From a virus: DNA of 64,000 nucleotides. How positions within the stretch are numbered: position 1 is the first letter of the stretch; every line of letters starts with the position of its first letter. A model generated the notes under the pieces. That model ran no database searches. It was not told the DNA's origin and was given only the letters and a program-made list of their open reading frames with translations. Location: positions 1 through 64,000 of IMG/VR virus record IMGVR_UViG_3300027763_000050, one strand, 5' to 3'. The position numbers were made by a program, and so were the translations under genes. This document shows positions 1-64,000 of this stretch, piece after piece.

Positions 1-2
1 CC

Positions 3-3000
3 TTTTCAACCAACACCAACCCATCATCTGGCTATGCAACAGGACTGTTTAATAGCACAATTCAACACGGGTTGGGTGCGTACAGCACTGCGGTTGCACT
101 TTTGAATGGTTATTTAGCTAATATCCAGTTTGTTGACGGTCAAGCACTCACCCCGGCATCATTTGCGGAGACTGACGCAACCACCGGGCAGTGGATACCT
201 AAGGCTTACAGCGGCAGTTATGGGCTGGTTTCAGTCGCTGCGGCCACTGGTGCATTGCCGGCGTGGAATACCACTGATACCTATGGCGCTTCTAAAGGGT
301 CTGGCACTAGAACTGATGCAAATAGTTCGTCGATTGTGCTCGCATTGCCGATGGATGGTGCCAATGGCGGCACATCCTTTGGCGACCAAGGTGCAGTAAT
401 AAAGGGTAGTGGCGTTGCCAAGACAATCACTGTAAATGGCGATACAAGTACCCGTACGGCGCAAAGTAAATTTTATGGCAGCAGCGGATTTTTCGACGGC
501 AGCGGAGATTATCTACAAGCAACTATAGAATCATTAACTGGAGATTTTTGTATAGAAGCTTGGTGGTATCCGTCAGCAGGCGGGCAGCAGTCACTTTTTT
601 CCTTGGGGGATACTGCAACAAGCACCGGAATAGAATTGTATAGAAGCAGCGGAGACAATCAATTATATGTCTACAGCGGGATAACTTTAATGTCCCCTGG
701 CGTTGATTATATAGTTGGTGCATGGCAGCATTATGCTTTAACAAGGTCAGGTTCAACCCTGCGTTTATTTCAAAATGGTGTGCAAATTGGATCAGCGACT
801 AAAACAACAGCCCTTGACAGTACCTTAAGAATCGGCGTTGAATACTACAGTAGTACGTTAGCTCAGTACCTATCAGGTTATGTCCAAGATTTCCGAATTT
901 ACAATGGAGCTGCCAAATACACCAGTAATTTTTCCCCAGTAGTTGCATATAACAATTCTTCCTATCTACAGTTTGCCGACAATTCCAGTAACACTGCCAG
1001 CACATTAGGGAAGGACTATAGCGGGCTGGGGAACAACTGGACCCCAAATAATTTTAGTGTTACAGGGGGCCCTAGTTCGGTGACCTTCCCATCATCAGGC
1101 GGCCCGCCAACTGTTGATTATTTGGTTGTTGGCGGCGGCGGCGGCGGTTGCAACGTAGGAACCGGAGCGCAAACTTACGGTGGCGGCGGCGGGGGCGCAG
1201 GTGGGTTGCGTAGCACAGTGACTGCGACTGGTGGCGGCGGAGCACTGGAGACTCCTTTATCTATAACTGCTGGTGCTAGTTATGCCGTAACAGTCGGTGC
1301 CGGAGGGGCATCAGATACCAGTGGTTCGCCCTCCGTGTTTGGCTCAATTGTTGCGCTTGGCGGCGGAGCGGCAAACGGTGGTAGCAATGTAAAAGGTCCG
1401 ACTGGAGGATCAGGCGGCGGCGAGTCTGGGGTGAATAATCCCATCGGCAATTCATACGGCGACGGCACTGCCGGGCAAGGTTTCCGTGGTGGGTCTCAGG
1501 CAAGTAACTACTTCATATACGGCTTTTATCTTGGTGGCGGCGGCGGGGGCGGGGGCGCTGGTTCTATTGGGGGGGACGCTCCATCTGGCGGACAAACAGG
1601 GGGCAATGGTGGATCAGGTGTTGCAGTATCAATTACCGGGTCATCTGTGACCTATGCCGGTGGCGGCGGCGGCGGATATAGCGGATCTGGCGGATCTGGC
1701 GGTGGCGGCGCAGGAGGATACAGCTCGGCTGGCGCTCCTGGGGCAGCAAATAGTGGTGGTGGTGGTGGTGGTGCAAGCGCCGTAGGGGGCGGCAGCTTTC
1801 TCGGCGGCGCAGGTGGATCTGGCATTGTTGTCATTCGCTATTCAAATAGTTATGCGGATCTTTTAGTTGGCGGGGGCCTTACTTATACATATGCCAACAC
1901 GGGCGGCTATAAAATCTATTCCTTTACCGCCAGTGCTACTGCGGCACAATCTGCAGGCAACGACAGCCTCGTAGACTCCCCCACTAATGGATCGCAATCA
2001 GACACCGGCGTGGGCGGCGAGGTGAGGGGCAATTATGCAACGTTAAATCCGTTGCAAAAAGGTACAGATCTTACTCTTTCAAATGGCAATCTTGATCTTG
2101 CCAAGTCTTCAACAGTTGACAACTGTACTGCATCCACGATAGGGATGACAAGCGGCAAATGGTATTTTGAGCTTACCATTACTAATCTGGGCAGCGGTGA
2201 ATACGCAATAGGTTTTGGCAAGAATATACCAATTCAAAGTTATATGGGGTCAAACGCTACAACTTGGTCCTACGCTGATACTGGTCGATTGATGAACAAT
2301 GGCAGCACTACCAGTTACGGCAGTAGCTACACAACTGGCGATATTCTTGGTGCAGCTTTTGATGGAGACAATGGAACGCTTACTTTCTACAAAAATGGAA
2401 CTAGCCAGGGAACTGCAGTAACTGGATTGACCCAGGGACCTTATTTCTTTACTGCTGGCGCGTACAGTTCAGCCGCCACAAGATCCGCCAACTTCGGCCA
2501 ACGCGCATTTGCCTACACCGCACCATCAGGCTACAAAGCACTCTGCACAACTAACCTGCCAGCCCCATTAGTCACGAAGTCTAATACGGTGTTTGATGTA
2601 GTTAAATATGATGGCAATAGTGCGTCTTCAAGAGCACTTACGGGCCTTGGATTTTCCCCTGATTTTGTTTGGATTAAAGACCGCTCAAACGGTTACAACC
2701 ATGTTTTATTTGACGCTGTGCGCGAAGCTGGTGGCAGTAAGGTTTTATTTTCAAACAGAACTACAGCAGAAGGTGGTGGGGCTGGTGAAGAAGGAACAAA
2801 CTACGGAGCTATTACGTCTTTTGATTCCAATGGTTTTACTGTTGCGCCAGGAGCAGTTAATTCAGTTTGGGTAAACCAAAGTAGTGATGCTTACGTCGGC
2901 TGGTGCTGGAATGCCGGTGGGTCAACCGTATCCAACACACAAGGCAGCATCACTAGTCAGGTGCGGGCTAATGCTACGGCTGGGTTTAGCGTGGTCACAT

Positions 3001-3620
3001 TTACAGGATACACCTTCTACACTAACTACACTATAGGTCACGGATTAAATGTTGCCCCTAGCTTGATTATTTGCCGAGATTCAAATCTAGTTTCGGAGTG
3101 GGGTGTTTACCATTCCAGCCTGACTGCTAATCATAATTTATACCTAACCAGTACAGCGGCATCCGCAACAAGGTCTGGGTTGGAGCTATTCGTGGGAAGT
3201 CCTACTTCTAGTGTTTTTACTTATCGCTCTAATAATGGCGGCAGTGGACATAAAGGGATTGCCTACTGCTTCGCCCCAGTAGTCGGGTACTCTTCTTTTG
3301 GCAGCTATACCGGCAACGGGAGTACGGATGGGCCGTTTGTGTTCACCGGACTGCGACCTCGATTCTTAATTTATAAGCGAACTGATGCAGCAGATACGGT
3401 TGGGTGGATCATGATTGACAGCGCAAGAGATCCTTATAACGTTGCAACAAAATATATTGTAGCAAACGGTTCTACAGCGGAAGGCACGACAAATGTTGTT
3501 GACTTCTTGTCTAATGGTTTTAAATTGCGTGTCCCTGGTGCGGACGGCAACGTGTCTGGTGGTACATACATCTACGCAGCATTTGCCGAATCCCCCTTCA
3601 ACTACGCCCGCGCCAGGTGA
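3..3620 (+). CDS. Tail fibre / receptor-binding protein (LamG/ConA-like, Gly-rich and SPRY-like modules), 5'-truncated by window edge
   Basis: Frame open from position 3; LamG-like segment (GDFCIEAWWYP...WQHYALTRSGSTLRLFQNG...GYVQDFRIY), GGGGG-rich block, SPRY-like SGKWYFE, C-terminal YIYAAFAESPF typical of cyanophage fibres. Confidence 0.85.
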   Translation, partial: FSTNTNPSSGYATGLFNSTIQHGLGAYSTAVALLNGYLANIQFVDGQALTPASFAETDATTGQWIPKAYSGSYGLVSVAAATGALPAWNTTDTYGASKGSGTRTDANSSSIVLALPMDGANGGTSFGDQGAVIKGSGVAKTITVNGDTSTRTAQSKFYGSSGFFDGSGDYLQATIESLTGDFCIEAWWYPSAGGQQSLFSLGDTATSTGIELYRSSGDNQLYVYSGITLMSPGVDYIVGAWQHYALTRSGSTLRLFQNGVQIGSATKTTALDSTLRIGVEYYSSTLAQYLSGYVQDFRIYNGAAKYTSNFSPVVAYNNSSYLQFADNSSNTASTLGKDYSGLGNNWTPNNFSVTGGPSSVTFPSSGGPPTVDYLVVGGGGGGCNVGTGAQTYGGGGGGAGGLRSTVTATGGGGALETPLSITAGASYAVTVGAGGASDTSGSPSVFGSIVALGGGAANGGSNVKGPTGGSGGGESGVNNPIGNSYGDGTAGQGFRGGSQASNYFIYGFYLGGGGGGGGAGSIGGDAPSGGQTGGNGGSGVAVSITGSSVTYAGGGGGGYSGSGGSGGGGAGGYSSAGAPGAANSGGGGGGASAVGGGSFLGGAGGSGIVVIRYSNSYADLLVGGGLTYTYANTGGYKIYSFTASATAAQSAGNDSLVDSPTNGSQSDTGVGGEVRGNYATLNPLQKGTDLTLSNGNLDLAKSSTVDNCTASTIGMTSGKWYFELTITNLGSGEYAIGFGKNIPIQSYMGSNATTWSYADTGRLMNNGSTTSYGSSYTTGDILGAAFDGDNGTLTFYKNGTSQGTAVTGLTQGPYFFTAGAYSSAATRSANFGQRAFAYTAPSGYKALCTTNLPAPLVTKSNTVFDVVKYDGNSASSRALTGLGFSPDFVWIKDRSNGYNHVLFDAVREAGGSKVLFSNRTTAEGGGAGEEGTNYGAITSFDSNGFTVAPGAVNSVWVNQSSDAYVGWCWNAGGSTVSNTQGSITSQVRANATAGFSVVTFTGYTFYTNYTIGHGLNVAPSLIICRDSNLVSEWGVYHSSLTANHNLYLTSTAASATRSGLELFVGSPTSSVFTYRSNNGGSGHKGIAYCFAPVVGYSSFGSYTGNGSTDGPFVFTGLRPRFLIYKRTDAADTVGWIMIDSARDPYNVATKYIVANGSTAEGTTNVVDFLSNGFKLRVPGADGNVSGGTYIYAAFAESPFNYARAR

Positions 3621-3721
3621 GTAGTGGACACGTGTTCTCTGGTGGCGACATTTGCTCGAATATAGGAACGTGCTTGTAAATTTACGAACGTGCTCGTAAC
3701 CATTTTCGTGGCCTCACGAAT

Positions 3722-3952
3722 ATGGTCCGCTCCTTCTTCGCCCGCACGTATTGGCGGTTCGGTCAATACATGGGCAGTATTACCTGGGCCGCTTCCCCAG
3801 CTAATACTTCGCCAACAAAAGACTTCAGCGCCAAACGCCGCGCCCGCATTGATGAGCGCCAGAAGCGCCATGGCTTGCGAAATGCTTCGTGCAGTGGTAT
3901 AGTGCCCTTAAGACTACCGAGAAATTCTCGGAAGCTCAAGGGCACTCACTAG
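3722..3952 (+). CDS. Small basic hypothetical protein
   Basis: ATG ORF filling the gap after the tail fibre; no recognisable motif. Confidence 0.35.
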   Translation: MVRSFFARTYWRFGQYMGSITWAASPANTSPTKDFSAKRRARIDERQKRHGLRNASCSGIVPLRLPRNSRKLKGTH

Positions 3953-4318
3953 TCCCGCATACCAATCACATGACTGACCATCCAGTCACCCCGCCGCCTG
4001 AGCTTATGGAAAAAACTTTATTTACAGATCTTTTTAAAGCTCTTGGAGGAACTTTTCTGGAAGAAGATAGAGATTCAAATTTCCCTAACGAAAATACAAT
4101 AGATAAAGATCCTTACAAAAATCTGTGTCGGGAGCTTGTTGAGACCTGGGATGAGACTGTAAGGACACCGGGTAGTTTTGATTCACGGCGCATTGAGTTT
4201 TGTGCAAAAGCTGAACGTATTGTTTCTAATGCTCGTGCCCGCTTGGCTGGCTGTTGAATTTAGTAGTCCCGCACACTAATCACATGACTGATCATCCAAT
4301 CACCCCACCGCCTGAGCT
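3950..4318 (+). repeat. 55-bp direct repeat (3950-4004, 4264-4318; 50/55 identical) covering leader and first codons; third partial copy inverted at 28485-28530
   Basis: tagtcccgcaYacYaatcacatgactgaYcatccaRtcaccccRccgcctgagct read directly. Confidence 0.9.
3970..4257 (+). CDS. Hypothetical protein, MTDHPxTPPPEL paralog family
   Basis: N-terminus shared with 4284-4646 and 28244-28519. Confidence 0.7.
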   Translation: MTDHPVTPPPELMEKTLFTDLFKALGGTFLEEDRDSNFPNENTIDKDPYKNLCRELVETWDETVRTPGSFDSRRIEFCAKAERIVSNARARLAGC

Positions 4319-4646
4319 GGTGCAGCAGTTATGCGACAGCGCCGCCCTTTCGCGTAGCTTTAAGAACATCAGCATAAGAGAAGTTGACGTTCTACTTATT
4401 CTGGAGGCCTTTCAAGCTGGCGCCGACCAAGAACTGGATGCGTGTTGTGAGTGGTTTGTCCGGGACTGGACTGACATTGAAACAACAAACAAGCTCCGCG
4501 CCGCCAGACGCCCCAAGCCGCCGACGCTGAAAGAACAGGCAATTAAAGATCTAGACGATCTGGAGGTTAATCTGAAAGATTTTGGGATGGGGTTTGTCCC
4601 TATTACAAACCTTCGCAAAGCCCTGGAGGCATTGCCTAATGACTGA
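4284..4646 (+). CDS. Hypothetical protein, MTDHPxTPPPEL paralog family
   Basis: TPPPELVQQ...GADQELDACC...RAARRPKPPTLKEQA motifs shared with 28244-28519. Confidence 0.8.
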   Translation: MTDHPITPPPELVQQLCDSAALSRSFKNISIREVDVLLILEAFQAGADQELDACCEWFVRDWTDIETTNKLRAARRPKPPTLKEQAIKDLDDLEVNLKDFGMGFVPITNLRKALEALPND

Positions 4647-4878
4647 CCTATCACCCGCTGCTCAGGCAGTGCTGGATGCTGCTTACAAAGTCCGACCTTG
4701 GATGATCCGCGTAAATAGCGGATATATTGCTGCCGCCGCCCTTCGTGCTGCTGCGGATCAGGCACATCCAAAAGCTCACATTGAAGACATTAATTACGTT
4801 CATCAAAATTATGTTGACGGATGGAAAGATGCTCTTGATGTAATCCTCGCCATTGCCGACGAACTAAAGGCAGTATGA
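4639..4878 (+). CDS. Hypothetical protein, MTxLSPAAQxVLDAA family
   Basis: ATG overlaps upstream stop; N-terminus paralogous to 4916-5140. Confidence 0.75.
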   Translation: MTDLSPAAQAVLDAAYKVRPWMIRVNSGYIAAAALRAAADQAHPKAHIEDINYVHQNYVDGWKDALDVILAIADELKAV

Positions 4879-4915
4879 AGGAACAACTCGCCATCGACGA
4901 CGAACTGGAGGGACA

Positions 4916-5140
4916 ATGACTAAACTTTCCCCCGCCGCTCAATCAGTACTAGATGCTGCTATGCAACATTCAGGTCCAGCGTTTGAACCAGTGGCTTGCA
5001 AAATGGTTGCCTCCGCCATCCACGCTATTGACGAAGAACTTGCTTCTTGCCTTTTTGTTGGTCCCGATGAAGGCGACATTAAACGTGTGATTGATGTCAG
5101 TGATCTACATGACCTCATTGACGAACTGGAAGCCCAGTAG
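4916..5140 (+). CDS. Hypothetical protein, MTxLSPAAQxVLDAA family
   Basis: GGAGG RBS upstream; paralog of 4639-4878. Confidence 0.75.
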   Translation: MTKLSPAAQSVLDAAMQHSGPAFEPVACKMVASAIHAIDEELASCLFVGPDEGDIKRVIDVSDLHDLIDELEAQ

Positions 5141-5512
5141 TCTGAACCTCTTCTAAATTTAATGACTTAATTAAGAAGAGGCCCAGGCTTAATCTTTAGC
5201 GACCGTAGTAGTCGGTGCGGGTTTGACGGGTGTAGCCGCCGCCATAGATAGGGGTAGTTGTATAGGTTTCGGTACGGCTGGTCCCACCGCCCCTATTTTG
5301 GTACGTTGTGCTTCCGTCCCCACCGCGAGGGGAGTAAGTGGCGCCAGATCCGCCGATTCCATCGCAATAACGGTTATACCCAGTTCCGTGCGTTCTTCCT
5401 TGAACTGCCCCCAGGCCTGGGTAATGGTCGGAAGCTGGGTCACTGAAAAGCCGTACTCTGTCAGGAGGTTACACGCTACCTTGCAGATTGCAAACCCCAG
5501 CATGCAGAAAGA

Positions 5513-5770
5513 ATGGGTGCCGCTGACTATGACCCGGTCGACAGGCCTAGCCATTACGCGGAAGGCCGGGCAATCGAGGTTATTGACGTACTGGAAGACT
5601 GGGTGGCAAGGGCGCCAGACCCAGTAACCGGATCGCTTTTGTGGAATACCTGCAAGTACCTCGGCAGGCTGTTTGACAAAGGGCACCCACTGCGGGACGC
5701 CAAAAAATCTCGCTACTACCTCAATCGATTGATAAGCAGGCTCGAAAAGCTCGAGAAGGGGGATAGCTAA
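5513..5770 (+). CDS. DUF3310 / T7 gp1.7-like nucleotide kinase family protein
   Basis: DPVDRPSHY...IEVIDV...NTCKYLGR..KG..LRDAKKSRYYL signature. Confidence 0.8.
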   Translation: MGAADYDPVDRPSHYAEGRAIEVIDVLEDWVARAPDPVTGSLLWNTCKYLGRLFDKGHPLRDAKKSRYYLNRLISRLEKLEKGDS

Positions 5771-5989
5771 GTGGCCGATCCGCCAAGCGCTTCAGAATTA
5801 CTGGCAATGCTCTCAGCACGGGACTTCTTGATAACACTGTCCCAGCCAAGGTTAGTGCCGCGAATTCCCCGTGAAATGAGGGAGGAAATAAAAGCGATTG
5901 CCCGCCGCTACCCAACGTCAGATCGAGTCAAATCCTGGTTCCCCGATGTCTGGGTGCCGGATGGTAGGGATGCAAACAAAACTTCCTAG
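5771..5989 (+). CDS. Small protein, BPSL0761-like
   Basis: PRIPREMREEIKAIARRYP motif. Confidence 0.5.
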   Translation: MADPPSASELLAMLSARDFLITLSQPRLVPRIPREMREEIKAIARRYPTSDRVKSWFPDVWVPDGRDANKTS

Positions 5990-6058
5990 AATAAGTCCAC
6001 GCAAAGTTGTCCGGTTGCGCGCTGGATAGCTTTATCAGAAGACAAAACTAGGAAACCA

Positions 6059-6676
6059 ATGTTTATTCTTGACGGCCGGTCACTGGCGCTTGACACGCCA
6101 TTTACTACGTGGGATGGGACTCAGTATCCAGCGAATTGGCTGAGGCTTGCTTCCCCGGAAGAGCGAAGCAATATTGGGATTTACGAAAGCATTGACCCCA
6201 TTCCCTACGACCAGGCTTTTTATTGGGGCTGGGATAATGACAACAAGTTAATACCTAAAGACCATGCGCAGTTGGTACAGCAATGGGTTGCCACGGTTAA
6301 GCAAACCGCCAACACCCTGCTCGCAGATACTGGCTGGTACATCGAGCGCCTGAACGATCCAAGCTCAGGGAAACCGGTTCCTCAGTCCGTCCTGGATCGT
6401 CGAGCAGAGATTCGCGACCTAAGCAATGCCAAGGAAGACGCCATCGTTGCCACCACCAGCACCGATGAACTGGCGGCCTATGTGCGGAGTTCGGATTTCA
6501 ACACATGGTCAGCTCCTTCTAATGACGCTCTTCCCGGGCTGGGTGGAATCACGGCGGCGGAGGGTATTACTGCGGCGGCCCCCTTGGCTGGCGCGGCCGG
6601 CCCTGACACCATCACGTTTTTCTCAGGCGGGTCAACCTCTTCCGGGGTCTCAACCGTTGACACCGTCCTGGGGTAG
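6059..6676 (+). CDS. Tail fibre-associated/assembly protein
   Basis: MFILDG..L..D.PF..DGTQYPANWLRL.S.EER..IGI N-terminus and LLADTGWYIER...RAEIR motif typical of cyanophage fibre-adjacent genes. Confidence 0.65.
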   Translation: MFILDGRSLALDTPFTTWDGTQYPANWLRLASPEERSNIGIYESIDPIPYDQAFYWGWDNDNKLIPKDHAQLVQQWVATVKQTANTLLADTGWYIERLNDPSSGKPVPQSVLDRRAEIRDLSNAKEDAIVATTSTDELAAYVRSSDFNTWSAPSNDALPGLGGITAAEGITAAAPLAGAAGPDTITFFSGGSTSSGVSTVDTVLG

Positions 6677-6719
6677 CCCTTACGGCTAGAGCCCAGTTGT
6701 AGCAAGGGTTCTGACTATG

Positions 6720-6763
6720 TGCGCTTTAGTTACATTCTCTAAAGAGAATGTAGACATAGCGCA
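6720..6763. other. Putative attP site of the serine integrase
   Basis: TGCGCT-ttagt-TACATTCTCT AA AGAGAATGTA-gacat-AGCGCA: 21-bp arms, 17/21 symmetric around central AA (6741-6742), 28 nt upstream of the integrase ATG. Confidence 0.7.
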
Positions 6764-6791
6764 GAATAGGTGGGGACTGAGTTTTGGGGCG

Positions 6792-8096
6792 ATGAGGCTA
6801 GGTTACGCGAGGTGCTCCACGGACGAGCAAGAGGGCGCCCTGCAAGCACAGATCCTGCGCCTGGAGCAGGCTGGATGCGACACGGTGATCTCTGAGCTCG
6901 TGTCTGGCCGGAAGAACGACCGGGAAGGGATCCTCGAGGCGGCCGCGCTGGTCAAGGCAGGCAAAGTCAAGGAGCTGGTAGTTACACGGGTAGACCGGCT
7001 GGGCAGGGACGCAGCTAACACCGATCTACTGCTGGCCTTATGCGCCGAGAAGCAGGTCGAGGTGTCTGCGCTGGATGGTGGCGTGATCGAGACCGCTAGT
7101 CCCCAGGGGTTTCTGATGGCAAGGCTGCATACCTCCCTGGCTGAGATGGAGAGCCGGATGCTGTCCATGAGAATCAAAAAGGCAATGGTCGTCCATAGAC
7201 AACAAGGGCGTCACCTTCGTCGGCGCAAACCATTTGGCTACATGGGCGGCCCAAATCATCAGTTAGTGCCAGACCCTAGTAATTGGGATCACGCCAAGAG
7301 AGTCCTACGGGAATTGAAAGAACGAGGAAGCTTTAGCAAAGTCAGCCAAACCTTGCCGGAATGGTGCCCGTGGACGCCAGCTACCAACTCCTTGCATTCC
7401 TGGTTCTGCAATCCAGTAATACGCGGACACCTTGGCCACCTAAGGGACGGCGGGCAGGGCTGGAAGAGCTACTACAAACAGATGCTGTATGACCAGCACG
7501 AACCGTTAATTTCAGAGACGGAGTGGCAAGCGCTTGCCGAAATCCTTAAAAGGGCTAGAAACAGGTTCCAGCCAAAGGATGACTCAAGAGTTGCCCATGC
7601 ATTGACGGGTGTGCTGAAGTGCGCAAATTGTGGTCACAATCTCAGGTACAACACATCAAACGGAACCGCTTGGTGGCGATGCCGTCATCGTCTATGTAAA
7701 GAAAGAGGAGGAATAAAGGAGGAAATTGCGCAGAATGTAGTTCTAGATGCCTGCATATTATCCGCAGATAACCTGGCCAAAATGATTGCAAACCCAGCCA
7801 AGGAAGACCCAGTGTTGGCCGCAAAACGTAAAGACCTGGCTGACCTGGAGGAACTTGCCAGGCGCTGGCCCGACGCCGTATCAACAGAGTCCCTGCGGCG
7901 TGAAATTGCGGATTTGGAAAGATGTGATAGATCGTCGATCGACCTTAAGCAGTTTAATATTTACCGAAGAATGATGAAGGATCCACAGTTTTATCGGGCT
8001 AGGCCAGACGAGTTGCATCCCGTGTTTCGCATGGTTTTACTCGAGGTACGAGTGGCGGCAGGTGGCGGCGCTGTAGCCGTGCCTCGTACCGTTTGA
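6792..8096 (+). CDS. Large serine recombinase (integrase)
   Basis: GYARCSTDEQ catalytic Ser motif, VTRVDRLGR, recombinase domain PFGY, zinc ribbon LTGVLKCANCG...WRC; start set at ATG 6792. Confidence 0.92.
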   Translation: MRLGYARCSTDEQEGALQAQILRLEQAGCDTVISELVSGRKNDREGILEAAALVKAGKVKELVVTRVDRLGRDAANTDLLLALCAEKQVEVSALDGGVIETASPQGFLMARLHTSLAEMESRMLSMRIKKAMVVHRQQGRHLRRRKPFGYMGGPNHQLVPDPSNWDHAKRVLRELKERGSFSKVSQTLPEWCPWTPATNSLHSWFCNPVIRGHLGHLRDGGQGWKSYYKQMLYDQHEPLISETEWQALAEILKRARNRFQPKDDSRVAHALTGVLKCANCGHNLRYNTSNGTAWWRCRHRLCKERGGIKEEIAQNVVLDACILSADNLAKMIANPAKEDPVLAAKRKDLADLEELARRWPDAVSTESLRREIADLERCDRSSIDLKQFNIYRRMMKDPQFYRARPDELHPVFRMVLLEVRVAAGGGAVAVPRTV

Positions 8097-8365
8097 CCAT
8101 TATCAGTAGAGCTTCTCTTGCGGTCAGAGGCTGGGAAGGGTGATCCATGGGAGGCGCAAGCTGTGGCAAGCAGCATACACCCCTGGGGCGTGCGGGATAC
8201 AGATTAGGCGCCCCTTAAAGAAATGTTCAGTGTTAACGCCCGTTGACACCCCTGAGCGATTGGCGGATTAGTCGACGATTTAATAATTTAGCCATTGCAG
8301 GTGGGAACACTTTTAGCCCACTACAGGGCCGTCCCTAGTCTGAGCGCAGCCATCTGAATAGGGCC

Positions 8366-8956
8366 ATGACTCCAGAGCACTGGGATCAGTACATGTATGG
8401 CCTTGTTGAGCTAACCCCCAAGACAGCCCGTAAGAAATTTAAGCAATCAATTAAAGATGCTTGGGGCGGTTGCGCGTACTGCGGCAGAACGCACGGCAGT
8501 TCCGGGGAAGAAATATCACTTACATTGGATCACGTCAGGCCTCGCTCCAAGGGCGGTAACTCCCTGAGATCCAATCTGGTTGCGGCATGCACACGCTGTA
8601 ACGTCAGCAAGGCTTCAGAAGAGTGGAAGGAATGGTACTCACGCCAACCCTTTTACTGTGCCGATAGGGAGCAGCGCATCACTACATGGCTCGAACCATG
8701 TAAGTGGAGCGATCCATATAAATTCTTCATGGATTTCAACGGAGGGTATTGTGGGCAAACGACTGACGATGGAGCAGGAATACCTGCTACGCCGTATTGC
8801 GCTGGAGGCTCAGGAGCTGACCCAGGAGGAGTTGATCAGCGCACTTTGCGATTCCTGGGCGGCACGGTTTCAGCAGAAATTTACCTTCATGAAAATGTCT
8901 CGCTCGGCGGGATACTCGTTCAAAATGCAGGAGAAAGCTCCATGCGGTGTGCCTAA
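8366..8956 (+). CDS. HNH endonuclease
   Basis: CAYCG...TLDHVRPRSKGG...NLVAACTRCNVSK; C-terminal third overlaps the next gene. Confidence 0.85.
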   Translation: MTPEHWDQYMYGLVELTPKTARKKFKQSIKDAWGGCAYCGRTHGSSGEEISLTLDHVRPRSKGGNSLRSNLVAACTRCNVSKASEEWKEWYSRQPFYCADREQRITTWLEPCKWSDPYKFFMDFNGGYCGQTTDDGAGIPATPYCAGGSGADPGGVDQRTLRFLGGTVSAEIYLHENVSLGGILVQNAGESSMRCA

Positions 8957-9095
8957 AACTCAAGAAGAGTTTGCAGAGATGATGGGGTTTACTCCTACAA
9001 TTAAGCAAGCTGAAGAGTTCGCACAAGAACTTTATCAGGACGCTTCCATGGAGCTAGACATGGAGGAAATCATCGACAGCACTGACAATCTGTGA
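8751..9095 (+). CDS. NblA-like protein with acidic C-terminal extension
   Basis: GGAGGG RBS then GTG; LTMEQEYLLRRIALEAQELTQEELISALCDSW resembles the NblA L(S/T)xEQxF helix-turn-helix pattern. Confidence 0.5.
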   Translation: MGKRLTMEQEYLLRRIALEAQELTQEELISALCDSWAARFQQKFTFMKMSRSAGYSFKMQEKAPCGVPKTQEEFAEMMGFTPTIKQAEEFAQELYQDASMELDMEEIIDSTDNL

Positions 9096-10252
9096 CTTAC
9101 CGCAAACAGGACGCTCAAGCAATTGTCCAGTCAGCTAAACAGTTGGGTGTTGACCCAGGCAGCCTCGCTGGTCTATTTGAGCTGGAATCAGGCGGCGACC
9201 CTAACATCTGGGGCGGAGAAGGCGGCAAATACCGAGGCCTAATTCAGTTCGGCCCTGATGCCAGGCGGGAAGTCGGGCTGCCAAATAAAAGCATGTCCGT
9301 CACGGAGCAATTGCCATACGTAGAAAGGTATTTACGACAAAGAGGATTTCAGCCTGGTAAGATGGGTGCCAAGGAGCTTTATCGAACAGTATTAGTAGGA
9401 AATCCCTTTCAGGGCGGAACGGATTCCTTCGGTACAAATTCAGATAAAGCCGCAGCAAGAATGGCCCCAGGTGGCGACCTCTACAAGCGAGGGCTTGGGA
9501 GGATTCAATCAGGCCTAGGCAGCTCCTTATCACCAACCGCGACAAGCGGAGTAAGCAGCAGTTCAAAGCCTATGGATTTTATGGGGCAACAAGTGTCAGC
9601 GCCAATGGAGGAATCAGTGCGTCCTCCCATGGCGGGAGACATATTTTCGGCTCCTGCGGGGGAAGAGTCAGGTGAAATGAGTCCTCACCTAGCAGCCGCG
9701 ACGGACGCAATGATGAAGGCACTTGATATGAGCTCAACGCCGACTCCTGCCAATGACGCGGCCATTGGAGTCAGCACAGCACTGGCCGGGAGCGAGGTAC
9801 CCGCAGGTATTAGCGGGGCTCCCACGGTAAAAGTTGGAGACGTAGTTGATCGGGCGGGGCGATCATCATTGGGGTTAAACAAGGGTGTTGGCGAGGCCTG
9901 CGCTATCAGTGCGGCAACAATACTGAACAAGATGGGAAGAAACGTGCCAGTCCCTAGCGGCAAGAGCTGGGATGGATTGTCTACCGGTGGGGCGCTGGCA
10001 TCAAGGTTCTTCAATGATCAGGTGGCGACAAAGATACCCATTAGCCAGGTGCAGCCTGGGGATCCAATTGCGTTTGCTAATACCTATGGCAACTGGGGGC
10101 CAGGAACAATTACTCATGTCGGGGTGGCAGCGGGCAAAGATCCAAATACCGGCCAACTAATGATGTACGACCACTCGTCAAGATCTGGAGTAGTAAAAAG
10201 GCCGGTTAGCACTTTTGCTCAGCCTCTTTACGCCGCAAGACTCAGGGATTAG
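9092..10252 (+). CDS. Virion-associated peptidoglycan hydrolase: lytic transglycosylase-like N-domain plus NlpC/P60/CHAP-like C-domain
   Basis: ELESGGDPN...YRGLIQFG; C-terminal EACA...QPGDPIAF...THVGV Cys/His dyad. Confidence 0.75.
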   Translation: MTYRKQDAQAIVQSAKQLGVDPGSLAGLFELESGGDPNIWGGEGGKYRGLIQFGPDARREVGLPNKSMSVTEQLPYVERYLRQRGFQPGKMGAKELYRTVLVGNPFQGGTDSFGTNSDKAAARMAPGGDLYKRGLGRIQSGLGSSLSPTATSGVSSSSKPMDFMGQQVSAPMEESVRPPMAGDIFSAPAGEESGEMSPHLAAATDAMMKALDMSSTPTPANDAAIGVSTALAGSEVPAGISGAPTVKVGDVVDRAGRSSLGLNKGVGEACAISAATILNKMGRNVPVPSGKSWDGLSTGGALASRFFNDQVATKIPISQVQPGDPIAFANTYGNWGPGTITHVGVAAGKDPNTGQLMMYDHSSRSGVVKRPVSTFAQPLYAARLRD

Positions 10253-10324
10253 CGGCGACAGATTGGGATACTGGCAAAAGGAAAAGCAGATACATTGCCG
10301 GGGACAACAAATGCCCGTCAATCA

Positions 10325-10762
10325 ATGGATGCTTTTATCCAGGTAGTGGCACCAGGTTTGCTGGGAGTCGGGGCTACCGCACTGTCCTGGGCGGCCGGCA
10401 AGGCGGTTCAGCGCACAAAGATGAAACGGATCATGCCTGTCTTGGCCCGGGCGTATTCAATTCTTGACCCGCTGCTAAATACGTACATCAAGTCTTACAG
10501 CGGCTCAGACGTGGAGTTTGCGTTCAAGAGCGTTATCTACGCCATGGCCGACGGCGAGCTAACACCAGGGGAAATTAAGACCGCCCTGGGGGAAGCACAG
10601 CGACGTTGGTTGCCATCCCGTGCGGCCGGTAAAACCATTGACCCCGAAAATGTCACGGGGAGAATGGTGGCCGAGGTTAATAAGACCATACAGCTTGATC
10701 CGCACAACCGTGACATAAGCGCATTGGCTAACACACTAACTCTGATTGGAAAGTATCACTAA
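10325..10762 (+). CDS. Hypothetical membrane-anchored protein
   Basis: Hydrophobic N-terminus; coupled to next ORF (TAATG). Confidence 0.6.
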   Translation: MDAFIQVVAPGLLGVGATALSWAAGKAVQRTKMKRIMPVLARAYSILDPLLNTYIKSYSGSDVEFAFKSVIYAMADGELTPGEIKTALGEAQRRWLPSRAAGKTIDPENVTGRMVAEVNKTIQLDPHNRDISALANTLTLIGKYH

Positions 10763-11106
10763 TGGAATTCCTAATAGCCGGCGCCCTTTCGGCAATTATC
10801 GGAGCGGGGGTCGGAGGCGGCCTGGTGAATATTGGTCGGGGGAGACAGGACAAATCCCTGTCAAGCCGTTTGGCTAATCTGGAGCAGACCGTTCCCGAGT
10901 TGATCTCCAGGAGCGAGGTTCAAACGGCATTTCAGCAAGCCGCCCAAATCCAGGCCCAGCAAATTGCCCAACAACAGGCTGCTCAGCAGTTTTCAGTGCA
11001 GCCCCCTCGTGCAGGCGCTGAATTGAACGGACAGATTAACGAGCAGTTAAAAGGACTAGACAATCGGCTGCGGCAGGTTTACAGCCAATTTGGGCTACAG
11101 GGTTAA
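10762..11106 (+). CDS. Hypothetical membrane protein with Gln-rich coiled coil
   Basis: N-terminal TM segment, Q-rich middle. Confidence 0.65.
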   Translation: MEFLIAGALSAIIGAGVGGGLVNIGRGRQDKSLSSRLANLEQTVPELISRSEVQTAFQQAAQIQAQQIAQQQAAQQFSVQPPRAGAELNGQINEQLKGLDNRLRQVYSQFGLQG

Positions 11107-11472
11107 TCAATCCCATCGTCGTTATCAAACCAGCGCGGGTTAGAGACCGACGAAGACTTGAATGTGCAGGGGGCGGCCAAACCGTCTCCTGTATCAAGGA
11201 CCAGTCGCTGCAGCAAGTTAGTGGGGAGTTTGCCGCAATGGGAGCGCTCTGCGGCCCTAAGTAGCAGCCCCAGGGGCTTCTCAAAATCTCCCAGTCCGCA
11301 GGGGCGGCTATCGGATATTGAGGACAAAGAATCAATAGCTTGGGCCAGATAACTGCCGGTTCGCTGATCGCCGGCCCACTGCTGGGAGAAAACGCGGGCT
11401 GCGAGGGAATGAAATCTCATGGTTGGTTCCATTTTCGTAAGATAGATAAAAGCCCGAACCAGGGCATGCAGA

Positions 11473-11856
11473 GTGCAAGCCGTGGATCGAAGATACAGCC
11501 AAAACCGCTTTTACGACGGCACTAGGGCAACCGCTCGAAATGAGCAAAGGGGTGACGCCTTGGTGCGTCGGTACCTGGGCAGGGCTAGGCAGGAGAACAG
11601 ATTTGCCCAGGATTTCGGGGGAAGCACGGGCGGGCAGTCGAGCATGGATTACAGATCTGGTGGCGGTAAAGTCTCCAGCCTGCGTCGCCAAGAAAGGGAA
11701 AGCGGAAACGCTGTATTTGAATCCGAAGGGAGTGGCCAGCTGGGGGCGGCGGCGGAACTTAAGGCGGCCCGGCCCAAGTCTTACTACGCCCTCAAGCCCG
11801 GCGATGGATTTAGTCCGTCTCAGGAGGAGCTTGACCAACAGAATTTGATGCCGTAG
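11473..11856 (+). CDS. Hypothetical protein
   Basis: GTG ORF with TAAGAT box upstream; composition like the late genes. Confidence 0.5.
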   Translation: MQAVDRRYSQNRFYDGTRATARNEQRGDALVRRYLGRARQENRFAQDFGGSTGGQSSMDYRSGGGKVSSLRRQERESGNAVFESEGSGQLGAAAELKAARPKSYYALKPGDGFSPSQEELDQQNLMP

Positions 11857-12280
11857 GTGGCCACTGGATTTCGACCCAGTTAGACGAAATACGGGTGGCA
11901 TTGGGCTGGGTTCGCAGGGACAGGTATCGAATAACTTCGTCGGCGCTGTAACCCTCAACCTTAAAAAGACAGCGACCGCCTGTGTCCCATTCGTCATCGT
12001 CATAGGGATCCCACCAACGGCCAACGGTGAAGGGGGATTCCTGGAGAAGGCGATAATCCGGCATCTGCTGATGAGCAAAATGAATCCGCCGCGCAAGATC
12101 AGCAATTCGCCGCATAACAAGTGGGGTTAATTGGCCGCGCTCCTCCTCCGATGCGGGGAGCGCATCACGCCACATAAGCCAAGAGTCAAGGACTATTGCC
12201 CGCCATGAACTCCACCAGACACCAGTTGGCAGTCTGAATTCATCGCCTGGCACCATGCTGAAAGGAAGATGTAACGACAT
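11810..12280 (-). CDS. Hypothetical protein (possible peptidase M15-like remnant)
   Basis: Co-oriented, tightly packed ORF. Confidence 0.55.
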   Translation of the reverse strand: MSLHLPFSMVPGDEFRLPTGVWWSSWRAIVLDSWLMWRDALPASEEERGQLTPLVMRRIADLARRIHFAHQQMPDYRLLQESPFTVGRWWDPYDDDEWDTGGRCLFKVEGYSADEVIRYLSLRTQPNATRISSNWVEIQWPPTASNSVGQAPPETD

Positions 12281-12284
12281 GGAT

Positions 12285-12908
12285 CTAGGCGTAAGGTTTT
12301 TTGTGAAGGGTTTCCCAGTTTTGCCGCCAAGTTATATCGCCAGAATCTGAGTTCATTACGACCCTGCCGATTGGGCCACAGATTCCATAGAAAGCAGCCA
12401 AGCGTTCATGAAACTGCCGCGGTTCAGCAGGTGGCAGGAAAACGATGTAGGTCCAAGTGGACGGGTAGGTATCAAAAAACTGTTCAAGGTCCGGGTCAAA
12501 CCACTGGCTCCTTAGTCGCCTAAATGGGAATGCAAGAGGGAAATCCCAAGACCAAGGCGTTTTGCAGAGGGCTTCATTCGATGAAGTGATCAGCACCGCT
12601 TGCCTAATATCACCGGCCCGATACGCCTCCCAGCAACGGGTAAAAAGCCTTGTTGTTACCGGAACGCCAAACGGAGAGAAGGCAAGGACTCGGGTGTCTT
12701 TGCAAACATTCCAGTCTTGGCGGCAGGCTTCTTCTAAGGAAAGCTTGTTGCGGTCAAAGTAATTTTTAGCAAGGACAGCTTTATTGGCAGTCTCACAGGA
12801 GAAAGGATCGAGATCAATGCCGCCCATAGCAGAGCGGGCGATTGTGATTGCGACCTTGGGTGGGGCTATTTCGCTGCGAATTGGTTCAAGAAACTTTTTC
12901 TTGGTCAC
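12285..12908 (-). CDS. Phage DNA methyltransferase-like protein with atypical catalytic motif
   Basis: ARSAMGGIDLDPFSCETANKAV.A..YF motif; FSPFG at the usual NPPY position. Confidence 0.6.
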   Translation of the reverse strand: MTKKKFLEPIRSEIAPPKVAITIARSAMGGIDLDPFSCETANKAVLAKNYFDRNKLSLEEACRQDWNVCKDTRVLAFSPFGVPVTTRLFTRCWEAYRAGDIRQAVLITSSNEALCKTPWSWDFPLAFPFRRLRSQWFDPDLEQFFDTYPSTWTYIVFLPPAEPRQFHERLAAFYGICGPIGRVVMNSDSGDITWRQNWETLHKKPYA

Positions 12909-13357
12909 GGTTTATATTCCTCCAGCATGGCAAGGATTGCGCGGGCTGGCTGATCACGAGTAATTATCAGCAATTCAAGACGAGAGCCATCAAGGAGCAA
13001 GATTGGTACATATTTTTCAGTGTTTAATTCAGTCAGCTTGAGGGCAATTTCGGCAAGACTGGCGGCAATCGCGGTGTCGCCTTCTGCAATCGCAAGGTCT
13101 TTGTCTGCATGGATCTCGTCAAGGGTCATGTAGCCAGACGGGCCGGCTTTTTTGGCAAGACGATTGACCAGTACACCTGGGCCCTGGGCGGAAAAACCGG
13201 CATCAAACAGATTTATTTGATCGGCCAGAATCGCTTCACAGGCCAGAGTGTTGTATTTGAGTGAGGCCTCATTGTCAGCAATTGAGCCACCACCGTGGTT
13301 AGAAAAGAAGTGGTGAACAAATTCAACGCGGGTGGGTCTAGTGCGGGGTGACTTCAT
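12905..13357 (-). CDS. Hypothetical protein
   Basis: Overlapping start/stop operon packing. Confidence 0.65.
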   Translation of the reverse strand: MKSPRTRPTRVEFVHHFFSNHGGGSIADNEASLKYNTLACEAILADQINLFDAGFSAQGPGVLVNRLAKKAGPSGYMTLDEIHADKDLAIAEGDTAIAASLAEIALKLTELNTEKYVPILLLDGSRLELLIITRDQPARAILAMLEEYKP

Positions 13358-13592
13358 GGAATCGTACGGCGAGGTGATCGGTTAAAAGTTCAACGGCTGT
13401 GCAAAGGCCAAGGAGTTCGGGCTGATCGTTCATGCGACGCAGAACTTCTGCCGTTTCACTCATTAGCCCGTGCGCGGTAATTACCTTGTCGAGCAGGTGA
13501 TGCAGCTCTAAACAGCTAAGATCTTGATCCATTCGAGAATCTGAAAAATCCTCTAAAGCAAGTTCAAGATCTTCAGGGCCAAATGGAGTCAT
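13338..13592 (-). CDS. Hypothetical protein
   Basis: Operon packing. Confidence 0.6.
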   Translation of the reverse strand: MTPFGPEDLELALEDFSDSRMDQDLSCLELHHLLDKVITAHGLMSETAEVLRRMNDQPELLGLCTAVELLTDHLAVRFHEVTPH

Positions 13593-13867
13593 GGTGATTC
13601 CTCATTGGTTTGGGTTTGCTGTTGCTGAGCCGATAAGCAGTCGCCAATCGTGAAGTCTTTGTCAATGCCTTTGGCGTATACCAAGGTGTCAACGCTCCAA
13701 CCAACTGGCGGCTCATTTAGCTCTTCTGAATGCGCATCCCAGCCCCAGTTGCAGGAATCCTTTATGGCGTCCCAGATGAAATCATTGATAGCAGCAGGAG
13801 CGGAAGTAGACCACGCAAAGTAGGTGGTAGAAACTTCGACCTTGAATAGCTGGCGATTATCTGTCAC
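13589..13867 (-). CDS. Hypothetical protein
   Basis: Operon packing (GTGA overlap). Confidence 0.6.
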   Translation of the reverse strand: MTDNRQLFKVEVSTTYFAWSTSAPAAINDFIWDAIKDSCNWGWDAHSEELNEPPVGWSVDTLVYAKGIDKDFTIGDCLSAQQQQTQTNEESP

Positions 13868-14574
13868 GGGGCAAGCCTCGCTTTACCGCAGCGATGATTT
13901 ACCCACCAGCCGGTGACTTCTGGGGCCCAGCGTTTGATTTGTGCAAGAGTCATTTCCATCAACTGACGGATTTCATATTGCGCATTGGGCTTAAGTCTCA
14001 TGTCGAGAATGTGCAGCCAGGAGCGCAGACTGCCGCTGACAAGGCCGCACTGGAAATAGGTAGTTACCAAGACTTGCCTGGCCTGCTCCTCTGGGACGCC
14101 TCGATCCCTTAAACGTTTGTAGTCATGGGCCGAACTTAGACATATGGCCAGGTGTTCCTCGACGTCATCGTCAGTCCAGGCGACAACTTCCCCTTGGCGG
14201 TCACGGTAATTACCAGGCGGGCGGACGTAGAAAACTTCTTCTACTAAACGCTTACCCTCGGCAACATCGACGACACGCGCCCCGGTGTATCGAAGGGATT
14301 GAAAGTCGCAGGTGATATGACGATGAGTGCGGAGTTGCATCATCGTGTTGTGGTCAGCCTGAATTGCTAGCGAAATCTGAGGGTGCTCAAGGGGGCCGTA
14401 GTGACCACGGTCGCCAGCCAAGAGCCGTGAGACGCAAATTTCACCGCACTTGGCTTCATCAAGCGGGGTGTCGACTACATAGTCCTCGCTGTAGTCGGTG
14501 TGCATAGCCAGGTAGGCCGTGCGCTGGGGGAGTTCGGTGGCCGCAACAGTGGCTACCTGAAAGGGGGCTTGCAC
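13864..14574 (-). CDS. thyX: Flavin-dependent thymidylate synthase
   Basis: GHYGPLEH, QLRTHR...FQSLRY ThyX motif, GVPEEQARQVL, AQYEIR. Confidence 0.92.
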   Translation of the reverse strand: MQAPFQVATVAATELPQRTAYLAMHTDYSEDYVVDTPLDEAKCGEICVSRLLAGDRGHYGPLEHPQISLAIQADHNTMMQLRTHRHITCDFQSLRYTGARVVDVAEGKRLVEEVFYVRPPGNYRDRQGEVVAWTDDDVEEHLAICLSSAHDYKRLRDRGVPEEQARQVLVTTYFQCGLVSGSLRSWLHILDMRLKPNAQYEIRQLMEMTLAQIKRWAPEVTGWWVNHRCGKARLAP

Positions 14575-14660
14575 GGGGATTGCGTGACTGGGCGCAGTGT
14601 AAGCCCTGTCTTGCAGACTGCAAGCCCTAATTTGTTTCGATTGAGTTAAGACCCCTCAGG

Positions 14661-15503
14661 TTAAGCGTTCTTTATGTCGGCTAGAAGCGTCTGGTAGTAA
14701 GCCATGGGGTCTTTTACGGATGGGACCTTTATGCCCTTGAGGTTAGAAATAGCCGAACTCATTGCATCGCCAGTCTCCTCAGCGCTGAGGTATGCCATGT
14801 CGTGGAGATAGTTAATACCCTTGCGTGAATTCTCCTTGTCGTCGTCTGCATCGGCAAGAGTTGCCATTGTTGCCTGATCAGAGGTACCTGGTCGTGATGG
14901 CGGCTTGCTGAGGGCGTCGCTCCAGATCTTGGCTTTACTGGCCGGCGAAGTATCCCTGAATGTTTGAGCTCGATTAACGGCATCGGCATAGCGAGAGTTA
15001 ACGGGGAGCGGTGCTGATGCGGTGCTTGAGGGTGCGGTGCCTGAAGATGTGGCGTCTTTTGGGGTGTAGAACGCCGTGCCTTCGTATGAGTACCCAAAGT
15101 CCTGCCCCGGCTTGCCCTTAAGCCTTGCTATTTCATCTGCGTCAGAGGTAAAGACGTAGTCCCCTTTGATATTCCTGAAGCGTCCAACCGCATTCCGGTT
15201 ATTGGCAGCCTGGGTAAACGCTCTGCCAGTATTCTCCTCTAACGTATATCCGTGCTCAGTAGTGGCCTTATCCCGCTCTTCGTCGCTGGTCGTCAGCAGA
15301 TGTCCACCGGTTTGAGAATTGAATAGGCGGTAGACCTTGGCAGCACCTGAGTTCTCGGGTGAGTCATCAAGAAGATTAAAAGCAGTGCCTTCCTTTTTGA
15401 ATTGCCCTGCCCGTTCAAGAGCCTCCTGTTCCGGGGTATTGGTAGTAATGTGATGCTGACCAGTAGTCGGATTGAAGTAACGAACTGCAGCAGTGCTAGC
15501 CAT
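14661..15503 (-). CDS. DUF5648-like repeat domain protein
   Basis: Three repeats of V.R.FN..TG.H..T....E......G...EG.AF. Confidence 0.7.
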   Translation of the reverse strand: MASTAAVRYFNPTTGQHHITTNTPEQEALERAGQFKKEGTAFNLLDDSPENSGAAKVYRLFNSQTGGHLLTTSDEERDKATTEHGYTLEENTGRAFTQAANNRNAVGRFRNIKGDYVFTSDADEIARLKGKPGQDFGYSYEGTAFYTPKDATSSGTAPSSTASAPLPVNSRYADAVNRAQTFRDTSPASKAKIWSDALSKPPSRPGTSDQATMATLADADDDKENSRKGINYLHDMAYLSAEETGDAMSSAISNLKGIKVPSVKDPMAYYQTLLADIKNA

Positions 15504-15535
15504 CTGAAAATCTACGTTATGTCAATTCTAGGGAA

Positions 15536-16195
15536 TTAAGTTTCTTCTTCTTCCTCTTCCTGCGCTTGGTCTTCCAGTAGGTCAATACGGTCCCTGAGCC
15601 ACTGGCCGCCTTCCTTGATCATTAAGCTATGGAAATCAGGGGCGCGGACCTTGGAGAGATGAATGAAGTTATTGGTTTCATTCATTAATTTTTGGACGGA
15701 GAACTCAAGGTCAAGTTTGTCAAAGCCTCTGCCGTCACGGAAATGCGGTATGCCCTTAGCCCTGTAATGCAAGGGGTTTACGCAGAATTTATTGTCACAG
15801 AGTCGCTCAAGGGGTAGCCGGCCGATGTCACCCCACGTCGTCCAGACAGCAAAGCGAGACGCGGAAAAAACCGGAGTTGAGCTCCAGTGCCTGGGGACCC
15901 TGAAATAAGCGGAGCCGCGATGGATTAAGCCGTGCCAATCCCAGCATGTATCGGGCGATTGGAGTTCAACAAAGGACCAAAACCTGAGGAATCTTTTACG
16001 CCAGGCTCGGTGAATTTTGTGGATGTCAAGGGATATGCGCCCTTCAGCAAAGCGGGCACAGCAACGGACACAAGCGCAACTATCGGAGTAACGGGGTATT
16101 TTATTGTCTCTTGTGCCGTACGAGTGTTCAGCGAAAGGGCAAGGCGCTGACTGGACTACCTCAGAGTGCAGATTTACAGGTATTGTCCACACCAT
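15536..16195 (-). CDS. His-Me finger (HNH-like) zinc-binding protein, possibly catalytically inactive
   Basis: CWDWHG and LCDNKFCVNPLH; additional CACVRC zinc knuckle. Confidence 0.65.
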   Translation of the reverse strand: MVWTIPVNLHSEVVQSAPCPFAEHSYGTRDNKIPRYSDSCACVRCCARFAEGRISLDIHKIHRAWRKRFLRFWSFVELQSPDTCWDWHGLIHRGSAYFRVPRHWSSTPVFSASRFAVWTTWGDIGRLPLERLCDNKFCVNPLHYRAKGIPHFRDGRGFDKLDLEFSVQKLMNETNNFIHLSKVRAPDFHSLMIKEGGQWLRDRIDLLEDQAQEEEEEET

Positions 16196-16351
16196 GGCAT
16201 AACAGGTCGTAAAGAGAATCTATCGAAAAGTGCGGGACTTACGCTTGACCCTTGCATCAGAGGCTCTTCCTACAGCCAAATTGATGTCCGCTGTCAGACC
16301 CCAAATGGGGAGAGTCGCGCCGGGGCCTGCCCCCGACTAGCCGCCCGCAGA

Positions 16352-16609
16352 TCAATCAGCTTTTAGCAGCCGGTTGACAGCGTGTTTACGGGGGCTCTGC
16401 AGACCGTCCCATACGACCATTGCGTAGGTAGTTGTGTATCCGCGGGAATTGCGGTCAATCACCAGCTCAGTGACTTTGCCGTGACGAATTTCTGAGACGC
16501 AGCGAACAAAGTCACTGAACCCAGGGCTAGAAGGGGTTGCAACGTGAACTCCTTGATTGGAGCGTTCGATAACTCGATCACCAATGCCAAGGCGGGATTT
16601 AGTAGTCAT
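16352..16609 (-). CDS. Small SH3/KOW-like protein
   Basis: IGDRV...GKVTE...VVWDG pattern. Confidence 0.55.
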   Translation of the reverse strand: MTTKSRLGIGDRVIERSNQGVHVATPSSPGFSDFVRCVSEIRHGKVTELVIDRNSRGYTTTYAMVVWDGLQSPRKHAVNRLLKAD

Positions 16610-16845
16610 GCTTTGAGAGGGTAACCGGCGGGAGGTGTGTACGTACCGCCCAGGGCAACGGGCTGCTCGTGGGCCGCCATAGGAGTTATGAAGCCAATAG
16701 GCCACAGCTCCTGTCGGGTACTTCCCTCAATTGCGACCGGTAGAAGTCGAGCGCCGCCAGGGGTTAGCTCGGTCCGGCCAATTACAAGTGCAGTGCGCTT
16801 GGTGACTGTGTGAGTTACGCGACTGCCGATAACTGGAGTGGGCAT
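16606..16845 (-). CDS. Small SH3-like hypothetical protein
   Basis: IGSRVTH pattern; ATGA coupling. Confidence 0.5.
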   Translation of the reverse strand: MPTPVIGSRVTHTVTKRTALVIGRTELTPGGARLLPVAIEGSTRQELWPIGFITPMAAHEQPVALGGTYTPPAGYPLKA

Positions 16846-16896
16846 CCGTCCGAGGGAAGACGAAGGCATGTTATCGCCCATCTTGCGGAGTGCAAG

Positions 16897-17445
16897 CTAG
16901 GAAAGGGCCAAATCAAGCGGATTGGATTCGGTCTCGTCGTCCACGGGCATTCCAGCCTCGTCGGGCGAGAGGCCGTTACCGCGAGAGGAGATGCGGTCAA
17001 CTTTGACGGAGGCCTCGAGGAGCATTTCCCGGGCGCGGGCAAACGACTCTTGCCAGCGGATGGGTTCGACAAAATCAGGAACGACGATTCGACCGATGTC
17101 TGCCTGGATTAAAAGGGCGGCGCACTGTGAGCAAGTCATCAGGGGCCACACATATACGTCGGCTCCGGCCAGGCAGACACCATTGCGGGCGGCATAGGCG
17201 ACAAGGTTTGCCTCGGCGTGGACGGTCATTGCCAAACGGGTATCGCGGTTTTTAAGCCGGTGGTCGGTATCGGCAACACCAGAGGGCAGTCCGTTGTATG
17301 CCGTGCCAAGAATCCGCCGCTGTCTAACTGCTATAGCTCCGACTTTTGTGGATGGATCCTTTCCCCAACTGGCTACATGAGCGGCCAACTGCAGGAAGCG
17401 TGAATCCCAGTCGGGTGGTGTTTTTGGTGGTTTTATTGAGCCCAT
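16897..17445 (-). CDS. dCMP deaminase
   Basis: KDPSTKVGA, YNG.P.G, HAEAN, CxxC zinc ligands. Confidence 0.9.
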   Translation of the reverse strand: MGSIKPPKTPPDWDSRFLQLAAHVASWGKDPSTKVGAIAVRQRRILGTAYNGLPSGVADTDHRLKNRDTRLAMTVHAEANLVAYAARNGVCLAGADVYVWPLMTCSQCAALLIQADIGRIVVPDFVEPIRWQESFARAREMLLEASVKVDRISSRGNGLSPDEAGMPVDDETESNPLDLALS

Positions 17446-17477
17446 AGAATCACAAGGTTGACAACCCGTTATGAGCA

Positions 17478-17777
17478 ATGTACCGATTCACTCGCGACAA
17501 ACCGGAGGCTCCTGTAACTAACAAGCGCCTGTCGATCGTTGAAGTGATCAACGAGTCCGCTGCCATGATTGTTGCGGTTGGAATTACCAGTATTGTTGGC
17601 TTGCTGGTAAACATACAGATCCAACAAACCAAGCTGGACCAAGGGATTGCAGGGCTCAGGAGCGACATGGATGAGATTCGTAATGAAGTGCGTCTAAAGA
17701 TGCAATCCGTCCAGCTACAAATTGAGAAGCTGGATGATCGGACAAGGCGGCTAGAAATAAAAGACGCCGGAAACTAA
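17478..17777 (+). CDS. Membrane protein with coiled coil (holin-like candidate)
   Basis: One TM helix followed by heptad repeat. Confidence 0.55.
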   Translation: MYRFTRDKPEAPVTNKRLSIVEVINESAAMIVAVGITSIVGLLVNIQIQQTKLDQGIAGLRSDMDEIRNEVRLKMQSVQLQIEKLDDRTRRLEIKDAGN

Positions 17778-17778
17778 A

Positions 17779-18042
17779 ATGCCCCGCTGGTTGTCTGCTG
17801 CAATTGTGGGGGTTGTCGGCACCACGGCAGCCCTTTCAGTTGGGATGTATTTGAGCTGCAGTTTTTATTACAACCCGCGGGTCATTGAGTATTACAAAAA
17901 CGCTCGACCCAGCCAGGAGGGAGTGGACAGCAGGTTGCAGGTAATGAGTTGCGCCGGGGCTGACGACAGGGCGCTGACAGTCCTGGCTGGCTTACTGGCA
18001 ACCCTGGTGTCACTGGCAAGTCAACCGCCAGGTCGGCCGTAG
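17779..18042 (+). CDS. Two-TM membrane protein (holin-like candidate)
   Basis: Hydrophobic N- and C-terminal helices with a Cys pair. Confidence 0.55.
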   Translation: MPRWLSAAIVGVVGTTAALSVGMYLSCSFYYNPRVIEYYKNARPSQEGVDSRLQVMSCAGADDRALTVLAGLLATLVSLASQPPGRP

Positions 18043-18049
18043 GGATGGG

Positions 18050-18373
18050 CTAAGTCGTTTCAGTTACGTCAGCGCCAGAGCCCACTGCTGCCTGTTCGAG
18101 CTCAGGCTGGGGTCTATAGCCGGCCGCCCAGAGAGCACGGCATTTGGCGTTGAGCTGGTCCCTGGTGAGGCCCCATGCTTTGAGTGCGGCTTCTAGGTCC
18201 GCAACGATGCCGGTGCTGCCTGGGAAGTCCTCGTGGCGAATTAGCAGGCGGGCGCAGTTAGTTAGATGGGAATCGTTTGGCGAGGAGCCGCTGGCCAGGA
18301 CTGAGTCGGCTATACGGCGATCAGCGGAGTAGAGGGGGTGGAGTCGATCGTTTTCCAGCGGCTGAACGAGCAC
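18050..18373 (-). CDS. DUF3288-like cyanobacterial protein
   Basis: HPLY..DR...D...ARLLIR..DFPG...DL...L..WGL.RD.LN...R..WA.G.RP...VGSG.D. Confidence 0.75.
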   Translation of the reverse strand: MLVQPLENDRLHPLYSADRRIADSVLASGSSPNDSHLTNCARLLIRHEDFPGSTGIVADLEAALKAWGLTRDQLNAKCRALWAAGYRPQPELEQAAVGSGADVTETT

Positions 18374-18994
18374 TTTGCAAGCTGCAGGGTACTACTGAGA
18401 CTACCAGCCAGGGGGGCAAGGCGGGGGAAACGGGCAAGACTCAGTAAGACAAACGTAAGACTGAAACTAAAAAGGTGACATGGTACAAAATGAACAGTGC
18501 TGTCGTACCAATGGGTTTGGAGCTGTGTGCGCCGTGATCGGAGGGTCATGTTTCGGCCTTGTTAATCGCCGAGATCGACTGCAGGGGAAGGAGTCTAAGG
18601 GGGTTGTGCGCCGTGTGCGCTGAAAACCCTACCTAACACTTATATAGGATTTATCTTTCTGGTTTAGGTCCACCAGAATTCCTGTTAACAAAATCATAGC
18701 GCAAGCCACAGAAAGCATAAACATGTTCACCCCGATACAAAACTCCCCCTCTTTCTGCCGAATTAATTATTTTGTAGCGGTAATAGGAAACCGACGCACG
18801 GCAGCACACAGCCCGGTCTCATTCCAGTGCAGGGAGTTTCGAGGACGCAAAAATTTAGACCACCCGCACACTTCTTATTTTGAGACAAAAAATCCCTCAA
18901 ATCCATTCCAGCGCAGTACCAGCAAAATCAAGCTAATCTCAAAACAGGGGTTGCGCTCTCAGTCTTAGACAGATACCAGCAAGACACAAAAGCC

Positions 18995-19022
18995 AAAATA
19001 AAAGCCCCGGTGTGCGCGGGGC
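18995..19022 (-). terminator. Intrinsic terminator after primase-helicase
   Basis: GCCCCG/CGGGGC stem with U-tract on the minus strand. Confidence 0.7.
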
Positions 19023-19045
19023 AAAAAAGAGGGTGAGCGATGGGG

Positions 19046-21523
19046 TCAGCCTGGGTTGCCCGCCTGTTCAGGGGGCGAAGGCGCCACCCAGATGTAGGTG
19101 ATGCGGCCCATGATGCGTTGCCTGCGACTGGTGTACCCGAGCCGTTTCAGCACGTCCGTGATTGGAGTGGTCATAGAACGGTGATCGGTAATGTCCAACC
19201 GCAGCCAACTGAACAAATCCGCGAGGGTGACGTAGGCCTCTCCGGTACGGGCATAGCCACTGATGTTGCGGCTGAGTACCGACATGACGTTGGCTTGGAT
19301 CGGGTTATCAGCAAAGAAGCCCTCGATGTAGCCGCGAATGCTTTCTAGTTCGTAGCTGGTGAACTCCCAGACGGGTTTGTCGAGGTAAGCCTTGTACGCC
19401 GCCGCCCAGATTGAGTCGCGGTCCCGCTGGAGTCGGTCTAGGTCAATGGTCTTAATGCTGTCGTTTTCCCTGCTGGGGACCTTGCCAGCAACGTGGATGG
19501 GCATAAAGCGTCGGTTGCCAGTGGGATCCCGCAGGAAGTCAGTGCTGTTGGTCGCCCCTGCCAGGACAAAGGCACGGGGAAAACTGCGCTCGTTTTCGTA
19601 CTTGCGGGCGGATCGATCGACGGAGACGGAGATCAGGTTCTTGAGTTCTTCCACGTACTCCCGCCTGAAGTAGCGCTCGGTTTCATCGAGAACAACGATC
19701 CAGCCGGCATGGAGGGAATGGGGTTTTTCTTTTAGTTGTTTGATCCCCTGCTGGAGGTAACAGACCCAGGGGAAGGTGCCGGGATCGGAGGGTGACGGCG
19801 GGGTGAGGTATTCAAAGAACTTGGACTTACCGCAGTTCTGGGAGCCAACCAGGATCGGCATCCAAGGCATAGAGCACCCTGGACTGAATACGCGAGCAAC
19901 GGCAGCAATAAGGAACCGTTTCAGTACAGCATTAGAGAGGAGCTCACCGTTGGGAAGTTTTGGGGCCTGAAGGTTGTCGGTCGGTTCGCCTAGTAACTCA
20001 CTGGCTAGACGATCAAAGTAGGGGCATGGTTCGGCATTGACTGAACAAGCCTCGATATAGCGGCGGACAGGGTGATAGGAGTTTTGGCCAGCAACCACCG
20101 AAGTGATGTCAGCGACGAGGGATTTGGTGGCGTTGCGGCCCGTTCGTTCGTTTATGTGGATATAGGTATTGGGCAGGTCTTGGATGATCTGGGGGGAGCG
20201 AGCGGGCCCGTACTCCAGCTCCAGGTTCACAAGGTTCAACCTGAGGCCCGGGTAAAGGGCATTGATTTCTTCCTTTAGCAGTGCGGTCAGGTTCTCGCCC
20301 TCACCCTCGGCATTGGCTTTGGGACGACCTGGGGAGCGGCGCTTAGGGGAATCTGCCTCGGAACGTTCTGCCTCTGCGAGGGTTTTGGCCCACTCCTCTG
20401 GGGAAGGAGGCGGGAGGGGATCATCTTGATCGTCCTCAAAGTCGTTGCCAGGGCTGCGGGGCTGAGGTGGCGGAGACGGTTTAGCCCGTGCTGCCCAGGG
20501 TGCGTCAGGGTTGAACAAGCCGTAATCAGGCTCAGCGGGCGACGGCTCGAACTGAAAATCAAACGGATTAAGGAAATCCTCGTGCGAATAACCGGCGACC
20601 ATTGGGAAAGATCTACGCATGGGGTCCTCTCCAGCGCCGCCCTTGAGCTCGTCTGGCAAACGGTCGCGCCAGGTTGGGTCTAGGTCTGAGGCCAGGAAGA
20701 ACAGTGAGCCCAGAGAGGATCCACGTAACCCGAGAAAGAAGCGTTCGCCTGCTTGACGGGAGTTCTTGCCTTTGCCGTGGTGGCCGCGGGATGCCCAGTC
20801 GGACCAGCAAGGGAACAATTCCATGCCTGCTGATCTGGCTGCTGCTGTGACGCGGATAAATAGGTCCCGTTCGCCGTCATTCGTGGGAGGTATGACTCCC
20901 TCCAGAACAAAGCGCGCCTTTTCAATCGAATCGGAGTCGTAATGCGCGAGATCGGGGTTATAGGAGGAACGGGCCCTGGCTGCCTCCCTGTTGGCGTCAT
21001 CAAGGATGGAAGAAGGCAATACGGCGTCGGGCTGCCAGAGGGGGTGCTCAGCGCGGGAGTTGCCGTAAAAGATGCGAGCTACGTCCTTACAAGACTTGTC
21101 GCCACCGAGAGCCGAGGATAAAATCGTATTAATGGCCCTAAAGAGGTCCGGGTCCTCGATGCGACTGGGGAGACGGAAGACCGCTCGGAACCGATGCTTC
21201 TCGTTGGCCGGGTCATGGGAGCAGGTTGTGTAGACCCAGGCGGCGTACTGAGCCAAGGGATGCTCTAGGAACTGCTCGACACTCAGGCCGTGATCAATGT
21301 CGACAACGGCTAAATCACTGGAGCGGAAAGCGGAATTACTCCGGTGTGCAGAGTGCAGCGCTGATGGCACAAATGCGCCCCCTTTCTGCACCTGAGCCCG
21401 GAGGTCCTCGAGGGTGCCCGAGGTGGTTTTCCAGCCCTTGGCGTAGGACGGATCCCAAGTCTCGGGCTTGTCGAAAATGGAGTCGTGGACAGCGAATTCG
21501 CAGAGGTGCAAGACAGGCGACAT
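19046..21523 (-). CDS. Primase-helicase: AEP primase-polymerase + PriCT-2 + VapE/VirE ATPase
   Basis: VVDIDH and YTTCSH AEP motifs; Walker A GSQNCGKS, Walker B IVVLDE, GATN..DFLRDPTGNRRF; start moved to ATG 21523. Confidence 0.88.
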   Translation of the reverse strand: MSPVLHLCEFAVHDSIFDKPETWDPSYAKGWKTTSGTLEDLRAQVQKGGAFVPSALHSAHRSNSAFRSSDLAVVDIDHGLSVEQFLEHPLAQYAAWVYTTCSHDPANEKHRFRAVFRLPSRIEDPDLFRAINTILSSALGGDKSCKDVARIFYGNSRAEHPLWQPDAVLPSSILDDANREAARARSSYNPDLAHYDSDSIEKARFVLEGVIPPTNDGERDLFIRVTAAARSAGMELFPCWSDWASRGHHGKGKNSRQAGERFFLGLRGSSLGSLFFLASDLDPTWRDRLPDELKGGAGEDPMRRSFPMVAGYSHEDFLNPFDFQFEPSPAEPDYGLFNPDAPWAARAKPSPPPQPRSPGNDFEDDQDDPLPPPSPEEWAKTLAEAERSEADSPKRRSPGRPKANAEGEGENLTALLKEEINALYPGLRLNLVNLELEYGPARSPQIIQDLPNTYIHINERTGRNATKSLVADITSVVAGQNSYHPVRRYIEACSVNAEPCPYFDRLASELLGEPTDNLQAPKLPNGELLSNAVLKRFLIAAVARVFSPGCSMPWMPILVGSQNCGKSKFFEYLTPPSPSDPGTFPWVCYLQQGIKQLKEKPHSLHAGWIVVLDETERYFRREYVEELKNLISVSVDRSARKYENERSFPRAFVLAGATNSTDFLRDPTGNRRFMPIHVAGKVPSRENDSIKTIDLDRLQRDRDSIWAAAYKAYLDKPVWEFTSYELESIRGYIEGFFADNPIQANVMSVLSRNISGYARTGEAYVTLADLFSWLRLDITDHRSMTTPITDVLKRLGYTSRRQRIMGRITYIWVAPSPPEQAGNPG

Positions 21524-21657
21524 AGTGCGGAAGCTGGGCGGAGGAATAGTAGCAACCTCACGCACGCCTGAGCATGCGCACCCCACATATTCGGCAAAAG
21601 GTGCTAGACGGCAGGCTTTATGGGTACTAAGTTGGCAGCTGCACGACGTAAGCCCTG

Positions 21658-22281
21658 ATGACAGCCAGGACACGGGAGGAGGGCAGAAGCCCGGAATGGA
21701 CTGCAGAGCCGGCCACATCGCTACGGAAGCAGCGGTTCGCCGAAGCTGTGACGACAGCAAGCCAGCGGCGAGGGATCTCGTTACGGGCCTTGTGCGAGAT
21801 GCTCGACATACAGAGCGGCACCATGACCAAATACACAAAGGCCGAGATCGACCCCTGGAGCACTAAGGCAAAAATTCAGGCGTTACTAGCTGAAGCGCTT
21901 GGGGTGTCGTTTGATGCGCTGATGAATTTCTATACGACGGGCGAGTTTGTGGCAGGGGTAACGCTTAGTTCCGTTGAGAGCTGGATTAGCCAGGAAGCGG
22001 CGCCCGAGGATTCGGCGAAGATATTGAAGGCATTAGCAGCGATGCACGAACGTTCGACTGTGAAAACTACTGAGTTGTACGCATGGCCTAGGCAGGTGCT
22101 GGAGACATCGCCGTTTGATCGGAGCACTCTTGAGCTGATGGGCGTGACAGAAGAGAAAATCTCAGCTGTTGAGCGGGGCGGTGATGACGATGGGACAATG
22201 GCAAGGGTGATAGCGCACATACTCAATAAGAGCCAAGAAGAGGTATCCGAGGTGCTGGCTCAACGAAAGGAAATTAGTTGA
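21658..22281 (+). CDS. XRE-family HTH transcriptional regulator (candidate repressor)
   Basis: RGISLRALCEMLDIQSGTMTKY...P...LAEALGVSFDAL; divergent from primase. Confidence 0.75.
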   Translation: MTARTREEGRSPEWTAEPATSLRKQRFAEAVTTASQRRGISLRALCEMLDIQSGTMTKYTKAEIDPWSTKAKIQALLAEALGVSFDALMNFYTTGEFVAGVTLSSVESWISQEAAPEDSAKILKALAAMHERSTVKTTELYAWPRQVLETSPFDRSTLELMGVTEEKISAVERGGDDDGTMARVIAHILNKSQEEVSEVLAQRKEIS

Positions 22282-22301
22282 AGCACAGAGTTATAGACAA
22301 T

Positions 22302-22329
22302 AAAAAACCCCAGCGCTAGGCCAGGGTTT
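22302..22329. terminator. Terminator between convergent genes
   Basis: A-tract, AAACCC...GGGTTT stem. Confidence 0.55.
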
Positions 22330-22347
22330 GAGGTATTTGCGGGTAGA

Positions 22348-22404
22348 TCAGCAGCCTTTTTTGCCGCCGCCTTTTGCACCCTTGCCGCCTTTCTTGGTAG
22401 CCAT
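22348..22404 (-). CDS. 18-aa Lys/Gly micropeptide MATKKGGKGAKGGGKKGC
   Basis: Translated by hand; ATG to TGA in an otherwise empty gap. Confidence 0.6.
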   Translation of the reverse strand: MATKKGGKGAKGGGKKGC

Positions 22405-22456
22405 GGTTGTGAATGAGAGTGAACTAATTAAGCATAAGAAAAAAGAGCAAGGACCA

Positions 22457-23218
22457 TTAACCTGCTGCGGCTAATTCTGTGTCCTTAGCAAGTTCTTCTG
22501 CTTCTCTGATTTCGTAGAACTTACGGACTTTCTGGAGGAACTTGGTTTTGTAGCGAGCCAGTTCGTCTCCATGGATAAAGAATTTCTGGGTGATGTGAGG
22601 AGTGCCGACCAGGATTTCAACTAGATCAATCTTTATGTCAAGGGTTTCTTCTAAAGCAAACGCATAGGCAGCGAGCTGGGTGGCGCACTTGGCGTATTTC
22701 ATGTAACCACCAAAATACTGGCGGTTATCGTCTTTGGGGAAATGCCTGCAGTATGGCCCGGTACTGGTTTTGAGGTCAGAGAGAATTGTCAGTCCATTGC
22801 GGGTGCCGACAATATCAGGGCAGCCACAAAATTGGTACTTGTGAGACCAGATGCGTGAGATCCCGTCATCACCAGTGCAGAATTTCCAGTTCGGCTTGAG
22901 TGGTTTTTCGGACCAGATGAAGCTGTCGTAAGGGTCCAGGTGTTGAGCAATGCCTTCCCAGTAAGGCATGTAGTCTTCTGGAAGTTCGACGGGTAGGCCA
23001 CGGATATAGTTTTCAACGGCAGCATGGACGGCGGATCCACGTTTGCTTGCCGCTTCTAGTCCACCTGGGTTCTTTTCATTCCAAGTTTGCAGTGCCTTCC
23101 TAGAGGATTCGCCCGCGGTTTTCGAAAGGATAGTGGTTACGGATGGGTAAGCTTTATCTGATTTGTCAGTACGGTAATAACGGAGGCCGTCCTGCTGGTA
23201 TCGAGTGGGCAGGGCCAA
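22457..23218 (-). CDS. PD-(D/E)XK exonuclease (Cas4/lambda-exo-like)
   Basis: YPSVTTIL, RGSAVH, GCPD...DLKT, QLAAY. Confidence 0.85.
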   Translation of the reverse strand: MALPTRYQQDGLRYYRTDKSDKAYPSVTTILSKTAGESSRKALQTWNEKNPGGLEAASKRGSAVHAAVENYIRGLPVELPEDYMPYWEGIAQHLDPYDSFIWSEKPLKPNWKFCTGDDGISRIWSHKYQFCGCPDIVGTRNGLTILSDLKTSTGPYCRHFPKDDNRQYFGGYMKYAKCATQLAAYAFALEETLDIKIDLVEILVGTPHITQKFFIHGDELARYKTKFLQKVRKFYEIREAEELAKDTELAAAG

Positions 23219-23287
23219 GCAAAGCCGAGACGGCGCCGCTTAAATGTAATGTAAAGGAAAGTTACGAAAGCCCTTACTGCTGAAGGG

Positions 23288-23737
23288 CTATTGATTGGCG
23301 GCTGTTTTGCCTTCCTGTTCGTCCCAAGGGTTATTGATTAGTTCAGCCTGGTCGTCGATATAGTCCCTGCCGCCTTGTTCGGAGCGATAAGCTGCCAATT
23401 CCTCGAGGGTGCGGCGAGCGAGGATTGTGGCGCCTTTGATATATTCCTCCAACGGAATGTCCTCCTCTGCTAGCTTGCCAGCAAGAAGGGGCCCAAGAAT
23501 CGCCAGGTAAGAACTTGTAAAAGCATCGGGGATGTAACCGTTGAAGCTGGCTCCCCCGCCAGTAAAACCGTTCACTAAGTACTCAAGGTTGACCAGGCGC
23601 TGATTTATTGAGCCCAATAGTTCTGCTGACTGAGCTTGCATTAAGGCCTGGGATTTTAGCAACTGTTCGAGGAGAACGAGGTTTTGCTTGGAGACATCTA
23701 GGAAAGTGAGATTCTCATTCATCGATGGAAATGTCAT
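23288..23737 (-). CDS. Hypothetical protein
   Basis: Operon packing. Confidence 0.6.
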   Translation of the reverse strand: MTFPSMNENLTFLDVSKQNLVLLEQLLKSQALMQAQSAELLGSINQRLVNLEYLVNGFTGGGASFNGYIPDAFTSSYLAILGPLLAGKLAEEDIPLEEYIKGATILARRTLEELAAYRSEQGGRDYIDDQAELINNPWDEQEGKTAANQ

Positions 23738-23996
23738 AGCTGATAGAGGGAGTGTTATCGGGCCGAGAGAAAAAACGCATCAGACCAAGGGCGCCCCGTC
23801 TTTCGGGAGGGAGCAGGTTCCAAGCGGTCTGACAAGTAACTTCATCGTAGGTGGAGATAACGGCGCGAACGTCCGCGCAGGTAGAGCAGGTTAAAAGGGA
23901 ATTAAGCGCTGACTGGATATGAGCAGAGGAGGTAGAGGGAAGTGGGCGCTGCAATGACCCGCCAGTCGGTGGGCTTGTGCTTGGCGATGTAGTCAT
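23715..23996 (-). CDS. Hypothetical protein
   Basis: Operon packing; start uncertain. Confidence 0.45.
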   Translation of the reverse strand: MTTSPSTSPPTGGSLQRPLPSTSSAHIQSALNSLLTCSTCADVRAVISTYDEVTCQTAWNLLPPERRGALGLMRFFSRPDNTPSISYDISIDE

Positions 23997-24138
23997 TAGC
24001 TGATTGGTGCGAGTCAATTCTTTGTAGAGAATATGAAGCGGTTGGGGTATGGAGAAAATTGTCAGAAGGAACTGGGGAAGACTCGGGAATTGATTCCAGC
24101 GTAGACATCGGTAGATTCAGTGAAGGTTAGATAAAACA

Positions 24139-24450
24139 ATGAAGCAAATTGAAAGCTCAAAGGAGCAGGAGAACGTAATGGAATCCCGTATGGACGAACA
24201 GTTCGCCTATGAACGACTTGTGAGGTCCTTGGACGGGGCGACCAGGGCTGAGCTAGTCGAGATGTGCAGACTTCTGGCTAAGCAGAGTCTGGTTCTGTAC
24301 CCAGCAGCCATGCGTTATATGGCGAACGAGGCGGCGCGCAACCTATCGGGCGGAGGGCTTGGATGGAAGACGCGGGAAGCTGAACGGCTAGTAGAGCTAT
24401 TGACGGACGGCCAGGGAGTGTCAACTAATACAACCTCCCCGGAAAGCTAG
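24139..24450 (+). CDS. NblA-like protein
   Basis: MDEQFAYERLVRSLDGATRAELVEMCRLLAKQSLV resembles the NblA EQxF two-helix pattern; TAGATT box upstream. Confidence 0.5.
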   Translation: MKQIESSKEQENVMESRMDEQFAYERLVRSLDGATRAELVEMCRLLAKQSLVLYPAAMRYMANEAARNLSGGGLGWKTREAERLVELLTDGQGVSTNTTSPES

Positions 24451-24614
24451 TGGAGGAGGGGAGGGGAACAAGAATGCGAACATTTGTACCATGCACTCTG
24501 GCTTGCAACGATTATGCAGAACGCTGCATAAATGCGTCAACCCATATGAGGGGGTTCATGCAATTACTGCATAGGTATCAAGGAATACATGCCCCCTCCG
24601 CCTTGGGCTAGGGA

Positions 24615-25310
24615 TCAGTCCCAGCCAGACGGCATCCCAGAGGTGGCGACCTCTTGATCAGCGCCGAGCTCGTCCCGCCTTGTAGGTGGCAGCCCCTCGA
24701 GCCTGGCCTCTGCGGGAGGGCCAGCAAAAGGATCGGCGTTTATGTATAGAGCGGGCAGCCAGATAGAGCCTTTTACTGCTGACCAGCGTTTTTCCTCGGC
24801 CTTGATTGGCGCCTTGAGCGTTGGCAGCATTGTGTAAGTGGTATCGAGCTTCTCGCCCTTGCGCTTCAAGGTGAGGTAGAAATTCGCCATTCCCGAATCG
24901 AGGGACTGGTAATCCTCCATTGCAAGAATTTCCTCGAACTGCTCGCGGATTCCTTTTTGGGAAATGGTAACAATTACAAATTCATCACCTTCACGGCGCA
25001 ATGCGGTAAAGGCAAGGAAGTATTTGGGCTTGTCCTTCTCATCAGTACCGTTTGTCTTGGCCTCCCAGGTAAGGCCAATATCGTCAAGGTAATTTTGCGG
25101 GTACTGAGGGAAGCGACGCGGTTTCCCATCCATGTCGTAGTAACTCCAGCCGCAGATAACGTGGCCGGTGTCATGGGTACCGCAGGGGCGCAGGGTAGTG
25201 GATTCACCGTCCTGCAGGGATCTGGGCTCGAAGTAACGATTGCTGCCGGCCCCGTTGCCAGCCTTGTTGTCATCACCTGTGGCGACGTAGTTATCAGGAA
25301 GAAATCCCAT
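24615..25310 (-). CDS. Phage ssDNA-binding/annealing protein-like
   Basis: YF...L.DGES..LR...GW.YY...TISQKGI...LKRKGEKLDTTYTMLP pattern of phage SSBs; acidic tail. Confidence 0.6.
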   Translation of the reverse strand: MGFLPDNYVATGDDNKAGNGAGSNRYFEPRSLQDGESTTLRPCGTHDTGHVICGWSYYDMDGKPRRFPQYPQNYLDDIGLTWEAKTNGTDEKDKPKYFLAFTALRREGDEFVIVTISQKGIREQFEEILAMEDYQSLDSGMANFYLTLKRKGEKLDTTYTMLPTLKAPIKAEEKRWSAVKGSIWLPALYINADPFAGPPAEARLEGLPPTRRDELGADQEVATSGMPSGWD

Positions 25311-25312
25311 GG

Positions 25313-25978
25313 TCAGCTCCAGTCAAAGGGCATGGTGTTGTCAAAAGTCTCGTGGTCGTAACCAGTTGCAGCGCTAGCAGAAGCAGGGTTATGTCCCCCG
25401 CTGCCGTTGCTGCCGCCACGTTTAAAGGTGCGAATTGTGCGGACCTTTAGCTCGTGGTACATCTTGTTGTCCCTGTTTGTGCGGACATCAAGGATTCCGT
25501 GGACTGCAACCAGCGATCCTTTGGGGGTCTCGATGAGCTTGTCCTTGGAGTAACCAAAAGCGCGAATAGGCCACCAATCGGTAACCTCCTCTCGCTGAAC
25601 GTACCTAGAAACGGCGAGGGTTGATCTCGCGGACTTGCCGGACTCAGAAGCAATAGGCTCGCGGGTTAGGCGACCAACGAGCACAACTTCATTGAGAAAC
25701 TGCTCTGCTGTGGCGGGAACCAAGGACTGGCCGCGGACAATGGCCTGGTCGCCGCCTTCATCGAGACCGATGGCACCGGAGGCAATGAATACCTGCCCGG
25801 TAGTGGAGCCAGCCAGAAGATCTCCCCCTGCTGAACCGGCCCGAATCTGCAGAATGACGGGGACGGGGGAATCGCCCGGAGTGGAGCAGATCGTTTCAAG
25901 CACTTCAAGCCCTTCTTTTGGGAGGGGCTGCTGGGCGGGCGGGGAACCCGTGATCAGGGTGATCGTTGCGAACGACAT
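25313..25978 (-). CDS. ssb: Single-stranded DNA-binding protein (tandem OB fold)
   Basis: LNEVVLVGRLTREP...LAVSR...TDW..IRAFG...KGSLVAVHG.L; acidic-aromatic tail. Confidence 0.75.
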   Translation of the reverse strand: MSFATITLITGSPPAQQPLPKEGLEVLETICSTPGDSPVPVILQIRAGSAGGDLLAGSTTGQVFIASGAIGLDEGGDQAIVRGQSLVPATAEQFLNEVVLVGRLTREPIASESGKSARSTLAVSRYVQREEVTDWWPIRAFGYSKDKLIETPKGSLVAVHGILDVRTNRDNKMYHELKVRTIRTFKRGGSNGSGGHNPASASAATGYDHETFDNTMPFDWS

Positions 25979-26077
25979 GCGACTGTCAAATGCATGCCAA
26001 GGTAGCCAGTTTGCAAGATCTGACAAGGATCATCTGTAAGAGCCGGTGAGTATCACGCGAATTGACCAGAGATTCCC

Positions 26078-26683
26078 CTAGGCGCTTACGTATTCCCTTA
26101 GGTAGCGGGCAACTGGAGCGGGCTCGGCTGCATTCAATGGCATTAAAAACACAGTGGCATCCAGGGAATCGGTCTGGATTCGCAAGGGCCCGCCGTCATA
26201 GGAGCTGAATGTGCAGTATTCACTCAAGGGCGCAAGGATGTTGAAGATGCGCAGAAGGTAGTCCGCGTCGTAGCGCCCCTCCGAAACCGGTAACTCGCTG
26301 TCCCATGCCTGCAGACACCTGGACAAGGCCTGGCGGATAGGGGGAAAATCCGCAGTGCTGCGCTGAAAAGTAGAAGTTTTTTTCTCGAAGTTGGTTTTGC
26401 GGAGGGTCAGCACAGTGGCGGTCGAATCTTCCAGGGTTAGGCGCCTCTCTGCTGTCTTAATTGGGCGAGCAATCTTAAGGAGCTGCGGATCTGGTATGAC
26501 ATTGACGGATTCGTCAGCGCTGCCAGTGGGGTCATGGGCAATGAGCGTCACCCTGCCCTGGTCAGAGGAAACGAAAAGCACTCCCCCAGTTGCATGGGGC
26601 TCTATATGTATGACGTGAAAAGGTAGATAGGTACCCAGGAAGGCGCTGGCTACTGAGAAATATGCAGCATTGCATTCAATCAT
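26078..26683 (-). CDS. Sliding-clamp (DnaN-like) domain protein
   Basis: IHIE...VSSDQGR, ADFPPIRQ, YL..I, LRI...VFLMP pattern. Confidence 0.45.
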   Translation of the reverse strand: MIECNAAYFSVASAFLGTYLPFHVIHIEPHATGGVLFVSSDQGRVTLIAHDPTGSADESVNVIPDPQLLKIARPIKTAERRLTLEDSTATVLTLRKTNFEKKTSTFQRSTADFPPIRQALSRCLQAWDSELPVSEGRYDADYLLRIFNILAPLSEYCTFSSYDGGPLRIQTDSLDATVFLMPLNAAEPAPVARYLREYVSA

Positions 26684-26958
26684 GACTAAGTAGTGAGGGG
26701 TTATCGGGGATTAGCCAGCGAAATCGCCAAGGTGAATTACGCAGTTCTAGGTTTTGATTGGCGTCCTGCAGCTCCTCAGGGGAGATGGTTGGCGTCCAGG
26801 ACTGGTCAATAGGGTTGCCGGTGAATGTATCAACAAGAATCACTTTGCCGAGGGTCACGCTTGGGTGCGCGGCCCTACAAGCTAGAAATTAAATCATTGG
26901 TAAAGAAGTTGAGGCCAACGGACGATCGCTAGACTGCATCGACACAAAGAGACAAACC

Positions 26959-27228
26959 GTGATAGGGGTTAAGGAGGTTGGACTTGCTGTAATTGGTGTA
27001 CTGGGATGCAAGTTGGCCTGGGAATGGCGGCGTCTAAATAAGAAGCGAAAAAAACGTCATCTAAACCAAGAATTGGCAAAGCAGTACAGCAACGCCTATG
27101 TGGCGATGATGCAGCGGGCGTACAGAAAGCGGCAAGAATTTCTGCAGCAACCAGGGGTAAAAGATGTCAGGGCAGCGCTGGAGGGCCGAGACTTGATAAT
27201 TGTGGTGACAAAGGTGGCTGAAAAATAA
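26959..27228 (+). CDS. Hypothetical membrane-anchored basic protein
   Basis: TAGACT box upstream; TM then K/R cluster. Confidence 0.55.
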   Translation: MIGVKEVGLAVIGVLGCKLAWEWRRLNKKRKKRHLNQELAKQYSNAYVAMMQRAYRKRQEFLQQPGVKDVRAALEGRDLIIVVTKVAEK

Positions 27229-27260
27229 ATTACTAGAATATTTACACGAGCAATACGACC

Positions 27261-27599
27261 ATGGGACTGGAGCAGAACGAAGACTTTACGTTACGTGGAC
27301 GAGAAGCAACAAGTTATTACGTCGATGACGGTTTGACTGTAGTTTGGTACGAAGAAACCGAGACAGAGCCTGGAATTCTGGATATTCTGTGGGAAGCCGA
27401 CGGGCCTTATGCGGACCTAGACGACGCCTCGCCTGAGGAATTTGAAGAGCGAGTCAGGGAAATTTTGGCCGAACTCTTTGGGGGGGAAGAAGGGGACTTG
27501 GACTTCGAGTTAATTGGGTACGAGGAAATTGGCGAAGAAGAGGAAGAAGAGATAGATGAAGAGGACGATGGCTTTAACGGCTGCAAATTGCCGGGTTGA
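27261..27599 (+). CDS. Highly acidic hypothetical protein
   Basis: TAGAAT box upstream; very D/E-rich. Confidence 0.65.
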   Translation: MGLEQNEDFTLRGREATSYYVDDGLTVVWYEETETEPGILDILWEADGPYADLDDASPEEFEERVREILAELFGGEEGDLDFELIGYEEIGEEEEEEIDEEDDGFNGCKLPG

Positions 27600-27816
27600 T
27601 AGGGCGAAATATTAAGCGAGATCGCTTCGGACCAACAGGGTTGAGCCTGACAGGTAAATTCCGCCTGGATGGCAGGGGTCTCACTTGTGCTGGATAGAAA
27701 TTGTTGCAGTGCCTTAGACGGTGAGGCAAAAGGGGATTCGATGCAGACAAAGGCGCGGACATCGATCAGGTGGTAATACATGCAGCGTGAAGTGGGTTTA
27801 TAGGGGGAGTAAGTCG

Positions 27817-28167
27817 TTAAGCGTCGGCGGGTGGGGTTGGAGACAGATACTGTAAGAGAGCTACTGCCAAATCAATCGCGTATGTTTTCTCGGTAATTAC
27901 TGCATGCCCGGATTTCAGCAGGGCGAGAAGAATGATGTCCTCAAGGTCCCTGTAGCCCCAGGAATTGACCTTAACGAGACGGATAGAGGATTCATCTGCT
28001 GCAGGGTCCAAAGTGCCTTCTTGTTCGGCGTGGGCTTCTAGGACTGATTCGGCGTAGTCCTCGTTGTGGGTTTCAAGCGCAGCCCCAAGCCGTACCAAAT
28101 TCCAGTGAGCTTCTTTACTGATCTCTAAGTGATAAGAGAACTTGCCATTGAATAAGGAGGAAGTCAT
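27817..28167 (-). CDS. Hypothetical protein
   Basis: ATG ORF with a 14-bp direct repeat upstream. Confidence 0.55.
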   Translation of the reverse strand: MTSSLFNGKFSYHLEISKEAHWNLVRLGAALETHNEDYAESVLEAHAEQEGTLDPAADESSIRLVKVNSWGYRDLEDIILLALLKSGHAVITEKTYAIDLAVALLQYLSPTPPADA

Positions 28168-28243
28168 TGCAGGAAAAGCGGGCGACTAGATGCAGGAAAA
28201 GCGGAGCAATAAGGGGTTGATTAATGAGAAATAGAATTGTCTG

Positions 28244-28519
28244 TCACCCAATGTCACTATCTTCCAGGGCTGCTAGCGCCTGATACTGCGGGCTCGGTGG
28301 CTTAGGGCGCCTGCAAGAGTGCAGATACTTAGCAATAGTTGCACTCTGATTGATTGTCAATAAATGGCACTGGGAAATTTGAGCACAGCACGCCTGCAGT
28401 TCACAGTCACTCCCCCAGCCGGCGACAAGGGTAAATACATCTTGGTCCGAACGCGAACCAAGCATGTCTACCCACTCCTGCACTAGCTCAGGCGGTGGGG
28501 TGATTGGGTAATCAGTCAT
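28244..28519 (-). CDS. Hypothetical protein, MTDxPITPPPEL paralog family
   Basis: Paralog of 4284-4646. Confidence 0.7.
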   Translation of the reverse strand: MTDYPITPPPELVQEWVDMLGSRSDQDVFTLVAGWGSDCELQACCAQISQCHLLTINQSATIAKYLHSCRRPKPPSPQYQALAALEDSDIG

Positions 28520-28946
28520 GTGATTAGTGTTAATCATGGGCAGGGACAGCTTGGATAAGGGTTTTGATTTGATTAAGTGAAAGAAGGTCACGGTCTAGGC
28601 GCTCAATGTCAGAGCGAATTTCCTCAGTGACTTCAAGATGCCACTGCTGGTCTTGCTGGGAAGGGAACTTGCTGGAACGAGATGCGTAGTACGCCATCTC
28701 TTCTTCCAGTTGCTTGGTGCAGCTCTTGAGCCCAAGAGTGCATTCGTTTATGTAGAAATCAAGAGTCGCCATCAGATTGGATTGTCCAGGCCTGGGCTTA
28801 GCTGAGGAGACCGGGGAACATGCAGACGCCGGGGTTTCAGCGGGGGTTGAAACGACACTGCAAGATGAAAACGAGCTCACGAGGACGAGGCAGGACGGGC
28901 AAAGCTTACCCTGTCTTGCAGCGTGTGTCACCCCAGCGAGCAGGAA

Positions 28947-29474
28947 TCAGCCCAGGTATTTGAGAACGTTTCTCAAGGTGTTTGGATCGCCAAGGTTGCG
29001 GATTGGAATGCCGTAACTTTGGGCCATGCGCAAGGCTTGACCTGTGCCACCAACGATGCCGCCGCTTGGTGTGTAGGCGACGACAAGGCTTGCCGGTTCA
29101 TCCATTTGAGGACCAAGAACTTGCATGGCATTGCGGGCCATGAGTGCTCGGGCGTATTCCGATAAGCGTCCTGGCGCAGGGTGATACTGATTAACCGTGG
29201 CCAGCGCCTGCTGCCAGCTAGGTAGAGAGCTAGCGTCAACGTAGTCTTGCGAATTAGCCCGCCTACCGTTGAAGTACGCAGCAGGTAGGTAAATCTGTTT
29301 GGCCCTGGGGTTCGCCACTCCTGTCTCAAAGGCAGAGTCAGCGCCCCTCGCCCCTCCAGAGCGAAGCATCCAGCCGTCCGACTCAAGACGACCGGCAAGG
29401 ACTCGCATTACATCAAGAATTTCGCCGGGCGTGTCACGAGAGCCAATACCCGCGTAAGTTTTTGGGGTTGCCAT
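28947..29474 (-). CDS. SLOG/DprA-like nucleotide-binding protein
   Basis: YAGIGSR.TP, LRSGGARGADSAFE, ARNAMQVLG, GGTGQALR.A. Confidence 0.8.
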   Translation of the reverse strand: MATPKTYAGIGSRDTPGEILDVMRVLAGRLESDGWMLRSGGARGADSAFETGVANPRAKQIYLPAAYFNGRRANSQDYVDASSLPSWQQALATVNQYHPAPGRLSEYARALMARNAMQVLGPQMDEPASLVVAYTPSGGIVGGTGQALRMAQSYGIPIRNLGDPNTLRNVLKYLG

Positions 29475-30117
29475 TTTGCTAACATAATTAATATTAAGTA
29501 ATGCCAGTCTAAGAACAAAAGCGCCTGGCACCAAGGGTTTTAATCGCCTGCATGGGAAGACAGCAGCAGTTCTTGCATGGGGCGATCTGTGGCCCGTTTC
29601 TCAGCCAATGTCGGTAACTGTTACTTCGCAGGTGGGGAATAAAACGCCGACAATGCTACCTATGGCGTTGTATTCGTTTGCGTAGTTAACCTCACTCATT
29701 CTTCCTCCTCCTCAATGTCCATCAGTAAGTCGGCGTCACGGAGGGAGGAGGCCAGCTTGAGGGAAAATTCCTGCCATAAGCCTGTGTAGTGACCAGAGGT
29801 GCGACCGGAAAATTTGTAGAGGGAATCCATGATCAATGAGCGCAGGTTCTGCAGCTCATGTTCCTTGAGCTCGGGGGTGAGGTCTTGATTCTCTGACATG
29901 TTGAAAAGCTTGGGTGTAGTTGTAAACGTAACGTTGATGGCTGTGCTTGTTGCCATTGGTAAAGACATAGCAGCCCTGGGCGATTGCTTCTTCTTTGGTT
30001 AAGAAGTGGGTGCCAGGTTGCAAGCGCTTTTGATGGCGAAGGGTGGCAAGCTGCCTGTAAGAAAGTTGAAGCCTTAACGAATAGGGGATGTCATTGTCAC
30101 TGGCAACCCAAAGAGGC

Positions 30118-30321
30118 TCAGCCATTGGTGCCCTGCTGTGCTAAAGCGGAGTCACTCCGGATAAGGGGATCGTGCAGGGGGCAGCCACCGGCAATGAAGA
30201 ACAACCCTTCCCGGTGGTAAGCGCCACGCCCATGGTGGTTATCCAAGACAGGGCACTTGCAGCCACGGGCAAGGGCCTCATCGCTGCCTGGGTTAGGGGG
30301 CATCTCACGTGCGTTAATCAT
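30118..30321 (-). CDS. Small Cys/His protein (PNPGSDEA..RGC.CPVLDN family)
   Basis: Recognisable phage motif. Confidence 0.6.
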   Translation of the reverse strand: MINAREMPPNPGSDEALARGCKCPVLDNHHGRGAYHREGLFFIAGGCPLHDPLIRSDSALAQQGTNG

Positions 30322-30727
30322 TAGATGACTCGTAGGCGGAGCAATCGGAGGCGAAGAAACCACCGGCCTCAGGGAATTCAAGGGAGCATTTGTGGCGGCT
30401 CATATCCATGTGGGCGCAGTTATCACAGCTCAGCCGGAGTGATGGGGTTGGCTGCTCAGGGACTGGGACCTCAAGGGCAATGCCGTGGCGATTGCGGATT
30501 AAGTCCAGGTTGTTCAGGCAAGTCAGCAGCTGGTTGTAAGCAAGCTGGTCACGTTTGAGGCGATTGAAATAGGCTTCGGGCAATTCATAGACGGTGGAAC
30601 GGGTATTGCAGCCGTCACACCTCATGCGCCGCCGCCTGTGGGTAGAGGTGGTGCGGCTTTCAATGACACGATTGGAAAAATTGCGGCACTCATTACAGCG
30701 ACTGAGGGGCGCTACGGCGTAGGCCAT
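30314..30727 (-). CDS. NrdR-like zinc-ribbon protein
   Basis: CxxC...VIESR....RRRRMRCxxC..RSTVYE, plus a second C-terminal Cys cluster. Confidence 0.7.
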   Translation of the reverse strand: MAYAVAPLSRCNECRNFSNRVIESRTTSTHRRRRMRCDGCNTRSTVYELPEAYFNRLKRDQLAYNQLLTCLNNLDLIRNRHGIALEVPVPEQPTPSLRLSCDNCAHMDMSRHKCSLEFPEAGGFFASDCSAYESSND

Positions 30728-31181
30728 TAATAGGAGGAAGGATTGACGATTGAGTTGTGGTGTGGTTCAAGTATTGCCAGCCACTCAGAGGGAGTGTGCG
30801 ACCGTTCCGCCTTGCTGTTCAGGTACGGCGCGACGGAAAAGTGGCCGAACTTGACGCCATTGCACTCAAGGCGCAGGGCGTGGTAGCTGGCAATGAGTTG
30901 TTTGGCCGTGAGCTCAATAGAGTTCACGATTCAAGGACCTTGTAATTAAGGCGAAACCCAAGCCGGGAATTAGACAGGGATCTCACTGCATCACGCAGGA
31001 GGTGCTGCTCGCTGGCCTGGAAGGTCAAGACGGTGCGCTCACTACCGGTGCCGACAATGAGCTGCACGAGAGGGACTTTGGCTGAGAGGGGCATGGTGCG
31101 CTAGGGGATTGGAAATGGGTTGTGCACGCCACAGCTATCAAAGCACACACTGGGTAATGCGTCTAGGTAGGTACTGGGTTT

Positions 31182-31961
31182 TTAGAAGGTCAACGATTGC
31201 CCAGCCGCAATGACATCAGGGTTGTTTAGTCGGTTCTTTGTGACCAGTTGTTCGACGGTGGTACCAGTGGCGCGGGCTATGTCGGTAAGGGTATCGCCGC
31301 TTCGGACCGTTACTTTGCGCGGCTGGACTGGCGCTGCTGCAACTGGAGCGGGGCTAGGGGAAGCTGCCGGGAACGTATTGAACTGACCGCCAATTCCAAA
31401 TCCCTGCCTGCCTGCCCCTGTAGTTCCAGCCAAAATATCAGGAGAATCTGCGATTGCCCCGACCAAATCGCCGCGAGAAATGGCCTTTTTCGCGGTGTCC
31501 AAGGCCGCCATTACGTCGCCGCCGCTGGCAGCATTGAAGTCGTAGCGCTCTTTAGGGGCTATCTCATAGCCAGTGGGCGTTGACTTGGCCCACATTCGCC
31601 CGGTCACAAGGCGACCAAGAGAGTCAAAGGGGTTTTTAGATTGCGAATAATCCCCGTAGTTGATGGCCGTAAACCCATCCTTGCGAGGTGCCTTGGGATT
31701 AGATTCAGCGCGGTTAATAGCATCGCCCAGGGCTTGACGAGTTGCGGGAAGAAAAGATGAAGGGCTGACCTGCTCTTGCCTGCCGGTTACAGCCCTATAG
31801 GCATTATTGGCAGCATCTAAAGCAATGCTTCCCTTGGAGACCAAGGGATTGGTCGGGGCGATCTTGCCAAATATCTGCCCTGCGAATCTAAGATTACGAA
31901 GAGCTGACTCAGCTCCGGTTGCCTTCCCTGCTGCGTTTAAGAGCGACTCTAGTAAGTTCAT
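31182..31961 (-). CDS. LysM-domain protein
   Basis: C-terminal VTVRSGDTLTDIARATGTTVEQL...N.L.NPD.I.AGQSL. Confidence 0.85.
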   Translation of the reverse strand: MNLLESLLNAAGKATGAESALRNLRFAGQIFGKIAPTNPLVSKGSIALDAANNAYRAVTGRQEQVSPSSFLPATRQALGDAINRAESNPKAPRKDGFTAINYGDYSQSKNPFDSLGRLVTGRMWAKSTPTGYEIAPKERYDFNAASGGDVMAALDTAKKAISRGDLVGAIADSPDILAGTTGAGRQGFGIGGQFNTFPAASPSPAPVAAAPVQPRKVTVRSGDTLTDIARATGTTVEQLVTKNRLNNPDVIAAGQSLTF

Positions 31962-32256
31962 TGCTACGAGAAAGAAGAAGGAAGCCGAGTGCCGTCACGC
32001 CAGCCTGGAGCGAAAGAACTCCCAGGAAAGCGAGCACGACGGAGTTGAAACGATGAATATCCGCCCGCTCCTTATAGTAACTATTCCGTGACTGCTGGTA
32101 TTCGGTATCCGCCTTAAGTGCAAGGGGATATTCCCCAGCGCCAAAGCCAGGGAGACCGAAATACCAGCCAACACTGATAAAGCCAGTAAAGCCGGAAAGA
32201 AAAACAGAAAACACAAGACAGCGTTTCATTGGCTTAAGGGAGAAAGGTGTAGTCAA
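31909..32256 (-). CDS. Hypothetical membrane protein
   Basis: Two hydrophobic segments. Confidence 0.45.
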   Translation of the reverse strand: MTTPFSLKPMKRCLVFSVFLSGFTGFISVGWYFGLPGFGAGEYPLALKADTEYQQSRNSYYKERADIHRFNSVVLAFLGVLSLQAGVTALGFLLLSRSNELTRVALKRSREGNRS

Positions 32257-33067
32257 TGGAGGTTAATTTTTGAGTAATTTAGCAATTGCTTGGCAGACTG
32301 TCAATTCCTACTTGGGTTCAAGGTCGCAGCCATCGCCAATGGGCGAATAATGCTCAGTAAGGGCCAGGAGTTCCCAGTAAATCCAGTCTGCATCGTGGGG
32401 GGTGAGGCGCAGGCTGACAGACAATTTGCGTTCGGACATGAAAGGAAGAAAAAGAAAGGACAAAGAAATGCCGTTTCAGCAATTGATGAAACGACCAAGG
32501 AAAATGAAGGGCTTAGAAACCAGGGAGAGCCGGGCAGATGGCGCCAATGTGGCATTCAACGCCTGGAATATCGGAGACCATCTCTTTGGCGTACTCCCTG
32601 GCGTCGCGATCGGATGTGGCTTGTATCAGGACGACTTGCCTAGAGACAATCTCAACGGCAAATGTCTTAGAGGGAAAGAGCACGACTGGTTGCAACAACG
32701 GGCTGAGGATCGGGGTTAGGTCCTCGCCCCGCCAAGGCGCTGACAAAGGAGCACAAGGCAAGAGAGAGAAGGCAGAATATGAGGGGCAAGAAGTTCATTG
32801 GAGAAAGCAAGAAGTAAGAAAAGCTAAAGCGGAATCATTCCGGCTTAGGTGATAGCAGTGGCTGGACTGTGGAATTGGCCAAGGCAGTGGCGATGGTTTC
32901 AAGCCCCCTGCTGTCGTTCGTAGAAACGATGGCGTGAATGTAAAGACGAGTTTCGGGCGGCAAAAGGCTGAAGTCTTGGCGCAACATTTCACTGAGAGTT
33001 AAACCAATCGGCTGTAATGTCATGAGCAAAGGAAAGTAATTGGAGTTAACGGTGAAAGTGGTTGAAG

Positions 33068-33475
33068 TCAATCGTTGTCTGCAAGCTTTGTTGCAGCGAG
33101 CTGGCCCATGACGTATCGGTGAGCCGTGTAAGCGCTTATGGTTACTACTGCGCAATAGTCGTAACGATCGGCGACGGTATCCGATGCGCGGAAAAAGCAA
33201 ACGGTCCAGCCGCCGGTACTAATATCCATCGGTCCTAGATTTCTGTATAGCTCCGTCTCCGAAAGACTACGGATATAAGAAGCCAATGAATCGGCGTCCT
33301 TAAAGCCAAGCGGGTTAATTACCTGCAGAGTTTTGGCTACATAGATCAGGTCAGCTTGATCCCATTTGACACGGGGCCAGGGACCTTTGTCCGCTGCGGC
33401 GCGGGCATTAACTTCTGCTTGAGTGGCGGTCATTTGATTGATGAGTAAGAGTGCTGAAGGTATGGGGGAAGTCAA
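33068..33475 (-). CDS. Hypothetical protein
   Basis: Early-region packing; start uncertain. Confidence 0.6.
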   Translation of the reverse strand: MTSPIPSALLLINQMTATQAEVNARAAADKGPWPRVKWDQADLIYVAKTLQVINPLGFKDADSLASYIRSLSETELYRNLGPMDISTGGWTVCFFRASDTVADRYDYCAVVTISAYTAHRYVMGQLAATKLADND

Positions 33476-33720
33476 GGGAAGACAATCGCATCGGTTGCGC
33501 TGAGTTCATCTAAGGCAACTGTGTCGGCAATAATGTCGTGGATGCTGCCGCCCTGGTAATCACTGCTTTGATCCTCGCAAACCTCCAGCCCGGCAATCTC
33601 GATGTCAGAAATAGCTTGCTCAACGGAAAGCGAACTTGGCATGCGGACCCAGCAGTAACGACCGCTGGCGTCATTGCAAAGAAAGACATGAAAGGAAGCC
33701 ATGGATTTAGCGGCTGACAT
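33472..33720 (-). CDS. Hypothetical protein
   Basis: Early-region packing. Confidence 0.55.
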   Translation of the reverse strand: MSAAKSMASFHVFLCNDASGRYCWVRMPSSLSVEQAISDIEIAGLEVCEDQSSDYQGGSIHDIIADTVALDELSATDAIVFP

Positions 33721-34321
33721 AGTTGCTGGAAGAAAGGTTGGAATGGGCGTAGGTAAATAACCGATCACGTAAGGCTTTGTTTTGGACGTGTGGTAGAACA
33801 TTGACCCACTGTTCGCGGAACATGCTTCCACAATGGCGGCATCGAACAAGAGGTCTCAGTTCTTGCTGACCATCGGGCAATTCATGGTTTTTGATAAAGC
33901 AGAGTTCCCAATTGTGGTAGGCCTTGCCGTTCCAAAAAGCCTTAATATCGGCTCCAACGTCGGGAAGTTTGACGCCGTGATAGCAATTGACATTTAACAA
34001 AAGACCACTGCTTTCGTGGTGGAGTTGGATGGTGCCGGGCTCAACTTCATCGTCAGGTTCGTAGGACTTCCAGCGATCGTCTTCTTCTTCCCAGGGCAGG
34101 AGAGTGACCCTTTTGTCATGGGATTCGTAGGCGCCGGGGAGAATGTCGTCTTCTTCTGGCAGGGGCAGGCGCCAGTAAAGATTGCCTTCGGTTGCGGGGT
34201 TAAGGCTGCCGGGCAGGGGTGTTACTTTGTGGCGGTCATCCCAACGTAGGTAGTACATCGATTCGCAGGTGCCGATCTTGATTTCGACACCGTCAGATTT
34301 GCGTTTTGCGTATTCGCCCAT
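33707..34321 (-). CDS. Hypothetical protein with CxxC
   Basis: MGEYAKRKSDG..IKIGTCE.MYYLR family-like N-terminus. Confidence 0.7.
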   Translation of the reverse strand: MGEYAKRKSDGVEIKIGTCESMYYLRWDDRHKVTPLPGSLNPATEGNLYWRLPLPEEDDILPGAYESHDKRVTLLPWEEEDDRWKSYEPDDEVEPGTIQLHHESSGLLLNVNCYHGVKLPDVGADIKAFWNGKAYHNWELCFIKNHELPDGQQELRPLVRCRHCGSMFREQWVNVLPHVQNKALRDRLFTYAHSNLSSSNYVSR

Positions 34322-34380
34322 GGTGGTAGTCTGGTGAAGGGAGAGTAAGGGAATAGAAGATTAAGGAAAGTATTTCGGGA

Positions 34381-34962
34381 TCAAGCTGCTTGATTCTTTT
34401 CGAGCTGCGTGATACGCGCCTCAAAAGCTTCCATGCGTGCGGCAAGAGGATCAACGCGGTTGTGTGTGTATCGATCTATAACTCCGCCATGAAGAGAAAT
34501 GCCTCGTTCAACTCGATCGGCGATAGTCTTAATTGCCTGGTCGCTGCGGGCAAACTCAAACATGAGAGCTCTAAGCACGCCCGCATAATGTTCGCTTCTA
34601 TCTACTGTGGAATCAGGAAAGCCAGTGTCGCCGTAGTTGCCGGTAATTGCTTCGCGAATAAAGTCTCTAAGGGTGTCGATGAACTGGGAATTTTCGAACA
34701 GGCGCCAGGCAGATCGGGAAAAGAAATTTGCGCGTCTCTCCATGGCACCTGCCAGGTCTTCAATCAGATCAGGAAAAAGATCCAAGATGTGATTGGCAAG
34801 ATTCGAACACATGAGATTGCGGGATAACTGTGCAATCTCATCTTGAGAGAGCGGACGATGAAAGCCATGATCCCTGGCTGACTTAATCTCATCTTGGTAA
34901 GCAACAAGCAGCCGATCAAGTTGATAGAGATTGTGTGAAACGTTGACGTTGTCGGTAGTCAT
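34381..34962 (-). CDS. Hypothetical helical protein coupled to the E1 gene
   Basis: ATG 1 nt after the E1 stop. Confidence 0.65.
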   Translation of the reverse strand: MTTDNVNVSHNLYQLDRLLVAYQDEIKSARDHGFHRPLSQDEIAQLSRNLMCSNLANHILDLFPDLIEDLAGAMERRANFFSRSAWRLFENSQFIDTLRDFIREAITGNYGDTGFPDSTVDRSEHYAGVLRALMFEFARSDQAIKTIADRVERGISLHGGVIDRYTHNRVDPLAARMEAFEARITQLEKNQAA

Positions 34963-34963
34963 G

Positions 34964-35662
34964 TCAGGAAATAGCAAAGGAAAAGGAGCGGCCGTTGAAT
35001 CCCAGTTGGGAGTAGAGATTGTTGAGCTTGTTATCCAGGAAGTTTTGGACAACAAGCAGCGCGCTGGTAGCTGCCAGGGAATTGGCAGCAATTAACTGCG
35101 GGCGCGAAGGTGCGTGTTCCATGCAGCCGCCCGATCTCGGTATCGTGTCCCGAGGTGATGCAAGGTTTTCGCAGGTGAGGCGAGGGTCAATGCCAAAGGT
35201 GGTGTCATCGATCAGACCCCAGAACTGGACCTGACCCTTGATGTCTTCGGTGCCGTCGGAATTGCCGGGACTGATCCAGAGGAAGTTGCGGTTACTGCTG
35301 AGGCGCTCACCCATTACCTCCAGAGTTGCGGCCCGAGTGGCGTCGTTGTCTACGGCAAGAACAATCAAGGGCTGCTGAGCTTGCTGCAACAGACGCCGCA
35401 ACATATTCTTATCTAGGTATTCGGAGTAGGGCTGAGCGTTTAGACCTTGACTCTCAAGGTGCCGAGCCAGGGAGACCGCTTTATTGACGCCGATGTCAGC
35501 GGGGCCAACGATCTGGCGGGTAATGTTCTTGTTTTCGTAGGAGTCGCCGTCAATGATGGCAAACTGCGGCTCCTCGCAGGAATAGGTAAGCAACCGGGCC
35601 AGTGGTGCAGCGAGGTGACCGCCTGTGCCGCCAGCGCCAATCAATAGGCAAGTGTCAATCAT
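34964..35662 (-). CDS. ThiF/E1-like ubiquitin-activating enzyme
   Basis: IGAGGTGG, DGDSYENKNITRQ, NKA, AVDNDATR, candidate catalytic Cys in SGGCME, QLIAAN. Confidence 0.9.
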   Translation of the reverse strand: MIDTCLLIGAGGTGGHLAAPLARLLTYSCEEPQFAIIDGDSYENKNITRQIVGPADIGVNKAVSLARHLESQGLNAQPYSEYLDKNMLRRLLQQAQQPLIVLAVDNDATRAATLEVMGERLSSNRNFLWISPGNSDGTEDIKGQVQFWGLIDDTTFGIDPRLTCENLASPRDTIPRSGGCMEHAPSRPQLIAANSLAATSALLVVQNFLDNKLNNLYSQLGFNGRSFSFAIS

Positions 35663-36704
35663 TGGGGATCTGTCCGATAAGGGTGTTGCGGTGAATAAAC
35701 CATTGACGTAAAAGAGCATCTGCTTCGGTAATGAAGCCTTCGTTGTTGAACACCGTGGCCCGCTTGACATAGGCCGCAAGCATCCCGCTCTCACCCACGG
35801 TGCCTATGCCGGCAGTGCGTAGCTGACGGAAAGCGTCGCGATGAAGTTGCGGGTGAAGAAGTAGTAAGGCATCTGCGCCGCTGCGATACTCGAAGCTGGG
35901 GTCAGCGGGGACGGATGAAGAAAAAGAATTAATTTCGGAAGCGTTATCCCGGTATTGATCGAGAGAAAGTAAATCGTCGTTTGAAGGTGTGGCAGCAAAC
36001 GTACTTATTGCCTGATCAATTGACGTCGGGAAGTCAGAGCGTGTCCCCCAGCAGACGTAATCATTGTCAGCAAAGCAATTTAGATTTCGCTCCACGCCAG
36101 ACAAGCGAACTTCGCTGTCATCCGCTGAGCTGGTGACGCATTGTAAATATGAGCGTATGTTTGGTTTTCGTTCGCCATCCTCGGGCAATAAGGCTATAAA
36201 TTTATCAGGAAGGAAGACACTGGGCTTGAAATAAAACTCAAAGCAAGTAGGTGCAAGTTTATAGTCTTCGTCAGCATTGTCACTGGAATCGCCAACGTCA
36301 TAGCCTTCCGGGCATTGTTCATTGTAATAACTACTAAAGCCTTCCCGATAAGCGTCACAGCAAGAAGTAGTAGTAATGACGTAACTATTCCCATCGTGAT
36401 CCTGTCCATCATCTACGTGCTCATCAAACCAATAGCGACAACTGCGGCAATTTGAAGAAATAAAATTTTCCTCATCAAAACCCTGACCTAAATGTTGTGC
36501 ATCGGCCCAGCCATCAGGTAGCCAAACCCTGACGATTATGCCGTCATGTTGATGGCTGTAACCCACCAGGTCGGCGTTACTTGGCAGGTGTTCGAGATGT
36601 ACCGGAGGCGGCGCCGAGGGAGAGAGGAGTGATAAATTCAAAATCGTCGGATTCGGCGGCTGATGGATCGAATCCGGTGTGTTGCTCAATGTCGGCAAGG
36701 GCAT
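35655..36704 (-). CDS. Prokaryotic E2-like conjugating enzyme (Prok-E2 family D-like) with N-terminal Cys-rich acidic region
   Basis: LNCFADNDYVCWG...P.SI..A...F...PSNDDL matches the N.x(5-6).[IV]CWG...F..S.FN.DL E2 pattern. Confidence 0.7.
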   Translation of the reverse strand: MPLPTLSNTPDSIHQPPNPTILNLSLLSPSAPPPVHLEHLPSNADLVGYSHQHDGIIVRVWLPDGWADAQHLGQGFDEENFISSNCRSCRYWFDEHVDDGQDHDGNSYVITTTSCCDAYREGFSSYYNEQCPEGYDVGDSSDNADEDYKLAPTCFEFYFKPSVFLPDKFIALLPEDGERKPNIRSYLQCVTSSADDSEVRLSGVERNLNCFADNDYVCWGTRSDFPTSIDQAISTFAATPSNDDLLSLDQYRDNASEINSFSSSVPADPSFEYRSGADALLLLHPQLHRDAFRQLRTAGIGTVGESGMLAAYVKRATVFNNEGFITEADALLRQWFIHRNTLIGQIPND

Positions 36705-37659
36705 AGGAAAGCTCGGAGTAGAGATCGCGGAGGGAGTCGTGGTCGCCAGCAGCGGTGAGGTATTGAATGGCGTTAGTAACGTCGTCGATGATGTCGGACA
36801 CTTGCTGGTATGAACTTTTTTGACGCGGCATGTATGGACTCCAATTGCCGCCAAGGTCATTGCCCCAGCCGTCATCCCAGGAGTAGGGGTCCGAAATGCT
36901 GCCGTAGTGGAAATTGGCGCGCTGATCCTTGGCCTCTGTGCCGGACTTGCCAGATGTGATTACGGGCTTGAACAGCGGCCAGACGCCGATCGTTATGGCA
37001 GTCAGTACGTTGGGATGAAATGTGACGCCGTTTACTGGTGTTGTATCAACGACAAGGTTGTGGTCAATGGCGAAGCGCCGTTTGCCCGCTGTAATGGAAG
37101 CAGTAAGTGCGTATGACATTTTCTGGGAGTCGATGCTGCCAACAACAATGTGCAGGCCTGGATCGCCGAGCTCGTATTTGTCATCGGTGCCAGAGAAGAA
37201 AGCCGCCATGGTGTTGTGGCTGTGGGATGAGCCGCAAGGAGTCCAACCATCGGGCGGGTAGCTGGTAACTGTCTCGCCGGTGATGATGTCAATGGCTTTA
37301 TCGAAGCTCTCGACGCGGACACTGGCTGCATCAACTTCTTGAACGGGTACAAGCAGACGGAAGCAAGTGGGATCGCTTTCGCTGCGAAGAATGCGAACAG
37401 AGACCTCGGCCTGACTTGGGACCTTGGTGACGTAATGGAAGGTGAGCTGAATCCAAGCAGCCCAGAGATCGGCTGGAATTCGGGCAATGTTATTGGCGGG
37501 TTCAAACTTCTTGAGGTTCTCATCGGTGATGATTGCGTTGGCGGTAGGGTCATCGACGGGGCTGAGGTATGAGCCCCAGGAGTTAGCGGCAACTTTCCAG
37601 CAGCCACTGCGGTGAGTGCGAAGAACGCTGGGGGAACTGGGTGCGGTGGCTGAAGTCAT
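36577..37659 (-). CDS. JAB/MPN+ metallopeptidase
   Basis: AEV (catalytic E), VPVQEV, GSSHSHNTMAAFFSGTDD = HxH-x7-S-x2-D JAMM motif, GLHIVVG. Confidence 0.9.
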   Translation of the reverse strand: MTSATAPSSPSVLRTHRSGCWKVAANSWGSYLSPVDDPTANAIITDENLKKFEPANNIARIPADLWAAWIQLTFHYVTKVPSQAEVSVRILRSESDPTCFRLLVPVQEVDAASVRVESFDKAIDIITGETVTSYPPDGWTPCGSSHSHNTMAAFFSGTDDKYELGDPGLHIVVGSIDSQKMSYALTASITAGKRRFAIDHNLVVDTTPVNGVTFHPNVLTAITIGVWPLFKPVITSGKSGTEAKDQRANFHYGSISDPYSWDDGWGNDLGGNWSPYMPRQKSSYQQVSDIIDDVTNAIQYLTAAGDHDSLRDLYSELSYALADIEQHTGFDPSAAESDDFEFITPLSLGAASGTSRTPAK

Positions 37660-37709
37660 TGGGATAGAGGAGGAAGTAAGCCCCAGCGGGAGGCCGGGGC
37701 TGGTGACGA

Positions 37710-38237
37710 TCAACCCTTGGCTTCGCTGGTGACTGAAGCGCGGACGATGGTGCCAGGGGCGACAACGGACGAGGGCACCAGGATTTGCCCCTCGGCAACG
37801 AAGCGTGCGCGATTAACGTCAATACCGAGCTCGCCTTCGTAGAGGGAGAAGAGTTCATGGAGGCTTTTGCCGTCAGCGATTGCGGCGGGGACTTCGACAA
37901 GTGCGCCGTCGTTTGCGGTTAGTACAACGGGGGGCTTGGCTGCAGCTGAAAGATTTTCAAAGAAGCTTCCAGATGTGGGGTTGTTATTGGCAGCTTTTGG
38001 TTCGGAGGTAGTGCCGGCGTCGGGCTCGGTGTATGAAGCGTGGCCAACGGTTATAGATTCATAGAAGGTTGCGCCGGCAGTGGCTTCTTCGGTGACGGCA
38101 ACCTTGGAGCCGTTGTCTGCGCTTACTGCGACTGGACTTTCGGCGGGAGTTTCAGGGGGTAAAACAAACTCAAGGGTGGTGACAAGGAACTTGTAAGCGG
38201 ACTTGTAAGCGGATTTAAGAGCGGAAAAGGGAGACAT
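37710..38237 (-). CDS. Ubiquitin-like (beta-grasp) protein with N-terminal extension, ending ...SEAKG
   Basis: C-terminal ~75 aa with beta-beta-alpha-beta-beta-beta pattern and terminal Gly, first gene of the JAB-E2-E1 run. Confidence 0.75.
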   Translation of the reverse strand: MSPFSALKSAYKSAYKFLVTTLEFVLPPETPAESPVAVSADNGSKVAVTEEATAGATFYESITVGHASYTEPDAGTTSEPKAANNNPTSGSFFENLSAAAKPPVVLTANDGALVEVPAAIADGKSLHELFSLYEGELGIDVNRARFVAEGQILVPSSVVAPGTIVRASVTSEAKG

Positions 38238-38315
38238 AAGAAAGCTTTAGTGGGTCGGGAGGGCGAAGGCAGCATCAAGGGCCAGGCTGCGATTGGCCGA
38301 TCTACAGGAGCTATG

Positions 38316-38933
38316 TCAGTCGAACTGGGGCTCGAGGAATAGCGAGCGGCGAATGGAATTGATTGCAATTTCAAGGTCATTGCGATCGGGGCCGATTGAC
38401 TGCGAGATAACAGGACGGGCAGTTTGAGCGCGTAAAAATTGCGGATCGTCTAGCCCCGCAGTAAAGAGACGGAAAAAGGAAGTCTTATCTCCCTTGGTTG
38501 TTTGAAGTTTGATAATGCGCTCGGAAAGATTGTCAACAACAAGAAGCGCGCCGAGTAGGGTACGGGCGGGCTGGGTGTTAACTGGTCCGGCTGGTTTATT
38601 GGATTGGGCTGCTACACGAAGCAGGTAAGGAGTGGTTGGATCCGCTTGGTGTAAGCGCAATTCGAGGTAATCTCTGGGGCCGTACTCAGAGGCAGCTCCC
38701 CGTTTAATAAGTTGCAAGTCAAAGGGAGCGCCAATAATTGCCGTAATTATTCGATCGGGGTCAGGTCCAGAGGCAGCAGGCGGAGAGTCTCCGTATGAGT
38801 AAAGATCGCCGCCGAAAGAGAGGCCTATAACAACCGGTTTCGGCAAGACAGTCGCAGGGCGAATACCGGAATTGGGATCAACGTCTGGATCAATAAGCAG
38901 CTCAACAGGATCAAGTGGCGCGAGAGTTGTCAT
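38316..38933 (-). CDS. Hypothetical protein
   Basis: ATG ORF upstream of the Ubl gene. Confidence 0.65.
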   Translation of the reverse strand: MTTLAPLDPVELLIDPDVDPNSGIRPATVLPKPVVIGLSFGGDLYSYGDSPPAASGPDPDRIITAIIGAPFDLQLIKRGAASEYGPRDYLELRLHQADPTTPYLLRVAAQSNKPAGPVNTQPARTLLGALLVVDNLSERIIKLQTTKGDKTSFFRLFTAGLDDPQFLRAQTARPVISQSIGPDRNDLEIAINSIRRSLFLEPQFD

Positions 38934-39159
38934 GGTTAACAAAGGAAACAGCACGGTTGAAAGACCCATCAGAGACGAATCGTTGAGCCCCTCGGCGAAG
39001 ATGGGCGCGGATATTACGAATGGAGCGAGTGGAAATACGCCTGCCAAAAGGAATGATCCCTTTGGTGCTAGTAATAGTGTGAGTAAGGCGCCAGTGTTTG
39101 GAGCCAGCGGTTATGTCGTAGCCGAGGGAGCGGGCTTCTTTGATGAGGTCAGCGGACAT
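38911..39159 (-). CDS. HicA-like small basic protein
   Basis: LIKEARSLGY...GSKHWRLTH......IP......R..RNI. Confidence 0.6.
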   Translation of the reverse strand: MSADLIKEARSLGYDITAGSKHWRLTHTITSTKGIIPFGRRISTRSIRNIRAHLRRGAQRFVSDGSFNRAVSFVNHDNSRAT

Positions 39160-39162
39160 TAG

Positions 39163-39717
39163 TTAGATACGGATAGATTTCTCCTCTTCCTCGGAAAGCT
39201 CAAAGCCGCGGGCCTTGATGAATGGGATAAGTGCAGTAACTGTGAGTTTCTGAACTTCCATCGAGCGTGGTTTCTCGATGCAACCAACTAACTTGCTGGT
39301 GTAGTTGTAGGCGCGGCAGACTTGCTCGATGAGTCCAGCCAATGTGGGATCGAGCAGAGGTCCGGTTTGGATGCGAGGGGAGGCGGGTTTGGCGAGGGTT
39401 TGGGAAGTGGCGGTAATGGCAGTGATAGGGTCTGGATCTTTCCAGCCGTCTTCGCTAGCAGGGATTGAAGGGTGGTCAGTTCCTTCCTCGTAATCCACCG
39501 CGAGGAACGAGCCCCCGAGGTCAGGATCGAAGCAGATTTGGTCTTCGTTGAATTGGTAGCCAGCGCGGAGGTCGGGGGCACTGGCGCGATGGATGAAGAC
39601 AGTGGGTTCGCCGCCCTTGCGAGTTTTGATGGACCTCTCGATGTTGTTGTAGTAGGCGTAGAAGAACTCGCTGTTACGGGCTGAGTGGCGAGGGTCGGAA
39701 GTGAGGACGAGTGCCAT
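39163..39717 (-). CDS. Hypothetical protein
   Basis: ATG ORF, early-region packing. Confidence 0.65.
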   Translation of the reverse strand: MALVLTSDPRHSARNSEFFYAYYNNIERSIKTRKGGEPTVFIHRASAPDLRAGYQFNEDQICFDPDLGGSFLAVDYEEGTDHPSIPASEDGWKDPDPITAITATSQTLAKPASPRIQTGPLLDPTLAGLIEQVCRAYNYTSKLVGCIEKPRSMEVQKLTVTALIPFIKARGFELSEEEEKSIRI

Positions 39718-39916
39718 GGCTGGATCAGGAAGTGAGTCGTTAGGTAGTTCTTTAGTGCGAGGAATTGTGTTTCCTCGAGGAGAAGTGCCGACCCGATCGA
39801 AGAAATCAACGAAGGCGGATCGGCTAATTGCTGCTGAAGGTAGAGCTTGGCCTTGGGGGAATTCGGAGTAAGAAGCAGGCGGCGCTTGCTGGGTGCAAGA
39901 GAGAGCCAGAAGTCAG

Positions 39917-40528
39917 CTATTTGATTGACCAATTACGGCGTTTAACAAGTTCAGCTCCGGGGACTGTGGTGCCGGCTTTGATTGCAGCTTTGATTGCGGT
40001 CTTGTCTGGGGCGTATTTGATCGTCTCCCGCAACAGGTCATTGGGGATCAAGCCCTCGTCAACAACATCGACGGCCTCGCTGACCCGTGATACAAGCTCA
40101 TGGGTGGGGAAGGAGAAGCGGGTGTTGTCGGGGTTGAGTTTGAGAAGGATGTCGATCAGGTAGGTCTGAAGTTTTTCGGCGCGGCGTTGATCGGCTTTAG
40201 CGAGGGCGGCAAGACGGTCGGCCTCCTTGGCGCGGAAGTCAGCCTTGCCGTGAAGTGCGTCGATTACATGGCAGACCTGATCGGCCTTGGTTGTTAGGGC
40301 CGACCTGGCGGATTCATCGAGGGCGAGGAAGTGCTCAACCAGTCCCCGGGCTGTGTCCTGCTGTTCGGGGTCGTCGGAGTCAAGGAGTTCAGCGGCAAGG
40401 GCTAGCTCACCGCTTACCTCTTGGACTTGGATTGCGAGGTTGAACAGGGTCGGGGAAGAGCTCGAAGTGGTGGAGAGTTCCGTCTGGGCAGATGGGAGGC
40501 GGGTTGCCGTTGGCGAAGTTGTGGACAT
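39917..40528 (-). CDS. Siphovirus Gp157-family protein
   Basis: KAD......I..L.......EA.RL......RAE.L..YL...PDKTAIKAAIKAG..VPGAEL. Confidence 0.85.
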   Translation of the reverse strand: MSTTSPTATRLPSAQTELSTTSSSSPTLFNLAIQVQEVSGELALAAELLDSDDPEQQDTARGLVEHFLALDESARSALTTKADQVCHVIDALHGKADFRAKEADRLAALAKADQRRAEKLQTYLIDILLKLNPDNTRFSFPTHELVSRVSEAVDVVDEGLIPNDLLRETIKYAPDKTAIKAAIKAGTTVPGAELVKRRNWSIK

Positions 40529-40761
40529 ACGTGTTGAGTGATTGAGGGCTGTCAAAGGCGATTGACCAAATGAAGTCAGGCTTTTCGCAGTGGACCAGCA
40601 GGTAATCGGGCGTGACTGCGGTGAGGGTGTAGCGGCCAACAACCGTGTCGGCGGGAAACGGTGCTAGCGCTGCCTTAAACCAGGCGACTAGGCGGAGGGC
40701 GAGGGGAAACCACATGAATGGCGCAAGCTGGAGCAAGCAGAGTATGGCAGCGAATAGCGTG

Positions 40762-40800
40762 AAAGGAAAGCCCCAGCATGCGGCTGCACACCAGGGCTTC
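40762..40800 (-). terminator. Putative intrinsic terminator
   Basis: AAGCCC/GGGCTT stem, U-rich tail on the minus strand. Confidence 0.5.
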
Positions 40801-40811
40801 AGGGATGGGTG

Positions 40812-41177
40812 TTATGCGACGGGGATAGCGAGCTTGGCTTCCTCTGCGGCACGGAGACCGGCGGCAGTGGCGTCCTTCTCGACCTTGGCCATCAGCGCTG
40901 CGGTGTAGACCTGCTTGGCGGAGATGGCGTGGACGGCGTTGCCCTGTTTGACGAGCTTGCCGAAATAGAGAGTGCCGGTGTTAGGGCACTCAAATGTGTC
41001 GGCGGGGTTATCAGCGCCAAGGGATGCAATGGCATGCTCGGATTTGAAGCCGGCACGAACAGCGGTTTCCCTGCGGGCAAGACCACCCTCGTCACGGGAT
41101 ACATATGCGAGCTCAACAGATGACCAATTGTCACCAGCGAATGCACGAAAACGGAGAGGACCAAGAGATAGATTCAT
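40812..41177 (-). CDS. Hypothetical protein
   Basis: Preceded by a degenerate copy of the early repeat element. Confidence 0.65.
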   Translation of the reverse strand: MNLSLGPLRFRAFAGDNWSSVELAYVSRDEGGLARRETAVRAGFKSEHAIASLGADNPADTFECPNTGTLYFGKLVKQGNAVHAISAKQVYTAALMAKVEKDATAAGLRAAEEAKLAIPVA

Positions 41178-41266
41178 GTGATGCGCTGCCGTGAGTAAGG
41201 AAATTGCACGGTTGAAAAGGCGCAAATAAAAAATCCCTAGACTGGGCAAAGAGAGTTCACAAATTT

Positions 41267-41782
41267 ATGCTCGGCCAAAACAAATCAGGGCTGTCTGGCT
41301 TAGATCAGCGCATTGCAAAAGAAGCGGCAACCCGGGCCGATGCATATGGGCAAGCTGGCCGTGCTGCCAGATTGGAAGAACTAAAAGGACGCGACAACGA
41401 AAGCCTTGCCGCCCAACTGCGTGGTGCATTGCAGAACAAGGGTGACAGTTACCGTACGCAGGTCATGCTTGGCGGCGACGGTGATGTGCCCATGGACGCA
41501 ATGACAGGCAGGAACGGGCTAGATCAGGCCGAGTTAGTGAAATTCCTAGCTGGCCTTGCTCCCGCTGAGCGTCAAGACCTTTTAGCCCGGATGTCAGGTC
41601 AGCAGACTGGTGTGCTGGAAGGTATCAATCGGATGCTGGCTGGTGATAATCAAGTTGGCAAGATCAGCCGGGGCGCTGCGATAGGCGGCATTGGTGTTGG
41701 CACTGGGCTTGGTTTGACTGCTGCCGGCAAGGGATTGATTGACTTGATGGAATATTTACAGGAAGGCCAAGGGGCGCAATAA
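41267..41782 (+). CDS. Gly/Ala-rich putative virion protein
   Basis: TAGACT box; glycine-zipper C-terminus like the 49-55 kb block. Confidence 0.65.
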   Translation: MLGQNKSGLSGLDQRIAKEAATRADAYGQAGRAARLEELKGRDNESLAAQLRGALQNKGDSYRTQVMLGGDGDVPMDAMTGRNGLDQAELVKFLAGLAPAERQDLLARMSGQQTGVLEGINRMLAGDNQVGKISRGAAIGGIGVGTGLGLTAAGKGLIDLMEYLQEGQGAQ

Positions 41783-41973
41783 TGCTGGATGAGGTCGTGA
41801 TTGTGGACTTTAAGCCCACCGAACGAGAGTGCGAATTGTGGTGGAAAGTCCGCCGCTCGCTAGAAGCCAATGGAAAAACGTCCTGCCATTACTACACAAT
41901 GGCGCTGGAATATACCGGCAAGTGCGGCGGGCTTGAGAGTAAAGTTAAAGCAGAGGTTGGCAATGGATCCTAG
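41782..41973 (+). CDS. Small hypothetical protein
   Basis: W.KV..SLE..GKT.C.YY motif; coupled start. Confidence 0.6.
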   Translation: MLDEVVIVDFKPTERECELWWKVRRSLEANGKTSCHYYTMALEYTGKCGGLESKVKAEVGNGS

Positions 41974-42592
41974 GTTTGCTGGCGACATCTTTAGTGATGA
42001 ATGGGATCGCGTTGGCGGCCAAGGTATAAACGATCCGCCGTCCAAGTTCCGCCGGCAAGGTGGCCCAGAACAAGTATCTATTGAGTCAGGAAAAACCTGG
42101 AGCAAGTCATTCCCTGCAGATGCAGTCAAAGAAAATCTTGAGGACTCGGCGAGAGAGGCCGGGTATGTAGGCGCAGGCAGACAAGTAATAAATGCGCTGA
42201 CTAACGGGTCGTTGAACTTTAAAGACGATACTGGCAGCATTGGCGTTTATCCTGGCGGTTTTAGTGTGCGCAGCAAGAATGGCTGGGGTGTAAATGTTGA
42301 TGTGCCAAGTCAGTCAGCAAACGTAAACGTCGGCAACGTAAATATTCAGGGTGGATTTGGCGCCAACCCCAACGTCAAGATTGGGTTACAATTCCCTGCC
42401 CCAAGCGTCGACCAAGGTGGCGGCAATCAAATGGTTAATCCCAGCCATCAGCTTGATCAACAGTTGAGGCAGTACGAACCAAGGCAAAAGGCAAAAGCGG
42501 TTGATACTGGCTGGCAATTGAGGGATGAGCTGGAGTCACGCAGAAGTAATCAAGGTTTACTAGAAAAATTGATCGGGCGCGGGCTTATTTGA
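41963..42592 (+). CDS. Hypothetical protein with beta-rich segment
   Basis: GAGG RBS; MDPRFAG start. Confidence 0.6.
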   Translation: MDPRFAGDIFSDEWDRVGGQGINDPPSKFRRQGGPEQVSIESGKTWSKSFPADAVKENLEDSAREAGYVGAGRQVINALTNGSLNFKDDTGSIGVYPGGFSVRSKNGWGVNVDVPSQSANVNVGNVNIQGGFGANPNVKIGLQFPAPSVDQGGGNQMVNPSHQLDQQLRQYEPRQKAKAVDTGWQLRDELESRRSNQGLLEKLIGRGLI

Positions 42593-42782
42593 GCAACTGT
42601 ACTGGTCTGCGACGACACGGCAGATCCAGGGTTTGTCCGGGGGACTCGCCCAGACGAATGCGTTGCTTGCCCGCATTGTGACATGGCCGGGCCCAAGGTA
42701 CATGGCAATACAGGAAAGAGAAGAGCAGACAAAGTTAATCATGTGAAAGTGTTGAGTAAGATGTGGTAAGTGTTAAGCGGTA

Positions 42783-42986
42783 ATGGAACTTAGATTTGCT
42801 GGCACGGAGCTCGACAAGGAGCTAGGCCTCGGGTTTCAAGGGCTTGGGGATTTGAGTAAGTTAATCCCTCGCCAAAGAATTGAGCATCCTCGGCTGCCGG
42901 GGTTAACACTTGGCGATGATTCAGTGCCCGAGAACGCAGGGCCGGGTTATGACGGTACGACGCCTGGATTTACTTACGGGGCTTAG
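42783..42986 (+). CDS. Small hypothetical protein
   Basis: MELRFAG N-terminus like other late genes. Confidence 0.5.
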   Translation: MELRFAGTELDKELGLGFQGLGDLSKLIPRQRIEHPRLPGLTLGDDSVPENAGPGYDGTTPGFTYGA

Positions 42987-42996
42987 GACAACCGGC

Positions 42997-43182
42997 TTAG
43001 TCGAGATCGACGCTGGTATTGAAGTCTTGCTCAGGTTGCGCTCCGTCGTAAAGCTCAACAACAAGGTCTCCGTCAAAGCCCTGGCTGAGGATAAGTTCAT
43101 CGCCGGCCACCCATCCGAGCTGATCGAGAATGCCTTTGGGTAAGGGGAGGAATCCGTCGTCGTCAACAACCAGAGTTGGCAT
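42997..43182 (-). CDS. AbrB/MazE/SpoVT-like DNA-binding protein
   Basis: DDDG.LPLPKGILDQLGWVAGDEL motif. Confidence 0.75.
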   Translation of the reverse strand: MPTLVVDDDGFLPLPKGILDQLGWVAGDELILSQGFDGDLVVELYDGAQPEQDFNTSVDLD

Positions 43183-43253
43183 GTTGCAAGATGCATATTG
43201 CACAAGGTAACAAGAAAAAAACCCCGCCCAGAAAACTCCGAGCGGGGCATGGA

Positions 43254-43472
43254 TCAGACGGGCTCGAGCATGAACTCGCGCATGAAGTCTTCCTCGCGGT
43301 CGGCAAGGAAATCAAGGAGGTCAGCCTTAGTGAACTCGTCTTCCTCGATCACCATCGGTAAGAATCCGAATTGGGACTCGAGCTGAAAGCCAACCTCGCC
43401 AATGAATGCGGGGCTGCCTTCGTAAAAAACTTCCTGACCATTGGGCCAGGCGGTAAGACGGAGAAATGTCAT
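43254..43472 (-). CDS. Small acidic protein
   Basis: ATGA-coupled to upstream ORF, followed by a terminator at ~43213-43248. Confidence 0.6.
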   Translation of the reverse strand: MTFLRLTAWPNGQEVFYEGSPAFIGEVGFQLESQFGFLPMVIEEDEFTKADLLDFLADREEDFMREFMLEPV

Positions 43473-43615
43473 CGTGCTACTCCACCGAAGCGTGTGGTGA
43501 AGTAGTCGTTGCTGAAGGAGCGGCCTCTTTGCTGCGTAGAGACATAGCTCTCGGTCAGCATGGGACGTGGGCGGCGGCGTGCGCGGTCAATGTGAGCTGC
43601 TTGCAGGAGCGTCAT
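43469..43615 (-). CDS. 48-aa basic protein (repeat cassette)
   Basis: ATG just downstream of the repeat copy at 43637. Confidence 0.5.
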   Translation of the reverse strand: MTLLQAAHIDRARRRPRPMLTESYVSTQQRGRSFSNDYFTTRFGGVAR

Positions 43616-43713
43616 GGTCAAAGGAAATAAAGAACTGCACTGTTGAAAGAGTGCAAAGAAAAACCCTCCACCCCTGGGCCAGAGGAGTGGAGGGAGATTG
43701 CGGCTAGTTGGGA

Positions 43714-44154
43714 TCAGGCTTCTGGCTCGGCGACAGGGGCGGTGCGTTCCAGCGGTGAAAGCGAAGTAAGCACCCACTCGGAACAGCGGCGACCGTCTTG
43801 GGTGTGATAGGTGGACTCGAACGCGGTGATGGCGAGGAGAAACTCACCGGCTGCGTGAAGTTCAGCGAGCTTGGTGGCAAGGGGGCCGTTGCCGTTGTCA
43901 TAGGCGACGAGGTTCTTGGCTTGCCCGTAGGTGCGGCTGCCATCTCGCTGGCGCTGTCCTTTCTGGGCGGAAACCTTGGTGAAGGTTTTGCCAGTCGGGG
44001 TTTGGCCGGTGAAAATCTCGCGTTGAATCCAGAGGACCTGGCAGAGTTCGTCTCTGCGTTCTTCGGCAGGGGCAGTAGGCGCGGGTGTTGCAGCGAGCGC
44101 GGCTTCGAGTTCGATAACGCGCTGCTGGAGATCGGCTTTGGTCATGAGAGCCAT
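43714..44154 (-). CDS. Hypothetical protein, possible OB-fold (repeat cassette)
   Basis: Fills the interval between repeat copies. Confidence 0.7.
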   Translation of the reverse strand: MALMTKADLQQRVIELEAALAATPAPTAPAEERRDELCQVLWIQREIFTGQTPTGKTFTKVSAQKGQRQRDGSRTYGQAKNLVAYDNGNGPLATKLAELHAAGEFLLAITAFESTYHTQDGRRCSEWVLTSLSPLERTAPVAEPEA

Positions 44155-44263
44155 GGAAGAACCGGGTGATGTGCCCGGGGGAAAGGGAAATTGCACTGTT
44201 GAAAAAGTGCGTAAAAAGCCCCACGTCTGGGGCCGAGGAATTAGACAGCTGCAGGCGAAGGAG

Positions 44264-44617
44264 TCAGAAGGGGCGGCCGTCGAGGTAGTAGATAAAGGCG
44301 CTCGGTTTCATGCGCCCCTGCATGAGGAGATCAGCGTTGCGGCGGGTACTCGCGAGATGGTCAACAAAGGGCTCGCGAATGGAGAGATAGCGAGCGGTGA
44401 TGTCGTTGGCGGCAAGGGTTATGTATTCATCGCGGTTGGAGACGAGGTCCGTGATGAAATTGTTAGCGGCGTGAATGATCTTGCCGAGGATGTATCCGGC
44501 CACATAGAGGGCAGTTATAGCGGTGACCAGGTAGCGGGCAATGGTCTTGATAGCTGGTCCCCAGTCGGCTTTGGCGATCGAGGTTGCTTTGGCGGCGATG
44601 GCGTTGAAGTTTGGCAT
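44264..44617 (-). CDS. Membrane protein (repeat cassette)
   Basis: TM helix LVTAITALYVAGYILG; fills the repeat interval. Confidence 0.65.
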   Translation of the reverse strand: MPNFNAIAAKATSIAKADWGPAIKTIARYLVTAITALYVAGYILGKIIHAANNFITDLVSNRDEYITLAANDITARYLSIREPFVDHLASTRRNADLLMQGRMKPSAFIYYLDGRPF

Positions 44618-44719
44618 TGGCGGTAGTTGGGTGGTGTACCCAGGGGAAAGGGATTGCACTGTTGAAGAAGTGCAAAAGAAAATCCCCTCACCCCGGCGTG
44701 GAGTGAAGGGATGATGCGG

Positions 44720-44911
44720 TCACAAAACCATTTCAATCGAAGATTCCATCATCTCAGCAAAGCTAAGAATCTGAATTCCAACGGTACCTTGGACTCCATT
44801 ATTCAATTCAGGAGAATTGTGCATAAAGTCAAGCTGTGCGGCTTCTACTAATGCTTCTTCTTTGCATTCGCACAAACAAGCCTGTTGTCCGTTAGCAATT
44901 ACAAAGTACAC
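44720..44911 (-). CDS. 63-aa protein (repeat cassette)
   Basis: GTG start; stop immediately before the next terminator. Confidence 0.5.
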   Translation of the reverse strand: MYFVIANGQQACLCECKEEALVEAAQLDFMHNSPELNNGVQGTVGIQILSFAEMMESSIEMVL

Positions 44912-45018
44912 GTTAATGCTCCGTTGTGCGGTACCTATCTCCGCTGGGGTATTGCACTGTTGAAGAAGTGCAAAAGAAAATCCCCTCACCCCGGCGTGGA
45001 GTGAAGGGATGATGCGGG

Positions 45019-45150
45019 TCAAAGCATGCGAGCGCGGGTGCCGCATGTGGCGTAGAAGGCAATCATGTTCTGCGCCTCCGCAAGGGTGTTGAAGGACTGA
45101 GTCCTCCAGGCGCCGTTGCTGTAGGGCGGTTGAAAGGTGATCTTGAACAT
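45019..45150 (-). CDS. 43-aa protein MFKITFQPPYSNGAWRTQSF... (repeat cassette)
   Basis: Hand-translated; ATG abuts the repeat; WRTQSF.TL.EA..M..FY..CG resembles a small cyanophage family. Confidence 0.7.
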   Translation of the reverse strand: MFKITFQPPYSNGAWRTQSFNTLAEAQNMIAFYATCGTRARML

Positions 45151-45224
45151 TGCACTGTTGAAGAAGTACAAAAGAAAATCCCCTCACCCCGGCGTGGAGT
45201 GAAGGGACTCAGGAGCGGGGTAGA

Positions 45225-45407
45225 TCAGTAGCGGTAGCCGTAGGATTTGCAGAACTCGATATGAGCCTGGTGCTTGTCTGCGGGCCAGTCGTGGTGGGCA
45301 CATTGGGCAGCGGTGGCGGAATCGAGAGCTTTGACGCCTGCATTTGCGACGGCGGATACCGCTGCTGCTAGTGCCAGGGAGATCGCAGCGAAAAGGAGCT
45401 TGGACAT
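45225..45407 (-). CDS. 60-aa secreted/membrane protein (repeat cassette)
   Basis: Signal-peptide-like N-terminus; ATG abuts the repeat. Confidence 0.7.
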   Translation of the reverse strand: MSKLLFAAISLALAAAVSAVANAGVKALDSATAAQCAHHDWPADKHQAHIEFCKSYGYRY

Positions 45408-45482
45408 TTGCACTGTTGAAGAAGTACAAAAGAAAATCCCTCCACCCCGGGAAGGAGTGAAGGGACGGTGCTGTTAGCCAGG

Positions 45483-45653
45483 TCAGCCCGGTGTCCCAGG
45501 CAGCCATTCGGGGTAGCTGGCGTCCCCGGCAAGGTAATCAAGGAAGCGGCAGTACCGATCCATGCCTTCGTCTTCCGTCTCCGCCTTGGCCCAAAGTTCC
45601 TCGAGTGCTGCCCAGTCGGGCTCGTCGATGAATTGGCTGTTTGAACTGGACAT
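45483..45653 (-). CDS. 56-aa acidic protein (repeat cassette)
   Basis: ATG abuts the repeat. Confidence 0.65.
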   Translation of the reverse strand: MSSSNSQFIDEPDWAALEELWAKAETEDEGMDRYCRFLDYLAGDASYPEWLPGTPG

Positions 45654-45725
45654 TGCACTGTTGAAAAAGTACAAAAGAAAATCCCCTCACCCGGCGTGGA
45701 GTGAAGGGATGGTGTGGCGTGGAAT

Positions 45726-45899
45726 TTAGACGCGGTAATGGGGGAGGTTGGTGTCGTTTGCCGCCGCCGCCTGGAGTTGTGCTTCTGCTGTGTGTATTAA
45801 GTGCATGAGTAAATCCATGCGCTCGTGAAGTTCAGCGAGCTCTTGATGGTAGTGCTCAATGTTGAAACGGAGACAATCAGCGCTGGAAAGAACGAGCAT
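45726..45899 (-). CDS. 57-aa coiled-coil protein MLVLSSADCLRF... (repeat cassette)
   Basis: Hand-translated; ATG abuts the first repeat copy. Confidence 0.65.
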   Translation of the reverse strand: MLVLSSADCLRFNIEHYHQELAELHERMDLLMHLIHTAEAQLQAAAANDTNLPHYRV

Positions 45900-46465
45900 T
45901 GCACTGTTGAAAAAGTACAGAGCTAAGATTTAACTTACCGGCGCGGCGCGTAGATCATCAATGTGCAGAGGATATGCAGAGGAAACCTACACAAATAGGA
46001 CGCAATCGGAGGGGCAGAGTTGTAAATGGGGGTCATTATAGCACATCTCGAAAAGTTTTACGCGGCGAGCGTCGCGCCCGCGAGAATAATTAATGATAGC
46101 GGCGGAGCAAAAGTATAGGTTCTTAATTAACAACAACCGTGTTATTACTATATAACACTAACTCAGACTGAAAACGTGATTTTCCGTCGATTCTACGTGC
46201 GCGATAGGATCCATAGCACCTTTGCGTATTCTGATCTATTGAATTACGCGATACGAATTCAGATCAGACATATGTACGCAGTAGCCTACATTTAACTCGC
46301 GTATTCTTTCGCATACCTGCTACAACGCAGCACTTCACATGCTACGCGCGCGGCTTCCTAAGCACCCTTAAGCACTAGCAACAGCACATACGCAGTCTTA
46401 AGCATCCCCTGCTCTTGTGCCCCTCTCTCCTGTGCAGGGCAGTCTTCTCATGCTTTCGTACGTTC

Positions 46466-46563
46466 CCTCTCATCAGCGCGGGGCAGGTGACTCACTCGCT
46501 CCTCAACTGCTCAGGGCATGCTTCCTTCGCTCTCTCATACGCCTCTCATCAGCGCGGGGCAGG
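46466..46563 (+). repeat. 22-bp direct repeat CCTCTCATCAGCGCGGGGCAGG (46466-46487, 46542-46563)
   Basis: Read directly. Confidence 0.9.
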
Positions 46564-46836
46564 GGTCTGTGCTACAGAGCCTCTCGCGTTCTCAGGCGCA
46601 CTCGCACTCCTCGCTATGACAGGGGCGGTGCGTACCTTTTTTTTGTCTGGCAACCATCGGAACTTGACGGGGGTGTTTGATGTATTTCGCGCCGCCAAAA
46701 GTAAAAACGCCTTTCTATAGAGCCGCGCCACCGGGTACGAAATTGCGTATTTTTTGTACCCTATTTCAAAACACCTAGATACCGCCAGGTGTTTCGTTCT
46801 TTCTAAATTAGAGAAACGGAATAAATTTTCAAAAAA

Positions 46837-49125
46837 ATGGAGTCGCGGGAAAGTAAGCTCGGACGTCGCCTATCTCGCGAAGAATTCGAAGCATTACAGG
46901 CAGCTAAACAACAAGTTCAAGGCGCTCAATCCGCAATCGGTGGTATCGGTCAAATGCGCCCCGGCCTTGGCTTGCTGCCTCCCGCTGGCGAGCGTCGCTC
47001 AGAGTTAAGCGTCGCGGGTCTGCCGCCCCCGGGAACTTCGACTGAAAGCATCGATGGATATATCAAAGGTATGTACCCAGGTAGAGGAGAAGAAACGATT
47101 GCGCGACTAAGGGAGAGGGTTCCTTCCCGGAAGAAAGATGACGAACCTATAAGCGCAACAGACGTCATGATGCAGGTAAGGACAATCCCTGGCGCTTCCA
47201 TCTATGACCAAGGAAAAGACGTAAGCGGTTTTGTGCCAAGGCTTGAGCGAGCTGTCCAAGAGAACGCCGAAGGAAAGCAAGAACGAATGGAGGCAAGGCA
47301 GCGAGAATTGTCCGATCAACTTGCGGCCGAAGTTGCAGCCAATCCCGAGCTCGCTGAATTTCTTGGCCAAAAAAACGGCATGTTCACTCTGGACAGGGAA
47401 ACCGGCACTGCTGACCTGTCGCGATCCAATAACGACAAATACGGCGAATTTGCTTCCGAAGACCCAAGCGGATACAAGTATTCCTACCGCGGCGGCTCAG
47501 CTCCTTCTGAGTTGAACCCGTACGGCGGGATAGAAGTAACCGGCACAAACCGTCGCGATGTAAGGATTTACCCGGGCGATCCTGTGCTGACCCGTACAGG
47601 AGATCAAGATGACACGGCCTCCTTCCGGCGAGAGGAAGAGGTAACGCTTGGGAAACTAGCGCAAGAGCTTTCGAATGAATACAAGACTGAATCAATTACC
47701 CGTGGGGGATTGGTAAGGCTTCGGGATAAGGGCCTATTTAATCCGCTGCCAGTGGCACAGCGGGATCGGTCGTTGGTGGGCCATATCAGCCGGCTAGAGA
47801 GAGCTTCCAACCTCTCTGAAGACCAAGTCAGCCTGCTTGGACTAGACCCAAACATGCGGGTATTGAATCCAAACTCCATGGTTCGGGTGCCTGTCCCTGT
47901 TTTTGCCGTAACAAGGGTTGATCAAAATACTGGTGAAAGGGTGCCGGTTATTCAGCAAGAGACCGGTGAACCCTTATATAGAGTCGGCGAGCCTGTTAAC
48001 CGAGATCTGGACGCAATTCGCGACGAGCTACGTCCTTTTGTCCCCTCCGCTGCAGGGCAATTCAGTCAAGATGAGGTTCTGCGCCGTGGGTCAGAAAGTG
48101 CGGACCGTGAAAACGCTGCAAACGAACAGGCTCGGCAAAATAAACGGGCGGCGCTGCGAGGAAGAGCTGCTGAACAAGGCGGTACCGGCAGCTTCCAAGA
48201 CCTCCTAAAGGAGATTGTGGCCGGTGGTTTCATGGAGTCCGCCCCTGTCATATCTCCCGAGGCGGTAGATCGCCGTATCGCAAAGCTCAAGGCAGGTCTT
48301 ATCGCTAGGGCTGGAGAGGCTGGACCCATGATCTCGCAGGAACTTGGCGAAAATCGGACCCTAGATGAGCTGATTCGAGCAAGTTCCGCTCCACGGGGCC
48401 GCGAGGTGGACCTGTTCAGCGAAGAACCAATCGATGAAGCCCTGCTCCGAGCTCATAATCCACTGGAAGCGGACGAACAGCTCGGCGCCGAAATCCAGGG
48501 CTTGACCGCTAGAGGCTCCGGATTGGATACCTCGGAAGAAAATATGGCCAATTGGGCAGATATTGACTACTCACCAGAGAGCCGCGGTTACCAGATCGAG
48601 CAATTCGACCGTGACCCAGCCCGCCAGCCATGGAGGGAAACCTTTGTTGACCCCATTACCGGTAATCCTTACCCCAATCCACTGAAAAACCGCATTAACG
48701 CCCTTGAAGAGACAGCGCAAAAGCTGAATCCCCTTGCTGACGCCGCTCAAGTCGACTTGATGACCAAGGCAATGGAGCAGGAAATGGCTTACCGGCAGCG
48801 GATTGGCGCTCCCCGCTCCCAGGAGTCCATGGCCGACGCACGCACCACCGCACAGTCAGCGCTCAATGCCCCCGCGAGCGCCTCTGTGGCCCCCCAGGAA
48901 GTTGGTCAAGAGCTGTTCGCCCGCCCAGTTCGCACCTGGACCCCACCCAGGGAGCCCGATCAACTGCTGGCTGACTCAATTCGCTCTAAATACCAAAGGA
49001 CTGTCCCAGGAATGCGCGAGTTCTCCTACACAGGCCTTGCTGACGCACTTGGGGGAGAGGTCGGCGACCCCCAACAGGAAGCAGCCATGAAGTTTTTAGC
49101 TGAGCGCATCGCTCGGAGGCGCTGA
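46837..49125 (+). CDS. Large hypothetical protein (putative internal virion protein)
   Basis: 762-aa ORF opening the plus-strand block; no recognisable catalytic motif. Confidence 0.75.
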   Translation: MESRESKLGRRLSREEFEALQAAKQQVQGAQSAIGGIGQMRPGLGLLPPAGERRSELSVAGLPPPGTSTESIDGYIKGMYPGRGEETIARLRERVPSRKKDDEPISATDVMMQVRTIPGASIYDQGKDVSGFVPRLERAVQENAEGKQERMEARQRELSDQLAAEVAANPELAEFLGQKNGMFTLDRETGTADLSRSNNDKYGEFASEDPSGYKYSYRGGSAPSELNPYGGIEVTGTNRRDVRIYPGDPVLTRTGDQDDTASFRREEEVTLGKLAQELSNEYKTESITRGGLVRLRDKGLFNPLPVAQRDRSLVGHISRLERASNLSEDQVSLLGLDPNMRVLNPNSMVRVPVPVFAVTRVDQNTGERVPVIQQETGEPLYRVGEPVNRDLDAIRDELRPFVPSAAGQFSQDEVLRRGSESADRENAANEQARQNKRAALRGRAAEQGGTGSFQDLLKEIVAGGFMESAPVISPEAVDRRIAKLKAGLIARAGEAGPMISQELGENRTLDELIRASSAPRGREVDLFSEEPIDEALLRAHNPLEADEQLGAEIQGLTARGSGLDTSEENMANWADIDYSPESRGYQIEQFDRDPARQPWRETFVDPITGNPYPNPLKNRINALEETAQKLNPLADAAQVDLMTKAMEQEMAYRQRIGAPRSQESMADARTTAQSALNAPASASVAPQEVGQELFARPVRTWTPPREPDQLLADSIRSKYQRTVPGMREFSYTGLADALGGEVGDPQQEAAMKFLAERIARRR

Positions 49126-49127
49126 TC

Positions 49128-49373
49128 ATGGCGGATGAACAGGAAAAACGGGGGAAAGCCAAGGATTTGGCTAACTCTTTTAAGCGAATGAGCAAACCTG
49201 CCAGCCAAGGCGGTACCGGGGGCACCTTCTCCGCCGCTGCCACCAAGGCCGGATACCCTGACACCCCGAAAGGGCGCTCTCAGTTTGCAGAAGCCGTGCT
49301 TAAAGAGAAAGATAAGTACAGCGAAAAGATGGTCAAGAAAGCCAACTTCTATAAGAACGTCATCAGTAAATAA
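49128..49373 (+). CDS. Small basic protein (KKANF motif)
   Basis: GTFSAAATKAG...KKANFYKN motif seen in small phage virion proteins. Confidence 0.65.
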   Translation: MADEQEKRGKAKDLANSFKRMSKPASQGGTGGTFSAAATKAGYPDTPKGRSQFAEAVLKEKDKYSEKMVKKANFYKNVISK

Positions 49374-49408
49374 TTCGCTAGAATAAGCGCACGGCTGGGA
49401 TTACGTAA

Positions 49409-49687
49409 GTGGCTGGCGGGCGCGTACAAGATACCACTAGGCCCTCGCTGAATCAGTCGATCCGGCAGGCCCTGCAGAATAAGCGCGAACGAGCAGAAGT
49501 ACCTGTTGTTTTTGGCATGGAAAAAGGCTCACCCCAGAGATTTGCGGGTGAAGAACTTAAAGTTGCCGGCATGAATGGACAGTTTGGCGCTAAAACTGAA
49601 GATCCCGCCTCGCAGCCATACTTCAAGAAGTTCGTATCTCGCTATGTTGCGGGAGAAGGTCTACTTAACGGTAACGGGGCAGCGTAA
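49409..49687 (+). CDS. Hypothetical protein
   Basis: TAGAAT box; TAATG coupling. Confidence 0.6.
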   Translation: MAGGRVQDTTRPSLNQSIRQALQNKRERAEVPVVFGMEKGSPQRFAGEELKVAGMNGQFGAKTEDPASQPYFKKFVSRYVAGEGLLNGNGAA

Positions 49688-50220
49688 TGAGATTCTCTGG
49701 TGAAAAAGTTCTCGGCCTGTTAAGTAAGATTGCGACCGGTGGCCGAGCGATGAGCAAGGGAGAAGCAGCCCTTGAGTTCGGGCCAGATATTGTCATGGCG
49801 GCGCTTACCGCTGCGACCTTGCCCGAGGGCGTGGATCCAATGCTGCGAGCAGGGGCTGGGGCCGAGGATTTAGCGTACGGTCTGGGCGGCTCATTGGCCG
49901 GTCGATTCCTCGGTAGGCGGGGGGCTGCTCTATTTAGGCCGGGTGACGACATGGCGGCCAGGGGCATAGAGCAGGTTGGCGGGATGCTGGGCGGTATTGT
50001 CCCAAGCATGATGGCGCCTCGACCCATACTGAACCAAGCAATTGAGCAGGCCTACAGCAGGCAAGGGCAAAGGGAAACGGCTAAGAAGAATGAGCAGCAG
50101 GGGGAGAGCAATGAAGCGCTGGCGGATGCTCTTTTAAGGCTTGGCTACGTAAGCGCCTCTGGTGATGTGGGAGTTTCACCGGAAGTTATCGCTCGAGGTG
50201 GTATTGGGACTATCGTCTGA
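49687..50220 (+). CDS. Gly-zipper putative ejection/internal virion protein
   Basis: GxxxG hydrophobic helices. Confidence 0.65.
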   Translation: MRFSGEKVLGLLSKIATGGRAMSKGEAALEFGPDIVMAALTAATLPEGVDPMLRAGAGAEDLAYGLGGSLAGRFLGRRGAALFRPGDDMAARGIEQVGGMLGGIVPSMMAPRPILNQAIEQAYSRQGQRETAKKNEQQGESNEALADALLRLGYVSASGDVGVSPEVIARGGIGTIV

Positions 50221-51575
50221 TGGCGAACGATTTCCGGGGAATAAGGCGGGCGTTTTTAGGCGGGATCAACGCTGATCCAGGCGCTTACGGCAAATGGGAA
50301 CAGAAAGAGCAGACCTTAGCCGGTAATGATTACGAGCCGAGCCCGAGTGAGTACATGCTCGGACGTTCGCCAATAGTTGACTATGTCCGCAGGCTGCTAC
50401 CCGGCAGAGTTTCAGACGTTAAGCCAGTAGTAGAAAGCTGGGGATTGCGCTCACCTGCAATGCCAGGTTTTATATCCAACTTGCCACTGGGCGGATATTC
50501 TGGCAAAGAAAAACAAAGCTACCTAGAGGCGCGTGACAACGACAAATTACTAAAGGAAAGCACGATTCGCCCGGGCTTCATGCCAACCGGCGAGTTTGGC
50601 GAAGAAGAAAAGATTAACCTCTTAAAAGACAAGACATCCCCCCCGGGACCGTCGATACTCCCTGGCAACAAGGAGATAGACGTAGACGGAGCAACTCAGG
50701 CAGCAGCACAGGCCGCGGGTGTGGCGGCAAGTGATTTTGTTGGCGATGGTGCTCGAAATATTTGGTGGTTCCTTAACGCGCCACAAGCAATTGCCCAGGT
50801 CGCCACTTTTGCGGGCCTGCATGGGGCGGGCAAGGGAGTTGCGCCGGATGAGTATGGACCAATTCTCAAGCGCGGTGGGCATCGTTTCGCTGCTGCACTG
50901 CCGGCAACGATTGCGGTCTCGTTTGGTATCGGTAGTGCCATGCGTCAACCGGGTTACGGAGCCGCGGTGCCGGACGAGGATTTGCGAACCAAGGCAGCGG
51001 ACCCTGTTACTGAATTGGGCGCAAGATACTTCTTGGGTAGAAGTGGCAATTTGCTGCCCTATGAGCAATTTAAGTTAGAGCGCCCTGACGTATCGGAAGA
51101 GGAGTATCAGGAGTACAAGCGCTTCCTTCACGGCAACAAGTCACCATTAAAGGCGACGCTCGAGGGGATCAACGGCCCAGAGGTGAATTTCATGGGCAAG
51201 AGCGTTCCGGTTGTGACAACGATCCTACCCGTAATAGCGTCAATTGTTGGCAGTCGTTACGGGGCAAGAAAGGCCGCAGAAAGACTTGCCAATGGCAGCG
51301 AGGGAAATCAATTTGTTAAGTCTATGCTTGTCAGGGAAGAGGTAAAAGAAATTGAGCGTGACCTAGAAAGGGACAAGCCGGAGTACACCAGGGAAGATTT
51401 AGTAGCAGCGCAGGCGGAGTCACTTGGATTGCACCGCGACATACAAAATGAAGTCCTAAAAAGCGCTTTGACTTACGGTTCTGGCTCTCTTGTTACTACG
51501 GCCGTATTAGGATCGGCACTAGAAGAAGTCCGCCGTTCAATCGGCCCAATGGCTGAACTGGAGCCCAAGAAATGA
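50220..51575 (+). CDS. Putative ejection/internal virion protein with hydrophobic helices
   Basis: 451-aa coupled ORF. Confidence 0.7.
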   Translation: MANDFRGIRRAFLGGINADPGAYGKWEQKEQTLAGNDYEPSPSEYMLGRSPIVDYVRRLLPGRVSDVKPVVESWGLRSPAMPGFISNLPLGGYSGKEKQSYLEARDNDKLLKESTIRPGFMPTGEFGEEEKINLLKDKTSPPGPSILPGNKEIDVDGATQAAAQAAGVAASDFVGDGARNIWWFLNAPQAIAQVATFAGLHGAGKGVAPDEYGPILKRGGHRFAAALPATIAVSFGIGSAMRQPGYGAAVPDEDLRTKAADPVTELGARYFLGRSGNLLPYEQFKLERPDVSEEEYQEYKRFLHGNKSPLKATLEGINGPEVNFMGKSVPVVTTILPVIASIVGSRYGARKAAERLANGSEGNQFVKSMLVREEVKEIERDLERDKPEYTREDLVAAQAESLGLHRDIQNEVLKSALTYGSGSLVTTAVLGSALEEVRRSIGPMAELEPKK

Positions 51576-52015
51576 GATTTAGAGCAAGCGAACAAGCAAG
51601 TAATTTTCTGCATAACCTGGGGACAGACACCAGCAGCGAGGCGGATCTCGCCGGAGCAGGGTTATCTGCATTTGGGACAAGCAGGGCAAGGCATCTAAGT
51701 GATCTGGCAGCTGCACAGGCACGGGATACTGCTGCGCCTTTGGAGGCATACGGAAAAATTTTGCGGGCCCAAAACACGCCACAAGGATCCTCAAGCAGCA
51801 GCGGTGCAAATACCGGCAAACTGGTCTCGGCCGGCGCTGACTTGATCAAGGGTATTGGTGGTTTACTTGGCGGCGGTGGAGGCGGAGGTGTTTCGTCCTG
51901 GGGGCTATCGGGTCCCAGTGGCGCAGTGAGCTACGGCGGCGGTGCTGGCGAGGCATTGTCTGATTGGAAAATTGGCTCAACCGATTGGTCGGGCATTGGT
52001 AGCGGTTGGGGCTAG
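51572..52015 (+). CDS. Gly/Ser-rich putative ejection protein
   Basis: Composition; ATGA coupling. Confidence 0.6.
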   Translation: MRFRASEQASNFLHNLGTDTSSEADLAGAGLSAFGTSRARHLSDLAAAQARDTAAPLEAYGKILRAQNTPQGSSSSSGANTGKLVSAGADLIKGIGGLLGGGGGGGVSSWGLSGPSGAVSYGGGAGEALSDWKIGSTDWSGIGSGWG

Positions 52016-52024
52016 GAGAAAGAA

Positions 52025-52558
52025 ATGGCTTTTGGTTACAGCGATACAAGCACCAACCCAGTAGACCCATTTGCTGTTACAAGATTCAGTGGCGACGATG
52101 ATTGGCTCAAGTCACCAAAAGTTAACGCCCTGAGTAATGTTCCAAATTTCAGCGGCAAGCAAATCTCTCCTGACAGTTCGGGGGAGGTGGCATACCAGGG
52201 GTCATTCTCGCCATCGGGTGGTGCTGTCAGCGCAATGGATGATGTTCTATCGACAAATAAAAGTAACGAAACAAGGATGGCAGGGGACGCGCTAAAGGGT
52301 GCTTTCCAGGTTTCGCAGGCCAGGAAGGAAGCAGAGAAAACTCAAAGGGAGGCCGAGCAGCAGGCACAGGCAATGGCGTGGAATAATTACGCCAATGCAA
52401 TAGCGGCGCAAAAAGCCAATAAGAAGTCAGGTGGTAATAATTTCCTGAGCACTGCACTTGGAATAGGTAGCTCAGTGGCAAGCCTCATTCCTGGCGGGCA
52501 GGCCGTGGGAATTGCTTTAGGTGCTGGCGCTAAGGGGGCAGGCGCGCTTGGTGTTTAA
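52025..52558 (+). CDS. Putative ejection protein
   Basis: Coiled coil plus C-terminal ASLIPGGQAVGIALG segment. Confidence 0.65.
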   Translation: MAFGYSDTSTNPVDPFAVTRFSGDDDWLKSPKVNALSNVPNFSGKQISPDSSGEVAYQGSFSPSGGAVSAMDDVLSTNKSNETRMAGDALKGAFQVSQARKEAEKTQREAEQQAQAMAWNNYANAIAAQKANKKSGGNNFLSTALGIGSSVASLIPGGQAVGIALGAGAKGAGALGV

Positions 52559-52647
52559 TTATCTTGAGCTGATCGGCTAACTGCTGCTATATCGAGCAAG
52601 CTGTATTTACTAGAATAATGAACAAGTAAAACTGTCTCTGCGATCAG

Positions 52648-53433
52648 ATGACGTCTGGGTTCTCTTATTATCCGTCGCGTAACGGATCTACTTACGATCT
52701 TGGCGGCACCGACCGAGTCGTTGTTCTCCCAAAAGATAGAGGGCCAGGGGTTGATTTTGACGCCGGAGATTTACTCTCTACCGTAGCGGCTACAGGTGGT
52801 GGGCGCAAAGCTGGCGATTTAGGGCTAGCAGCGATCAAGCAAGGATTGATAAATGCGGGTAAATCGCCTGCGGAATTTGTCGGTAGGCATGGCGGCAAAT
52901 TGGCAGGTTTAGGTGTTTTGACTGCGATTCTTGGCGGCGCTGCTGAATTGGCCGATTCGAAAGATAACCTCGCTACTAACGTGGCTGAGGGCGTTGGATT
53001 TACTACTGGCACCCTTGGCGGCATGGCTGCAGGGGCCGCCGCTGGGGCCGCTCTGACAGGCCCTCTCGCACCGTTGGGGGCATTGGCCGGGGCTACGATC
53101 GCGGGGGCACTGGGCGGGACGGCGGGCAAGGGGCTGCTTGGCACAGTGGCCAACGCAATTCAAGGCATATCACCGGAAGACAGAGAGCTCAATCAGCGCT
53201 TGCAGGGTTCACGGGCTGAAGGGCGTTTGCGTTTGGAGCAAATGCGGGAATCGCTGCCCGTCATGGAACAGTATTTGGCGGTCAAGCGTGATGATGATAT
53301 TCGCCGTTTGGGGACCCAGGTGGGTGCGACAAATGACGTGAATTTTGCAAGCGCCTTAAACGCCATGCTGGTTAACAGGGGCAATCAGGCGGACGTACAA
53401 ATGCGTGAAATGAATCGGGGGCTATTTGGCTGA
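52648..53433 (+). CDS. Gly-zipper putative ejection protein
   Basis: GGMAAGAAAGAALTGPLAPLGALAGA zipper. Confidence 0.7.
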   Translation: MTSGFSYYPSRNGSTYDLGGTDRVVVLPKDRGPGVDFDAGDLLSTVAATGGGRKAGDLGLAAIKQGLINAGKSPAEFVGRHGGKLAGLGVLTAILGGAAELADSKDNLATNVAEGVGFTTGTLGGMAAGAAAGAALTGPLAPLGALAGATIAGALGGTAGKGLLGTVANAIQGISPEDRELNQRLQGSRAEGRLRLEQMRESLPVMEQYLAVKRDDDIRRLGTQVGATNDVNFASALNAMLVNRGNQADVQMREMNRGLFG

Positions 53434-54140
53434 TGGCATTTGATCTGCCCGGTTATAGCGTCGCTTCAAATTACCTGGCCTCCTACCGCCCAGTGGGGAA
53501 GGTGGAAGGTTTTGCCAACGTATTAAGCAACAGCGGCACAAATGCGCTGGCAAGAATTCCTGGCGACAACCAGGCGATGGCCACTCAGCTGACGGAGCGG
53601 GCGTTGGCTGAACAGGGTGGCATAAAGCGCCAGAAGTTGGTTAACGAGCAGGCGGTTGAGAACAGCAAGGCATCACTGGCAAAGGATTTCAACATCTACC
53701 TGCAGCAACGTGCAATCAACGAGCAGGTAAGCGGATTAAAGCAAAAGCCAACTTTGTTTGACAAGCTAAATCTTGCGGCAACCCTTTCCCAGGGATTTAG
53801 CGGCGGCGGATCTGCCAGGGGGCTGACAGCTAGTGAAATTGGGATAGGAGGCAACCCTCTGGACAAGTTAAATAATTTGCTGTCCGGCACAAGAACGTTA
53901 AGGGGTGAAATTAATCAAGCGCTGGGCGGAAGTAGCGGAATGACAGCAAACGCTCTTAGGTCACTACCTTCTATCGATGCGTCTGCCGGGCGGAGTTCCG
54001 GGGGGATGACTGTAACGGAGCCAGCGCAGGCCCAGTTACGGCAGCAATCTGCGCCAAGCGTTCTCAGGGGTGATAGAGCGCAAGATGATTCAGACTTTAT
54101 GAATTTCTTGCAGCAACAAAGGCTTGGCTCAGCGAGTTAA
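53433..54140 (+). CDS. Putative internal virion protein
   Basis: Coupled ORF. Confidence 0.65.
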   Translation: MAFDLPGYSVASNYLASYRPVGKVEGFANVLSNSGTNALARIPGDNQAMATQLTERALAEQGGIKRQKLVNEQAVENSKASLAKDFNIYLQQRAINEQVSGLKQKPTLFDKLNLAATLSQGFSGGGSARGLTASEIGIGGNPLDKLNNLLSGTRTLRGEINQALGGSSGMTANALRSLPSIDASAGRSSGGMTVTEPAQAQLRQQSAPSVLRGDRAQDDSDFMNFLQQQRLGSAS

Positions 54141-54190
54141 TTTTTTTGCCAAGCTGCAACGACTAAGATAGAAAGGGAGGATGCACTCTT

Positions 54191-54727
54191 ATGACACAGC
54201 CAAGCAATAGTATTGCGGACCTCCTGGCATGGGCCAAGAGTCGTAACCTGGTTGACGAATTCAATAAGCCAACCAAATACGGCGCTGAAACCTTTGCTGC
54301 GCGCAAAGCTCAGCCGTATCAATCGGACGCCCAGTCCAGGCTGCTAAACACTGCCGCCGCTGGAAAGCTTAGTAATGAAAATTTCTCTGACCAACAATCA
54401 CGGATAACCCAGGCGACTGCGGAACGAACACCTGTAGTCTTAAATGCCTTACGTGGCCAATCGGATATACGGGGAGACGAGCAGGAGCGCCGGGTAGGCC
54501 TTCTTAGAAATCAGCTAATTGACCCGCAGGGTAAGCGAGAAACTGATTTATACATGGCGGGAATCGGGCCTGGCGGGTTAGCCGACCGATTAATGGCATC
54601 GGATGAGCGCAAGTACGCGCAGGCGCTTGCATCACAAGAAAAGGCAAATAATCGAAATAGCGTTCAAAACTTAATTGATAACATTCTCAAGACCGGCGCA
54701 ATGATCCTGCCGTTCGCACTCTCCTAG
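54191..54727 (+). CDS. Putative internal virion protein
   Basis: GGAGG RBS. Confidence 0.65.
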   Translation: MTQPSNSIADLLAWAKSRNLVDEFNKPTKYGAETFAARKAQPYQSDAQSRLLNTAAAGKLSNENFSDQQSRITQATAERTPVVLNALRGQSDIRGDEQERRVGLLRNQLIDPQGKRETDLYMAGIGPGGLADRLMASDERKYAQALASQEKANNRNSVQNLIDNILKTGAMILPFALS

Positions 54728-54729
54728 AT

Positions 54730-55434
54730 ATGTCCTCCTACGCATCGCCATCCGCACCAGTAACAGGGGCTGACGGAAAGACACTCCCTTATCCGTACAC
54801 GACTTCTGGCACCCTGATAAGCTCAGGGATGAAGAACCTGGTTGATATTGGCAACCAGTACAAAGACAATGAATCAATTGGGGCCTTGGTCGCAGGCGGG
54901 TTAATTGATGCTGCTAAAACGACGATTAATACCGGCCTTGAGAATCAGTACAACGATTCATTCCTGGGCAGCATGGCAACTTACAATAAAACTCTTGACG
55001 ACAACAAGACTGGCAACACCAAGGGCTTGATGGCTACCGAGGCCGGGCTCACTAAAGAGGTAATCCAGAAGAATGCCGATGAAAGTATCAGACTCGGTCA
55101 AGCGGGCTACGGATCAACTGGATACATGACCCAAGCCGAGGTTGCTAAACAGGGCGCGGTTAACACTGGAATGTTAGATGTAGCAAGGGAAAATCGCTTG
55201 GGATCTGACTTTGCTGAAGTCACCCGTGGCCAAACAGCTCGGGATGTGGCGTCAACACAAGCAAGTGGAGCCCGTGACGTAGCCACAATTCAGGGTGACT
55301 ACAACGTTCGCAATACAACGGAAACTGGTCGACAAAGCCGTTTGCTAGAGGGCGAGAAGACTGACCAACAGATGCGATTAAGGGCAGATGCCAGGGGCGC
55401 TATCCGCTCTGCTGGTGGCCGTTTTTATGGCTGA
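54730..55434 (+). CDS. Putative DNA-pilot-like protein
   Basis: 11-residue ARDVA repeats. Confidence 0.6.
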   Translation: MSSYASPSAPVTGADGKTLPYPYTTSGTLISSGMKNLVDIGNQYKDNESIGALVAGGLIDAAKTTINTGLENQYNDSFLGSMATYNKTLDDNKTGNTKGLMATEAGLTKEVIQKNADESIRLGQAGYGSTGYMTQAEVAKQGAVNTGMLDVARENRLGSDFAEVTRGQTARDVASTQASGARDVATIQGDYNVRNTTETGRQSRLLEGEKTDQQMRLRADARGAIRSAGGRFYG

Positions 55435-55440
55435 TAGCTA

Positions 55441-55950
55441 ATGTTGGCTAAAGAGTCAGATCAGGTAACAGTATTTCTCAGGGCCCTGGGGGATAGCGCC
55501 CGAGAAGCCTTTGTTAATTACGCCGAACATACATATTCCGTCTACGAGATATGGTTATATGCTGGCGTGCTTGGGTATAGCGGTTCTTTTGTAGAACTTG
55601 AGAAATGGGTAAGCGAGAATCACAAAAAGTTAAATAGGCGTGATTTGCTGCTGAGAGAAATATGCAAGCTAGAGGAAGACATTGATGCGATCCGACAGCA
55701 ATCAATTTGCAACATGGTAAAACCGGAATCCGCCGCGTCTCGGATTGCTCAGCTATCAAAAGAAATGCGGGGGCACGTAGTCGAGGTCGAGCGTATGTCT
55801 AAACCAGTGGATAGGCGAGGGCTGGTATTGGCCGGCGCTGACCGGGTGATGAGAGAGCTAAATACAATCTTCGAGAACAACGCAGAAATTAAAGATGCGC
55901 TGGATGAGGCGTTTGAATCAATCTGGACTCGACTCATAGCAGAGGTGTAG
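55441..55950 (+). CDS. Probable terminase small subunit
   Basis: Helical 169-aa ORF immediately upstream of TerL. Confidence 0.5.
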   Translation: MLAKESDQVTVFLRALGDSAREAFVNYAEHTYSVYEIWLYAGVLGYSGSFVELEKWVSENHKKLNRRDLLLREICKLEEDIDAIRQQSICNMVKPESAASRIAQLSKEMRGHVVEVERMSKPVDRRGLVLAGADRVMRELNTIFENNAEIKDALDEAFESIWTRLIAEV

Positions 55951-55954
55951 TCGC

Positions 55955-55960
55955 TAGATT
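55955..55960 (+). promoter_or_regulatory. -10-like TAGATT box 6 nt upstream of the terL ATG (member of the recurrent YTAGAHT motif)
   Basis: Same geometry at portal (TAGACT 57498-57503). Confidence 0.55.
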
Positions 55961-55966
55961 GGCGAC

Positions 55967-57496
55967 ATGGCTGTAACTTCGATCGCCCTGGCGCACAAGC
56001 GATCAGCAAAGCTTGCGGCAAAAGCTGTAGTCAAGAAACCAGATATTGTGGTCACGCCGCCACATGTAATTAAAGCGCGTAATAGTTTCGCGTATTTTTG
56101 CGAGCTTATGGGTCATCCCCCTGCTGCTCACATGAAGAAATGGCACCAGGAGTTGCTGACCGGCAATGGCAATGATCACCTCAAGTGGGTGGCAGGGGCA
56201 AACACCGTTCTCTTGAGCCCGCGGGGTTCGGCCAAGAGCACTGTTATTGGGATGTTTGTTGCCTGGCTTATCGGGAAACACGCGATTGAAAAGAAGCTAC
56301 TCCGCACCCTCTATGTTTCGTACAACGTAGACGTAGCAAGGAACAAAAGCGCTGCGATCAAGAACCTAGTCCAATGCAAGGAGTATAAGGAGATCTTCCC
56401 GACAGTGCGGCTATCTAAGGGGAGAACTAGCGATGAACTCTGGTCCATTGATTTTGACTATGCACAAATAGACGTAAGGGGCGAGGACGCATTCACTATT
56501 GCCTGCGCAGGCCTCAAGGGGACCATTACATCCAAGCGAAGCAGCCTGGTAATCGTGGATGACGCCATCAAGTCTGCGGCAAGTATTCAGAACCCGGACA
56601 TCCGCCGTGAGATGGAGGCGAACTGGTCAAACGTGATTGTCCCGACGATGTTTGAGGGTGCTCGGGCGATCTGCCTTGGTACTCGATTCCACTTTGATGA
56701 TCTATTCGCAACGATCTATACAGAGGCTAAGGGCTGGAAGGTGATCACCCAGACGGCCCTCTCATACGACGACGACGGGAGGCCAAAGTCCTATTGGCCG
56801 TCCCAGTGGTCCACAAAATACCTGTTGCAGCTCCAGGCGGAGGACAGAACGGCCTTTGCTTACCAGTACCTGAATACACCGGTAAGGAGCACCGAGCTGG
56901 GCATATCGCCTGACTTGTTCGTGCGCGGGGAAGTGCCCGATGACTACGACTCGATTGGGGTTGGGATCGACTTGAGCGCAGGGCTGGGCGAGCGCAATGA
57001 CTGGACAGTTTTTACGTTGGCTGGCCGGCATGAGGACAAGTGCTACATCATTGATTACAAGCGAATGAAATCAATGGGCAACCTCGAGAAAGTCGAGGCC
57101 CTATGCGAGCTGCTGGTTGAGTGGAACCTGCTGAACGTCAATGAAGAGGGCCAGTATTTCGCTAGCACCTCACCAGTGACTATCTGGCCAGAAGCCGTGG
57201 CCTACCAAAAGTCATTTGAGGGGGATTTGCGGCGGATGCTTTTCAACGAATGGGGCCTCTACAACTTGAACGTCAAGCCTGTTTCTGGGTTCAGGGGAGA
57301 CAAGCTGGCTAGATTACGGGGGATCCTGGGCCTATTCCAGGCGAAGCGAGTTATCTTCAACAAGTACAGGGACTTTACCTGCATGGTGGACGAGATTATC
57401 AATTTCGGCCACGCCCCTCACGACGACTGTGCAGACTCCCTCAACATGGTTGTATCTGGGCTGATGCGCAGAGGGAACGCCCATATTGAATGGTAA
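55967..57496 (+). CDS. terL: Terminase large subunit
   Basis: SPRGSAKST Walker A, VIVDD Walker B, GTR coupling motif, RNase H-like GVGIDLS and HDDCADS. Confidence 0.93.
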   Translation: MAVTSIALAHKRSAKLAAKAVVKKPDIVVTPPHVIKARNSFAYFCELMGHPPAAHMKKWHQELLTGNGNDHLKWVAGANTVLLSPRGSAKSTVIGMFVAWLIGKHAIEKKLLRTLYVSYNVDVARNKSAAIKNLVQCKEYKEIFPTVRLSKGRTSDELWSIDFDYAQIDVRGEDAFTIACAGLKGTITSKRSSLVIVDDAIKSAASIQNPDIRREMEANWSNVIVPTMFEGARAICLGTRFHFDDLFATIYTEAKGWKVITQTALSYDDDGRPKSYWPSQWSTKYLLQLQAEDRTAFAYQYLNTPVRSTELGISPDLFVRGEVPDDYDSIGVGIDLSAGLGERNDWTVFTLAGRHEDKCYIIDYKRMKSMGNLEKVEALCELLVEWNLLNVNEEGQYFASTSPVTIWPEAVAYQKSFEGDLRRMLFNEWGLYNLNVKPVSGFRGDKLARLRGILGLFQAKRVIFNKYRDFTCMVDEIINFGHAPHDDCADSLNMVVSGLMRRGNAHIEW

Positions 57497-57509
57497 TTAG
57501 ACTGGTCCC

Positions 57510-59747
57510 ATGACTCAAAATTCGCGGGAACGATTCCGACAAATTATTGAGGCCGCCCGCACCAGGGATGGTCACACCGGAATCGATACGATGATCGTGA
57601 ACTCGCATCTCACGCAGATGCGGATGTTCATGCTGCGGCAGGGCTTGGAGTTTTACCCGCGGCAGGACACGTTTGGTTTCCGTAAGAGCTTTGTCAACAG
57701 CGTGATCGAGGAGAACGAGATCGACGCCCGCCTCGAGGGGGTTGTTGACGACTTCCTGATTGACGGCAAGGGATTGTTCTATTTCCGGCCAGTCAGGGAC
57801 ACATACCGGATCATGTGGTTCAGCCGGGACAACTACCGGGCTTATTACGACCAGGTAGGCGGGCTAGAGGAGGTTGAGCTAATTTATTCTTTCCAGGTAA
57901 GGCAGCCGGGCCTCGGTTTTGCCTCAATGGACTCCGGCTCTCAGGGCGCGACCAAGTACGTAAAGCTTAAGGTCAGGAAGGGGGAAATCAAGGAATCAAT
58001 CACTGACGACAAGCCAAGCTTTGAGGTTGGGGTTGGCCTGCTGTCCGGCGCGATGAATACCCGGACAACAAAGAACAGTCTGGGTTTTATCCCCGCTGTT
58101 GAGTGCTTCAACAACATGAAGTCAACCGGGACCGAGGCGACCGGTGATTTTGATTGGCTGGCAGAACACATCATTGTTCATGATGATTTAGTTAAGAACA
58201 TCAGGGCAAACATCACGTTTTACGGCAACCCAACCCTGGTTTCCAGCAGGCCCAAGCAGGACCTCGTGGAGAGCGGGGACAGCGGCGGGATGCGGCCAAC
58301 CATTAGCTCCCAGGCAGGCTTCTACGCAGCCAACCGGCCATCGACACGAACCAGCCAACCGCTGCCTGGTGGTGTCGGCGGGCAGAGAATACCGCGGATT
58401 ATTGCCAACATCGAGGCCTCTGATCGGGTTGCATACATCACCCCGGACGCGGTTTCTGGTGATCAAAACCTATACGCAAGACAGTACAGGGAAGAAATTC
58501 GTAACGCTCTTGGTGGAGTTGACGAATTAGGCGCCTCAACTGGTGCGACCGCCTACGAAATCAAGTCACTATTTGGCCGGGCTGCGACAACAGCAAACAG
58601 AAAGTGTCGTGGATTGCTGACATACGGACTATGTAAGTTGCTGGCCCTGATGGTGTTTCACGAGGAACGAGTTTTCCGTGAATCATTTGCCGCCGCAATC
58701 GGGATGCCGGAGCCGCCTGCCCCAATTCGCGAGGAGATGAGTGATGAAAAGGTTTTCCTTGACACACTTAAGAAGTACACCACTGCGATGTCTCAGTACG
58801 AGCAGGCGCTAGAGGAGAAGATTAGAGAAGCAGTGCAGTCCGAGAATCTGCCGCCTAATGTCGTGGGCCTGATACCCGATGGCGATCGAACTATTGAATG
58901 GCGCTGGACAGGTCCGGTGTTCGCTGAAAGCACAGAAGATATACTTAATTCAAGTATTGTTGTACGTAACCTCCAGGAACTCGGCGTAAATTCGATCGAG
59001 GCCCTGCGGTACTTGTTCCCGGACAAGACCGACGAGGAACGTTCAGCGATGCTCAGTGGTTATCCATTTAGGATGGCCCAGGCTACACAACAAAGCATTG
59101 GGACATTCCTGACGCTGATCAGCAATATGAGGCAGACGCCTCATCCTCAGTCCCCAGATCTACCGCTACTTGCGGATCCTAGACTTGATTTAACGCCCTT
59201 TGTTTATAGGGCACTCGAATTCCTTAAGCGCGAGCTAACTTACAGTGGACAGTATTCAGACACAACCGACGCAGGCGATCCAGGCGCCCTCACCGGCCTC
59301 GAGCGCGCCCGTGTCGAACGGGGTCTCCCCCCAGATTCAGGCACAGCCAGCGCCCGCTTCATACCAGATCCAGGCGGCACCTTCGGCTCCTCAGGCTTAC
59401 CAACAACAGGCGGCCCCTCAACAGGTCAATCCCTGGCAGGAGGCATTCAACCGCCTCAACGAAAGTTTGAGCGCGAACAGGAGCTACCAATCCCAGGCGC
59501 CCTCCTCTCCGACGATCCAACAGCCGGCGTATACGCAGGAACAGGCGGCCTATCCCTATCAGGCGGCAACCCAGGCATATCAGGCAGCTCCTTCCTATTC
59601 GGGGCTCCTGACCTCGGCGTTTCCTCAAACGCAGGCATATTCCCCGGCGGCGTACTCAACGGCTCAAGCCCCGATGAGCGCGCAACCCCAGCAGGCCGCC
59701 CAGGCAAGCGACGGGTACCTGGAAGGCGTCAGCAACGAAAGCCTTGA
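57510..59747 (+). CDS. Portal protein with long Gly/Pro C-terminal tail
   Basis: Follows TerL; LGFIPAVECFN...GDFD...NI.FYGNP portal-like pattern. Confidence 0.75.
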   Translation: MTQNSRERFRQIIEAARTRDGHTGIDTMIVNSHLTQMRMFMLRQGLEFYPRQDTFGFRKSFVNSVIEENEIDARLEGVVDDFLIDGKGLFYFRPVRDTYRIMWFSRDNYRAYYDQVGGLEEVELIYSFQVRQPGLGFASMDSGSQGATKYVKLKVRKGEIKESITDDKPSFEVGVGLLSGAMNTRTTKNSLGFIPAVECFNNMKSTGTEATGDFDWLAEHIIVHDDLVKNIRANITFYGNPTLVSSRPKQDLVESGDSGGMRPTISSQAGFYAANRPSTRTSQPLPGGVGGQRIPRIIANIEASDRVAYITPDAVSGDQNLYARQYREEIRNALGGVDELGASTGATAYEIKSLFGRAATTANRKCRGLLTYGLCKLLALMVFHEERVFRESFAAAIGMPEPPAPIREEMSDEKVFLDTLKKYTTAMSQYEQALEEKIREAVQSENLPPNVVGLIPDGDRTIEWRWTGPVFAESTEDILNSSIVVRNLQELGVNSIEALRYLFPDKTDEERSAMLSGYPFRMAQATQQSIGTFLTLISNMRQTPHPQSPDLPLLADPRLDLTPFVYRALEFLKRELTYSGQYSDTTDAGDPGALTGLERARVERGLPPDSGTASARFIPDPGGTFGSSGLPTTGGPSTGQSLAGGIQPPQRKFEREQELPIPGALLSDDPTAGVYAGTGGLSLSGGNPGISGSSFLFGAPDLGVSSNAGIFPGGVLNGSSPDERATPAGRPGKRRVPGRRQQRKP

Positions 59748-60276
59748 GGTTCTCCAGCACTTCGGCGCTGAAGCCCCTGCCCTGCTGAATCGCTACAGCT
59801 GCGTAGTTGAAGACGCCCTGCTTAACCAGGCCCGTCAAACCGCAGAGATCGTTCAAATCGCTGAGGCTCTCCGGGGCCAGATGGAACAGGCCCGCACGAT
59901 TATCACTGCCGCTGCAGAGGATAACGCTGCGTACCACACCATGCTGACCAACCCCGGTCTACTGTCTGACTACGTAAACGACTTCTTCGGCGCCAACGGG
60001 CCTTACCCCGTGGAGACCTCTAAGGATCGTTTAGTGGCTGACATTCAGGCCCAGGAGCAGCGCACTTTTACTGCAGCCCCGGCTCCCGCCCCCGCTCCTT
60101 ATTCCCGCCCGCAGCTTGATATGCCCTCACCTGGCGTACAGGCATCTGCGGAAGACGGCAGCTTCTGGGCAGTTTTCTCGAACCTGAGCGAACGCAACCC
60201 TGAAGCAGCTTGGCAAATGCTGAGCCAAGCAACACCCGACGCCCTGCGCAGCAAGGTGCTGGTTTCTGAAGGTTGA
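59245..60276 (+). CDS. Putative capsid scaffolding protein
   Basis: Q/A/P-rich N-terminus, coiled coil, follows portal. Confidence 0.6.
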   Translation: MDSIQTQPTQAIQAPSPASSAPVSNGVSPQIQAQPAPASYQIQAAPSAPQAYQQQAAPQQVNPWQEAFNRLNESLSANRSYQSQAPSSPTIQQPAYTQEQAAYPYQAATQAYQAAPSYSGLLTSAFPQTQAYSPAAYSTAQAPMSAQPQQAAQASDGYLEGVSNESLEVLQHFGAEAPALLNRYSCVVEDALLNQARQTAEIVQIAEALRGQMEQARTIITAAAEDNAAYHTMLTNPGLLSDYVNDFFGANGPYPVETSKDRLVADIQAQEQRTFTAAPAPAPAPYSRPQLDMPSPGVQASAEDGSFWAVFSNLSERNPEAAWQMLSQATPDALRSKVLVSEG

Positions 60277-60313
60277 GAACATTATCGGCCCCTGAAATAC
60301 GGGGCCTTTTACT

Positions 60314-60721
60314 ATGAACATCCCACAGGCATTTAAGTATTCCCCGGCTGAACTGGCGCTGATGAGTAATCCGCAGTTGGTATCACGGGCAAGTATGCAC
60401 CCTGGTATCACTGAGCAGGGAGAATCAGCTCATCAGGGCGCCCAGCTGGCTTCCCAGGCAATTAGCAATCAGCAAGCCCGGGCAATACCTCAAGGCAACC
60501 AGAGTGAAGCTCGGCTTCAAGACGCATCCCGCAACATCAACGTTGCGGAAAACACGCAACAGCTTCAGGCTGATCAGCTGCTGTTTAACTACAAAGCTGG
60601 GTTACAGGAAGCCGCGGTGCAGCGGAACCCAGATGCGCTGCCCGGTCTGCGCGGGGCTGGCGAACTTGCCGCACAGAAAGTGTCTCCCGAGCAAATGCTT
60701 AACGCGCTTGGTTTTGCTTAA
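60314..60721 (+). CDS. Hypothetical virion protein
   Basis: ATG ORF in late block. Confidence 0.65.
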   Translation: MNIPQAFKYSPAELALMSNPQLVSRASMHPGITEQGESAHQGAQLASQAISNQQARAIPQGNQSEARLQDASRNINVAENTQQLQADQLLFNYKAGLQEAAVQRNPDALPGLRGAGELAAQKVSPEQMLNALGFA

Positions 60722-60759
60722 TAGGAAAACCCTAGAATAGTTTCACTTGCGGGCACGTA

Positions 60760-61074
60760 ATGCGCTTGGCTGGTGGGCCAGAGATTTATCAAGCCCTGGT
60801 CCAACATTTCTCCAGTGACAAGATTCCGTCATCCGCGGCGGAACACCTTGCTGCGGAGGTCATGGCGCATGGTGCCGAAGCAAATACTCGGATTGAGACT
60901 TTCTTCCGTCTCTACGAGCTGCTGCAATCAAAGGGCTATAGCGAGCCGGCAAGTCAGCATCTAGCGGTAGAGATGATGGAAGGTCGTGAGCCAATGGCCC
61001 AAGAGACAAGACGTTTTTCGGGTACCTATGACGACGAATGCTGCGACCCCGGGGCTTACGGCAGCCCTTATTGA
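60760..61074 (+). CDS. Hypothetical protein with internal duplication
   Basis: AAEHLAAEVM / ASQHLAVEMM repeat; TAGAAT box. Confidence 0.6.
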   Translation: MRLAGGPEIYQALVQHFSSDKIPSSAAEHLAAEVMAHGAEANTRIETFFRLYELLQSKGYSEPASQHLAVEMMEGREPMAQETRRFSGTYDDECCDPGAYGSPY

Positions 61075-62221
61075 GCGATTCGAGGGAATCGAGCTTAAGG
61101 CGTATCTCGACCCAGTAGGCGTACCGACAATCTGCGCGGGCCTAACGTATTACCCGGGGGGAGCGGGCGTACGGCTTGGCGATGTTTGTACCGCCAGCGT
61201 GTGCCGAGGGCATTTAACTGAATTACTGGCAAAGGATTTTTTACCCAAACTTGAACGGATTCCGGGGTGGGGGAAGCTTCCGCCTGAGCGCCAGGCTGTA
61301 TTAGGGAGCTTTGCATGGAACATGGGAGCCGCGTTCTATGGCTCGGTCGGGTTTGAGACAATTACACGGGTACTGAAAGACGGAGCTGTTGACAACACGG
61401 TATATTCCCAGTTAGCAAGTGCGTTAATGCTTTACGTGAATGCAAACGGTAAGCGATTTGAGGGGCTTGTTAAGCGACGAGCTGAAGAAGGGAAGCTGTG
61501 GGATAGGGTTGCGTATGGTCAGCTGCAGTTGGTAGCAAAACAGGACACCTGGCTCAAAGTTACACCAATTGACGCCAAGTATCTTTCTACCGAGGGGAAA
61601 CGCCCAGTCGTAGAGGGAGGGACACTAAAGATTACCAAGCTCGAGGAGATACCTCGCGATGCTCACTGCTGGGTAACTCTTGAGGGAAGCCAGGATCGGT
61701 GGTCAATATTCATGCCTCATTTCAGCAGGGTAGAAGAAGTAAAGCCGGCGCCCCCTGCAAAGCCCCAAGCGGATCCCAGCCCTGTTAGTGCAATTGATTG
61801 GACAAATTTCAATGCCAAGGTTGGTAAGTACATAACAGTTGGCGAGGTTCTGCAGATGGACGGCCGCAGGAAGCCGCGACATGGCTCGCCGGAAGAGAAA
61901 GCGATAATTGCCATCTGCCGCGAGTTTGACAAGATCAGAGAAAGCTGGAATGGGCCTCTGGGCGTGACGTCGGGTTACAGGCCAGAACCGATCAATAGCG
62001 AAGTTGGCGGGGTCCAAAATAGTTACCACGTAAAAGGCATGGCCCTTGATATATACCCAATTGGAGCGTCACTGGAAGAGTTCTACAACTGGCTAATTCG
62101 TCGCTGGAGCGGTGGCTTTGGGGACGGCAGAAACAAAGGATTTATTCATATCGACACTCGCGATAATGGATATTTCAGCGTAAGGCCAGATCAGAAGCCT
62201 GCCGCTGTGTGGGATTATTGA
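61028..62221 (+). CDS. Endolysin: GH24 lysozyme + peptidase M15 domain
   Basis: FEG..L.AYLD..GVPTI..G, GLVKRRAEE; TSGYR...N..VGG..NSYH..G.ALD, FIHID.R. Confidence 0.9.
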   Translation: MTTNAATPGLTAALIERFEGIELKAYLDPVGVPTICAGLTYYPGGAGVRLGDVCTASVCRGHLTELLAKDFLPKLERIPGWGKLPPERQAVLGSFAWNMGAAFYGSVGFETITRVLKDGAVDNTVYSQLASALMLYVNANGKRFEGLVKRRAEEGKLWDRVAYGQLQLVAKQDTWLKVTPIDAKYLSTEGKRPVVEGGTLKITKLEEIPRDAHCWVTLEGSQDRWSIFMPHFSRVEEVKPAPPAKPQADPSPVSAIDWTNFNAKVGKYITVGEVLQMDGRRKPRHGSPEEKAIIAICREFDKIRESWNGPLGVTSGYRPEPINSEVGGVQNSYHVKGMALDIYPIGASLEEFYNWLIRRWSGGFGDGRNKGFIHIDTRDNGYFSVRPDQKPAAVWDY

Positions 62222-62300
62222 TTAGCTCTGCGCAATCAGAATCGGATTACTAAAGGAAGCCTTTAGAATAAATAAAGACAAATCAGAGTAAGCCAGAAAA

Positions 62301-62741
62301 ATGGCCGTCACCGACGTAATCAACCGGAGTAGCCGTTACTCAAATCGGCGCGTGACAGGACCCGCGAACTTAGTTGGTCCAAAGTCAAATCAGACAAGTT
62401 CTGACATGATCCGATTGGGCGGAACCAGGTCTAAAGTTGATGTATACGAGTTCAATACATCAGGCGGGTTTGCAACAACCGGTACTTATACGATTACGAT
62501 CAGGCCTCTGGCAGTTGCTGGCCTAAATGCTTTAGTGCGCTCAACGGGCGATCTGGTGATCTTCAAACAGACAGGCGGCACCGGAGCTCCCGTTGTCCTG
62601 CAGCGCATTACCGTAGGCAACCGGACAAGCCCCATTAGCACTGCCGGTCACGCATTTACAACCGCGGATAAAGGCTGGGTTGTAATTGAGCGCAAAGACA
62701 GCTCAACCCTGCGCTACCGAATCGAGCTAGATGTCACCTAA
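62301..62741 (+). CDS. Hypothetical beta-sandwich structural protein
   Basis: TAGAAT box; beta-rich. Confidence 0.6.
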   Translation: MAVTDVINRSSRYSNRRVTGPANLVGPKSNQTSSDMIRLGGTRSKVDVYEFNTSGGFATTGTYTITIRPLAVAGLNALVRSTGDLVIFKQTGGTGAPVVLQRITVGNRTSPISTAGHAFTTADKGWVVIERKDSSTLRYRIELDVT

Positions 62742-62875
62742 TTAGCGGCGGCCCTGACCACGGGATTTTTTACGTCCGTGGTTAGCTCTGCTGTTTTGAC
62801 CGTCCCCTTGGCGGGTCTGTTTTGGTTTTGATTGGTGGGGCAAAGTGCCGTGAAGCCCCGCCTTTGCCTTGGCCA

Positions 62876-63298
62876 TCAGACCACCCGAATCGCCATGGCG
62901 CCAATATTGAATTGAACTGTGTCACCGCTTTGTACGCTGACACTTGAAGTCAATGAACCGCTGGCCAGAAAGTTACCAGCAGTTGCAGCGTTCCAAATAC
63001 CAAAATGAGTCAGGGTTTGAGGGGAACCATTGACCGCGCTGGTGGTAATTTGAACAGTACCGGTGTTGGTTATTTCAAACCCCCCGCCAGACGCTGCAGC
63101 AACTGACGAAAAAGCAGCACTTGAAACAGCTGTACGGTTGGCCGATCCCGTTACGGTGCTGGTGACATCGTTACTTGTGCCAGCAGTGCCGGGGTCGCCA
63201 GTGTGAATGGAGACGTAAACATTACTAAGTGCAGAGGCAAAGGTGGTACCTTTTACCCAACTTAGGACTTGAGATGCTAGATACTGGGAAAATGCCAT
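62876..63298 (-). CDS. Phage tail/baseplate-associated structural protein
   Basis: YVSIHTGDPG..G..N, THFGIWNAATAGNFL motif. Confidence 0.8.
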   Translation of the reverse strand: MAFSQYLASQVLSWVKGTTFASALSNVYVSIHTGDPGTAGTSNDVTSTVTGSANRTAVSSAAFSSVAAASGGGFEITNTGTVQITTSAVNGSPQTLTHFGIWNAATAGNFLASGSLTSSVSVQSGDTVQFNIGAMAIRVV

Positions 63299-63364
63299 TC
63301 TCTTGGCGACTCTTCCTTATTATTGTGGCGAAAAACAGAAACTTGATGTAAGGCTTTGTTGGTT

Positions 63365-64000
63365 TTAGTATCCGCCGTACGGACTTGTAACTGTTAACGT
63401 TGCAACGTTTTGGTTTGTACCTCTTGCTGCACCAGCGATCCTGAATGTTGCCTTGATTCGACCGTAGGGTGTCATACTCAGGGTGAAGACACCACGAGGG
63501 ACAATTGCCGTTGCTTGCAGTGGCCCGGTTTGAGAAGTATTGCCAGCGAGCTTCTTGATTTGAGCACTTGGCTTGAGCGTACCCACTGAATTGCTGCTAC
63601 CCAGAATTGCGCCAAGAAGATTGCGCAGGGAAAGGCGACCCGAGAGTGGAGCACTACCTCCAGCTGCTCCAGTTAGCTCTAGGTAGCGAATAACAAATAT
63701 CGCCACCCCATACGGGAGAGCCTGCCACTGGGAGGACGAGACGGTGAAGTAATAGGTGCCGGCTGGGAGCTTTAATTCTGATTCGTTCTCATCGGTGCCG
63801 ACCACGTCATTCAGGTATGCCGTACCTAGCTCAGTGAGTGGCAGTGGCCGACGATCTGAATCAAGGATGCCTGTGCTGAGGTATTGGTCTTCGTAGGGGT
63901 TGCCGGCGACGATTACCGACTGAAGACCGGCGGCCCCGTTGGTTTCGACCTTAAAGAAAAGCGTATTAGTGCCGGTCTGAGAGCCAATTGAGCCGTTGAT
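63365..64000 (-). CDS. Structural protein, 5'-truncated by window edge
   Basis: LPAGTYYFTV beta-sandwich motif; frame appears to continue to the edge. Confidence 0.6.
   Translation of the reverse strand: MNGSIGSQTGTNTLFFKVETNGAAGLQSVIVAGNPYEDQYLSTGILDSDRRPLPLTELGTAYLNDVVGTDENESELKLPAGTYYFTVSSSQWQALPYGVAIFVIRYLELTGAAGGSAPLSGRLSLRNLLGAILGSSNSVGTLKPSAQIKKLAGNTSQTGPLQATAIVPRGVFTLSMTPYGRIKATFRIAGAARGTNQNVATLTVTSPYGGY

Follow-up and report, generated by a model that had tools for sequence, protein, structure and literature searches.

Five coupled genes in the early region

The window, i.e. the whole stretch of DNA that we analysed, comprises the first 64,000 nucleotides of IMG/VR virus record IMGVR_UViG_3300027763_000050, an uncultured phage with a total length of 78,367 bp. 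Five coupled and tightly packed genes lie on the minus strand of its early region (34381-38237), in the order Ubl (ubiquitin-like protein), JAB, E2-like, E1 and a fifth, predicted helical protein. An earlier note, made from the sequence alone, had described the first four as a ubiquitin-like conjugation operon. The four ORFs that it had located between 34964 and 38237 are indeed present and in this order, but the operon was drawn one gene too short, as the coupled gene at 34381-34962 had been overlooked. Gp157/Gam-like and primase-helicase genes share the minus-strand block with the cassette. A promoter/terminator scan of 33000-41500 returned sites no more frequent than in shuffled sequence.

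The Ubl gene (37710-38237, minus strand) encodes 175 aa and ends as noted before in ...SVTSEAKG with the stop directly after; Gly175 (codon 37713-37715, adjoining the stop) is the last residue. A predicted amphipathic helix (residues 1-25) and a low-complexity linker (~26-99) precede a conserved domain of beta-grasp size (~100-175), and the C-terminal 75 aa are nearly invariant across four close relatives. The C-termini of 14 phage homologues read SE[SANQ]KG followed by 0-2 residues (none, F, S, IN, RH, LG or VY), with K124, R143, R166, S171, E172, K174 and G175 invariant. The family thus has the conserved C-terminal Gly, exposed or with a short tail, of a Ubl modifier, and a conserved Gly with a short variable tail has also been reported for the Ubls of Bil (PMC10557695). 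An ESM Atlas model of residues 98-175 matched ThiS, ubiquitin and SUMO clusters (TM 0.63-0.79). Pfam gave weak matches for two of the 14 relatives, one to ThiS (0.006) and one to Ub-Mut7C (0.004), and the Ubl profile had no match among PDB sequences. The AF2 model, built from five near-identical sequences, was too poor to use (pLDDT 44). A search for Ubl candidates among shorter proteins gave none. Together, the C-terminal Gly with its variable tails and the model matches lend moderate support to a ubiquitin-like protein, possibly with a beta-grasp fold.

The JAB gene (36577-37659, minus strand, 360 aa) carries the motif claimed earlier, GSSHSHNTMAAFFSGTDD, which is an intact HxH-x7-S-xx-D. 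The ORF itself, given before as 36577-37713, is real, but its start is probably ATG 37659, which is colinear with relatives, rather than the alternative TTG 37713. An N-terminal domain with conserved Arg14 and Trp28 precedes the catalytic core, in which Glu85, His146-Ser-His148, Ser156 and Asp159 make up the E...HxH-x7-S-xx-D motif; the C-terminal half is variable. All 19 sequences compared share Glu85 and HSH, and those without an interruption also retain S..DD. The protein shares 49% identity over 223 aa with its homologue at locus L005. Pfam Prok-JAB (PF14464) scored just below threshold (23.1 bits vs cut-off 25, E 7e-5) and NCBIfam PRTRC_A far under its cut-off (26.2 vs 101.8 bits, E 5e-6). 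From motif and conservation we firmly predict a JAB/JAMM metallopeptidase. In three relatives group I introns interrupt the gene just after HSH (in L025 after HSHNTMG), suggesting that JAB is important for the phage, because introns in an active-site region are a mark of important phage genes. Separately, the Vibrio phages D69, D181 and D148 encode a distant JAB alone, with no E2-like or E1 partner.

The E2-like gene (35655-36641, minus strand) starts, as had been proposed, within the 3' end of JAB: TTG 36641, colinear with the family N-termini, gives 328 aa and an overlap of 65 nt, and ATG 36704, also a possible start, gives 349 aa and an overlap of 128 nt. From either start the ORF holds NCFADNDYVCWG with the candidate catalytic Cys reported earlier. 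Residues are numbered here in the modelled 303-aa version from GTG 36566. The core comprises Asn163, Cys172-Trp173 (Cys172 codon 36051-36053) and Asn196-x-Asp198-Leu199; the protein further has an insert with four Cys (C40, C43, C70 and C85) and, at ~230-303, an additional C-terminal domain rich in beta structure. None of Asn163, Cys172 and Trp173 varies across 58 representatives and 21 locus-derived sequences, down to ~20% identity, so that the invariant Cys has an upstream Asn of the HPN type; the HPN His is absent.

The E2-like model is confident, and its top structural matches are nearly all E2/UEV/RWD proteins, mostly UBC folds, at low Z; the structures of BubB and CdnG-E2 are among the weak fold matches. 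Foldseek of the model against PDB and BFVD found no significant match, and the only matches of the family profile among PDB sequences, which were ankyrin-like, were rejected as spurious. The earlier guess of a Prok-E2_D domain stands in part. In hhalign the family aligned with a true Prok-E2_D member over 58 columns (Prob 77%, E 2e-5), with the invariant Asn and Cys aligned, but the Pfam Prok-E2_D cut-off is not reached: PF14460 had no match to the protein itself, which lies under every Pfam threshold, and gave weak matches in four of the 58 relatives (best E 0.009). The family, which is named in no database, would therefore be a distant relative of Prok-E2_D and no member by the Pfam rule. 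Assignment of the product as an E2 is moderately supported by sequence and model. Alternatively, it might be a zinc-binding adaptor or a substrate, with E1 transferring Ubl directly or to a non-protein target. We consider this extremely unlikely, since the three residues are invariant in both sets of sequences and their alignment matches the Cys that Prok-E2_D conserves, and dead E2 folds typically lack the catalytic Cys (PMC1779556).

The stop of the E2-like gene and the start of the E1 gene (34964-35662, minus strand, 232 aa) overlap in ATGATTGA, with the E1 ATG within the overlap; this overlap, read earlier as translational coupling, is real, as are the E1 motifs GAGGTGG, IDGDSYENKNITRQ and SGGC. 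Pfam ThiF (PF00899) passed its cut-off with 44.1 against 28.1 bits (E 1.8e-11). NCBIfam PRTRC_ThiF reached E 1e-12 at 47.9 bits, under its cut-off of 144.75, with ThiS adenylyltransferase as the second-best NCBIfam match. PADLOC models of the CBASS 'E1-E2' protein (Cap2) matched the Rossmann core at up to 9e-11, and the PDB sequence matches were MccB, a ThiF-type protein and Uba4. The superfamily motifs are present: G9/G11/G12/G14 (GxGxxG), the Arg finger NxxRQ, the Mg-binding Asp of DNDxxR and a crossover-loop Cys, Cys180 (codon 35123-35125), the candidate catalytic residue. All full-length relatives conserve GxGGxG, D38, D40, N46, R49, Q50, K61, D105, R110 and C180. The Pfam score and these residues firmly argue for a ThiF-type E1 adenylyltransferase, predicted as a single 232-aa adenylation domain without a ubiquitin-fold domain or a separate Cys domain. 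Canonical E1s recruit their E2s through such domains, so their absence counts against a conjugation cascade. Bacillus phages also have ThiF genes, with identities below 33%.

Such a minimal ThiF/MoeB-type E1, with its ThiS adenylyltransferase match, would also fit a sulfur-carrier system, in which E1 makes a Ubl thiocarboxylate (compare ThiS, MoaD and CysO) for a phage-specific thiolation, JAB acts like Mec+/QbsD and the Cys protein is a sulfur relay. The single terminal Gly of Ubl and the ThiS clusters among its best look-alikes agree with this, and E2-less sets of JAB, Ubl and E1 are known from sulfur pathways (PMC1779556). However, the earlier remark that sulfur-pathway genes are absent nearby holds among the neighbour genes scanned, where we found no rhodanese, cysteine desulfurase, ThiG/MoaE-type acceptor or sulfur-assimilation gene, nor are there such genes among those conserved with the cassette. 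The Cys protein, moreover, aligns with Prok-E2_D at the Asn...Cys core, has UBC folds listed among its matches and is invariably linked to E1. We thus regard a sulfur-carrier role as very unlikely.

The fifth gene (34381-34962, minus strand) starts 1 nt past the E1 stop and encodes a predicted helical protein of 193 aa with the N-terminal motif VNVSHNLYQLDRLLVAY. In most related loci, E1 is followed by a gene whose product shares this N-terminal motif. Two groups of these relatives are linked by hhalign (E 1.6e-6); the product of 34381-34962 matched the two groups weakly (E 0.0036 and 0.013), jackhmmer gave no link to its positional equivalents and family searches returned no match. Homology to the positional equivalents is suggested by these alignments, and the gene belongs to the cassette.

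Related loci in other phages

Two queries, a sub-alignment of 10 sequences and a pair of JAB sequences, retrieved the related loci. The synteny that the earlier note had wished to see surveyed extends well beyond this phage: ~20 other phage contigs, with a GC content of 35-65% and protein identities of 27-59%, have the order Ubl-JAB-E2-E1, and all catalytic residues are invariant across these loci. That the genes and their order recur, and that the named residues do not vary, shows that the four-gene arrangement is not due to chance. Single-protein scans of IMG/VR (with E2-like, E1 and the metagenome proteins P0014 and P0016) gave no matches. The carriers are T4-like cyanophages, jumbo phages and this non-T4 78-kb phage, and include complete 258-284-kb T4-like cyanophages that carry psbA.

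No copy was found in 50,697 GenBank phage records. INPHARED holds no cultured phage with the cassette, which is therefore at present accessible only by gene synthesis. A scan of 185,579 prokaryote species, represented by one genome each, found no copy with two peptide patterns, a search that distant cellular copies could escape. The cassette seems confined to phage genomes, and no description of it was found in the literature searched.

The same biochemistry could serve defence, with the phage carrying a system for immunity or superinfection exclusion in which proteins of competitor phages are tagged, comparable to the action of Bil on a phage tail protein. Temperate phages often carry defence genes, and the 78-kb phage encodes a serine recombinase/integrase; it may thus be temperate, which would also suit a defence role. 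In addition, the characterised bacterial Ubl-E1-E2-JAB operons (CBASS Cap2/3 and Bil) are all anti-phage (PMC10557695, PMC11601596). However, the cassette lies within an early/replication block rather than a lysogeny-expressed locus, it was not found in the prokaryote genomes scanned, although defence genes carried by prophages should show up there, and PADLOC had no match to it besides the E1 domain. It is also found in complete T4-like phage genomes of 258-370 kb, and T4-like phages are typically lytic. Overall, we consider a defence role unlikely.

Proposed chemistry and role

We consider it likely, judging from sequence and models, that the cassette encodes a phage-borne, thioester-type ubiquitin-like conjugation cascade in one early operon. 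From the genes, their order and coupling, the family and fold assignments and the invariance of residues across divergent phages, all of which we observed, we infer the chemical steps as follows. Ubl would be produced with its terminal Gly, and the one or two extra residues of relatives would be trimmed by the JAB zinc peptidase. E1, probably a homodimer like ThiF and MoeB, would bind ATP-Mg via GxGGxG, Arg49 and Asp105 and adenylate Gly175 of Ubl, which would then be held as a thioester on the crossover-loop Cys180. Ubl would next be handed to Cys172 of the E2-like protein, with Asn163, nine residues upstream, acting as the Asn of the E2 'HPN' motif, and be moved to an amino group of the target. 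The choice of target might fall to two parts of the E2-like protein, its four-Cys insert and its extra C-terminal domain, and to the helical product of the fifth gene. JAB may also remove the tag.

Such a conjugation cascade would most likely serve the infection cycle of the phage itself, either through the modification of proteins of host or phage in the course of takeover or by blunting host defence. Its location among early and replication genes and its apparent confinement to phages make this role likelier than that of a cell's defence island. We tentatively extend this to a shared pathway, although we would not yet favour it: unrelated lineages of tailed phages may have a virus-specific Ubl conjugation that tags host proteins in takeover or counter-defence, with the zinc and C-terminal modules of E2 and the fifth protein selecting targets in place of an E3. 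Targets would be, for example, defence, DNA-repair or photosynthesis-related host proteins.

To our knowledge, prokaryotic Ubl conjugation has so far been shown in cells only and always against phages, in CBASS Cap2/3, Bil and probably Bub. Here, a full predicted set of Ubl enzymes lies on the phage side of the conflict. Many uncultured phages, among them the ecologically important T4-like cyanophages, have conserved it in their early regions. If active, the cassette would mean that phages themselves write ubiquitin-like marks, and would offer a compact five-protein model for a minimal E1-E2 relay and a handle on the plasmid PRTRC and Prok-E2_D cassettes. If true, a pathway shared between lineages would represent the first case, among prokaryotes and their viruses, of a virus-encoded system that writes Ubl marks.

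Comparison with known systems

Bil (BilABCD, types I and II; PMC10557695) resembles the cassette in having a Ubl, an E2, a JAB DUB and an E1, all four predicted in the phage, and its chemistry proceeds through Cys thioesters (PMC10557695). The order is Ubl-E2-DUB-E1 in Bil and Ubl-JAB-E2-E1 in the phage; BilD is a multidomain E1 (an inactive IAD, an AAD and a mobile Cys domain), whereas the phage E1 is a single 232-aa domain; and Bil is bacterial and lies in defence islands, whereas we found the cassette in phage genomes only. No sequence-level match to Bil was found, and we rejected membership because gene order and E1 domain architecture differ. Type II CBASS shares an E1 core, which matches the Cap2 models, and a JAB peptidase partner. 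Cap2, however, is an E2-E1 fusion that conjugates the CD-NTase, whereas the phage has separate E2-like and E1 genes and a dedicated Ubl; for these reasons, and because only the Rossmann core matches Cap2, CBASS membership was also rejected. In Bub (formerly 6E), the oxyesters form on Tyr and Ser and the protease is a DUF6527 protein (PMC11601596), in contrast to the invariant Cys at both catalytic positions in the phage, which speaks against membership; DUF6527 had no match among the neighbour genes scanned. A Ubl/JAB pair for tail assembly, like TAPI/gpK of lambda, was rejected in view of the early-region location and the presence of E1 and E2.

The nearest known systems are PRTRC and the predicted plasmid cassettes of Prok-E2_D, JAB and ThiF. 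PRTRC (ParB-related, ThiF-related cassette; TIGR03734-03742) supplies the best NCBIfam matches of E1 and JAB, PRTRC_ThiF and PRTRC_A. Membership was rejected as these scores lie far under the cut-offs, PRTRC_B, C, D, E and F had no match among the cassette proteins, 58 E2-like relatives, four Ubls and four fifth-gene proteins, and ParB_N had no match in the 78-kb genome, with control genomes positive. No functional study of PRTRC was found in the literature searched.

The plasmid cassettes, reportedly predicted by Iyer, Burroughs and Aravind, are exemplified by WP_179070542-44 on plasmid pC052_E of Nostoc sp. C052, and conjugative plasmids that carry them gave the best E1 matches in PLSDB (~33% identity). 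As in the phage, JAB adjoins a small ThiF-type E1, the cassette adjoins replication genes of a mobile element, and the E2 core N...ICxG...NxDL aligns with the phage E2-like protein. They differ in their order (E2-JAB-E1 vs Ubl-JAB-E2-E1), in an E2 of 240 aa that lacks the four-Cys insert and the extra C-terminal domain, and in a JAB of ~200 rather than 360 aa; no dedicated Gly-ending Ubl was seen at three JAB-carrying plasmid loci. The parts list of the phage cassette fits operon type 6d (Iyer et al. 2006, PMC1779556), which may correspond to PRTRC or to type I Bil. This type combines a small Ubl whose C-terminal Gly is conserved, a JAB with Arg and Trp conserved in its N-terminal domain, and an E2-like protein in which the Cys is conserved and the HPN His is missing, together with an E1 and a helical protein.

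Gene content and genomic setting of the cassette

The earlier note had read four contiguous minus-strand genes as a complete ubiquitin-like conjugation operon in the order Ubl-JAB-E2-E1. All four open reading frames are present where it had placed them, and each motif that it quoted occurs in the sequence: the Ubl candidate (37710-38237) ends in ...SVTSEAKG followed by the stop, the JAB frame (36577-37659) contains GSSHSHNTMAAFFSGTDD, the E2-like frame (35655-36641) contains NCFADNDYVCWG, and the E1 frame (34964-35662) carries GAGGTGG, IDGDSYENKNITRQ and SGGC. The proposed coupling of the last two genes also holds, the stop of the E2-like gene overlapping the E1 start (ATGATTGA). The most likely start of JAB is ATG 37659, because its relatives begin a few residues before a conserved Arg-Thr downstream of this codon. 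As had been proposed, the E2-like gene begins inside the 3' end of JAB, which is supported by colinearity with the N-termini of its family: a start at TTG 36641 gives MNLSLLSPSAPPPVHLEHLP, colinear with, for example, MSNPFSPSRPPRLHVEPLP. The ATG at 36704 favored in the earlier note is a possible alternative. A fifth gene (34381-34962), whose product is predicted to be helical, starts one base past the E1 stop. Two genes downstream of E1, a 204-aa protein (33707-34321, minus strand) has a CxxC zinc-finger-like C-terminus and weak matches to NMD3 and HVO_2901; no counterpart was found in the related loci.

The full IMG/VR record comprises 78,367 bp (CheckV completeness 91%), of which the window is bases 1-64000. 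The window encodes a large terminase subunit, virion proteins, an endolysin, a primase-helicase, a Gp157/Gam-like protein and a large serine recombinase/integrase (6717-8096, plus strand; PHROG 95, E 1.7e-49), and from the last of these we consider that the phage may be temperate. We looked for a T4-type capsid gene and for ParB in the window phage and found neither. The cassette forms part of an extended minus-strand stretch in which early and replication genes are grouped. A cyanobacterial host is faintly suggested by a weak, sub-threshold NblA match (8763-8849, plus strand; 18.9 bits, cut-off 25).

Conserved signatures of the core proteins

Neither the E2-like protein nor the Ubl matched any entry in Pfam, NCBIfam, PHROGs or PADLOC. 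For the E2-like protein, 56 relatives of 300-400 aa emerged when 1.84 billion representatives were searched exhaustively with HMMER, and all ten of those checked were metagenome proteins without a name. In the 303-aa version starting at GTG 36566, Asn163, Cys172, Trp173, Asn196 and Asp198 are invariant in the alignment, the first three being conserved throughout the cassette loci, and four further cysteines (40, 43, 70 and 85) are nearly invariant; the insert that carries these four is probably zinc-binding. The family alignment yielded a confident AlphaFold model (pLDDT 89), with which Foldseek found nothing in the PDB. As independent support, the family profile aligned with a protein of a Nostoc conjugative plasmid (probability 77%, E 2e-5) that is itself a bona fide Prok-E2_D member (Pfam E 1.6e-45), such that Asn163, Cys172 and Asn196-x-Asp198-Leu199 fall on the N...ICYGG...FNKDL of the plasmid protein, and 4 of 58 relatives gave weak Prok-E2_D matches. 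We therefore read the E2-like protein as a putative, very divergent Prok-E2_D-type E2. The invariance of Asn...Cys-Trp would be difficult to explain in a protein that had the E2 fold but no catalytic role. The protein also bears an extra beta-rich C-terminal domain. GC-rich relatives have a conserved C-terminal tail, PC(S/T)SPxPSSSxLAAxAAS (1380-1472 in locus L003, 600-696 in locus L004, and many in the alignment of relatives), which overlaps with the 5' end of E1 and is absent from the window copy.

For the Ubl, our own structure model, built from five near-identical sequences, was unusable; an ESM Atlas model of residues 98-175 superposes on ThiS, ubiquitin and SUMO clusters with TM scores of 0.63-0.79, and two of 14 locus-derived relatives match Pfam ThiS or Ub-Mut7C marginally. 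The strongest argument for the assignment comes from comparing C-termini: in every homologue S-E-x-K-G either closes the chain or precedes a tail of one or two unconserved residues (F, S, IN, RH, LG or VY). A conserved Gly with a short unconserved tail has also been described for Bil Ubls (PMC10557695), and such an ending implies that the C-terminus is processed and the Gly carboxylate used. Lys124, Arg143, Arg166, Ser171, Glu172, Lys174 and Gly175 are kept across loci. Most homologues have 86-95 aa, and the window lineage is about 90 aa longer at the N-terminus; this extension (37941-38237, minus strand) consists of a predicted amphipathic helix, which contains the duplication KSAYKSAYK, and a low-complexity linker. 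The leader motif MSFFDQIRT, with which the short relatives begin, occurs twice in the window protein, at residues 1-10 and 91-100.

The E1 passes the Pfam ThiF threshold (44 bits against 28); its top NCBIfam match is PRTRC_ThiF, far under the cut-off of that model, and its Rossmann core matches the PADLOC Cap2 'E1-E2' models. GxGGxG, Asp38/40, Asn46, Arg49, Gln50, Lys61, Asp105, Arg110 and Cys180 are conserved throughout the loci. JAB scores slightly below the Prok-JAB threshold, with PRTRC_A as its top NCBIfam match, and keeps Glu85 and His146/148 across loci.

Distribution among phages

We compared 24 loci, four from a pattern scan of metagenomes with the E2-like sub-alignment and 20 from an IMG/VR scan with the JAB pair; their proteins share 27-59% identity with those of the window, and their G+C content ranges from 35% to 65%. 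The order Ubl-JAB-E2-E1 was found in 18 of them. The loci without Ubl are L002-L004 and L015 (at contig end) and L024-L025 (Ubl not detected). One 370-kb phage with terminal repeats (L023) has the variant order Ubl-Ubl-E2-JAB-E1; its two Ubl paralogues (2157-2639 and 3787-4113) both end in MSHEQKG and have Asn-rich N-terminal extensions. Most loci have, downstream of E1, a gene with the N-terminal motif VNVNDxLVxxDNLLxA; the relatives of this post-E1 gene form two groups linked at E 1.6e-6, the window copy being linked only at 0.004-0.013.

Two carrier genomes, of 258 kb and 284 kb, are complete and have a T4-type capsid gene and psbA, which identifies them as T4-like cyanophages, and two further carriers have the capsid gene. 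Because these carriers are T4-like but the window phage is without this gene, the cassette crosses phage lineages. In several AT-rich T4-like relatives, homing endonuclease genes (HNH and repeat-containing GIY-YIG-like) are inserted between cassette genes (L020, 4233-4784; L017, 9000-9809; L019, 4952 and 8940). Group I introns (Rfam RF00028, 59-83 bits) interrupt JAB in L021 and L022 (both 6405-6645) and L025 (7254-7527), three phage contigs of two very divergent lineages, with the insertion shortly 3' of the HSH zinc-ligand motif and directly so in two of them (in L025, after HSHNTMG).

The JAB patterns gave no match in 185,579 prokaryote species, each represented by one genome, and the E2-like protein none in 50,697 GenBank phage records. 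In the same phage records, JAB had only distant matches, in the cultured Vibrio phages D69, D181 and D148 (29% identity; 4794-5864 in the D69 locus L026, OZ195729.1), without E1 or E2-like partners, and E1 only a few other ThiF genes at <33% identity. A 263-aa protein adjoining the D69 homologue ends in ...TGTKGINYSK. The nearest plasmid E1s, on cyanobacterial and other plasmids, some conjugative, adjoin JAB genes (once also a Prok-E2_D gene) near replication genes. It is possible that the same chemistry serves defence or exclusion, as would suit a phage that is perhaps temperate; the occurrence in T4-like genomes, the early-gene context and the absence from the cellular genomes scanned all speak against such a role.

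Predicted pathway and relation to known systems

The simplest reading of the cassette is a thioester relay. JAB would trim the Ubl where a tail exists, E1 would adenylate Gly175 and load the Ubl onto Cys180, and the Ubl would then be handed on to the E2-like protein, at Cys172, and from there to a target amine, a modification that JAB could reverse. Beyond the parts list and its conservation, which the loci display directly, we infer each chemical step from the named families. Candidates for target choice are the add-on modules of the E2 and the fifth protein. A minimal E1 with a ThiS-like modifier would also fit a sulfur-carrier role, against which stand the invariable linkage to an E2-type protein and the lack of a sulfur-transfer partner among the genes scanned.

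The earlier note's overall reading is correct, and the feature is real and conserved: judged by its sequences, the cassette is a new, phage-restricted variant within the known prokaryotic Ubl-E1-E2-JAB class. It is not CBASS-like, because the E2-like protein and E1 are unfused and a dedicated Ubl is present, nor Bub-like, because the catalytic positions hold Cys instead of Tyr and Ser. With Bil it shares the parts list and the Ubl tail pattern; we rejected membership since the defining gene order and E1 architecture of Bil are absent. Nearest in sequence are PRTRC and the plasmid Prok-E2_D/JAB/ThiF cassettes, both themselves predicted systems; PRTRC membership was rejected, as every curated threshold was missed and ParB and PRTRC proteins B-F are absent. 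The parts list of the phage cassette agrees with that described for operon type 6d (PMC1779556).

Follow-up and report, generated by a model that had tools for sequence, protein, structure and literature searches.

We propose, with moderate confidence, that the repeats preceding a series of small genes in an uncultured relative of Synechococcus phage S-EIV1 are units made of an intrinsic terminator and a promoter that does not resemble the sigma-70 type, comparable to PeSL (promoter-early stem-loop) cassettes, and that genes are exchanged at these repeats by homologous recombination or gene conversion. The window analysed here comprises 64,000 nucleotides, positions 1 to 64,000 of the IMG/VR record IMGVR_UViG_3300027763_000050, the whole of which is 78,367 bp long. 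In each unit an intrinsic terminator is followed by a T-run and then, with rigid spacing, by the motif TG-N2-C-N5-CA-N-CAGTGCA. The promoter activity of this motif we infer from its position and conservation, and the transcription start site and the recogniser of the signal are likewise deduced. An original prediction for this region had interpreted the repeats as independent 5′ expression signals with variable gene content between them, which our analysis upholds, whereas the hairpin function, the N4 type of promoter and the integron-like excision that it also put forward had to be given up.

Layout of the repeat array

Eight copies of a 20-mer element lie on one strand at positions 43636, 44192, 44655, 44953, 45151, 45409, 45654 and 45900, as originally described, with gaps of 556, 463, 298, 198, 258, 245 and 246 bp between successive copies, while 0.02 matches would be expected by chance. 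A search of the whole 78,367-bp record returned no further copy of this 20-mer. With a matrix of the longer, approximately 23-bp motif that had been trained on other genomes only, exactly nine copies were recovered (21–26 bits, compared to a maximum of 14 bits in five shuffled genomes), the additional one being located at 41203–41225 (minus strand, 21.9 bits), where it heads the next leftward operon. A degenerate copy is present at about 38950–38959. All nine copies are intergenic, lie on the minus strand in the same orientation as the gene downstream of them and are restricted to one arm of the genome.

In the direction of transcription, the array is preceded by a predicted extended -10 type sigma-70 promoter-like box (TGn + TATAAT; 46035–46043, minus strand), read from the sequence at a distance of 134 nt from the first motif copy. 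This first copy (45898–45920) reaches 23.3 bits and stands alone, folding of the sequence upstream of it yielding only -5.4 kcal/mol and no stable hairpin, which agrees with the earlier remark that the outermost copy has no terminator. It is followed without a gap by the ATG of the ORFan c1 (45726–45899, 57 aa). Unit 2 (45652–45710; terminator 45681–45710, motif 45652–45674) precedes the ORFan c2 (45483–45653, 56 aa), whose ATG is also found at 0 nt, and unit 3 (45407–45466; terminator 45436–45466) precedes c3 (45225–45407, 60 aa), a member of a family 'S' that is conserved in the arrays of relatives and has homologues in 17 loci. The N-terminus of c3 contains a signal-peptide-like segment, by which its ATG is fixed at +1. 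Behind unit 4 (45149–45210; terminator 45176–45210) the ORFan c4 (45019–45150, 43 aa) starts with an ATG at 0 nt and differs between strains by three synonymous and no nonsynonymous changes. Units 5 (44951–45010; terminator 44980–45010) and 6 (44653–44712; terminator 44682–44712) are 99% identical over 70 nt; the former is followed by c5 (44720–44911, 63 aa), which has a GTG start 41 nt after the motif and, as the only cassette, a GGAG ribosome-binding site, and the latter by the ORFan c6 (44264–44617, 117 aa) with a 37-nt leader. Unit 7 (44190–44234, 21.2 bits) carries a different, short terminator (44218–44234) and precedes c7 (43714–44154, 146 aa), again with a 37-nt leader, which belongs to a second family conserved in the arrays of relatives, family 'T'. 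Unit 8 (43634–43694), in which the terminator (43664–43694) has compensated stem changes, is followed by two genes, c8 (43469–43615, 48 aa) and c9 (43254–43472, 72 aa), that overlap by 4 nt and together span 43254–43615. A predicted intrinsic terminator at 43221–43248 closes the array, all features of which lie on the minus strand. The ninth copy, which has no strong terminator, is located in a divergent region of about 90 bp between a conserved gene on the minus strand (40812–41177) and a gene on the plus strand (41267–41782).

The ORFs downstream of the units encode 43–146 aa and have no match in Pfam or PHROG, and for six of the eight cassettes no homologue was found in any of the fetched relatives either. 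Judged by 48 synonymous versus 19 nonsynonymous differences between strains, these small ORFs are real genes.

Terminator, motif and start codon

On the minus strand, a G+C-rich stem with a T-tract precedes seven of the eight array copies. A terminator scan of the region returned 14 terminator-like sites compared to 4.3 expected, including six of the seven in the array, and the seventh, in front of c7, reaches -19 kcal/mol by folding. The predicted terminators possess stems of 12–15 pairs followed by a T-tract, with folding energies of -19 to -30 kcal/mol and z-scores of -3.7 to -7. One terminator sequence is common to five of the seven, and the stems differ at 43664–43694 and 44218–44234.

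Counted back from the first base after the motif, the conserved positions are TG at -20/-19, C at -16 and CA-N-CAGTGCA at -10 to -1. Among 52 copies from six genomes, TG is present in 49–51 and C-16 in 45, and both stand in ungapped register with the core, the upstream T-run and a GGGG. In agreement with what had been noted before, there is no TAnnnT at -12 to -7; the hexamer at this place reads T-T-C-A-N-C, a TTG-like hexamer precedes it by only 3 nt, and neither the A-11 nor the T-7 of a sigma-70 -10 element is present. When compared by hand to the logo, the spacings of sigma-70, extended -10 and sigma-54 layouts do not fit. NtcA (GTA-N8-TAC), CRP-like and cyanobacterial LexA boxes, compared by eye, did not fit across genomes. 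The T-run and core also resemble the V(D)J heptamer and nonamer, a superficial likeness that we dismissed as coincidence.

As initially reported, an ATG follows the motif within 0–1 nt in four copies of this genome. Across genomes, start codons without a Shine-Dalgarno sequence are found 0–6 nt after the motif in about 20 copies. The distances between motif and start codon fall into the classes 0–6, 15–21, 36–43 and 52–59 nt, and a Shine-Dalgarno-like word was flagged in only 3 of 62 copies.

Distribution among related phages

Arrays of this terminator and motif unit, each running in one direction, were found on at least 15 related viral contigs. These relatives are S-EIV1-like phages, mostly of 56–85 kb, with portal proteins 63–75% identical to that of the phage described here. 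A search of IMG/VR with the motif pattern returned 21 stretches in about 15 contigs, most of which were the same contigs, or genomes of the same size, as those obtained with the portal protein. In all 14 newly fetched stretches that were scanned, the matches (74 in total) were confined to one strand. In 596 Gb of prokaryote genomes, representing 185,579 species genomes, the motif occurred only as scattered single matches, with the exception of one mis-binned phage contig that carried two motif stretches; no use of the motif by prophages or hosts was found in these genomes. The named relative S-EIV1 has neither the motif nor a uniform unit of this kind, and a megablast search against named phages gave no match. 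Searches with the neighbouring 762-aa protein and the cassette protein c7 revealed no close relatives beyond a fragment of the same phage.

The first copies of the arrays stand at the edge of a divergent control region. Six genomes have the ninth copy in a short intergenic region between divergent genes, where only two blocks are conserved, namely the ninth copy itself and a -10-like box for the gene on the opposite strand. Because co-directional read-through cannot reach a gene in such a divergent arrangement, the gene behind the ninth copy needs a promoter of its own. The second element of the repeat behaves as the independent 5′ signal that it had been suspected to be; it is conserved throughout the clade, abuts starts that lack a Shine-Dalgarno sequence and, where it heads a transcription unit, occurs without a terminator.

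S-EIV1-like phages abound in lakes and seas, but to our knowledge hardly any of their genes or signals have been explained. The signature of about 23 bases that marks, across the clade, the starts of small ORFan genes offers a handle for their annotation and for finding the host or phage factor that reads it, and the signal could be tried in Synechococcus as a portable expression unit of small size.

Expression of the cassette genes

In the proposed mechanism, the intrinsic terminator of a unit would end the transcript of the upstream gene, and the clade-specific promoter-type signal, placed at a fixed distance behind it, would start the transcript of the next gene at its end or a few bases from it. 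With such a start, many cassette mRNAs would have no leader or hardly any, and the remaining ones would possess short leaders without a Shine-Dalgarno sequence. The strong predicted terminators, the gene starts at the edge of the motif and the lack of Shine-Dalgarno sequences suggest widespread leaderless expression in a cyanophage. Since a good extended -10 box is located 134 nt upstream of the first copy, read-through of at least the first cassette is possible.

Pfam and PHROG scans of about 60 ORFs, including 10 of the cassette region, identified no phage RNA polymerase or sigma factor. A six-frame search with PF00940 for a T7-like polymerase gave no match, but neither did its controls. No giant virion polymerase was found; no unexplained ORF exceeds 762 aa, and the two ORFs above 1100 aa, situated at the ends of the record, resemble tail fibres and have homologues of 793–1046 aa in relatives. 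As the signal does not fit sigma-70 and neither a phage polymerase nor a phage sigma factor was found, its reader is presumably the host polymerase together with a specificity factor, which might be an alternative factor of the host, a small phage protein that has escaped recognition or a protein brought in by the virion. The first copy would need a factor that is present at the moment of infection.

It is conceivable, if doubtful, that the motif is the promoter of an unrecognised transcription system, found across a widespread clade of S-EIV1-like cyanophages, with leaderless, terminator-insulated genes whose transcripts begin right at the start codon, read by a factor or polymerase without detectable likeness to the sigma-70, T7 and N4 types that is possibly delivered with the virion. 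With N4 hairpin and T7-type promoters, and unlike sigma-70 promoters, the motif shares a compact conserved sequence of about 20–25 bp up to the presumed start. The N4 type, to which the element had been likened, is characterised by a conserved stem of 5–7 bp with a 3-nt loop and is read by the giant virion polymerase, whereas the hairpin found here has an 8-nt loop and is not conserved, and the analogy is thus not tenable.

A function of the motif at the RNA level appears unlikely to us. According to this explanation, the array would form one transcript from the sigma-70-type promoter at 46035–46043 with leaky or suppressed termination, and the motif would act as a signal for RNA processing, stability or translation start, giving monocistronic mRNAs that begin near the AUG. 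Apart from the promoter-like box itself and the start codons abutting the motif, it could draw on the early mRNAs of T7, which are processed between genes by the host RNase III, and on a 7-bp stem with an 8-nt loop into which the motif folds in seven copies of this genome. This hairpin, however, on which the original prediction had built, is not a conserved RNA structure. Its 5′ arm is not conserved among relatives, 76% of the cells at its positions pair compared to 74% in shuffles, neither covariation nor compensatory pairs beyond chance are apparent in 62 copies, 34 of 61 distinct copies cannot form the middle pair, and the pairing is destroyed in a 97%-identical strain. A search of Rfam 15 gave only two sub-threshold matches (E-values 0.34 and 0.67), which both fall on the terminator that closes the array. 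Moreover, seven strong predicted terminators in series would leave almost no read-through, the ninth copy follows a gene of opposite direction, so that no co-directional transcript reaches it, and in five G+C-rich relatives a restricted pattern search of the 420 nt preceding the first copy detected no -10 box close to the consensus.

We consider it quite unlikely that the motif is a protein-binding site without promoter function, such as an operator or stoperator at which a regulator of the phage or the host turns the cassette genes on or off while weak promoters that have escaped recognition lie next to it. The stoperators and start-associated sequences of mycobacteriophages are short, asymmetric, oriented motifs that are repeated intergenically near gene starts or stops, and the motif studied here shares these properties. 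Its invariant TG..C and G..CA are mutually complementary, a partial dyad symmetry in the make-up of the columns that would also suit a dimeric DNA-binding protein. Tandem 11-bp look-alike repeats, in which GTAC replaces GTGC, are found upstream of the first copy in two relatives, and the phage itself possesses a serine integrase and a small AbrB/MazE-like DNA-binding protein that adjoins the array. Against this, nothing else is conserved that could serve as a promoter, and in about 20 copies the ATG is only 0–6 nt away; the copies are tied to a terminator at fixed spacing and confined to one genome arm instead of both, no cognate repressor was identified, the AbrB-like gene was not found in relatives, and arrays are also present in three complete relatives that lack the serine integrase.

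Comparison with known repeat systems

The proposed units of terminator and promoter have their closest counterpart in the PeSL cassettes described in T4-type myoviruses (Arbiol et al. 2010, PMC2839356; Comeau et al. 2014, PMC4122927). In both cases a stem-loop of the intrinsic terminator type (here predicted) and a promoter motif form a composite element, many copies of which occur in a region rich in small ORFans, so that each gene is its own expression unit; breakpoints between related genomes fall into the repeats, and the sequence of the unit varies by lineage. The promoter half found here differs in that it lacks the -35/N17/-10 layout of sigma-70 promoters, the start codon often abuts the motif in a leaderless layout, and the carrier is an S-EIV1-like cyanophage and not a T4-like myovirus. 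When adjacent repeats recombine, mini-circles are excised from PeSL arrays. For the T4-like cyanophage S-PM2, the dense PeSL pattern was explicitly not seen (PMC4503421). The modular exchange at terminator–promoter repeats that is known from T4-type phages would have arisen, or persisted, in an unrelated lineage whose proposed promoter is of another kind.

Repeated intergenic sequences that carry promoters for successive transcription units are also described for the halovirus HF2 (PMC8707807), a role that the motif here would share. HF2 is an archaeal virus whose repeats contain AT-rich motifs, and in the parts of that report available to us a coupled terminator or a replacement of cassettes is not described.

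Exchange of cassettes

Across relatives, the shared gene families are arranged in collinear order with lineage-specific cassettes between them, and single ORFs are replaced exactly between units. The clearest case is a pair of genomes (G001 and G002) in which just one ORF is replaced. Their sequences stop being homologous about 35 nt past one motif core and become so again about 47 nt ahead of the next core, at the beginning of its terminator. In a second pair (G003 and L112), homology breaks off at the motif. Relatives differ in the genes that lie between the repeats, and the breakpoints fall into the repeats; this comparison had been suggested along with the original prediction. Among 97%-identical contigs, no gain or loss of a cassette was observed and the content is fixed.

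It is highly improbable that the repeats are crossover sites of an integron-like or other recombinase-driven system, for although the small, dense and unrelated ORFs between repeats of about 60 bp with inverted-repeat character and the variable cassette content are reminiscent of one, no recombinase was found near the array, the neighbours of which are ORFans, the sole integrase (6717–8096) is of the serine type, lies 37 kb away and is missing from most relatives, the inverted repeat is a canonical terminator with a T-tract, every cassette has its own expression signal while integron cassettes are promoterless, and the shared cassettes are collinear. The array is not flanked by the tyrosine integrase IntI, the attI site and the common promoter of an integron, and the repeats lack the paired core sites of attC, the AAC-containing loop not being conserved in relatives. 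The integron-like excision envisaged before is therefore not supported, and homologous recombination or gene conversion between the repeats fits better. Since the units are 60–80 bp long and repeated in direct orientation, recombination and conversion between them could replace, add or delete single ORFs in the way known from PeSL cassettes. In the 97%-identical strain, seven changes are clustered within unit 4 (45149–45210), forming a conversion-like patch.

Organization of the cassette array and its surroundings

The viral record comprises 78,367 bp with an estimated completeness of 91%, of which bases 1–64000 form the window, and encodes a large terminase, a portal-like virion protein, a primase-helicase, a serine integrase and an endolysin. 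Its nearest named phage is Synechococcus phage S-EIVl (terminase identity 47%), and a DNA-level search against named phages gave no match. Since genes run leftward from about 11.3 to 45.9 kb and rightward from 46.8 kb on, the array starts at a divergent control region of about 900 bp. The first rightward gene (46837–49125, plus strand) encodes a 762-aa protein that is rich in charged and low-complexity segments and has no Pfam or PHROG match; each of the five relatives examined has a homologue at this position (782–1084 aa, about 30% identity). Within the control region, a 7-bp inverted repeat with an AT-rich centre (46131–46150) and, upstream of this gene, a direct repeat of about 27 nt in three copies (46422–46568, spacings 44 and 76) may be operators or origin-type repeats. 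Directly beyond the closing terminator of the array, the minus strand (42997–43203) encodes a 68-aa AbrB/MazE-type (SpoVT-AbrB) DNA-binding protein (Pfam E 3e-5, narrowly under the cut-off). No homologue of it was found among the fetched relatives; it could act as a regulator, or else as an antitoxin for which no partner is obvious.

The original prediction described eight repeat copies between 43469 and 45919, which were recovered in full as 20-mers (0.02 expected) and occur genome-wide only there. As likewise described, seven of them lie behind an intrinsic terminator read on the strand of the genes, the outermost copy lacking one, and in four cassettes the ATG follows the element within 0–1 nt. 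A GGAG ribosome-binding site was found for one cassette only, and none of the cassette products matched Pfam or PHROG. Over the 70 nt that run from a gene's stop codon to the beginning of the following gene, units 5 and 6 share 99% identity. A ninth motif copy (41203–41225) is separated by 27 nt from the ATG of a downstream gene with clade-wide conservation. Comparison with a 97%-identical strain represented by three metagenome contigs revealed 48 synonymous and 19 nonsynonymous changes in the small ORFs, which as a set are thus under purifying selection. These contigs (L107, L108 and L109, compared with 41170–46733) begin or end within or close to repeat units; hence, the repeats seem to break short-read assemblies, and such arrays are probably under-represented in assembled viromes.

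The motif is a hallmark of a phage subclade

A portal search yielded 110 related viral stretches, and the 80 best of these were retained; from five large relatives (G001–G005), the sequence next to the homologous control region was fetched. All five carry arrays of the same design with 4–13 units each, a unit consisting of a G+C-rich terminator stem, a T-run and the ungapped motif. Counted back from the first base after it, the motif reads TG at -20/-19, C at -16, T-T at -12/-11 and CA-N-CAGTGCA at -10 to -1, followed by T-T, and is kept despite the widely differing base composition of these genomes. A matrix trained solely on the relatives recovered exactly the nine known copies in the genome studied here.

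A stricter pattern matched 21 IMG/VR stretches in about 15 contigs, several of them already in the portal search and most others 66–85 kb long; in all 14 newly fetched stretches the matches (74 in total) were confined to one strand. Across 596 Gb of prokaryote genomes it matched 69 stretches, none in cyanobacteria, as scattered singles in unrelated taxa except for two on PAZU01000030.1. This 34-kb contig, deposited in a Methanobacteriota archaeon MAG, carries at least nine terminator-plus-motif units with the ATG at +1 to +3 and is almost certainly a wrongly binned phage contig of this clade. Since the motif is also absent from the S-EIVl genome, it characterizes a subclade rather than the host or all S-EIV1-like phages.

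Two relatives also contain two or three 11-bp tandem repeats resembling the motif core with GTAC for GTGC, located immediately before the first motif copy (L102, 3462–3494) or about 520 nt upstream of it (L101, 2006–2027). The protein reading the motif might bind these as well.

Sequence rather than structure is conserved

In the genome studied here the element folds as a 7-bp hairpin, and it had been proposed to act as such. This did not hold up: across 62 copies from eight genomes 76% of positions paired, compared with 74% for shuffled partners, no compensatory changes beyond chance were detected in this set, and 34 of 61 distinct copies lack the middle pair. Seven clustered changes in the unit before c4 of the 97%-identical strain destroy the pairing and keep every invariant base. 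The lack of covariation and this loss of pairing in a close strain argue that the sequence is conserved, not the structure; the perfect palindrome is one variant of the motif's 5′ half. The seven-change patch itself looks like gene conversion between copies.

A candidate promoter without a canonical -10 box

The motif is best read as a promoter, a reading that we moderately favour and that draws on position and conservation. Every copy is intergenic and oriented like the next gene, with distances to the start codon that fall into classes of 0–6 nt (about 20 copies), 15–21, 36–43 and 52–59 nt, and Shine-Dalgarno-like words were flagged for just 3 of 62 copies. For c3, a signal-peptide-like N-terminus fixes the ATG at +1, which places the start site at or before the motif end. 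The motif is the constant part and the leader the variable one. Among the leaders of L101, L103, L104 and L112, one type comprises about 19 pyrimidine-rich nucleotides ending in CG-ATG; another (about 37 nt) combines a TTCTTTC-like run with a small CCGG hairpin and also precedes c6 (44618–44654) and c7 (44155–44191). None of the discrete conserved types contains a Shine-Dalgarno sequence.

The hexamer at the -10 position, T-T-C-A-N-C, does not contain the two bases that are key to a sigma-70 -10 element. Scanning about 60 ORFs revealed no sigma factor and no T7- or N4-type polymerase, and a six-frame search with PF00940 gave no match, its controls being silent too. A good extended -10 box lies at 46035–46043 and may serve host polymerase for transcription of the first cassette, in which case the motif class could require an early phage product and not itself be 'early'. 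Little read-through is expected for the downstream genes because strong terminators stand directly before nearly every copy. In five G+C-rich relatives, a restricted pattern search covering the 420 nt before the first copy detected no consensus-like -10 box.

Inside the leftward region (41267–42592), the plus strand carries two genes encoding 171 and 240 aa. The former, whose product has a glycine-zipper membrane segment-like C-terminus, is in all 11 related loci containing it divergent from the conserved gene at 40812–41177, with a conserved TAGACT/TAGAAT box about 30 nt before its ATG. In further support of the promoter reading, the short intergenic region between these two divergent genes holds only two conserved blocks in six genomes, the motif and this box serving the opposite-strand gene. 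Behind its divergent neighbour the conserved gene needs a promoter of its own in that space. A role of the motif as a regulator binding site is a less likely possibility. Since the box demonstrates that ordinary -10 boxes exist in these phages, the motif belongs to a different signal class.

Cassettes are exchanged at the repeat units

The array works like the PeSL cassettes of T4-type phages, which show the same replacement at repeats (PMC2839356, PMC4122927), but lacks one of their defining features, the sigma-70 promoter, and resides in an unrelated phage lineage. Dense PeSLs were reported absent from the T4-like cyanophage S-PM2 (PMC4503421), and the searchable literature describes no comparable system in S-EIV1-like phages.

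Translated comparison of the inter-unit segments revealed shared families (S, M, V, E, T, R, N) in collinear order with lineage-specific cassettes between them; for six of the eight cassettes studied here, the fetched relatives contain no homologue. G001 carries S-V-E-T and G002 S-M-E-T; M and V occur together in L112, and G003 holds three extra cassettes. Between G001 and G002, homology stops about 35 nt past one motif core and restarts about 47 nt before the next, at the start of that unit's terminator, the ORF alone having been exchanged; between G003 and L112 homology ends at the motif. That cassette content differs between relatives with breakpoints in the repeats is thereby borne out, whereas integron-like excision is not: no recombinase adjoins the array, and three complete relatives with arrays lack the serine integrase. 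This pattern points to homologous exchange rather than the action of a site-specific recombinase.
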